From NCBI GenBank assembly GCA_030591905.1, contig JAUVAE010000001.1:1-35321 (forward strand): a stretch of 35,321 nucleotides of DNA, read 5' to 3'. Below, piece by piece: positions 1 to 35,321 of the stretch (within the stretch, counting starts at the first letter, position 1; every line of letters starts with the position of its first letter). A model generated the notes under the pieces. That model worked only from the letters and a program-made list of their open reading frames with translations. It was not told where the DNA came from and did not search any database. Source of the DNA: Candidatus Komeilibacteria bacterium. GTDB lineage: Bacteria > Patescibacteriota > Patescibacteriia > UBA1558 > S5-K13. Both the position numbers and the translations under genes were made by a program.

Positions 1-295
1 AAAAATATTTATCCCGTTAGATGATTTTTCGAAGGAATTTAATGGGACAAAATTAAAAATTATATCATATAAAATAAATGAAAAAATTAATAAATAAATA
101 TTTAATGGGATGAAAAAAACATGCTATCAATGTGAAAACTATGACTGGACAAAACAAAAAATAAAAAATAGAACTACTATTGTTAGAAACCATAGAAAAG
201 AAAAGAAAAATGTCTTAGATTATGTCAGATCTTTGCTATTTTAATTTGATTTATTGTTAGTTTTAGTGTTAAATAAACTAATTAGTAGTAATAAA

Positions 296-440
296 CCCCT
301 CCCTCAATCCCTCCCCTAGTCAGGAGAGGGAAGACGGGGATAAAGACTGATTTAGAAGTAATTTTATAAAAATTAATAGAACTTTGTAAAATTGTCTTTC
401 TCCTGACTAGGAGAGAGATGTCCAAAGGACAGAGAGAGGT
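296..440. repeat. GC-rich hairpin doublet, copy A (divergent left half)
   Basis: Hairpin 308-331 has arms TCCCTCCCC/GGAGAGGGA and loop TAGTCA. An AT-rich spacer follows. Hairpin 395-418 has arms TCTTTCTCC/GGAGAGAGA and loop TGACTA. Mini-hairpin TGTCC-AAA-GGACA lies at 419-431, and the end motif GAGAGAGGT at 432-440 ends 9 nt before the ileS ATG. The right half is nearly identical to copy B at 3528-3573. Confidence 0.85.
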
Positions 441-449
441 TAAAATAAT

Positions 450-3400
450 ATGAATGAAAATTTAAAAAATAAAAAATCAGATCTGTTTAAAAAAGAACAG
501 GAAATTTTGAAATTTTGGAAAGATAATCAAATTTTTGAAAAATCATTAAAAAAAGATAGTCCTCAAGGCGAATATTCTTTTTATGATGGACCTCCTTTTG
601 CTACTGGATTACCTCATTATGGACATATTGTAGCTTCTTTATTGAAAGATGTTTTTCCTAGATATAAAACAATGCAAGGATATTCTGTTAGAAGAAAATG
701 GGGTTGGGATTGTCACGGTTTACCAGTGGAAAGTTTAGTTGAAAAAGATTTAAAAATTAAATCTAAAGACGAAATTGAAGATAGAGTTGGAGTTGATAAA
801 TTTAATGAATCTTGCCAAACCTATGTCATGAAATATGCTGATGAATGGCAGAAATTTATCCCCATGATTGGTAGATGGGTTGATATGGAAGATGATTATA
901 AAACTATGGATCCAGAGTATATGGAATCTATTTGGTGGGTTTTTAAATCATTATGGGAAAAGGGATTAATATATGAAGGTTATAAATCAATGCATATTTG
1001 TCCTCATTGTGAAACAACATTATCTAATTTTGAAGTAGGATTAGAATATAAAGATATTAAAGATTTATCAATAACTGCTAAATTTGAATTAATTAACCCT
1101 GTCGGAAATAACGATTCTAAAGAATCTAATTCCAACAGGACAAGTGAACCAAAAACTTTTGTTTTAGCTTGGACAACTACTCCTTGGACTTTGCCAGGAA
1201 ATGTAGCTTTAGCTGTTGGTAAAAGTATAGACTATGTAAAAGTAGAATTAGATGGAAAAAAGTATATTTTAGCTAAAGAATTAGTAGAAACAGTTTTAGC
1301 TGACAAAAAATATACAATAGTAGAGGAGCTTAAAGGCAAAGATTTAGTTGGTAAAGCTTATCAGCCGTTATTTGATTATTATTCTAGTAATAAAGAATTA
1401 GAAAACATAGAAAATGGCTGGAAAATATATGCTGCTGATTTCGTAACTATTGAAGATGGTACTGGTATTGTATATATTGCTCCGGCTTTTGGTGAAGACG
1501 ATATGAATTTAGCTAAAGAAAACAAATTGCCTTTTGTACAGCACGTTTTTTTAAATGGTAAATTCACAGAAGAAATGCAAGATTTTGCTGGTATGGAAGT
1601 AAAGCCCAAAGAAGATATAAACAAAACTGATATAGAAATTATTAAGTATCTAGCTGCTAAAGATTTGCTTTTTGCTAAAGAAAAATATGAACATTCTTAT
1701 CCACATTGCTGGCGTTGTGATGCTCCTTTATTGAATTATGCTACTAAATCTTGGTTTGTAAAAGTTACTGATATTAAAGATAAAATAATCGCTAATAATA
1801 AGAAAGTGAATTGGGTTCCAGCTAGTTTTAAAGAAGGTCGAATGGGTAAATGGTTAGAAGGTGCTCGGGATTGGTCGATTTCTAGACAAAGATATTGGGG
1901 TTCAGTATTACCTATTTGGAAATGTGATTGTGGTGAAATTAAAGTAATTGGTTCTATAGCAGAATTGGAAAAGCTTTCTGGAAAAAAGGTGGAAGATTTA
2001 CATAAACATACGGTGGATAAAATTACTATTAAATGTGAAAAATGTGATAATGAAATGAAAAGAATACCAGACGTTTTAGATTGTTGGTTTGAATCTGGTG
2101 CTATGCCTTATGCCTCAGTTCATTATCCATTTGACCCCAGTAGTTTATCCTCACAAAGTTCGGATAACCACGGGGCAAGAAATAAAAAATTGAAAGTTTC
2201 TTTACCTAAAAACTTTCCTGCTAATTTTATTGCTGAGGGTCAGGATCAAACTAGAGGCTGGTTTTATACTTTATTAGTATTATCTACGGCTTTATTTGAT
2301 AAACCAGCATTTTTAAATGTAGTAGTAAATGGTATGGCCTTAGCTGAAGATGGTAAGAAGATGTCTAAGAGACTAAGAAACTATCCTGATCCTACGGAAA
2401 TGATTCATAAATTTTCAGCAGATACTTTAAGGTATTATTTACTTTCTTCTCCTATTGTTAAAGCTGGCGATTTATGTTTCTCAGAAAAAGATTTATCAAG
2501 TATTTATTATAGATATATTTCAACTTTAATGAATGTAGTTTCTTTTTATAAAATGTATGCTAAAGAGGATGATGTTAACTTCGTAGAACCAGAACATTTA
2601 TTGGATAAATGGATTTTAGCTAAATTAAAAGAGTTAAAGAAAAATATTACTGATAATTTAAATAAATATGAAGTAAAGAAGTCCGTGGATCCAATTGGGG
2701 AGTTTATTTTAGAATTATCAACTTGGTATCTAAGACGTTCTCGGGATAGATTTAAGTCTCATGATGAGTCAGGAACTAAGACTCTACATTATGTTATTTT
2801 AGAATTTAGTAAGTTAATTGCTCCTTTTATGCCATTTTTAGCAGAGGATCTATATAAAGAAATGACCCATTCGGCAAGCTCAGGGCAGGCAGGCAAAGAA
2901 GAGTCGGTTCATTTAGTTACTTGGCCAGAAATAGAGAAATTAACTAAGGAAGAACTTAGTTTATTAGAGGACATGGAGACTGCTCGTAAGGTTGTAGAAA
3001 AATCTCATAATTTGAGAGATCAAGCTGGTATGAAAGTCAGACAACCATTAGATTCTATAAATTATAATTTTAATAAAAAATCTTTGAACATAAAATTTGA
3101 ACAAGTTATTGCTGAGGAAGTTAATGTAAAAACAGTAGAATTTTCAAAAAAAGTAGCAGATCAGGAAGTTGATTTAGATATTAAGCTTACTCCAGAATTA
3201 AAGAACGAAGGCAATTTAAGAGAACTTGTTAGACAAATTAATTCGCTTCGTAAAAAAGCTAATTTAACCATTAACGATAGGGTAAAAGTATATTTTCAAA
3301 GTAAAGATTTAGCTGATTTAATATTAGAAAATAAAGAGTTTTTACAGAAAAATGTATTAGCTGATGATATTATTAATGATCAGGTTGATAAGAGCTTAAT

Positions 3401-3458
3401 AACTAAAGAAGTAGAAATTAACAAATTTAAAGTTAAGATTAGTTTAGTTAGCATTTAA
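450..3458 (+). CDS. ileS: Isoleucine--tRNA ligase, eukaryote-like (type 2) form
   Basis: 1002-aa ORF. It carries 'YDGPPFATGLPHYGH' (the HIGH signature in the form I associate with type-2/eukaryote-like IleRS), the 'KMSKRL' KMSKS loop, and 'WTTTPWTLPGN', 'DWSISRQRYWG' and 'AEGQDQTRGWFYTL'. Confidence 0.95.
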   Translation: MNENLKNKKSDLFKKEQEILKFWKDNQIFEKSLKKDSPQGEYSFYDGPPFATGLPHYGHIVASLLKDVFPRYKTMQGYSVRRKWGWDCHGLPVESLVEKDLKIKSKDEIEDRVGVDKFNESCQTYVMKYADEWQKFIPMIGRWVDMEDDYKTMDPEYMESIWWVFKSLWEKGLIYEGYKSMHICPHCETTLSNFEVGLEYKDIKDLSITAKFELINPVGNNDSKESNSNRTSEPKTFVLAWTTTPWTLPGNVALAVGKSIDYVKVELDGKKYILAKELVETVLADKKYTIVEELKGKDLVGKAYQPLFDYYSSNKELENIENGWKIYAADFVTIEDGTGIVYIAPAFGEDDMNLAKENKLPFVQHVFLNGKFTEEMQDFAGMEVKPKEDINKTDIEIIKYLAAKDLLFAKEKYEHSYPHCWRCDAPLLNYATKSWFVKVTDIKDKIIANNKKVNWVPASFKEGRMGKWLEGARDWSISRQRYWGSVLPIWKCDCGEIKVIGSIAELEKLSGKKVEDLHKHTVDKITIKCEKCDNEMKRIPDVLDCWFESGAMPYASVHYPFDPSSLSSQSSDNHGARNKKLKVSLPKNFPANFIAEGQDQTRGWFYTLLVLSTALFDKPAFLNVVVNGMALAEDGKKMSKRLRNYPDPTEMIHKFSADTLRYYLLSSPIVKAGDLCFSEKDLSSIYYRYISTLMNVVSFYKMYAKEDDVNFVEPEHLLDKWILAKLKELKKNITDNLNKYEVKKSVDPIGEFILELSTWYLRRSRDRFKSHDESGTKTLHYVILEFSKLIAPFMPFLAEDLYKEMTHSASSGQAGKEESVHLVTWPEIEKLTKEELSLLEDMETARKVVEKSHNLRDQAGMKVRQPLDSINYNFNKKSLNIKFEQVIAEEVNVKTVEFSKKVADQEVDLDIKLTPELKNEGNLRELVRQINSLRKKANLTINDRVKVYFQSKDLADLILENKEFLQKNVLADDIINDQVDKSLITKEVEINKFKVKISLVSI
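1098..1139. repeat. Imperfect 42-nt hairpin inside the ileS reading frame
   Basis: Outer arms CCTGTCGGA (1098-1106) and TCCAACAGG (1131-1139) pair at 8 of 9 positions. Inner arms GATTC (1113-1117) and GAATC (1122-1126) enclose loop TAAA. The segment encodes the low-complexity stretch PVGNNDSKESNSNRT. Confidence 0.4.
2135..2175. repeat. GC-ended imperfect hairpin inside the ileS reading frame (TTGACCCC-type left end)
   Basis: CCCC (2135-2138) pairs with GGGG (2172-2175), and TTATCC (2145-2150) with GGATAA (2162-2167), around an 11-nt loop. The left end TTTGACCCC resembles the ATTGACCCC ends at 7641 and 8513. The segment encodes DPSSLSSQSSDNHGA. Confidence 0.4.
2865..2894. repeat. In-frame GC-rich island in ileS containing a fragment of the intergenic repeat family
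   Basis: GCTCAGGGCAGGCAGG (2878-2893) matches GCTCGGGACAGGCAGG in repeat copy C (6404-6419) at 14 of 16 positions. It also matches the reverse complement of CCTGCCTGTCCC in copy D (12207-12218). It encodes ...HSASSGQAGKE... Confidence 0.6.
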
Positions 3459-3460
3459 CT

Positions 3461-3573
3461 ACCTCTATCCCTGTCTCCCTTTCTCCTAGTCAAGAGAAAG
3501 GGACTATATGCTTATTTAGTTTTTTTGTCCCTCTCCTGACTAGGAGAGGGATGTCCAAAGGACAGGGAGAGGT
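3461..3573. repeat. GC-rich hairpin doublet, copy B (archetype; REPIN/BIME-like)
   Basis: Terminal inverted repeat: ACCTCT(AT)CCCTGTC at 3461-3475 pairs with GACAGGGAGAGGT at 3561-3573. Hairpin 3476-3503 has a 10-bp stem and a loop containing TAGTCA. The spacer at 3504-3527 contains CTATATGCTTATTTAG. Hairpin 3528-3551 is a perfect 9-bp stem (TCCCTCTCC/GGAGAGGGA) with loop TGACTA. Mini-hairpin TGTCC-AAA-GGACA lies at 3552-3564. Confidence 0.9.
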
Positions 3574-3585
3574 TGAATCTAATTT

Positions 3586-4227
3586 ATGGAATATATAACT
3601 CATGGCATAATTCTTAGTTCTAGAGATTTTAAAGATGCAGATAGATTGTATTCTATTTTAACTTTAGAAAATGGTTTAATAAATGCTACAGCAAAGTCAG
3701 TAAAAAAATCAGAGAGTAAATTATCTGGTTTTTTAATACCTTCTAATCAGGTTGTTTTAATGTTGGCTAATGGGAAATCAACAATAAGTAGAATTGCTCA
3801 AGTTAAAGTTTTAAAAACTCATTCTCATATCATAAAAGATCATGAGATTTTTTTATTATTTAGTCAGATTGTAGAGATTTTATTGAATTCAGTTAAAGAA
3901 AATTTAGCAGAAAAAGATATTTATAACACTACATTATTATTTTTAAACGATTTGAATGATGAAAAATTGAGTATAGAAAAAAAGAAAACTATTCAGTTAA
4001 TATATTTTTCCGAACTTTTAAAATTTTTAGGATTTAGACCTAAAAAAATTGATATTAAAACGGATTTATTGTGTAAATTATTGGAACTTATGTTTAAGAA
4101 TGACTATTCAAAAAATCGTGATTTAATGCTAAAATTAAAGGTAAGATTAGGCGATTTTTCTATTTTAAGAGAATGGTTTATAGATTATTTTCAGAATATT
4201 TTGGAGAAAAAAATAAATAGTTTTTAA
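3586..4227 (+). CDS. recO: DNA repair protein RecO
   Basis: 213 aa. The N-terminal OB-fold pattern is typical of RecO (GIILSSRDFKDADRLYSILTLENGLINATAKSVKKSESKLSGFL). Size and helical C-terminal half also fit. Confidence 0.7.
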   Translation: MEYITHGIILSSRDFKDADRLYSILTLENGLINATAKSVKKSESKLSGFLIPSNQVVLMLANGKSTISRIAQVKVLKTHSHIIKDHEIFLLFSQIVEILLNSVKENLAEKDIYNTTLLFLNDLNDEKLSIEKKKTIQLIYFSELLKFLGFRPKKIDIKTDLLCKLLELMFKNDYSKNRDLMLKLKVRLGDFSILREWFIDYFQNILEKKINSF

Positions 4228-4239
4228 TAAGGTTTAAAT

Positions 4240-6342
4240 ATGAAAAATACAAAAAATATTTTAGATTTATCTAAAATTAAAAAAACAAAAAAATCAATTT
4301 TTAGTAAACAATTAAAAAATAAATTGGGCCCTAAGCCAAATTTAAGTTTTGGTGTAAATGTAAAAATTGTTAGAGGTGGAAAAAAAAAATCATCTCATAA
4401 TAAAAAATTAAGTGTTGGTATCAGACCAAAATTATTAAGTAAGAAAAAAATAAAAGGCGTTCGATCAAAAGCTTATGATACAGCTAATTCTTCTAAAGAG
4501 ATTGATGATATTTGGAAGAAGAATAAAAATTTAGATAAAGGATTTGATAAGAGGCCATCTACCAAAAAAAAGACTTTACCAATTATTATTATTTTATTAT
4601 TTTTACTTGCTGTTGCTAGTATAGCTGGCTGGTATTTTTTTGGTACTAAAGAACTAACTGGTGAAGGAGTAAGTTTAGAGATCAAAGCAGACGAGAATAT
4701 AGTTTCTGGAAAACAAGTTGAATTATTGATAAAGTATAAAAATAAAGAAAATGTTAAAGTAAAAAATCTTGAATTAAGGATAAATTATCCAGAAGGTTTT
4801 CATTACATTTCTTCTAAACCCTATGCCAATACTTTGTCTTCTAATGTTTGGCAATTAGATGACCTTAAGGCTGGGGAATCTGGAGAGGTGAGATTGGTAG
4901 GACAAATTATTGGAGGACTTGATGAAGAAATCGTTTTAGAGCCAATTTTATCATATGAGCCATCTAATTTTAGCTCGTCATTTGAATCAAAAGTAGTTAA
5001 AGTTTTTAAAATTGATAAGTTATTAATGGATTTTCGAGTAGAAGCGCCAGCAGAAATAGGAAATGATAATAGAGTTACTTATAATATATTTTATAAAAAC
5101 ATATCTGAATTACCGCTGGATAATTTTAGATTAAGAGTGGATTATCCAGATAATTTTACTATTATTGAAACGGGCGGAGACGCTCAATTATTAACAGAGG
5201 ATATTTGGGAGATTGATGAAATAATGAAAGATGAAGAAAATGAAATAATAATAACCGGATTTTTTGATTTAGAGAATATAAGTTCTTCAACAGTAAAGGC
5301 TATTTTAGAGATTAAATCTTCATTATTAGAAATTCCTTTAATTGGTGAGTCTAGTTCTAATTGGTATCCATATTTAACAATTGAGAAAGATATTACTTTG
5401 TCGGAATTGGCAGCTAATTTAAAAGTATCTGTAAATGGAGATAACAAAGATTTGGCAATTGATTGGGGCAGTGAATTAGAATATGTTATTAATTATAAGA
5501 ATACCAGTGATTCAGACTTGGAAAATGTTTCTATTACAGTTATTTTAAATTCTGATTATCTTGATTGGGAAAGTTTGGACGATAATTTTAATGGTTTAAT
5601 TGATGAAGGAAATCATTTTATTACCTGGGACAAGAAAATTATTCCTTCTCTAGCAAAACTTGATGTGGGTCAGGAAGGTAGAATTAGTTTTAAGATCAAA
5701 GTTGTTGATTTTAACGAGGAGATTGTAGAAAGTGATGATTATTTAATTGCTTCAGAGGTGTTTTTAGATTCTGATAGTTTTGAGGTAATAGAAGGAGAAG
5801 AGGAAGAGAATAAATTGATAAATTCTAATATTATTATCAATAAAATAAATAGTCCTGTCGATTTTTTAACTTTAGCCAGATATTATAATGAAGCTGGTGA
5901 AGCTGTCGGTTCAGGGCCATTACCACCATTTGTAGGAGAAACAACGAGTTATCAGATAGTTTGGAGTTTAAAATCTTTAACAGCCGATTTAAAAAATATA
6001 CTTATTAAGACAACATTGCCTCCGGGAGTTGAATGGGCTCAGGGAATTGTTGCTGATGATCAGGATTTGATTTTTAATGATACTACTAGACAAGTAGTCT
6101 GGAAAATAAATAATTTAGAAAAAATGGAGAATAATATAGCTAAATTTAATGTCCTGATAACTCCTGACGTAAGTCAGGTTGGTAAAATAGTAACTTTGAA
6201 TAATACTATAACATTAATAGCAGAAGATACTTATTCTCAGGGAAGAATTAATTTAAATAGTAACTATTTAACTACTGAGTTAGAGGGAGATGAAAAGGCC
6301 GTTGGGAATGAAAAGGTTATTAATTCTATTCTAGGTGAATAG
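4240..6342 (+). CDS. Membrane-anchored surface protein with repeated DUF11/CARDB-like beta-sandwich modules
   Basis: 700 aa. It has a Lys-rich N-terminal tail of about 110 aa and a single TM (LPIIIILLFLLAVASIAGWYFF). At least four modules follow, carrying the recurring signature N-x-x-[LI]-x-[IV]-x-YP-x-x-F (NLELRINYPEGFHYIS, NFRLRVDYPDNFTII, NVSITVILNSDYLDW, NILIKTTLPPGVEW). Confidence 0.6.
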   Translation: MKNTKNILDLSKIKKTKKSIFSKQLKNKLGPKPNLSFGVNVKIVRGGKKKSSHNKKLSVGIRPKLLSKKKIKGVRSKAYDTANSSKEIDDIWKKNKNLDKGFDKRPSTKKKTLPIIIILLFLLAVASIAGWYFFGTKELTGEGVSLEIKADENIVSGKQVELLIKYKNKENVKVKNLELRINYPEGFHYISSKPYANTLSSNVWQLDDLKAGESGEVRLVGQIIGGLDEEIVLEPILSYEPSNFSSSFESKVVKVFKIDKLLMDFRVEAPAEIGNDNRVTYNIFYKNISELPLDNFRLRVDYPDNFTIIETGGDAQLLTEDIWEIDEIMKDEENEIIITGFFDLENISSSTVKAILEIKSSLLEIPLIGESSSNWYPYLTIEKDITLSELAANLKVSVNGDNKDLAIDWGSELEYVINYKNTSDSDLENVSITVILNSDYLDWESLDDNFNGLIDEGNHFITWDKKIIPSLAKLDVGQEGRISFKIKVVDFNEEIVESDDYLIASEVFLDSDSFEVIEGEEEENKLINSNIIINKINSPVDFLTLARYYNEAGEAVGSGPLPPFVGETTSYQIVWSLKSLTADLKNILIKTTLPPGVEWAQGIVADDQDLIFNDTTRQVVWKINNLEKMENNIAKFNVLITPDVSQVGKIVTLNNTITLIAEDTYSQGRINLNSNYLTTELEGDEKAVGNEKVINSILGE

Positions 6343-6356
6343 ATTAGAAATTAATT

Positions 6357-6494
6357 ACCTCTCCCTGTCCTTCGGACATCCCTCTCCTAGTTCCCACGAC
6401 TTCGCTCGGGACAGGCAGGAGAGGGACAAGAGAACTAAACGAGCATATAGTCCCTTTCCTCCTGACTAGGAGAAAGGGAGACAGGGATAGAGGC
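6357..6494. mobile_element. GC-rich hairpin doublet, copy C: MITE-like, inverted relative to copy B, with 9-bp target-site duplication
   Basis: Termini ACCTCTCCCTGTC (6357-6369) and GACAGGGATAGAGGC (6480-6494) are inverted repeats. The element is flanked on both sides by AAATTAATT (6348-6356 and 6495-6503). Spacer 6427-6450 matches the reverse complement of the copy B spacer at 20 of 24 positions. Hairpin 6451-6479 is the reverse complement of B 3476-3503. The hairpin with arms 6379-6387/6418-6426 is the reverse complement of B 3528-3551, but its loop is expanded to 30 nt. Confidence 0.85.
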
Positions 6495-6503
6495 AAATTA
6501 ATT

Positions 6504-12292: not shown

Positions 12293-12649
12293 ATGTTAAA
12301 CACTAAAGCAGTAATAAAAGCTAGAATATTGAGGAAAAGAATGACTGAGTCAGAGAAAATTCTTTGGCAAGAATTAAAAACTAAGAAATTGGGAGTTAAG
12401 TGTCGTAGACAGATGCCATTTGTTTTTGAAGATTATCATTTTATAGCTGACTTTTATTGTTCAGAAAAGAAATTAATTATAGAAGTAGACGGTAAAGTTC
12501 ATAATGATCAAGAAATAAAAGAATATGATGAATTTAGAGAAGATGTTTTTAAACAAGATGGTTATAAAATTATAAGATTTAAGAATAAAGAAATAATAAA
12601 TAATTTAGAAGAAGTTTTAATAAAAATAAAAAATATTGTAAATCAGTAA
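12293..12649 (+). CDS. DUF559 domain endonuclease (Vsr/PD-(D/E)xK-like fold)
   Basis: 118 aa. The DUF559 pattern is clear: 'ARILRKRMTESEKILWQELKTKKLGVKCRRQMPFVFEDYHFIADFYCSEKKLIIEVDGKVH...YDEFREDVFKQDGYKIIRFKNKEI'. Confidence 0.85.
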   Translation: MLNTKAVIKARILRKRMTESEKILWQELKTKKLGVKCRRQMPFVFEDYHFIADFYCSEKKLIIEVDGKVHNDQEIKEYDEFREDVFKQDGYKIIRFKNKEIINNLEEVLIKIKNIVNQ

Positions 12650-12656
12650 TAGTAAT

Positions 12657-12702
12657 CTTCCCTTTCTCCTGGCTAGGAGAGAGGGATAAGAGGGAGAGAG
12701 GT
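12657..12702. repeat. GC-rich hairpin, copy E (single unit, right-half type)
   Basis: Hairpin 12660-12685 has arms CCCTTTCTCC/GGAGAGAGGG (10 bp, one G-T pair) and loop TGGCTA. The end motif GGGAGAGAGGT at 12692-12702 is the same terminal motif as in copies A and B. Confidence 0.8.
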
Positions 12703-12733
12703 TAGTTAAATGGGCTAATCAAAAGTTCAAAAT

Positions 12734-12783
12734 CTTATTATTCTTACTTCTTGCTTCTTAATTCTTAATTCGTGATTCATATC
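12734..12783. repeat. Right arm of the ACGAATTA-type inverted repeat enclosing the DUF559 cassette
   Basis: CTTATTATTCTTACTTCTTGCTTCTTAATTCTTAATTCGTGATTCATATC is complementary (imperfectly) to 11978-12013. Confidence 0.6.
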
Positions 12784-12788
12784 TTGTT

Positions 12789-12817
12789 TTGGGAAAGCCT
12801 TATTTTTATGCTAAAAT
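12789..12817 (+). promoter_or_regulatory. Candidate extended -10 promoter for the acyl-CoA ligase operon
   Basis: TTGGGA (12789-12794) is followed by a 17-nt spacer ending in TGc, then TAAAAT (12812-12817). The gene starts at 12837. Confidence 0.4.
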
Positions 12818-12836
12818 TAAGTATATAGTTTAAATT

Positions 12837-14621
12837 ATGTGCTTTTTTATTATGGAAAATAATAAAACAATATATGGTCGTTTTCAAAAAGTAGCTTTAG
12901 AAAATAAGGAGAATACAGCCTTAGCCTATATTCATGATGGGAATTACCAGAAAATAAATTATCAAGAATTGAATAATTTTGTATTACAAATTGTTAATTA
13001 TTTTTTAAGTTTAGGATTGGAAAAAGGTGATAGAGTAGCTATTTTAAGTGAAAATAGGTGGGAATGGCCAGTAATAGATCTAGCTAGTAATTATTTAGGT
13101 TTAATTTTAGTACCACTTCATACTACTTATGGTCGTAAATATATTGATTATATTATTGAGAAGACAAGTCCTAAAGTGATTTTTATTTCCAATCAAGAGT
13201 TATTTGAAAATTTTAAAGTTATTAATAATAATTTAATTGATAAATTTCAAAGTATAGTTCTTTTGGACAATGATATAGAAAGTGATTTGAAATTAAAATA
13301 TTGGTCAAATATTATTAGTGATTTTGATTATAATATTAATACAGAGCCGGTGTTTGATTCTGAAGCTATAGTAACTATAATCTACACTTCGGGAACTACT
13401 GGGATGCCAAAAGGAGCTATTTTAACTAATAAAAATATTTTAGTTAATGCTGATAATGTTTTGCAATATGTACCTGTATATTCTAGTGATAGATTTTTTT
13501 CTTTTTTACCATTATCACATATTTTAGAAAGAATGGCTGGTAATATAGTCCCTTTAATATTAGGTGCTTCAATATATTATAGCCGTAGTCCAAAAACTTT
13601 AGTAGATGATATTAAAAAAGCTCAGCCAACTATTATGGTTTCGGTTCCGAGGATTTTTGAAAAAATATTTGACAAAATTCATGATAAATTAAGAGAAGGT
13701 TCAAAGTTTAAACATCATCTTTTTTATCATGCTTTAAAAGTAATTAGTAAGATTAATGCTTTTAAAAGAAATAATAAAAAATGTGGTAAATTAATTTATT
13801 GGCAATTTAAAGTTTTAGATAATCTTGTTTTTAAGAAGATTAGAAGTGTTTTTGGAGGTCGTTTAAGACTAACAATTTCTGGAGGTTCAAGTTTAGATAA
13901 AAAAATAGCTAGATTTTTTGAAGATGTTGGAATTAAAATAATAGAAGGTTATGGTTTAACAGAAACTTCACCAATTATTGCTGTAAATAAGATGAATGAT
14001 TATAAATTTGGTACAGTTGGGTCAGTTTTAGCGAACTTAGATTTAAAAATTAATAATGATAAAGAAATTTTAGTAAAAGGTGAATCAATAATGAGTGCTT
14101 ATTGGCAAGACGATGAAGCAACTAAGAGGGTTATTCAAGATGGATGGTTTTCTACTGGAGATTTGGGTTTTATGGATAATGATGGTTTTTTAAATATTAT
14201 TGGTCGTAAGAAAGAAATGATAGTTTTATCAACAGGTAAAAATATTGTTCCAGTAAATATTGAATTAGCATTAAATTACGATCGATTTGTCACGCAGTCA
14301 ATGATTATTGGATTAAATCAAAAATTTATTACAGCTTTAATTGTTCCTGACTTTGAAGAATTAGAAATATATTGTCAGCAGAATGATATTAAATATAGTA
14401 AAGATAAAGATTGTTTAGGTAATGAAAAAATACATAAATTATACCAAAATCGTATTAATAGAGCCTTGAAAGGTTTTGCTGATTATGAGCAGATTGCAAA
14501 TTTTTATTTAGTACCTAGGGAATTCGATCAAGAACATGATGAGCTGACCCCTACTTTGAAATTGAAAAGAGAGAATATTAAAACAAATTTTTTGAATATA
14601 ATTAATAAATTTTATCAATGA
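12837..14621 (+). CDS. Long-chain fatty acid--CoA ligase (AMP-dependent synthetase family)
   Basis: 594 aa. It has the AMP-binding signature 'IIYTSGTTGMPKGAILTNKN', plus 'GYGLTETSP', 'WFSTGDLG' and 'LKLKRENI'. The real start may be the second Met at 12852. Confidence 0.85.
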   Translation: MCFFIMENNKTIYGRFQKVALENKENTALAYIHDGNYQKINYQELNNFVLQIVNYFLSLGLEKGDRVAILSENRWEWPVIDLASNYLGLILVPLHTTYGRKYIDYIIEKTSPKVIFISNQELFENFKVINNNLIDKFQSIVLLDNDIESDLKLKYWSNIISDFDYNINTEPVFDSEAIVTIIYTSGTTGMPKGAILTNKNILVNADNVLQYVPVYSSDRFFSFLPLSHILERMAGNIVPLILGASIYYSRSPKTLVDDIKKAQPTIMVSVPRIFEKIFDKIHDKLREGSKFKHHLFYHALKVISKINAFKRNNKKCGKLIYWQFKVLDNLVFKKIRSVFGGRLRLTISGGSSLDKKIARFFEDVGIKIIEGYGLTETSPIIAVNKMNDYKFGTVGSVLANLDLKINNDKEILVKGESIMSAYWQDDEATKRVIQDGWFSTGDLGFMDNDGFLNIIGRKKEMIVLSTGKNIVPVNIELALNYDRFVTQSMIIGLNQKFITALIVPDFEELEIYCQQNDIKYSKDKDCLGNEKIHKLYQNRINRALKGFADYEQIANFYLVPREFDQEHDELTPTLKLKRENIKTNFLNIINKFYQ

Positions 14622-15229
14622 TTTTTTGGTTAATTAAGGTAACTCTAGGTAATATTATTAAACTAATTTGGCTTAGTGGGGCGACTGGTTTGGAAAATAT
14701 ACCGAAAAGAGGAGCTTGTATTATTTGTGCTAATCATTCCAGCTATTTTGATTTTTTAATGTTAGCGGCAGTATGTCCCAGAAGAATTTATTTTTTAGCA
14801 GGAGAAGTTTTTTTTCAAAAGTGGCAGTGGAAATGGTTAGTAAAAATAACTAAACAGATTAAAGTAGACAGAAATAGTAAAGATAAGTCTGAATTAATAA
14901 AAAAGGTAGTTGAATATTTGAAAGAAGGTAAAGTGATTGGAATTTTTCCAGAAGGTACTAGATCTGCTGATGGTAAAATACATGATTTTTATAATGGAGC
15001 TGTAAAAATTGCCCTTAAGTCTGAAGTTCCTATAATTCCTGTTGGTATCAAAGGTACCTATGAAATAATGTCTAAATTTGATAAGTTTCCTAAATTTAAT
15101 AAAAAATGTAATATGCAATTTGGGAAATTAATTAATTATGTTATTAATGAAAGTAGTAAGAATAAAAATATTGATGATTTGACTAATGGGTTGAGGGAAA
15201 AAATAGTCATTTTATGTAATAAAATATAA
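14618..15229 (+). CDS. plsC: 1-acyl-sn-glycerol-3-phosphate acyltransferase family protein
   Basis: 203 aa with the acyltransferase motifs 'NHSSYFD' (HX4D) and 'FPEGTRS'. It overlaps the ligase gene by 4 nt (ATGA). Confidence 0.75.
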   Translation: MIFWLIKVTLGNIIKLIWLSGATGLENIPKRGACIICANHSSYFDFLMLAAVCPRRIYFLAGEVFFQKWQWKWLVKITKQIKVDRNSKDKSELIKKVVEYLKEGKVIGIFPEGTRSADGKIHDFYNGAVKIALKSEVPIIPVGIKGTYEIMSKFDKFPKFNKKCNMQFGKLINYVINESSKNKNIDDLTNGLREKIVILCNKI

Positions 15230-15243
15230 TTATTAATTAGTAT

Positions 15244-15903
15244 ATGTCTTATTTAGTTCTATTTGATTTAGACGATACCATAATAAATGGACAGTCTCAA
15301 AAATTATTAGTAAAATATCTTTTTAAAAGGGGTAATATAAATATATTATTTTTAATTTATATATATTTGTGGTTTTTTTTATATAAAATAGGAGCCGTTA
15401 AGAATGTTGTTAAAGTTAGAGAAAAATCTTTCAAAATATGTAGGGGGTGGACCTTCGAATATATGCATCAATTATTAAATAGTTTTTTTTATTTATATAT
15501 TAAACCACGTTTTTACAAAGAAATATTGAATATTATAAAGTTTCACAAAGAGAATGGTGCAAATTTAGTCTTAATTTCATCTTCATTGTTTCCGTTAGTA
15601 GAGTTGATTGGGAGGTATTTAAGTTTTGATTATATTTTTGCGACAAAATTAAATATTGAAAATGGATTTTATACTGGCCGAATTGATGATGTTGTGATTT
15701 ATGGTAATAATAAAAAAAACGTTATCAATGATTTTATTAAAGATAATAATTTGAGTCTGAAAAATAGTTATGCCTATTCAGATCATTATTCAGACGTAGA
15801 ATTACTTAACATAGTTGATAATGCGATAGTTATTAATCCAGATAGGAAATTATTAGAAATAGCTTTGTCAAAAAAATGGAAAATTAAAAAAATTAATAAT
15901 TAA
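15244..15903 (+). CDS. HAD-IB family hydrolase
   Basis: 219 aa with motif I 'LFDLDDTII', motif II 'LISSS' and motif III/IV 'K...AYSDHYSDVELL'. Confidence 0.65.
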   Translation: MSYLVLFDLDDTIINGQSQKLLVKYLFKRGNINILFLIYIYLWFFLYKIGAVKNVVKVREKSFKICRGWTFEYMHQLLNSFFYLYIKPRFYKEILNIIKFHKENGANLVLISSSLFPLVELIGRYLSFDYIFATKLNIENGFYTGRIDDVVIYGNNKKNVINDFIKDNNLSLKNSYAYSDHYSDVELLNIVDNAIVINPDRKLLEIALSKKWKIKKINN

Positions 15904-15909
15904 TAATTT

Positions 15910-18669
15910 ATGTCTTTTTTTGGTTTAACATCTTTATTAACTTCAATACTAAGTTTAATTATTGGAATTTTTGTAATATGGAAAAATTCAAAGTCTACTC
16001 TTAATAGGGGTTGGTTTTTTGTAAGTATAAGTGCTTCAATTTGGGCGTTTGGTTTATTTGGTGTTGTAGAATCTACTAATCAAGAAAATGCTTTATTTTT
16101 TCAATATATTTTAGATTTTGGCGGCATTCTTATTCCGCTTTTCTTTTTTCTTTTCATATTACATTTATTGAATTTGTATAAAAAGTTGAGAATATTTTTT
16201 TATTTATCTGTTTGTTTTAGTTGTATTTTAATATTAATTAGTTTTACTAAATTGTTTAAATTAGGAGTCTCTCCAAAGTTTGGATTTAATTTTTGGATAG
16301 ATACTGGCCCATTATATATATTATTTCCACTATTTTTTGGCCTTTTAGTAACAGCTTCAATATATTTGATATTGATAAATTTTCGTAATTTACATGGAGC
16401 AAAAAAATTACAGGTAATTTATATTTTATTAACAGCTTTATTTGGTTTTGGTGGTGGACTTACTAATTTCTTTCCACAATTAATAGGGACTTATCCTTTT
16501 GGGAATTTTTTTACTATATTTTATATAGGAGGAATTAGTTATGCCATAGCTAAATATCGTCTTATGGATATTCGTTTAGTTATATCTAAGAGTATTTTAT
16601 ATTTTTTATTAATTGGTTTTGTGGCTACAGCATTTACATCAATAACATTTTTTACAGGAGAAATTCTTAGTAATCAAACGGTTACTTCGCAATTAATAAC
16701 TACTTTAGCAGTATCTTTAATAATAATTATAGGACTAGATCCTTTAAAAAGATTTTTGAGTAATATTACAGATAAGATTTTTTATAGAGGAAAAATCAAT
16801 TATCAAGATGTTTTAAGGAAATTAAGCGAGATTACAGCTAAAGAAATTAATCTAGGAAAATTACTTATTGATTTATCACAAAGTATTGAAAAATTATTAA
16901 AGTATAAAGGGGTAGACTTTTTATATAAAAGTAATAGTTCGGGAATTTATCGAGGAATTATTGATAATACCGGAATTATTACCGATAAAGAGGAGATTGT
17001 TAAATATTTAGAAAATACCAAAGAAATTATTATTACTGAAGAATTAGAAATAAGAGTGCGTGAAAAATTGGGAGAAGAAAAAAAATACTTACTTTCTATA
17101 ATTAAACGTTTACAAAAGATGAAAGTAGGATTAATAGCGCCTATAATTTCAGAAGAAAGGATAATTGCTTTTTTTATTGTTAATAAAAAATTGTCTGATG
17201 ATGTTTTTTCTAGCCAAGATTTAAATTTAATATCAGTGATGAATCCTCAGATTGCTAATGCTTTAGAAAAATCAAAATTATATAATGAAGTCCAAGAATT
17301 TAATGTTAAATTACAAGAAAAAGTTGATAAAGCTACGGAGGAGTTAAAACATGCTAATGCTGATTTAGAAACTCGTAATAAATATTTAACAGCCTTACAA
17401 AAAGTAAGTGGTACTATTAGTAGGAGTTTGGATTTCACAGAAGTAGTTCAATTTATTGCCGATAGTATTCAGACTGAGATTGGTTTTGCAGGAGGAGTTG
17501 TTAATTTTATTGATGAAAAAGATAAAAGTATTTATATCGGGGCGATGACCAAAGATAAAAGAATTGATCAGGCGACTAAAATTTTAGTAAAAAATCCTTT
17601 TGATTATAAAGTTTCCTTAACAGAAAAAGATAATTTAGCAGTTAAGTCAATTCTGAGTGGAGAGATTCAAAAAAGTGCTAAAATTTATGATTTATTCAAA
17701 CCAGCAATTGATCAGAAAATGGGAGAGCTTATTCAGCAAGCTTTAAATATACATTCAGCTGTATCAGTGCCAATTTATTCCGGAAATAAAATTATTGGTT
17801 CTATTGATTTCTTTATTGAAAAACAAATTGATGAAATGAAAGATATTGATATTGAGGTTATGAAATCTTTAGCTGACCAAGCTGGTTTAGTTATTGATAA
17901 TTTAAAATTATATAAACAGATTAGAAAGAAGAACGTAGCTTTAAAACAAGCCAATGTTCATTTGAAAAAATTAGATGAAGCTAAATCAGAATTTTTATCA
18001 ATTGCTTCTCATCAATTACGTACTCCATTAACTGGAATAAAAGGTTATTTATCTATGATTTTAGAAGGTGACTACGGAAAAGTGGATAAAAAACAAGAGA
18101 AAATTATTCAAGATGTATTTAATGCTAGTGATAGAATGAGTAGGTTAATTAATGTTTTTTTGAATGTCTCTAGAATTGAATCTGGTCGTTTAAAGTTAGA
18201 GTATACAGATGTCAATTTAGGAGATTTAATTAATGAATGTATAAAAGATTTAAAATCTCCTGCTCAGAAAAAAGGTTTAAAATTAACTTTCAATCATAAA
18301 AAGAATAAAATTCCAATTATCAGTGCCGACTCTGATAAAATAAAAGATGTAATTCTTAATTTGATTGATAATGCTATTAAATACACTCCTCAAGGTAAAA
18401 TTGATATTAAATTATTAAAACAAGATGATGATCAAATTTTGGTTCAAGTTAAAGATACGGGTATTGGTTTAGATGGTTTTGGAATAGAAAAATTGTTTAG
18501 TAAATTTTCTCGGGGCAATGGTATTTCCAAAATTAATACTGGAGGTTCTGGTTTAGGTCTTTATATTGTTAAAAGGATTATTGAAGAGCATGGTGGAAAA
18601 GCTTGGGCTGAAAGTGAAGGTTTAGATAAGGGAAGTATTTTCCAATTCACATTGCCAATTAATAAATAG
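15910..18669 (+). CDS. Sensor histidine kinase (N-terminal 7TM module, coiled-coil/GAF-like middle, HisKA + HATPase_c)
   Basis: 919 aa with about 7 N-terminal TM helices. The H-box is 'SEFLSIASHQLRTPLTGIKGY', the N-box 'LIDNAIKYTP', the G1 box 'DTGIGL' and the G2 box 'GGSGLGLYIVKRIIEEHGG'. Confidence 0.85.
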   Translation: MSFFGLTSLLTSILSLIIGIFVIWKNSKSTLNRGWFFVSISASIWAFGLFGVVESTNQENALFFQYILDFGGILIPLFFFLFILHLLNLYKKLRIFFYLSVCFSCILILISFTKLFKLGVSPKFGFNFWIDTGPLYILFPLFFGLLVTASIYLILINFRNLHGAKKLQVIYILLTALFGFGGGLTNFFPQLIGTYPFGNFFTIFYIGGISYAIAKYRLMDIRLVISKSILYFLLIGFVATAFTSITFFTGEILSNQTVTSQLITTLAVSLIIIIGLDPLKRFLSNITDKIFYRGKINYQDVLRKLSEITAKEINLGKLLIDLSQSIEKLLKYKGVDFLYKSNSSGIYRGIIDNTGIITDKEEIVKYLENTKEIIITEELEIRVREKLGEEKKYLLSIIKRLQKMKVGLIAPIISEERIIAFFIVNKKLSDDVFSSQDLNLISVMNPQIANALEKSKLYNEVQEFNVKLQEKVDKATEELKHANADLETRNKYLTALQKVSGTISRSLDFTEVVQFIADSIQTEIGFAGGVVNFIDEKDKSIYIGAMTKDKRIDQATKILVKNPFDYKVSLTEKDNLAVKSILSGEIQKSAKIYDLFKPAIDQKMGELIQQALNIHSAVSVPIYSGNKIIGSIDFFIEKQIDEMKDIDIEVMKSLADQAGLVIDNLKLYKQIRKKNVALKQANVHLKKLDEAKSEFLSIASHQLRTPLTGIKGYLSMILEGDYGKVDKKQEKIIQDVFNASDRMSRLINVFLNVSRIESGRLKLEYTDVNLGDLINECIKDLKSPAQKKGLKLTFNHKKNKIPIISADSDKIKDVILNLIDNAIKYTPQGKIDIKLLKQDDDQILVQVKDTGIGLDGFGIEKLFSKFSRGNGISKINTGGSGLGLYIVKRIIEEHGGKAWAESEGLDKGSIFQFTLPINK

Positions 18670-18783
18670 TAATTAGGTATTAGTCATTAGAGATTAGAAG
18701 GATGCAGAATGCAAATTAAGAATTATGAAAATACAAAAAAGATATTTAAAATTTATTTGAAATTTAAAATTAGAAATTAAGAA

Positions 18784-19263
18784 TTGATTAATATGTATAT
18801 TATTCATGAACAAAGGCAAAAATCTAATCCTATTATTACATCAATATATATTATTACTTTTATAGTTTTATTATTAGTTATTATTAATCCTAGTTTTTTA
18901 AAATTACCAGATTTACCAAAAGTTTCTAGAATTGTTTTAATAGTAGTTTTATTAGTGGATATAGTTTTTTTTAGAAGTCTTTATGAATTAAAATTTAGAG
19001 TTACTAGTGAAGGTTTAGAATTTGGCTATGGACTTTTTAAAAATAAAGTTGTCAAAGAAAACATTGGGTCAGTTTTAATAGATAGTTCTAAAGGTAATTT
19101 TTTTGGATATGGTATAAGGTTTGGTAAAGATAAAACAATAGGATTTATTGCTAGATCTGGTAGTGGTTTGAGAATAATTTTTAAAGATCAAAGAAGATTT
19201 TTTGTTACTATGAATAATCCCGAAGAAGCTCTAAATATTATTAAGCAAAATAATTATGTATAA
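18784..19263 (+). CDS. Hypothetical small membrane protein
   Basis: 159 aa with two N-terminal hydrophobic helices and a soluble C-terminal domain of about 90 aa. It overlaps the pgk start by 8 nt. I recognise no family. Confidence 0.4.
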   Translation: MINMYIIHEQRQKSNPIITSIYIITFIVLLLVIINPSFLKLPDLPKVSRIVLIVVLLVDIVFFRSLYELKFRVTSEGLEFGYGLFKNKVVKENIGSVLIDSSKGNFFGYGIRFGKDKTIGFIARSGSGLRIIFKDQRRFFVTMNNPEEALNIIKQNNYV

Positions 19264-20449
19264 ATTTAAAAGCATGAGAACAATAGGAGATTTACAGGGA
19301 AAGAAAGTTTTGTTGAAATTAGATTTAAATTTGTCTTTAGATGAAAATAGGAAGGTTAATACAAATTCTATTTTAAGAATTAAGTCGATTTTGCCAACCA
19401 TAAATTATTTAATGGATAAAGGGGCTAGAATAGTTATTATTGCTTATTTAGGGCGTCCAGAGGCTAAATTTGAAGAAGAATTGAGGATGAATCCAGTTGC
19501 AAAGCTATTGTCGAGGTATATAAATAAAGAAGTAAAAAAAGTAGATTCTTGTATGGCTGAGGATATAAAAAATGATATTAATGAAATGAATGATTCAGAT
19601 GTTTTATTATTAGAAAATATAAGATTTTATAAAGAGGAAGAAGATAATGATCAGAAAATGGCTAAGTCTTTAGCACAATTGTTTGATGTATATATAAATG
19701 ATTCATTCTCAAATGCCCATAGAGATCATATGTCATCCTCAGCGATTACTAAGTTTTTACCAAGTTATATAGGATTTAAATTTCAAGAAGAAATAGAAAA
19801 TTTAGATGGTATTTTAAAAACCGAATGTAATAATATATTATTAATTTTAGGTGGTGCTAAAATTAAAACCAAGTTATCTTTAATTGAAAAATTAATCGAT
19901 AAATTTGATAAAGTATTGCTGGGGGGTGTAATGGCTAACACTTTTTTAAAAGCTAGAAAGATTAATATTGGAAAATCTATTTTTGAAAAAGAATGTTTGA
20001 AAAAAGCCAAGAGCATTGATAGTGATAAAATTATATTACCAAAAGATGTTTTAGTTTCTAATGAAATAGCATCAACATCAGAAGCATCTATTAAAAATAT
20101 AGAAGATATAGATTCAAATGATTTAATTTTAGATATAGGACCCCAGACAATTGAATTGTTTTCGAATCATATTAATAATACAGAGTTGATTCTTTGGAAT
20201 GGTCCAATGGGATATTTTGAGTTGAATCAATTTAGAAACGGGACTCAGGAATTAATTACAGAAATGGTAGAGTCTGGCGCTAGAATATATACTGGAGGAG
20301 GGGAGACCATTACAGTACTAAATGAGATGAATATGACGCAAGATTTTGATTTTGTCTCAATTGGTGGAGGAGCAATGCTTGAATTTTTAGCTGGAAATGA
20401 ATTACCAGCATTAAAAGCTTTAGAAGAGAATGATTTAAAATATAATTAA
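19256..20449 (+). CDS. pgk: Phosphoglycerate kinase
   Basis: 397 aa with 'KKVLLKLDLN', 'LLENIRFYKEEE', 'YINDSFSNAHRDHMS', 'ILGGAKIKTK', 'WNGPMGYFE' and 'GGGET'. Confidence 0.9.
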   Translation: MYKFKSMRTIGDLQGKKVLLKLDLNLSLDENRKVNTNSILRIKSILPTINYLMDKGARIVIIAYLGRPEAKFEEELRMNPVAKLLSRYINKEVKKVDSCMAEDIKNDINEMNDSDVLLLENIRFYKEEEDNDQKMAKSLAQLFDVYINDSFSNAHRDHMSSSAITKFLPSYIGFKFQEEIENLDGILKTECNNILLILGGAKIKTKLSLIEKLIDKFDKVLLGGVMANTFLKARKINIGKSIFEKECLKKAKSIDSDKIILPKDVLVSNEIASTSEASIKNIEDIDSNDLILDIGPQTIELFSNHINNTELILWNGPMGYFELNQFRNGTQELITEMVESGARIYTGGGETITVLNEMNMTQDFDFVSIGGGAMLEFLAGNELPALKALEENDLKYN

Positions 20450-20546
20450 TAATTAAAATCTAAATGATAAATTCTAATATATTTGTATTTTGATATTTGA
20501 AATTTATTTGGGATTTGATATTTAGAATTTGGGATTTAACAATATT

Positions 20547-21806
20547 ATGCCTAAAATTGAAAAAATAATTGCTCGAGAAATTTTAGATTCTCGAGGTAAT
20601 CCAACTGTTAGTGTTACGGTATTTTTAACTGATGGTAAATATTATTTTGCGTCTGTACCATCTGGTGCTTCAACTGGTAGTTCAGAAGCTTACGAGTTAA
20701 AAGATGGAGATAATTCTAGATATCATGGATTAGGCGTTTTAAGAGCAGTTGAAAATATTAATACTAAGATAAACAAGTTATTAAAGGGTTGTGACATTAG
20801 CGATTCTAAAAGTATAGATAAAAAAATGATAGAACTTGATGGGACTGATAATAAAATGAATTTGGGAGCTAATGCTATCATAGCCGTCTCCTTAGCCATA
20901 AATAAAGCAGCTGCTGGTAGCAATAATTTACCACTCTATAAATTTATAAATGAATATTATGATTTTATAGCGGATCCAAAACTTCCTATACCTTTAGTTA
21001 ATATCTTTAACGGAGGAAAACATGCTAGTACTAATTTAGATTTTCAGGAATTATGGATAATTCCAGAGAAATTTGATAGTTTTAAAGAGAGATTAAGAGT
21101 AAGTTCTGAAATATTTCATGAATTTGGAAGAGTTTTATCAGAAAATGGTTATGATACAGATTTGGGTAATGAAGGTGGTTATGCTCCTGATTTAAAGAGA
21201 ACTAATGATGCTTGGGATATGATTTTAGAATCTGTTAAAAGAGCTGGTTATGAAAATCAGATAGTTTTGGGTTTGGATGCGGGAGCTTCTACTTTTTATA
21301 ATAAACATTCTAAGAAGTATAAAATTGAATTGGATAAAAAAGATTTAAATTCAACGGAGATGATTAATTATTATATGGATTGGATCAAAAAGTATCCTAT
21401 AAAATATATAGAAGATCCTCTAGATGAGGATGATTGGGATAATTGGGGAGAGTTAAAGAAAACAATAGATTTATCTCAAAAAAATATTCTTGTTATCGGA
21501 GATGATTTATTTACTACTAATGTGGAGAGACTTCAAAGGGGTATAGACAATAATAGTGCAAATGCTATTATTATAAAATCAAATCAAATTGGTACTATTA
21601 GTGAGACCATTGATTGTATTAAATTAGCCCAAGATAATAAATTTTCAATAATTATTTCACATCGGAGCGGTGAAACCTGTGATGATTTTATTGCTGATTT
21701 AGCTGTTGGTTCTGGGGCGGAGTATATCAAAACAGGATCCATTTCTAGGGGAGAAAGGATTTGTAAATATAATAAATTATTAGCAATTGAAGAAGAATTA
21801 TTATGA
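20547..21806 (+). CDS. eno: Enolase
   Basis: The N-terminus 'MPKIEKIIAREILDSRGNPTVSV' is present, plus 'SGASTGSSEA', 'DDLFTTN', 'IKSNQIGT' and 'SHRSGET'. I prefer ATG 20547 over the TTG at 20529 used by the ORF track. Confidence 0.92.
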   Translation: MPKIEKIIAREILDSRGNPTVSVTVFLTDGKYYFASVPSGASTGSSEAYELKDGDNSRYHGLGVLRAVENINTKINKLLKGCDISDSKSIDKKMIELDGTDNKMNLGANAIIAVSLAINKAAAGSNNLPLYKFINEYYDFIADPKLPIPLVNIFNGGKHASTNLDFQELWIIPEKFDSFKERLRVSSEIFHEFGRVLSENGYDTDLGNEGGYAPDLKRTNDAWDMILESVKRAGYENQIVLGLDAGASTFYNKHSKKYKIELDKKDLNSTEMINYYMDWIKKYPIKYIEDPLDEDDWDNWGELKKTIDLSQKNILVIGDDLFTTNVERLQRGIDNNSANAIIIKSNQIGTISETIDCIKLAQDNKFSIIISHRSGETCDDFIADLAVGSGAEYIKTGSISRGERICKYNKLLAIEEELL

Positions 21807-23353
21807 AAAAGAAACAAGTCATTTTAGTTATATTAGACGGTTGGGGAATAGCACCACCTTCAAAAGGCAATGCCATAACATTAGCGAAAACTCCGACCTA
21901 TAATTATTTATTGAAAACATATTCTAGCACTAAACTAATTGCTAGCGGTGTTAAGGTTGGTCTGCCAAAAACACAAGACGGTAATTCTGAAGCAGGTCAT
22001 ATGAATATTGGCGCCGGTCGAATTGTCAAACAAGATGATATGTATATCACGGCCGCTATTAAGGATGGTACTTTTTTTAAAAACTCAGCATTTTTAGAAG
22101 CTGTTAGACATGTTAAAAAGAATAAATCTAATCTCCATTTAATGGGTTTATTAACTGGGATTCAAAGTGCCCATGTTAATCCAAAACACTTGGATGAATT
22201 ATTGGGATTATTAAAGAAAAGTGGAATTAAAAAAGTTTATTTACATTTATTTAGTGATGGAAGAGATGCTCCAAAGTACGCTAGTATTGATTATTTAAAA
22301 AAATTAAAAGCCAAGTTTAGAAATGGAGAAAAGATAGCTACTATAATTGGTAGATCTTATGCTATGGATAGAAATAAAAGATGGGAGAAAAGTGAAAAAG
22401 CATATAAAGCCATGGTAAATGGAAAAGGATATAGAGTTAATTCTGCTGAAGAAGCAATAAATCAAGCATATAATAGAGGAGAGTCCGATGAATTTATTGG
22501 TCCTACAGTTATTATGCATAATAAGAAGCCAGTTGGAGAAATTAAGAATAATGATTCAGTAATATTTTTTAACCTAAGATCTGATAGAGCTAGGCAATTG
22601 ACTAAATTATTTGTCCAGAAAAATGTTTGTGATCGAAATAAAACTTGTAGTATTAATATAAATAAATTGAAAAATATTAAATTTATTTCTCTAAGTGATT
22701 TTGGTCCTGATCTTGATGGTATTTTAACTGCTTTCCCTTCTAAAGATTTAGAGAAAACATTGCCAATGCAATTGAAAAAATATAAACAATTATATATAGC
22801 TGAGAGCGAAAAATATGCCCATGTAACTTATTTTTTTAACGGTGGTTATAAGGATCCAGTTGCTGGTGAATTTAGAGAAATGATTCCATCACCAGATGTT
22901 GATTCCTATGACTTGCGACCAGAGATGGGCTCTAATAAGATTGTCAAAAAATTAATAAAATATATTAATAAAAATCAATATGATTTTTATACAGTTAATT
23001 TTGCTAGTCCAGATATGATTGCTCATACTGGGAATTTATCAGCCGGAATAAAGGCGGTTGAAAATATTGATAAATGTTTAAAAAATCTTCATGAAGTGGT
23101 TAAAAAGAATAAAAATGTAACTATGATAGTTACATCAGACCATGGAAATATTGAAGAAATGATTAATCTAGAGACTGGCGAAATAGATACAAAACATTCT
23201 AGTAATCTAGTGCCCTTTATTTTAATTAATGATAAATTTAAAAATAAAAGATTAAAGAGGGGTATATTGGGCGATATTGCTCCGACAATTTTAGATATTA
23301 TGGATTTACCAAAGCCTAAATTAATGTCTGGAAAGAGTTTGTTGCGTAAATAA
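21803..23353 (+). CDS. gpmI: 2,3-bisphosphoglycerate-independent phosphoglycerate mutase
   Basis: 516 aa with 'VILDGWGIAP', 'GNSEAGHMNIGAGR', 'AESEKYAHVTYFFNGG', 'SPDMIAHTG', 'TSDHGN' and 'DIAPTILDIMDLPKP'. It overlaps eno by 4 nt (ATGA). Confidence 0.92.
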   Translation: MKKKQVILVILDGWGIAPPSKGNAITLAKTPTYNYLLKTYSSTKLIASGVKVGLPKTQDGNSEAGHMNIGAGRIVKQDDMYITAAIKDGTFFKNSAFLEAVRHVKKNKSNLHLMGLLTGIQSAHVNPKHLDELLGLLKKSGIKKVYLHLFSDGRDAPKYASIDYLKKLKAKFRNGEKIATIIGRSYAMDRNKRWEKSEKAYKAMVNGKGYRVNSAEEAINQAYNRGESDEFIGPTVIMHNKKPVGEIKNNDSVIFFNLRSDRARQLTKLFVQKNVCDRNKTCSININKLKNIKFISLSDFGPDLDGILTAFPSKDLEKTLPMQLKKYKQLYIAESEKYAHVTYFFNGGYKDPVAGEFREMIPSPDVDSYDLRPEMGSNKIVKKLIKYINKNQYDFYTVNFASPDMIAHTGNLSAGIKAVENIDKCLKNLHEVVKKNKNVTMIVTSDHGNIEEMINLETGEIDTKHSSNLVPFILINDKFKNKRLKRGILGDIAPTILDIMDLPKPKLMSGKSLLRK

Positions 23354-23358
23354 GTATT

Positions 23359-23473
23359 ATTCACCCCGTTAAAGAATTTGAAACAAGAATAAATTTATTA
23401 TTTTAATTTAAGAGGATGGTAAAAAATATTATTTTATGTTATTTAATAAATATTAACATTTAACAGGGTGAAT
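23359..23473. repeat. Long hairpin element, ATTCACCCCGTTAAA...TTTAACAGGGTGAAT type
   Basis: Arms 23359-23373 and 23459-23473 pair at 14 of 15 positions around an AT-rich loop of about 85 nt. The right arm contains the GTG start (23468-23470) of the downstream gene. The termini match the element at 8515-8600. Confidence 0.7.
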
Positions 23474-24256
23474 GAATTTATAAGACTAAAACCTTTATGT
23501 TTAATTATAATCAGCGGATTACACGTTGATTATTTATCTAATAGTAAGATTAATAACCTGAAGGCTTTGATTGATAATTATCCGTTTTTAACCCTGAGTT
23601 CTTCAGAAAAAAATATCGATAAATTTTATAATAGTTATGTTGAATTGGGAAGTGGTAATCCTATTAACGAAGATAATAGAACATCATTAGCACAAGTAAT
23701 TAGTGATGCTGGATTAAGTCAATTACATTTAGCGGATACAGAATCTTATGCTTATATTACTTATTTTTTAAATAATAGAAATAAGTTGAGACATAATAAA
23801 GAAATTTGGTTTAAAAATTCTTTATCAAAATTTGATTTTCGTTTAGATAGTACCAATACAACACATAATAAATTAACAAAAAAATTAATCAAAGAGATTA
23901 ATAGGCAGTACTATGATTTTATTGTTATTAATTACAACAATTTATTGTTAAGTTCAAATAAAATTAAAGCATTAAATAATTTAGATAAAAAGATAAAAGA
24001 TGTAGTTGATACTATATTATCATTTAATGGTGCTGTTTTAATAACATCGAATAGTGGTTTGATAAAATCAAATAATAGAGTTCCTTTATTTTTAATTAGC
24101 AAAGCGTGGAAAAATAAAAGTTTTATTAATTATGATTGTAGGAAAAAAATAAATAAACAAATTGTTAATGGTGATATTAGTCAGATTTCTCCCACAATTT
24201 TAAAAATACTTGGACTTTCCAAGCCGAGAGGAATGAAAACTAATTCCTTAATTTAG
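23468..24256 (+). CDS. Degenerate, domain-deleted paralog of iPGM (probable pseudoenzyme)
   Basis: 262 aa with a GTG start. It is collinear with the N- and C-terminal (phosphatase-domain) parts of the upstream gpmI: 'ADTESYAYITYFLNN' aligns with 'AESEKYAHVTYFFNGG', 'YYDFIVINY' with 'QYDFYTVNF', and 'ISPTILKILGLSKPRGMKTNSLI' with 'IAPTILDIMDLPKPKLMSGKSLL'. The catalytic Ser and metal ligands are replaced. Confidence 0.6.
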   Translation: MNEFIRLKPLCLIIISGLHVDYLSNSKINNLKALIDNYPFLTLSSSEKNIDKFYNSYVELGSGNPINEDNRTSLAQVISDAGLSQLHLADTESYAYITYFLNNRNKLRHNKEIWFKNSLSKFDFRLDSTNTTHNKLTKKLIKEINRQYYDFIVINYNNLLLSSNKIKALNNLDKKIKDVVDTILSFNGAVLITSNSGLIKSNNRVPLFLISKAWKNKSFINYDCRKKINKQIVNGDISQISPTILKILGLSKPRGMKTNSLI

Positions 24257-24261
24257 ATTAG

Positions 24262-24693
24262 TTAGATTATAATAAATATTAAATAGGTCAATATAAATCC
24301 AGTTATAACTCCAGCGATTACCTGAATCATAGTATGGGAGATTCGTTCATTTAGTGTTTTGTATTTATATTCAAGTTCGTCGGGCAAATCGATAATAAGT
24401 TTATTTATTGTTTTACTATGTTCTGTTAAATATCCTCTAAAACCAATGGCGTCAGTAATAACGATAATAGCTAAGAAAAAACTAACAGCAAAGGCTGGAG
24501 AATCAATACCTTCAGTTAAAGCAATTATAGTTGATAGAGAAGTCACTAAAGCACTATGAGCAGAAGGCATTCCGCCGTAAGATATTAAATTTTTCCATGA
24601 AAATCTACCTCTTATTGCCTCAATAATTGGTTTTACAATTAATTGAGTTATGAGGGCTATTGCTAATGGTATTAGTATCAGTTCGTATTTCAT
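24262..24693 (-). CDS. Divergent PAP2 family membrane protein (DUF212, acid phosphatase/vanadium haloperoxidase-related)
   Basis: 143 aa, multi-TM, with the signature 'GGMPSAHSALVTSLSTIIAL'. Confidence 0.75.
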   Translation of the reverse strand: MKYELILIPLAIALITQLIVKPIIEAIRGRFSWKNLISYGGMPSAHSALVTSLSTIIALTEGIDSPAFAVSFFLAIIVITDAIGFRGYLTEHSKTINKLIIDLPDELEYKYKTLNERISHTMIQVIAGVITGFILTYLIFIII

Positions 24694-24750
24694 ATTTAAG
24701 TGGTTAATTATAATATACTATAATTATAATAAGAAATTAATAACTATTCA

Positions 24751-25557
24751 ATGATCATTTATCTCCAAACAATATTATTATCCTTGGTACAGGCTATTAC
24801 TGAATTTTTACCAGTATCAAGTTCTGGCCATTTAATTATATTTCATAACTTATTGAATTCAGAGTTACTGAATAATTTAAGTTTTGATGTGGCTTTACAT
24901 GGTGGAAGCTTATTAGCAATTATTATTTTTTTTTATAAAGATATTCGGATAGCTATTAATGATTTTATAAGCAACCTAAAAAATAAAACACTAAATAATG
25001 ATTTAATATTAATTATTATTATTTCTATTATACCAGCCGGCTTAATTGGGTTTTTTTTGGAAGAGACTATAAATATTTTCAGAAAACCTGTTATTGTTGC
25101 TATAGCTTTAATATTTGGTTCCATATTATTTATATTGACAGAAAAGTTTTTTAAATATAGAAAAGATTTATCAAATATAAGTATTTCTAATGGTATTTTT
25201 ATTGGAATTGCTCAGTGTCTAGCCTTTATCCCTGGAATGTCAAGGAGTGGTATTACTATTGTGGCAGGAATGAATAGAGGACTAAGTAGAACTGATGCTG
25301 CTAGATTCTCTTTTTTATTAGCAATCCCATTATTATTAGGTGCTTTTATTAAAAAAACAGCCGATGTTTTAACATCTACTGCTCAATTGAATACTTTTTT
25401 TATTTTAGGTTTTCTAATTACCTTTATTTTTAGTTTAGTAGCAATTAAAATTTTAATGAAATTATTGAAAAGTAAATTTGGTTTATATGGCTTTGCAATT
25501 TATAGAATAATTGTAGCCATAATTATACTTTTATTTTTATTTAGATCCACCGTTTAA
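24751..25557 (+). CDS. uppP: Undecaprenyl-diphosphate phosphatase
   Basis: 268 aa, about 8 TM, with 'QAITEFLPVSSSGHLII' and 'PGMSRSGITI'. Confidence 0.9.
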   Translation: MIIYLQTILLSLVQAITEFLPVSSSGHLIIFHNLLNSELLNNLSFDVALHGGSLLAIIIFFYKDIRIAINDFISNLKNKTLNNDLILIIIISIIPAGLIGFFLEETINIFRKPVIVAIALIFGSILFILTEKFFKYRKDLSNISISNGIFIGIAQCLAFIPGMSRSGITIVAGMNRGLSRTDAARFSFLLAIPLLLGAFIKKTADVLTSTAQLNTFFILGFLITFIFSLVAIKILMKLLKSKFGLYGFAIYRIIVAIIILLFLFRSTV

Positions 25558-25702
25558 TAATCTTTTCTATTACAACTTAAAATTTTAGCTGTAAATTATT
25601 CAGAACTCGTTACTTATATTTTATATAACTTTTCTCGTCCTTTATAATTTTCGCTTAAAATTTTTTCGTTTCATTACGAAAAATTATTAAACATTGAATC
25701 TT

Positions 25703-26326
25703 TTAAACTAAGTGATTTTGTTCAGAATGGATCATTAATCTATTCTGATCATTAATATAAAGGATAAAATTTTCTGAAAGATGATCGCCTATTGTTTTTT
25801 CTAATGATAATGGCATTAGTTCTGGTCTGCCAAATATCTGGACAACAACATTATCATAAACAGCTATTCCAGTTTCAGTGAAATTTCTATTTAAGATATT
25901 TTCTTTATGTCCTGGTGATTTGAACCAGGCTTTTATTATTGATTCATTATTGGAAAAGTCTTTAGCTAAGTTTTCACCAATGAATGAATATTCATAGCCA
26001 GTCTCTTTTATCCAACTAGAAAATGTTTTACCATCTTCAGAGCTATGATTAAAATAGTTATTTTCTACTAAATCTTTTACTTTATTGATAGCAGATTGAG
26101 TTAATTTATCGTTGAATGTTAGAGGAGTTATATTGTTTTTTATTCTTTCTTTATTTACTAATTCAAATATAGCTCTTTCAGAAATATTTGGTTCTGCTAT
26201 AGCCATATTTATAATATTAAAAAAGAATAGCTCTGTGGATATAACAAAGAGGATTACTATTGTTTTAATGATTTTTTTAATATTTTTAGTCATAAGATAT
26301 AAAAAAAAGTACTTTATCAAAATCAA
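25703..26326 (-). CDS. Secreted/membrane-anchored CAP (SCP/PR1-like) domain protein
   Basis: The CAP-domain pattern is present: 'ELVNKERIKNNITPLTFNDKLTQSA...NYFNHSS...GENLA...WFKSPGHKENIL...TETGIAV'. The likely real start is Met12 (26293), which gives a K-rich n-region plus a hydrophobic signal/anchor. Confidence 0.75.
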   Translation of the reverse strand: MILIKYFFLYLMTKNIKKIIKTIVILFVISTELFFFNIINMAIAEPNISERAIFELVNKERIKNNITPLTFNDKLTQSAINKVKDLVENNYFNHSSEDGKTFSSWIKETGYEYSFIGENLAKDFSNNESIIKAWFKSPGHKENILNRNFTETGIAVYDNVVVQIFGRPELMPLSLEKTIGDHLSENFILYINDQNRLMIHSEQNHLV

Positions 26327-26567
26327 AGTACTTTATAATATATAATCTAAAAAGTCAAGTGTTTATCTTTTATTTTTGTTTACCTTGACTCTCATCAGAG
26401 GTATTTTGATTTTGGTTTTTTGTTTTTTATAGGCTGTTTTAACCTATAATTTAAGTATAGCATGGATATTGACTCTTGTCAAGAGGGGGACCGATTCTAA
26501 GCTTGATTAAGTGAGTAGATTGCTATATTATGATATAATATAGATAAAGTTAGTAATTGATAATTTT

Positions 26568-27641
26568 ATGAAAATAGTGATTTTAGCAGGGGGTCAGGGA
26601 ACTAGACTTTGGCCTATTTCCAGAAAAAATCAGCCTAAGCAGGCAGAGTGTTTTTTTAATAATCAAACCCTCTTACAGTTGACTTATAAAAGAATTTTAA
26701 AAGGTTTTAAGAAAGAAGATATCTATATTTCTTGCGGAAAAGACCAATTTAAGCTTCTTAATAAACAGATTAAAGCTATTAAAGATAATTTTATATTAGA
26801 GCCAGAGGCCAAAGGTACTGCTATGGCTATTGGTTTAGCTTGTATTAAATTGTATAGGAAAGATAAAAATGTTGTCTTAGCCATGGTTAATTCAGATCAT
26901 TTTATAGAAAATGAAAAAGAATATTTAAGAGTATTAAAACTAACTAATAAAATTGTTGAAGAAAATTCAGATTATTTAGCATTAATTGGAATAAAACCTA
27001 GTTATCCAGAAATAGCTTATGGGTATATTGAATCTGGAGATTTATTTGAAAAAAATGATAAAGATAGAATTTATAAAATAAAGAGATTTAAAGAAAAGCC
27101 AGATTTTAAAACAGCAAAAAAGTATCTAAAAAATGATAAATTTTTATGGAATACAGCTTGGTTTGTTTTTAAAGCAGAAACTATGTTAAATTTATTCAAG
27201 AAGCATCTACCAAAACATTATCAGGCTTTAAAAAATATTGAACAAAAAATTGATACAAAAGACGAAGCTCAGTTTTTGGCGAAAGAATTTAAAAAAGTCA
27301 GTCCAATTTCTATTGATTATGGTATTATTGAGAAAACCCAGAAAATGTTAGTTGTGCCATCAAAAATAAAGTGGCAAGATATTGGTTCTTGGGATGCAGT
27401 AAGGGATTCTTTAGCAAATAAATTACAGATTGATTCGCAAGGCAGTATTTTAATTAATTCAAATAACAATTTAGTTATTAATAAAAATAAAGATAAATTA
27501 ATTTCAATATTAGGAGTTAATGATTTAATAGTTATTGATACTAAAGATGCTTTAATGATATGTCAGAAATCAAAATCTCAAGATGTTAAGAAAATTATTA
27601 AGAGATTAGAGGAAGATAAAAAATTAAATAAATACTTGTAA
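26568..27641 (+). CDS. Mannose-1-phosphate guanylyltransferase family nucleotidyltransferase
   Basis: 357 aa with 'IVILAGGQGTRLWPISR', 'GYIE', 'FKEKPD' and 'WNTAWFVF'. A possible extended -10 (TGATATAAT, 26531-26539) lies upstream. Confidence 0.8.
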   Translation: MKIVILAGGQGTRLWPISRKNQPKQAECFFNNQTLLQLTYKRILKGFKKEDIYISCGKDQFKLLNKQIKAIKDNFILEPEAKGTAMAIGLACIKLYRKDKNVVLAMVNSDHFIENEKEYLRVLKLTNKIVEENSDYLALIGIKPSYPEIAYGYIESGDLFEKNDKDRIYKIKRFKEKPDFKTAKKYLKNDKFLWNTAWFVFKAETMLNLFKKHLPKHYQALKNIEQKIDTKDEAQFLAKEFKKVSPISIDYGIIEKTQKMLVVPSKIKWQDIGSWDAVRDSLANKLQIDSQGSILINSNNNLVINKNKDKLISILGVNDLIVIDTKDALMICQKSKSQDVKKIIKRLEEDKKLNKYL

Positions 27642-28648
27642 TGCAAAAAATTAAATTTATAATAATTTTTATTATAATATTGGCTATATTTAGTCTATTT
27701 TTTTATTCTCATCAAATTAACTATCCTTTATCAAAAGAGGATAGAGAGGTGGTTTTTACTATCGAGAGAGGAGAATCTCCAAAACAAATAGCGGAAAATT
27801 TAGAAGAAGCTCAAATTATTAAAAGTAGTTTTTGGTTGAGATATTATTTAAAAACAAAAGATTTGTCAGCTCAAATTATTGCTGGTACTTTTTCTTTATC
27901 TCCATCAATGAGTATCAGTCAAATAGTAAAAAAGATTACCACTTTAGATGTGATTTCTAATGAAGATAAGATTGTATTAATAGAGGGGTGGAACGCTAGT
28001 GAGATTGGTGAGTATTTAGAAAATAAGGAACTTTGTAATAAAAGAGACTGGTTAAAATTAATTAATAATTATGATGTGAGTAATTATGATTTTTTTAATG
28101 ACAAGCCACTTACAAATAATCTTGAAGGTTATTTATTTCCCGATACTTATGATGTTTATAAAGATGCAAGTTGTAGTGATATTTTAATAAAATTATTAAA
28201 TAACTTTGATAGAAAAGTTTCCAAAGAAATTAAAAATGATATCAAGTCTCAAAATAAAAGTATTTTTGAAATTATTACTATGGCTTCTATTATAGAGAAA
28301 GAGGTTACGAGCATAAAAGATATGAAAATAGTTTCGGGTATTTTTTGGGATAGAATAAAATATAAACAAGCTTTGGAATCATGTGCTACTTTAGCCTATA
28401 TTTTAGGAGAAAATAAGACTCAATATTCTTTGGCTGATACTCAAATAGATTCACCATATAATACTTATAGAAATAGAGGATTACCACCAGGACCGATTAC
28501 TAATCCAGGATTAAATGCGATTGAAGCTGCTGTTTATCCTACTCATACAGATTATAATTATTTTTTAACAGATCCAAAAACAGCTAATACTATTTGGAGT
28601 AAAACTTTTGAAGAACATAAGCAAAATAAGTGGAAGTATCTAAACTAA
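27641..28648 (+). CDS. mltG: Endolytic murein transglycosylase MltG (YceG family)
   Basis: 335 aa with an N-terminal TM, 'LEGYLFPDTY', 'MASIIEKE' and 'YNTYRNRGLPPGPITNPG'. Its start overlaps the upstream stop by 1 nt (TAATG). Confidence 0.9.
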   Translation: MQKIKFIIIFIIILAIFSLFFYSHQINYPLSKEDREVVFTIERGESPKQIAENLEEAQIIKSSFWLRYYLKTKDLSAQIIAGTFSLSPSMSISQIVKKITTLDVISNEDKIVLIEGWNASEIGEYLENKELCNKRDWLKLINNYDVSNYDFFNDKPLTNNLEGYLFPDTYDVYKDASCSDILIKLLNNFDRKVSKEIKNDIKSQNKSIFEIITMASIIEKEVTSIKDMKIVSGIFWDRIKYKQALESCATLAYILGENKTQYSLADTQIDSPYNTYRNRGLPPGPITNPGLNAIEAAVYPTHTDYNYFLTDPKTANTIWSKTFEEHKQNKWKYLN

Positions 28649-28651
28649 AAA

Positions 28652-28712
28652 TACGGATTAAGAATTAAGAATTACGGAATTTTGTTCCGTTATTCGTATC
28701 TCGTTCTCCGTA
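28652..28712. repeat. 'Empty' ACGGATTAAGAATTA-type long hairpin between convergent genes (possible bidirectional terminator)
   Basis: TACGGA (28652-28657) pairs with TCCGTA (28707-28712) at the base. ACGGAA (28674-28679) pairs with TTCCGT (28685-28690) at the tip around loop TTTTG, with imperfect pairing between. The arm sequence TACGGATTAAGAATTAAGAATTACGGAA is of the same type as the arms flanking the DUF559 cassette. Confidence 0.65.
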
Positions 28713-28719
28713 TATCGTA

Positions 28720-30327
28720 TTAATACTGTTTTACAAAATTATATCCGATATATTCAAAGGCATCTTGATTAGAGATATCTTTATAAAATATTTTTTCATC
28801 AATATAGTGACTAATATATTGAAATTTATATTTTTCATAATTATAATCATCCGTCACTAATAACACGTTTTCAATTTCATTATCTATTGGAATATATGAT
28901 TGATATAAAAGCCTCATATCATCATTTTGGTATTTATAATATCTAGTTGGCCTAGATTTATCGTTAAAAATATAATACATGGAATACTCTGGGAGGTAGT
29001 AATTTAAATGCCTACCATTTTTAATAAAATTTGTTCTTTGTTTAATATAAGGACTATCTCCTTCAGTGATTATAATGGTATCTTCAGGATTGTATTGCTG
29101 AAGATTTTTTATTATTTGTTCGATGCGATAATCATTATTTTTTAAATTAGCAGCGCTGATGTTATAAGGAGAGACATTGATTAATATTTTTTTATTACTA
29201 ATTAAATTTTCCATATTGAATAAAAAACAAATAGTCTGGAATAAAATAACAATTGATATTATTAAATACTTATGTTTGATTGATTTAATCTTATAAATAG
29301 CTGCTATTCCTAATATTAAGATTAAAGGAGTTATGGTCATAATATATCCAGCTTTACCTAAATGAATTAATGAGTAAAATAAAAAAGAGGGCAAGAACCA
29401 AAACCAGAATATTGATTTAATTTTTTTATGAAATTTTAATTTGCCTTTAAGAAAAGAATAAATTATAAATATTGATAATATTCCACCAGAATAGAAAAAT
29501 AATTTTATAGTATTTCCAGTTTGTCTTAATGTGCTTTGGATTTTTGATAAAGAAATGAATGCTGTTGCTGTTGTTGATACAGAATATTGACCCTTGGTAA
29601 TCTCAAAAAATTCTTTTAAACCACCTGATAAATAAGCTGTAGGGATTAACCACGATAAAGTTGTTAAAATTAAGATTATTGTATTTGATAATATATTATA
29701 AAAATAATGTTTTTCTCTTTTTAAATAATAATAGGCTGTAAATATATAGAGCGGAGCAAAGAAAATAACTAAACTTTGTCTAAAGCCTATTCCGATTCCA
29801 AATAAAAAACTGAAAAGAGGAAATATTTTTTTATTTTCTTTTATTATTAAATAACTTAAATAAAAATAGATCAGAGCAAATAAAGCATCTATTATATATA
29901 TATTAACAAATTCGCCATGGAACCATATAAAAGGATTGGTTATAAAAATTATAGCTGATAATATTGATAATTTTTGGTCTTTAAATATTTTTAAAGCAAT
30001 ATTATAAAATAATATAGTAGCTATGATAGTAAAAATAATATTAATAATAATTAAGGAATAATTTGCGTTTCCAATAATATTATTCAAAAATTTTCCTGAA
30101 TAAACATAAAAAAAATAACCAGGGGGATGGGGCTGGTGATTGATAATACTAAAATTTTTCATCCCTAAGGCTAATTGAACAGAATCCCATTCAAACAAAT
30201 ACTTAGTAGCAAATAAAACTCTAGTAAATATAGTTGTAATTATTAATACTAAATAAGTTGCATATTTATTATTCTTATTTTTTTCAGAAAATAGATTTTT
30301 TGTATAATTTAAGCCTTTTTTTATCAT
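28720..30327 (-). CDS. Polytopic membrane glycosyltransferase, GT39/ArnT/PMT-like
   Basis: 535 aa with more than 10 TM helices. The N-terminal loop 'WDSVQLALGMKNFSIINHQPHPPGYFFYVY' is typical of PMT_2/DUF2723-type lipid-linked sugar transferases. A soluble domain of about 150 aa forms the C-terminus. Confidence 0.55.
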   Translation of the reverse strand: MIKKGLNYTKNLFSEKNKNNKYATYLVLIITTIFTRVLFATKYLFEWDSVQLALGMKNFSIINHQPHPPGYFFYVYSGKFLNNIIGNANYSLIIINIIFTIIATILFYNIALKIFKDQKLSILSAIIFITNPFIWFHGEFVNIYIIDALFALIYFYLSYLIIKENKKIFPLFSFLFGIGIGFRQSLVIFFAPLYIFTAYYYLKREKHYFYNILSNTIILILTTLSWLIPTAYLSGGLKEFFEITKGQYSVSTTATAFISLSKIQSTLRQTGNTIKLFFYSGGILSIFIIYSFLKGKLKFHKKIKSIFWFWFLPSFLFYSLIHLGKAGYIMTITPLILILGIAAIYKIKSIKHKYLIISIVILFQTICFLFNMENLISNKKILINVSPYNISAANLKNNDYRIEQIIKNLQQYNPEDTIIITEGDSPYIKQRTNFIKNGRHLNYYLPEYSMYYIFNDKSRPTRYYKYQNDDMRLLYQSYIPIDNEIENVLLVTDDYNYEKYKFQYISHYIDEKIFYKDISNQDAFEYIGYNFVKQY

Positions 30328-30345
30328 TTTTTTATTATTAATCTA

Positions 30346-31950
30346 TTGATTTTTTATTTAAAAGTCAGTAGTATAATGTTAGGATGTTTGAAAACATTAT
30401 ATCTATATTTTACACTTTTTACACTTTTTATGCTAATAAGGCTATTAAAATTTTTAAGAGTTTCTGAAAATTCATTAGGTAGAGTAGAACTAAGAATATA
30501 TGAAATGATACCTGGATTATTAATTTGGGTAACTTTTATTTTAGCAGTAGTTTTGTCAATATTCAAATCTTTGTGGGTAATTTATTTTGTAATAATTTTA
30601 GATGTTTATTGGGTTATTAGGATATGGTATTTATTTGTTTATTTAATAGTTTCTTGGCTTAGATATATTAAATCTACTAGGATTAATTGGCAAGCTAAAG
30701 TTCAGGAATTTCCTAATTGGCAGAATTATATTCATTTAATAACTCTGCCAACCTATAAAGAACCCTATGAGGTAGTTCGAGATACCTTTGATAAGTTATT
30801 GGAATCAGATTATCCAAAAGATAAGATGGTAATTGTTTTAGGCGGAGAAGAAAGAGATCAAGATAATTTTTTACAGATAGCTAATAGAATAAAATCAGAA
30901 TATGGCGATAGATTTCAGGATTTATTAATAACTATTCATCCCCAAGATTTGCCTGATGAAATTCCTGGAAAAGGTTCTAATATGTATCATATTGGGAAGA
31001 AAGCGGCCGAGTATTTTAAAGAGAGGGGAATTGATTATTCTCAGGTGATTATTTCTATGTTTGATATTGAAACTTGGCCAGACCCACATTATTTTAATGC
31101 TTTGACTTATTATTATTTATCTAGCGACAATCCAGAACATTTCTCTTATCAGCCTTTAGTTTTATTTAATAATAATATTTGGAAATCAAATATTTTAGTT
31201 AGAGTTGTGGCTAGCTCTACTACTTTCTGGTTATTAACTGATATGTCTAGATCAGAGAGATTATTTACATTTTCTTCCCATAGTATGAGTTTTAATACCT
31301 TAGTTAATGTTGGTTTTCATCCTAAAGGTGTTGTCACAGAGGATACTAGAATATTTTTACAGTGTTTGAATTATTTTGATGGTGATTATCAGGCTCAACC
31401 AATTTTTGTTCCAGTTTCAATGCAAACCGTAGATATTGGTAATTTATGGGCATCATTCAAAAATCAATATATTCAAATAAGAAGATGGGGTTGGGGAGTA
31501 GAACATTTTCCCTGGATGATGTTAAATTTAGTTAAAAATAAAAAAGTATCTTGGAAAAAGAAATTCAGATATCTTTGGAATCAAACGGAAGGAGTGTATA
31601 CTTGGGCAACTTTACCAATATTAATATTGTTTTTAGGTTATTTTCCTATTTGGGTTGCTGATGCGACCATTCATTATAATGTATTAATTCATAATACTCC
31701 TCAAATTTTAAAACAAATAATGAATTTTGGTTTGGCAGGTATTATGCTGATCTCTCTTTTGAATATAGGTTTTTTACCACCAAAACCCAAAGATGTATCC
31801 TGGATAAAATATCCTTTAATGATTTTGCAATGGGTCTTATTTCCAATTACTATGATTTTATTTGGTTCTATACCGTCCATAGAAGCCCAAACTAGATTAA
31901 TGTTAGGCGGAAAATTTAGATTAGGATTTCAAGTAACTAAAAAGAATTAG
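30346..31950 (+). CDS. Membrane-embedded family 2 glycosyltransferase (processive-type QxxRW)
   Basis: 534 aa with 'LPTYKEPYEVVRDTFDKLL', 'MFDIET' and 'QYIQIRRWGWG', flanked by TM helices. The real start may be ATG 30376 rather than TTG 30346. Confidence 0.6.
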   Translation: MIFYLKVSSIMLGCLKTLYLYFTLFTLFMLIRLLKFLRVSENSLGRVELRIYEMIPGLLIWVTFILAVVLSIFKSLWVIYFVIILDVYWVIRIWYLFVYLIVSWLRYIKSTRINWQAKVQEFPNWQNYIHLITLPTYKEPYEVVRDTFDKLLESDYPKDKMVIVLGGEERDQDNFLQIANRIKSEYGDRFQDLLITIHPQDLPDEIPGKGSNMYHIGKKAAEYFKERGIDYSQVIISMFDIETWPDPHYFNALTYYYLSSDNPEHFSYQPLVLFNNNIWKSNILVRVVASSTTFWLLTDMSRSERLFTFSSHSMSFNTLVNVGFHPKGVVTEDTRIFLQCLNYFDGDYQAQPIFVPVSMQTVDIGNLWASFKNQYIQIRRWGWGVEHFPWMMLNLVKNKKVSWKKKFRYLWNQTEGVYTWATLPILILFLGYFPIWVADATIHYNVLIHNTPQILKQIMNFGLAGIMLISLLNIGFLPPKPKDVSWIKYPLMILQWVLFPITMILFGSIPSIEAQTRLMLGGKFRLGFQVTKKN

Positions 31951-31964
31951 TTTATTTTAAAATT

Positions 31965-32534
31965 ATGGAAGAAATAGAAGTTAAGTTTCTGGATATTGAT
32001 TCGGATTCTTTAATTAAAAAATTAGAAGAGTCAGGTGCAAAGAAAATTTTTGAAAAACTTTATAAAAGGCGAGTTTTTGATTATCCAGATTGGAGACTAG
32101 ATAAAAACCATTCTTGGTTAAGATTAAGAGATGAAGGAGATCAGATTACCTTAGCTTTTAAGAAAAGAGTTAAGCCCGGACAAAAAGGAGAGAATGATCA
32201 AAGTATGCAAGAGAGTGAAATTACAGTTAGTGATTTTGAACAAACTACAGACATTTTATTAAATATTGGATTAATAGAGAAGTCTTATCAGGAAAATAAA
32301 AGAATTCGTTATATTTTAAACGATATTGAGTTTGATATTGATTCTTGGCCTCAGATTCCGACTTATTTAGAAATTGAAGCAGAATCTTGGGAAAAAATTG
32401 AAGAAGCTATTAAATCTTTAGGATTAAATTCAGAAGATAAAAAAATATTCTCCACCACTCAGGTTTATGAGAATTATAAAATGAATTTAAATGATTATCA
32501 GAAAGTTACTTTTCAGGAGATGGTTTTAAAGTAA
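31965..32534 (+). CDS. CYTH-domain protein (triphosphate tunnel metalloenzyme / class IV adenylate cyclase family)
   Basis: 189 aa with the N-terminal ExExK signature 'EIEVKFL', followed by 'RLRDEGDQITLAFKK' and 'YLEIEAE'. Confidence 0.7.
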   Translation: MEEIEVKFLDIDSDSLIKKLEESGAKKIFEKLYKRRVFDYPDWRLDKNHSWLRLRDEGDQITLAFKKRVKPGQKGENDQSMQESEITVSDFEQTTDILLNIGLIEKSYQENKRIRYILNDIEFDIDSWPQIPTYLEIEAESWEKIEEAIKSLGLNSEDKKIFSTTQVYENYKMNLNDYQKVTFQEMVLK

Positions 32535-32540
32535 ATTTAC

Positions 32541-32568
32541 TTTACAAATTTATTTATTGTATTAGAAT
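32541..32568 (+). promoter_or_regulatory. Candidate promoter TTTACA-16-TAGAAT, positioned to start transcription at the leader-ORF ATG
   Basis: TTTACA lies at 32541-32546 and TAGAAT at 32563-32568. The A of ATG 32575 is 7 nt past the -10, so the transcript would be leaderless. Confidence 0.5.
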
Positions 32569-32574
32569 AAAAGT

Positions 32575-32649
32575 ATGAGATATAGATTAACAAGTTTAAA
32601 TTGTTGCAATCTTCTCGAGGCAGTCTCGGGTGGATTATGTTGTTGTTGA
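32575..32649 (+). CDS. Candidate polycysteine leader peptide (24 codons: MRYRLTSLNCCNLLEAVSGGLCCC)
   Basis: I translated this by hand; it lies below the ORF-track cutoff. It has 5 Cys codons out of 24, arranged as CC (32602-32607) and a terminal CCC (32638-32646) followed by TGA. It sits between a promoter-like site and an intrinsic terminator, directly upstream of the cysteine synthase gene. Confidence 0.5.
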   Translation: MRYRLTSLNCCNLLEAVSGGLCCC

Positions 32650-32671
32650 TTTTATTTTCGTAATCTTTATA

Positions 32672-32704
32672 CTCTCGGGACCGCCGAGAGTTTTTTGTTT
32701 TTTT
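32672..32704 (+). terminator. Intrinsic terminator (attenuator) between the leader ORF and the cysteine synthase gene
   Basis: CTCTCGG (32672-32678) pairs with CCGAGAG (32684-32690) around loop GACCG. TTTTTTGTTTTTTT follows, ending at 32704, about 20 nt before ATG 32724. Confidence 0.8.
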
Positions 32705-32723
32705 AATTAATAAAAATAATTAT

Positions 32724-33605
32724 ATGATTTACAATAATATATTAGAATTAATTGGTCGAACACCAATTATCAAGTTAAGAAATAAGAATCCTCAAGTTAA
32801 TTTATATGCTAAATTTGAAGGCAATAATCCCGGTGGTTCAATTAAAGATAGGGCAGCTTTAAATATGATTAAGCAAGCTGAACAGAAGGGGTACTTGAAT
32901 AAGAATAAAATTATTCTAGAAGCTAGTAGCGGAAATATGGGTATTGCTTTGAGTATGATTGGAGCTTATAAAGGTTATAGAGTAAAAATAATTATGTCTA
33001 ATGGAACAAGTATAGAAAGAAGAAAAATTATTAAGAGTTTTGGTGCTGATTTAGTATTGACTGATTCTAGTTTAGGTACTAAAGGAGCTTTAAATTTTGC
33101 TTTAAATTTAGTTAAGAAATATCCTAACAAGTATTGGTTTGCAGATCAATTTAATAATCTAGATAATATGCAAGCTCATTATACTTTTACTGCTGAAGAA
33201 ATCTTAAAAGATTTAGAAAAGATTGATTATTTTGTAGCGGGTATTGGAACTGGGGGAACAATGGTAGGTATTGCTAAAAGGTTAAAAGAAAAAAATTCTT
33301 ATATGAAAGTTATTGGAATTTTACCACCTGCTGGCTATCAAATCCAAGGAATTCAAAATATTAAGAAAGATTTTTTTGGAAAAATTTATAATTCAAATTT
33401 AATTGATAATTTTTTGAAGGTTTCCAAAAAAGAAGCTTTTCAAATTGTGAGAGATGTTGCTAAGAGCGACGGATTATTTCTTGGAATGAGTTCAGGCGCA
33501 AATATTTTTGGAGCGTTTAAATTATCTAAAACAATAAAAAAAGGTAATATATTAACAATATTACCTGATAGAGGAGAAAAATATTTAAGTAGTGGATTAT
33601 TCTAA
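32724..33605 (+). CDS. cysK: Cysteine synthase family PLP enzyme (CysK/CysM-like)
   Basis: 293 aa with 'IGRTPIIKL', the PLP-lysine motif 'NPGGSIKDRAA', 'SSGNMGIALS' and 'GIGTGGTMVGI'. I cannot decide between CysK and CysM by eye. Confidence 0.8.
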   Translation: MIYNNILELIGRTPIIKLRNKNPQVNLYAKFEGNNPGGSIKDRAALNMIKQAEQKGYLNKNKIILEASSGNMGIALSMIGAYKGYRVKIIMSNGTSIERRKIIKSFGADLVLTDSSLGTKGALNFALNLVKKYPNKYWFADQFNNLDNMQAHYTFTAEEILKDLEKIDYFVAGIGTGGTMVGIAKRLKEKNSYMKVIGILPPAGYQIQGIQNIKKDFFGKIYNSNLIDNFLKVSKKEAFQIVRDVAKSDGLFLGMSSGANIFGAFKLSKTIKKGNILTILPDRGEKYLSSGLF

Positions 33606-34529
33606 AATAGTTCCAATAAAATCTTTATAGCCATTGATGAAAGAATTAATATCTATTTTTTGTTTTCCTTCAATTTGAACTATGAGGGGGCAGAGGAGTC
33701 CGTTTTTAGTTTGAATAGCTATTTTATCATCTTCTAAAAATACTTCAGCAGTTTGGTGTTCAGTATTTTTTTCTAGGAATTTAGCTTCAACTATCTTTAA
33801 TAATTTATTATTAAAATAAGTATAAGCCCCGGGCCAATTATAGAAAGCTTTGATTTTATTATTTATATTTTTAGCAGAATTATTCCAGTCAATTAGTCCG
33901 TCTTTTTTTTCTATCATCTGAGCATAAGTAGCTTGATTATTATCTTGAGGATGAGTTTGAATTTCGTTATTGATATATTTATCTAGATTATTTATTAATA
34001 GCTTATTTCCTAAAGAAAATAATTTATTATTTAAAGTTTTATGATCATCTTCAGGGCTAATTGTAATTTTTTTCTGAGCTATAATTGGCCCAGCATCCAT
34101 TTCTTTAGCTAATAACATAATACTTACTCCAGCTTCTTTGTCTCCATTTAGTAATGTTGTTTGCACAGGAGAAGGACCTCGGTATTTAGGTAAAAGAGAG
34201 GGATGAATATTAATAATTCCGAGTGGAAATGAATCTAAAATATCTTGAGGAATCATTGTTCCATAAGAGAGGAGAATGGCTAAATTAGCTTGAGTGTTTT
34301 TTAGAATTTCAATTGATTCTAGATCACTAAGCTTATCCTTTTCAATTATTTTAATATTAGATTGCTCAGCTATTTTTCTAACTGGATTTTGTTTTTTAAC
34401 TCGACCAGTTTTTTTACTAGTTTTAGTAATTATTAATTCAATATTATAATCAGCTTGAATCAGCTCAGTTAATAATTTAGCTGAGTTTTCATCAGAACCG
34501 AAAAAAACTATTTTATTTTTATTTTTCAT
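33597..34529 (-). CDS. fmt: Methionyl-tRNA formyltransferase
   Basis: It carries 'IVFFGSDENSA', 'GIINIHPSLLPKYRGPSPVQ' and 'MDAGPII'. I place the start at ATG 34529 (MKNKNKIVFFGS), not at 34631 as in the ORF track. It overlaps the def stop by 11 nt and the convergent cysK end by 9 nt. Confidence 0.9.
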   Translation of the reverse strand: MKNKNKIVFFGSDENSAKLLTELIQADYNIELIITKTSKKTGRVKKQNPVRKIAEQSNIKIIEKDKLSDLESIEILKNTQANLAILLSYGTMIPQDILDSFPLGIINIHPSLLPKYRGPSPVQTTLLNGDKEAGVSIMLLAKEMDAGPIIAQKKITISPEDDHKTLNNKLFSLGNKLLINNLDKYINNEIQTHPQDNNQATYAQMIEKKDGLIDWNNSAKNINNKIKAFYNWPGAYTYFNNKLLKIVEAKFLEKNTEHQTAEVFLEDDKIAIQTKNGLLCPLIVQIEGKQKIDINSFINGYKDFIGTILE

Positions 34530-35022
34530 CAGCTTGAGCCTGAGCTTGTAATTTTTTAAATTTATTTTTACCAGTAGTAAATTTTTTAATTTTATCTGTA
34601 AAAATAATACCATTAATATGATCCATTTCATGTTGAAAAACTGTAGCCATTAATTGTTTAGCTTTAAGTTTTTTCTTATTTCCATTCTGATCTTGATATT
34701 GTAAAATTATCTTTCTAGATCTAGATATATAACCAGTGATGTCTGGAAAGGAAAGACAACCTTCATCAAATTTTTGTTTTAATAAAGATTTACTTTTTAT
34801 CTGAGGATTAATAAAAGCTTGAGGACCTTGGTCAGTATTAACAACAATAAGTCTCATATTTAATCCTACTTGATTAGCCGCTAATCCAATACCATCATAT
34901 TTGATCATGGCTTTTTTCATTTCTTTAATAATTCTATTTAATTGGGAATCATTAAAATCCTTAACTTCGTTAAGTTTTGTTCTCAGTATTTTATTTGGAT
35001 ATGTTACAATATTTAATTTCAT
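34519..35022 (-). CDS. def: Peptide deformylase
   Basis: 167 aa with 'GIGLAANQVG', 'EGCLSFP' and 'HEMDH'. Confidence 0.92.
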   Translation of the reverse strand: MKLNIVTYPNKILRTKLNEVKDFNDSQLNRIIKEMKKAMIKYDGIGLAANQVGLNMRLIVVNTDQGPQAFINPQIKSKSLLKQKFDEGCLSFPDITGYISRSRKIILQYQDQNGNKKKLKAKQLMATVFQHEMDHINGIIFTDKIKKFTTGKNKFKKLQAQAQADEK

Positions 35023-35321
35023 AATTTAAAATAATTTTTATCTATAATATCTATTTTATTTAATATTTTTTTGAGTTTTTTTATATTTTCTTCACTTTCA
35101 TATTTTATCATTATATATTTTAAATAAAAAGAAAATGTTTTTTTAATCTGGGGTTCAATGATTGGCATTAGTTCAATATTATCTGAGACTATGTTTTCAA
35201 TTTCAGTATAAAGCTGATCAGTTTTTTGATCTAAGGTTTTTTGATCCTTATCTTTTACTGTAATTTTTAACATATTATAGAAGGGAGGATATTTAAAAAG
35301 TTTTCTAAATTCAAGTTCGTC
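35019..35321 (-). CDS. priA: 3' end of a larger gene, probably primosomal protein N' (PriA), truncated by the window edge
   Basis: The minus-strand frame stays open from 35273 up to the window edge (...DELEFRKLFKYPPFYNMLKITVKD...). 'E-x-x-F-R-K-x-x-x-YPPF' resembles the PriA C-terminal region. The priA-def-fmt order and the 4-nt overlap with def fit this call. Confidence 0.5.
   Translation of the reverse strand, partial: DELEFRKLFKYPPFYNMLKITVKDKDQKTLDQKTDQLYTEIENIVSDNIELMPIIEPQIKKTFSFYLKYIMIKYESEENIKKLKKILNKIDIIDKNYFKL

What the first reader, a model, noticed from the sequence alone, without database searches (positions are those of the whole stretch)
32541..32723. Polycysteine, probably leaderless, leader ORF plus intrinsic terminator directly upstream of cysteine synthase: a candidate Cys-sensing attenuator
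The spacer between the CYTH and cysK-family genes contains three elements in order.

1. A promoter-like site: TTTACA-16-TAGAAT (32541-32568).
2. Seven nt later, with no SD, ATG 32575 opens MRYRLTSLNCCNLLEAVSGGLCCC-TGA (32575-32649). It has 5 of 24 codons for Cys, arranged as a CC pair and a terminal CCC run.
3. After a further 22 nt there is a textbook terminator: CTCTCGG/CCGAGAG plus a T-tract ending at 32704, about 20 nt before the cysK ATG.

The ORF contains CUCGAG (32614-32619) and CUCGGG (32625-32630). These quasi-palindromes can pair with each other or, using G-U pairs, with the CUCGGG in the terminator's 5' arm (32674-32679). That provides the alternative pairings needed for ribosome-position-dependent antitermination.

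Runs of the cognate amino acid in a leader peptide are the hallmark of classical attenuation (trp, his, leu, thr, pheA). As far as I recall, Cys-run leaderless small ORFs regulating sulfur/cysteine genes have been reported in mycobacteria, but I know of no report in CPR-like bacteria.

I cannot derive the exact switching logic by eye. A stall at the CC pair would cover 32614-32619 and fits the trp-type model. A stall at the terminal CCC does not obviously fit.
Basis: partly seen in the sequence, partly recalled or inferred. Interest (0 to 1): 0.78.

Follow-up and report, generated by a model that had tools for sequence, protein, structure and literature searches.

The report
Cysteine-sensing leader-peptide attenuator upstream of cysK
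A tiny cysteine-rich reading frame, two competing RNA hairpins and a terminator sit in front of a cysteine synthase gene. The arrangement is conserved in at least 25 related loci from candidate-phyla-radiation bacteria and Bacteroidota-like genomes, and it has the full architecture of a classical attenuator that raises gene expression when charged cysteine tRNA runs short.

Summary
These are TTTACA-16-TAGAAT, ATG 32575 six nt after the -10 hexamer, the sORF MRYRLTSLNCCNLLEAVSGGLCCC*, CUCGAG/CUCGGG, and an 8-bp terminator with a T tract.

It is not a chance ORF. Every cysK/M-like homolog at 54% identity or more with readable upstream DNA carries the same module, in about 25 distinct loci. Rfam has no match.

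The module consists of:
- a start codon just after a -10-like box;
- a 24-30 codon sORF with a CC/CCC cluster at codons 10-15;
- hairpin A:B starting within -5 to +4 nt of that cluster;
- a variable second Cys cluster;
- terminator C:D.

The alternative helix B:C (antiterminator) forms standard pairs in 96.7% of cells, with compensatory changes. In 15-17 of 23 leaders, a ribosome mask placed on cluster-1 Cys codons is the condition that collapses the predicted terminator. Other frames are closed, third codon positions vary most, and one member has an SD.

Best explanation: trp-type, ribosome-mediated transcription attenuation that senses Cys-tRNA, probably on a leaderless transcript. The mechanism is known, and Cys versions are known in mycobacteria and upstream of Rhodobacterales cysS. 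This family and its hosts appear unreported. The second Cys cluster is unexplained, and nothing has been tested experimentally.

The parts
32541..32568 (+). Promoter-like site TTTACA-16-TAGAAT. The -10 hexamer ends 6 nt before the sORF ATG, so the predicted transcription start falls at or next to the A of ATG.
   Evidence: 10/12 match. The same geometry is present in L081 (TTTACA-16-TAAGAT-6 nt-ATG) and in most family members. The TSS has not been mapped.
32575..32649 (+). Leader sORF of 24 codons plus TGA: MRYRLTSLNCCNLLEAVSGGLCCC*
   Evidence: An in-frame homologous sORF is present in all 23 leaders analysed; the other two frames are stop-free in 0/23 and 1/23. Third-codon-position variability is in excess.
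32602..32607 (+). Cys cluster 1 (TGT TGC, codons 10-11), the proposed sensing codons.
   Evidence: A CC, CCC or C-R-C cluster sits at codons 10-15 in every family member, and the A stem starts within -5 to +4 nt of its end. Masking a ribosome here lowers the predicted terminator probability.
32608..32619 (+). Segment A (AAUCU-U-CUCGAG), the 5' strand of the anti-antiterminator hairpin A:B.
   Evidence: A:B hairpin -11.6 kcal/mol. Covariation in the family alignment.
32624..32636 (+). Segment B (U-CUCGGG-U-GGAUU). It pairs either with A (hairpin) or, through 32624-32630, with 32674-32680 (antiterminator B:C).
   Evidence: B:C duplex -9.3 kcal/mol. The B:C helix forms standard pairs in 96.7% of cells across 22 leaders, and 3 pairs show compensatory changes.
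32638..32646 (+). Cys cluster 2 (TGT TGT TGT) directly before the stop codon, lying in a U/G-rich tract after hairpin A:B. Its role is unexplained.
   Evidence: It holds 0-3 Cys across the family and is absent in L095/L157. A ribosome mask here leaves the predicted terminator intact.
32671..32704 (+). Intrinsic terminator: C arm 32671-32678 (ACUCUCGG), loop 32679-32683, D arm 32684-32691 (CCGAGAGU), then U5-G-U7.
   Evidence: hairpin -12.9 kcal/mol. The stem is conserved and covaries across the family.
32724..33605 (+). Regulated gene: a PLP-dependent cysteine synthase family protein (CysK/CysM-like, 293 aa).
   Evidence: Pfam PALP, 1e-62. NCBIfam cysKM subfamily scores 340 bits against a cut-off of 344.

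Best explanation
The spacer encodes a ribosome-mediated (leader-peptide) transcription attenuator that senses charged tRNA-Cys and controls read-through into the cysK/M-like gene.

Proposed sequence of events:
1. Transcription starts at or within a few nt of the sORF AUG, and a ribosome begins translating the 24-codon leader.
2. When Cys-tRNA is plentiful, the ribosome passes the CC codons (32602-32607) and runs on to the stop codon. Segment B is then either covered by the ribosome or re-paired with A behind it.
3. The terminator C:D (32671-32691 plus the U tract) therefore forms, and transcription stops about 20 nt before cysK.
4. When Cys-tRNA is scarce, the ribosome stalls with a cluster-1 Cys codon in its A site. 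Its footprint covers segment A (32608-32619).
5. The freed segment B (32624-32630) pairs with the terminator's 5' arm (32674-32680) as soon as that arm is transcribed. The terminator cannot form, and RNA polymerase reads into cysK.
6. Without any translation, A:B forms and termination is the default.

Shown here: the elements exist, and the sORF, the three helices and their geometry are conserved and covary.

Inferred: the transcription start, translation of the sORF, stalling, and the regulatory outcome.
For: (1) Conservation with the gene.
- The module is upstream of every cysK/M-like homolog at 54% identity or more with readable upstream DNA.
- These are L081/82, L085-L106, L116, L120, L157, L172-174, L176 (partial) and L177, plus L114 at 50%.
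- The upstream neighbours differ among loci: CYTH, GNAT, Rho, a TonB-dependent receptor and others.
- The module is absent from homologs at 52% identity or less: L001-L080, L107-L113 and the other loci with readable upstream DNA. The only exceptions are L114 (50%), which has the module, and L009 and L169/170, which carry different Cys-rich sORFs.
- A covariance model built from 22 leaders finds exactly one plus-strand copy per positive locus. This includes loci not used to build it: L172 (92 bits) and L173 (86 bits).
- In the 80 distant loci the best hit was a weak one in L009 (21 bits, E = 0.45), itself a different Cys-rich leader. L159 gave another weak hit (E = 0.28).

(2) Evidence for coding.
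- The Cys frame is open from a start codon to a stop in 23/23 leaders. The other frames are open in 0/23 and 1/23.
- Start codons vary only among ATG, GTG and TTG.
- L094 has a 20-nt leader with GAGGGG placed 5 nt before its ATG.
- Cys codons interchange TGT and TGC.
- Third codon positions carry about twice the entropy of positions 1 and 2 (permutation p = 0.04 and 0.02).

(3) Structure.
- RNAalifold recovers A:B and the terminator.
- A:B plus C:D form standard pairs in 88% of cells, and 9 pairs have double changes.
- The antiterminator B:C forms standard pairs in 96.7% of cells, and 3 pairs have compensatory changes. Slid controls reach 67.5% at most.
- B, C and D change together. The pattern A/U/A in most leaders becomes G/C/G in L104, L105 and L172.

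(4) Geometry.
- Cluster 1 lies at codons 10-15.
- The A stem starts -5 to +4 nt from the end of cluster 1.
- The energies of A:B, B:C and C:D are comparable.

(5) Ribosome-mask folding.
- In 15-17 of 23 leaders the terminator probability falls from 0.88 or more to 0.45 or less when the A site is on a cluster-1 Cys codon.
- For codons five or more past cluster 1 the probability stays at 0.83 or more in almost all leaders that terminate by default (L081 0.71; L095 falls to 0.04 at its stop codon).
- In the window the fall is from 0.97 to 0.37-0.52.
- The result holds for 3' footprint edges from +10 to +15.

(6) Known RNA families.
- There is no Rfam match, and none to T-box or SAM riboswitches even at E up to 10.
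Against: - There are no expression, TSS or termination data for any member.
- Equilibrium folding does not switch in L094, L098, L105, L106 and L172, switches only partly in L092 and L116, and switches only partially in the window itself. The argument there rests on kinetic (co-transcriptional) reasoning that was not simulated.
- The second Cys cluster is frequent. In L085 and L176 it is conserved through synonymous changes. Yet a stall there is predicted to favour termination, so the model does not explain it.
- -10-like hexamers are common in 27%-GC DNA.
- The periodicity p-values are modest, and the sequences are phylogenetically related.
- Whether transcription and translation are coupled in these organisms is unknown.
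Confidence: 0.82

Rival explanations
1. An RNA-only switch, such as a riboswitch or a tRNA- or protein-binding leader, uses the A:B, B:C and C:D helices. On this reading the ORF is a by-product of the RNA sequence and is not translated.
For: - The core 60 nt are almost invariant between the window and L081.
- Much of the peptide conservation, such as GLG...PRS, is explained by the stems.
- The leader folds better than shuffles, z = -4.4.
Against: - No Rfam family matches, and T-box and SAM riboswitches do not match at E up to 10.
- The start codon position, the open frame (23/23 against 0-1/23), ATG/GTG/TTG interchange, the SD in L094, TGT/TGC interchange and the third-position excess all point to translation.
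- The only universally conserved unpaired feature is the Cys-codon cluster, sitting exactly one ribosome half-footprint upstream of A.
- No conserved junction or loop suggests a ligand pocket.
Confidence: 0.06
2. The sORF is translated and senses cysteine, but the output is not intrinsic termination. It could instead be translational coupling or RBS unmasking, as in mycobacteria, or Rho-dependent polarity.
For: The experimentally studied polycysteine leaderless sORFs of mycobacteria act by unmasking the RBS of the downstream gene (10.1101/834739). Actinobacterial cys leaders lack terminators (PMC1262725).
Against: - Every family member here has a canonical hairpin plus U tract between the sORF and the gene.
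- That hairpin's 5' arm is the conserved partner of B.
- The cysK start lies about 20-30 nt beyond the U tract in AU-rich, SD-less sequence that is not part of any conserved helix.
Confidence: 0.06
3. The small Cys-rich peptide is itself the functional product, for example a metal- or redox-active micropeptide or a precursor peptide. The hairpin would then be just a partial terminator between two genes.
For: Cys positions are conserved at both ends of the peptide in many members. The cluster-2 peptide SGGICLCLT is identical in L085 and L176 despite three synonymous changes.
Against: - Outside Cys cluster 1, and residues dictated by the stems, the peptides are not conserved between subgroups.
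- Cluster 2 is lost in L095/L157.
- The B:C alternative helix and the footprint geometry have no role in this reading.
- No modifying enzymes are consistently adjacent.
Confidence: 0.03
4. Chance juxtaposition: the hairpin terminates the upstream CYTH gene, and the sORF is a random ORF in AT-rich spacer DNA.
For: Promoter-like hexamers are not enriched locally. Small ORFs are abundant.
Against: - The module travels with the cysK-like gene past different upstream genes.
- It is conserved over 50-80% protein identity.
- The covariance model and the generic scan find it nowhere else in about 0.8 Mb.
Confidence: 0.01

Closest known systems
Classical leader-peptide transcription attenuators (trp, his, leu, thr, pheA, ilv operons of Proteobacteria)
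   Same: - A short leader ORF carries a run of codons for the pathway's end-product amino acid.
- Four segments give 1:2, 2:3 and 3:4 alternative helices.
- An intrinsic terminator lies just upstream of the biosynthetic gene.
- A stalled ribosome masks segment 1.
   Different: - The regulatory amino acid is cysteine.
- The start codon sits about 6 nt after the -10 box (probably leaderless), not behind an SD.
- There are only 2-3 regulatory codons.
- There is an extra, variable Cys cluster next to the stop codon.
- The hosts are Patescibacteria (CPR) and Bacteroidota-like genomes.
- There is no sequence relationship and no Rfam match.
Polycysteine leaderless sORFs of mycobacteria, the 'Cys ribulon' (Canestrari et al. 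2020, bioRxiv 10.1101/834739; predicted earlier by Seliverstov et al. 2005, PMC1262725)
   Same: - A Cys-codon-rich short ORF starts at, or very near, the 5' end of the transcript, upstream of cysteine-metabolism genes.
- A ribosome stalled at Cys codons is the sensor.
- There is a Cys run near the stop codon.
   Different: - In mycobacteria the output is translational: the stalled ribosome blocks a structure that sequesters the downstream RBS, and no terminator hairpin is present.
- Here the output structure is a canonical intrinsic terminator, and the universally conserved Cys codons are the internal cluster, not the C-terminal one.
uORFC-8-2 motif upstream of cysS in Rhodobacterales (Brewer et al. 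2021, PMC8632094)
   Same: - A predicted ribosome-mediated attenuator with two tandem Cys codons at about positions 14-15 of a uORF.
- Two stems and a U-tract terminator.
   Different: - It controls cysteinyl-tRNA synthetase rather than a cysteine synthase.
- It occurs in alpha-proteobacteria.
- Its Cys codons lie inside the first stem.
- It has no second cluster.
- The sequence is unrelated, and no Rfam hit was obtained for any of the leaders.
T-box and S-box/SAM riboswitch leaders that control cysK/cysE/cysS in Firmicutes
   Same: They control sulfur amino-acid genes through terminator/antiterminator competition, and T-box leaders also read tRNA charging.
   Different: There is no Stem I/specifier loop, T-box sequence or SAM aptamer, and no Rfam hit at E up to 10. 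The leader is only about 120 nt and contains a conserved translated frame.

Membership tests
Ribosome-mediated (leader-peptide) transcription attenuator | Short ORF with its own start signal, upstream of and on the same strand as an amino-acid biosynthesis gene | tested here: met
   sORF 32575-32649. A homologous in-frame sORF is present in 23/23 leaders, while the other frames are closed. L094 has an SD.
Ribosome-mediated (leader-peptide) transcription attenuator | Clustered codons for the cognate amino acid within the leader ORF | tested here: met
   A CC, CCC or C-R-C cluster lies at codons 10-15 in all members. Cys is 0.58% of codons in the window's genes.
Ribosome-mediated (leader-peptide) transcription attenuator | Intrinsic terminator between the leader ORF and the structural gene | tested here: met
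   An 8-bp stem (5 G-C pairs), a 5-nt loop and U5GU7 at 32671-32704. It is present in all members and covaries.
Ribosome-mediated (leader-peptide) transcription attenuator | Antiterminator helix mutually exclusive with the terminator | tested here: met
   B:C forms standard pairs in 96.7% of cells over 22 leaders, and 3 pairs show compensatory changes. Slid controls reach 67.5% at most.
Ribosome-mediated (leader-peptide) transcription attenuator | An upstream segment that sequesters the antiterminator strand and is covered by a ribosome stalled at the regulatory codons | tested here: met
   The A:B hairpin starts -5 to +4 nt after cluster 1. A footprint mask on cluster-1 codons lowers the terminator probability in 15-17 of 23 leaders. 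This is geometry and modelling only.
Ribosome-mediated (leader-peptide) transcription attenuator | Read-through increases when the cognate aminoacyl-tRNA is limiting | not testable with these tools
   This needs Term-seq, a reporter assay, or in vitro coupled transcription-translation.
Mycobacterial polycysteine leaderless sORF attenuators | The transcript begins at the sORF start codon (leaderless) | tested here: inconclusive
   The spacing from -10 hexamer to start codon is 6 nt in 13 of 24 leaders and 8-11 nt in most of the others. L085 (17 nt) and L094 (20 nt plus an SD) are leadered. No TSS data exist.
Mycobacterial polycysteine leaderless sORF attenuators | [quoted passage not shown] | tested here: not met
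   The conserved competing structure is a hairpin plus U tract that ends 20 nt before the cysK ATG. The start region is not in any conserved helix. Compare 10.1101/834739.
uORFC-8-2 motif (cysS leader, Rhodobacterales) | Located upstream of cysS in Rhodobacterales, with the Cys codons inside the first stem | tested here: not met
   The downstream gene is a PALP cysteine synthase. The hosts are Patescibacteria and Bacteroidota-like genomes. The Cys codons lie mostly 5' of stem A.
T-box leader | Stem I with a specifier loop, and the conserved T-box antiterminator sequence | tested here: not met
   No RF00230 or other Rfam hit, even at E up to 10, on 32400-32800, and none at gathering score on 12 family loci.

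The most novel reading that the evidence does not exclude
The leader and the cysK-like gene form a self-contained regulatory cassette shared by horizontal transfer between Patescibacteria (Parcubacteria and Peregrinibacteria groups) and Bacteroidota. In it, a leaderless 5'-AUG lets a 70S ribosome load directly behind RNA polymerase. The U/G-rich second Cys cluster after hairpin A:B acts as a second functional element rather than as decoration. It could be a hairpin-dependent pause that synchronises polymerase and ribosome, or a second stalling site about one ribosome length (roughly 10-13 codons) after the first. That would be a leaderless, two-checkpoint form of transcription attenuation, and direct sequence evidence for tight transcription-translation coupling in CPR bacteria.
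Probability: 0.2. Interest if true: 0.72.

Novelty: new member of a known kind. Interest (0 to 1): 0.6.

Why it matters
- CPR/Patescibacteria are usually described as metabolically minimal and poorly regulated. A conserved amino-acid-sensing attenuator shows that they tune one of their few retained biosynthetic enzymes to tRNA-Cys charging. It also implies that translation is coupled to transcription in these organisms.
- The leader is functional evidence that this divergent PALP enzyme really supplies cysteine. The enzyme scores just below the NCBIfam cysKM cut-off.
- The leader adds a well-supported cysteine member, with a full terminator/antiterminator design, to the leader-peptide attenuators.
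- It links the mycobacterial leaderless poly-Cys sORFs, which act on translation, with classical terminator-based attenuation.
- It provides a covariance model that can annotate an element now missing from Rfam.
- Its presence in both CPR and Bacteroidota-like genomes suggests that a gene can move together with its regulator.

Tried and rejected
- **Rfam.** The whole window at gathering score, 32400-32800 at E up to 10, and 12 family loci gave nothing. T-box, SAM and other known leaders are rejected.
- **Genome-contig scan with the CysK protein.** It returned only relatives at 52% identity or less, none with the homologous leader.
- **P0002 and P0003** (81% and 80% identical) lie on 1.1-kb contigs that stop 22-27 nt upstream of the gene, so they were no use.
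- **Long-range helix.** The window MFE shows a helix between the 5' end of the sORF and the cluster-2 region. It is not conserved in L081 or in the alifold consensus, so it was not adopted.
It is impossible in most family members, so B:C was adopted instead.
- **Pairing of C in partial transcripts** was measured as a kinetic proxy. It did not discriminate, because C pairs with something upstream in every state.
- **Code 25 (UGA read as Gly)** would extend the sORF. It is rejected because ORFs are intact under table 11 and TGA ends 3 of 31 genes.
- **Lack of an SD** as evidence for a leaderless start is rejected, because most genes here lack an SD.
- **Literature searches** for such a leader in Patescibacteria or Bacteroidetes found nothing. 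The library is limited to open-access text.
Full report
**1. The observation**

- TTTACA-16-TAGAAT lies at 32541-32568 (10/12 consensus matches).
- An ATG at 32575, six nt after the -10 hexamer, opens MRYRLTSLNCCNLLEAVSGGLCCC and ends at TGA 32647-32649.
- CUCGAG is at 32614-32619, CUCGGG at 32625-32630, and a second CUCGGG at 32674-32679.
- The terminator-like hairpin ACTCTCGG/GACCG/CCGAGAGT lies at 32671-32691 and is followed by T5-G-T7 up to 32704.

The gene downstream matches Pfam PALP at 1e-62. It scores 340 bits on the NCBIfam cysKM subfamily model, just under the 344-bit cut-off.

The 142-nt leader folds with z = -4.4 relative to shuffles, into a hairpin inside the sORF plus the terminator. 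No Rfam family matches at gathering score or at E up to 10.

Taken alone, the window evidence is suggestive but not compelling. Promoter-like hexamers are not enriched in this 27%-GC DNA. By my composition-based estimate, a 5-Cys sORF is only a roughly 0.07-per-window event. For comparison, Cys is 0.58% of codons in the window's genes.

**2. Relatives**

The closest informative relative has a CysK 74% identical, on syntenic JGI contigs L081/L082 with the same CYTH, cysK and fmt gene order. Its spacer has the same organisation:
- TTTACA-16-TAAGAT, 6 nt, then ATG;
- sORF MSYKLFNLNCCNLLEAISGGLCCC*;
- terminator GCTCTCGG-GGTTG-CCGAGAGT plus T's.

CysK homologs at 54-62% identity all carry a recognisably homologous leader. 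These are L085-L106, L116, L120, L157, L172-L174, L176 (partial) and L177. L114, at 50%, carries it too.

Example peptides are:
- MKQANIYNQINNCCCGLGIVPRSACLCL
- MLHSLHITTNTCCNALGTASGGICLCLT
- MKKINFIFSCCCSPQIIPRLCFVC
- MKKIITIKTCCCIFRTYPRNAYLCL
- MINKIFSLNCCESSPVKLGVSCCR
- MKTLDKTQSCCRTPKLTLGGIRCCC
- MNFNKTLTKIISCCCGTGTVPGSACLCM

The exceptions are L114 (50%), which has it, and L009 and L169/170, which have different Cys-rich sORFs. L107-L113 show only a TTGACC...TAAACT promoter.

The genes upstream differ from locus to locus: CYTH, a GNAT acetyltransferase, Rho, a TonB-dependent receptor, a phage-type integrase. The element therefore belongs to the cysK-like gene and not to its neighbour.

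A covariance model built from 22 leaders (R1) behaves specifically.
- It finds exactly one plus-strand copy in every positive locus.
- This includes L172 (92 bits) and L173 (86 bits), which were not used to build it.
- In the 80 distant loci the best hit was a weak one in L009 (21 bits, E = 0.45). That hit turned out to be a different Cys-rich leader. L159 gave another weak hit (E = 0.28).

A motif-free scan looked for an ATG sORF of 12-45 codons with at least 3 Cys followed by a hairpin plus T run. It covered all loci and the window on both strands. It hit only positions immediately upstream of cysK-like genes, or of a metY-cysK pair in L009.

**3. Host range**

The window's enolase has named relatives only in Patescibacteria: the Parcubacteria group, Komeilibacteria and Falkowbacteria. 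'CPR-like' is therefore right.

Named CysK relatives that carry the leader include a Parcubacteria group bacterium (P0006, locus L085).

The leader also occurs in a 'Bacteroidales bacterium' MAG (P0046, loci L173/L174). It is also on a 4.27-Mb contig, next to a SusC-like TonB receptor and a hybrid histidine kinase (L172). The family is therefore not restricted to CPR.

**4. Is the sORF translated?**
- The Cys frame is open from a start codon to a stop codon in 23/23 leaders. Over the same span the +1 and +2 frames are stop-free in 0/23 and 1/23.
- Starts are ATG in 20 leaders, GTG in L116 and L106, and TTG in L105. L105 and L106 differ only by TTG versus GTG at the same position.
- The -10-like hexamer ends 6 nt before the start in 13 of 24 leaders and 8-11 nt before it in most of the others.
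- The two clearly leadered members are informative. L094 has a 20-nt leader with GAGGGG 5 nt before its ATG. L085 has a 17-nt A-rich leader.
- Cys codons interchange between TGT and TGC.
- In 11 main-group leaders, entropy at third codon positions is about twice that at positions 1 and 2. For codons 2-12, which lie outside the helices, the values are 9.2 against 4.4 and 5.4 bits (permutation p = 0.04). Over the whole sORF p = 0.023.
- L085 and L176 encode the identical C-terminal SGGICLCLT despite three synonymous differences.
- UGA is a true stop in this genome.

Lack of an SD is not evidence for a leaderless start here, because most of the window's genes lack one. The conserved spacing from -10 to ATG is the argument for a leaderless transcript, and it remains an inference.

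**5. RNA architecture**

I label four segments:
- A: 32608-32619
- B: 32624-32636
- C: 32671-32678, with the pairing extending to 32680
- D: 32684-32691

RNAalifold on the 22-leader alignment recovers A:B and C:D. With those two helices specified, 88% of cells form standard pairs and 9 of 16 pairs show double changes. All slid controls are at 58.5% or below.

The decisive test is the alternative helix B:C.
- In window coordinates it pairs 32624-32630 with 32674-32680.
- It forms standard pairs in 96.7% of cells.
- Compensatory changes occur at 3 of 7 positions.
- Slid registers fall to 67.5% or below.
- Changes are coordinated across B, C and D. The A/U/A pattern of most leaders becomes G/C/G in L104, L105 and L172. 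Two mutually exclusive helices sharing strand C would produce this pattern.

Energies are comparable across the family:

| Helix | Window (kcal/mol) | Family range (kcal/mol) |
|---|---|---|
| A:B | -11.6 | -6.5 to -15.4 (one outlier, L101, at -2.8) |
| B:C | -9.3 | -7 to -17 |
| C:D | -12.9 | -7 to -18 |

**6. Geometry and mechanism**

Cluster 1 lies at codons 10-15. Stem A starts -5 to +4 nt from the cluster's last nucleotide. B ends 9-22 nt before the stop codon. C starts 17-34 nt after the stop.

I imposed a ribosome footprint, from 18 nt before the A site to 12 nt after it, as an unpaired constraint at every codon, and varied the 3' edge from +10 to +15.
- In 15-17 of 23 leaders the equilibrium probability of the terminator drops from 0.88 or more to 0.45 or less when the A site is on a cluster-1 Cys codon. 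In 13 leaders it drops to 0.1 or less.
- In some leaders the codon immediately before cluster 1, or early N-terminal codons, also lower the probability.
- For codons five or more past cluster 1, including cluster 2 and in most leaders the stop codon, it stays at 0.83 or more in almost all leaders that terminate by default. L081 falls to 0.71, and L095 falls to 0.04 at its stop codon.
- In the window it goes from 0.97 to 0.37-0.52.
- L094, L098, L105, L106 and L172 do not switch, and L092 and L116 switch only partly. These leaders have strong terminators, so a kinetic argument is needed for them: B:C would form before D is made. I did not simulate this.

The best-supported mechanism is therefore trp-type attenuation. 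A stall at cluster 1 masks A, B captures C, and polymerase reads through. Otherwise A:B, or a ribosome sitting on B, leaves C free to pair with D, and transcription terminates.

Shown: the conserved elements, helices and spacing. Inferred: the TSS, translation, stalling and the outcome.

**7. What is not explained**

The second Cys cluster lies in a U/G-rich tract directly after hairpin A:B. It is CCC in the window and C-L-C in most members.

It is common, but it varies from 0 to 3 Cys. L095 and L157, two independent contigs, have lost it through point substitutions, giving SASLRLQ.

A stall there is predicted to favour termination.

Possible roles are:
- a hairpin plus U-rich pause site that synchronises polymerase and ribosome;
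- a second stalling site about one ribosome length behind which a trailing ribosome would sit on cluster 1;
- a remnant of duplication, since A resembles C, B resembles D, and each hairpin is followed by a U-rich tract.

None of these was tested.

**8. Comparison with known systems**

The mechanism class is classical leader-peptide attenuation. Cysteine-specific precedents exist.
- Actinobacterial cys leaders have no terminator (PMC1262725).
- In mycobacteria these were shown experimentally to be leaderless polycysteine sORFs that act by unmasking the downstream RBS (10.1101/834739).
- The predicted uORFC-8-2 attenuator lies upstream of cysS in Rhodobacterales. It has tandem Cys codons at positions 14-15 and a terminator (PMC8632094).

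The present family works like the classical and uORFC-8-2 type, which act on transcription. It resembles the mycobacterial type in its probable leaderless start. It is not a member of either by sequence, host or regulated gene.

Full-text searches found no report for Patescibacteria or Bacteroidetes, with the caveat that the library is limited.

**9. Verdict**

It is a new, well-conserved member of a known kind of regulator. Its value is moderate to high for CPR biology and RNA-element annotation, and it is not a new mechanism. The confidence figure refers to architecture-based inference, since no experiment exists.

Noticed in passing
L009:1502-1680: A Melioribacteraceae MAG carries a different Cys-rich leader. 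The sORF MKNINKNIIPAESLICCCMCMSFMRGKDII is followed by the terminator AAGCCCTTC-CCTAAA-GAAGGGCTT. Downstream is a gene starting MGNQQETNYRFETLQL (metY/O-acetylhomoserine sulfhydrylase-like by my recollection of that N-terminal motif), which precedes the cysK homolog. GGGAAGG inside the sORF can pair with the terminator's CCCTTCC arm. Cys-codon attenuators may therefore be more widespread in sulfur amino-acid operons.
   Followed up: partly
L169:1045-1173 and L170:1045-1173: The sORF MGCWGGQNENCQC(E/A)RILLWLCVKS, followed by a weak hairpin (GCCGG/CTGGC) plus a T run, ends about 28 nt upstream of a distant (33-34%) CysK homolog.
   Followed up: no
window 293-444, 3440-3577, 6357-6515, 12133-12213, 12652-12710: A family of GC-rich palindromic intergenic repeats occurs in both orientations between genes of this 27%-GC genome. 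A typical copy is TCCCTCTCCTGACTAGGAGAGGGA followed by TGTCCAAAGGACAGGGAGAGG. Some copies end about 12 nt before start codons (ileS, recO, tgt). They look REP- or MITE-like or like structured intergenic elements.
   Followed up: partly
window, all gene starts: Only about 7 of 31 genes have even a loose SD-like purine run within 25 nt of the start. Most starts are preceded by AU-rich sequence such as 'aattatATG'.
   Followed up: partly
L095:339-479 and L157:1029-1169: This natural variant of the leader has lost both Cys codons of the second cluster by point substitutions, and its stop codon is shifted by one codon (…SASLRLQ*). Cluster 1, both hairpins and the terminator are intact.
   Followed up: yes
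L087:2390-3885 (also L088-L091): In this subgroup the cysK-like gene is followed on the same strand by an 81-aa ORF and a 415-aa ORF with no Pfam hit on record. The attenuator may control a small operon there. In the window the gene stands alone, facing fmt.
   Followed up: no
window 8720-9094 and 10960-11361: Two genes for '23S rRNA intervening-sequence' family proteins (PF05635) flank a 7TM histidine-kinase N-terminal fragment and an asparaginase-like gene. A second 7TM-GAF histidine kinase lies at 15910-18669.
   Followed up: no
window 33597-34631 (-) and 34519-35022 (-): The longest fmt ORF overlaps the def gene by 113 nt, and its formyltransferase domain starts only at residue 40. The true fmt start is probably further downstream. 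The fmt ORF also overlaps the 3' end of the cysK-like gene by 9 nt, in convergent orientation.
   Followed up: no
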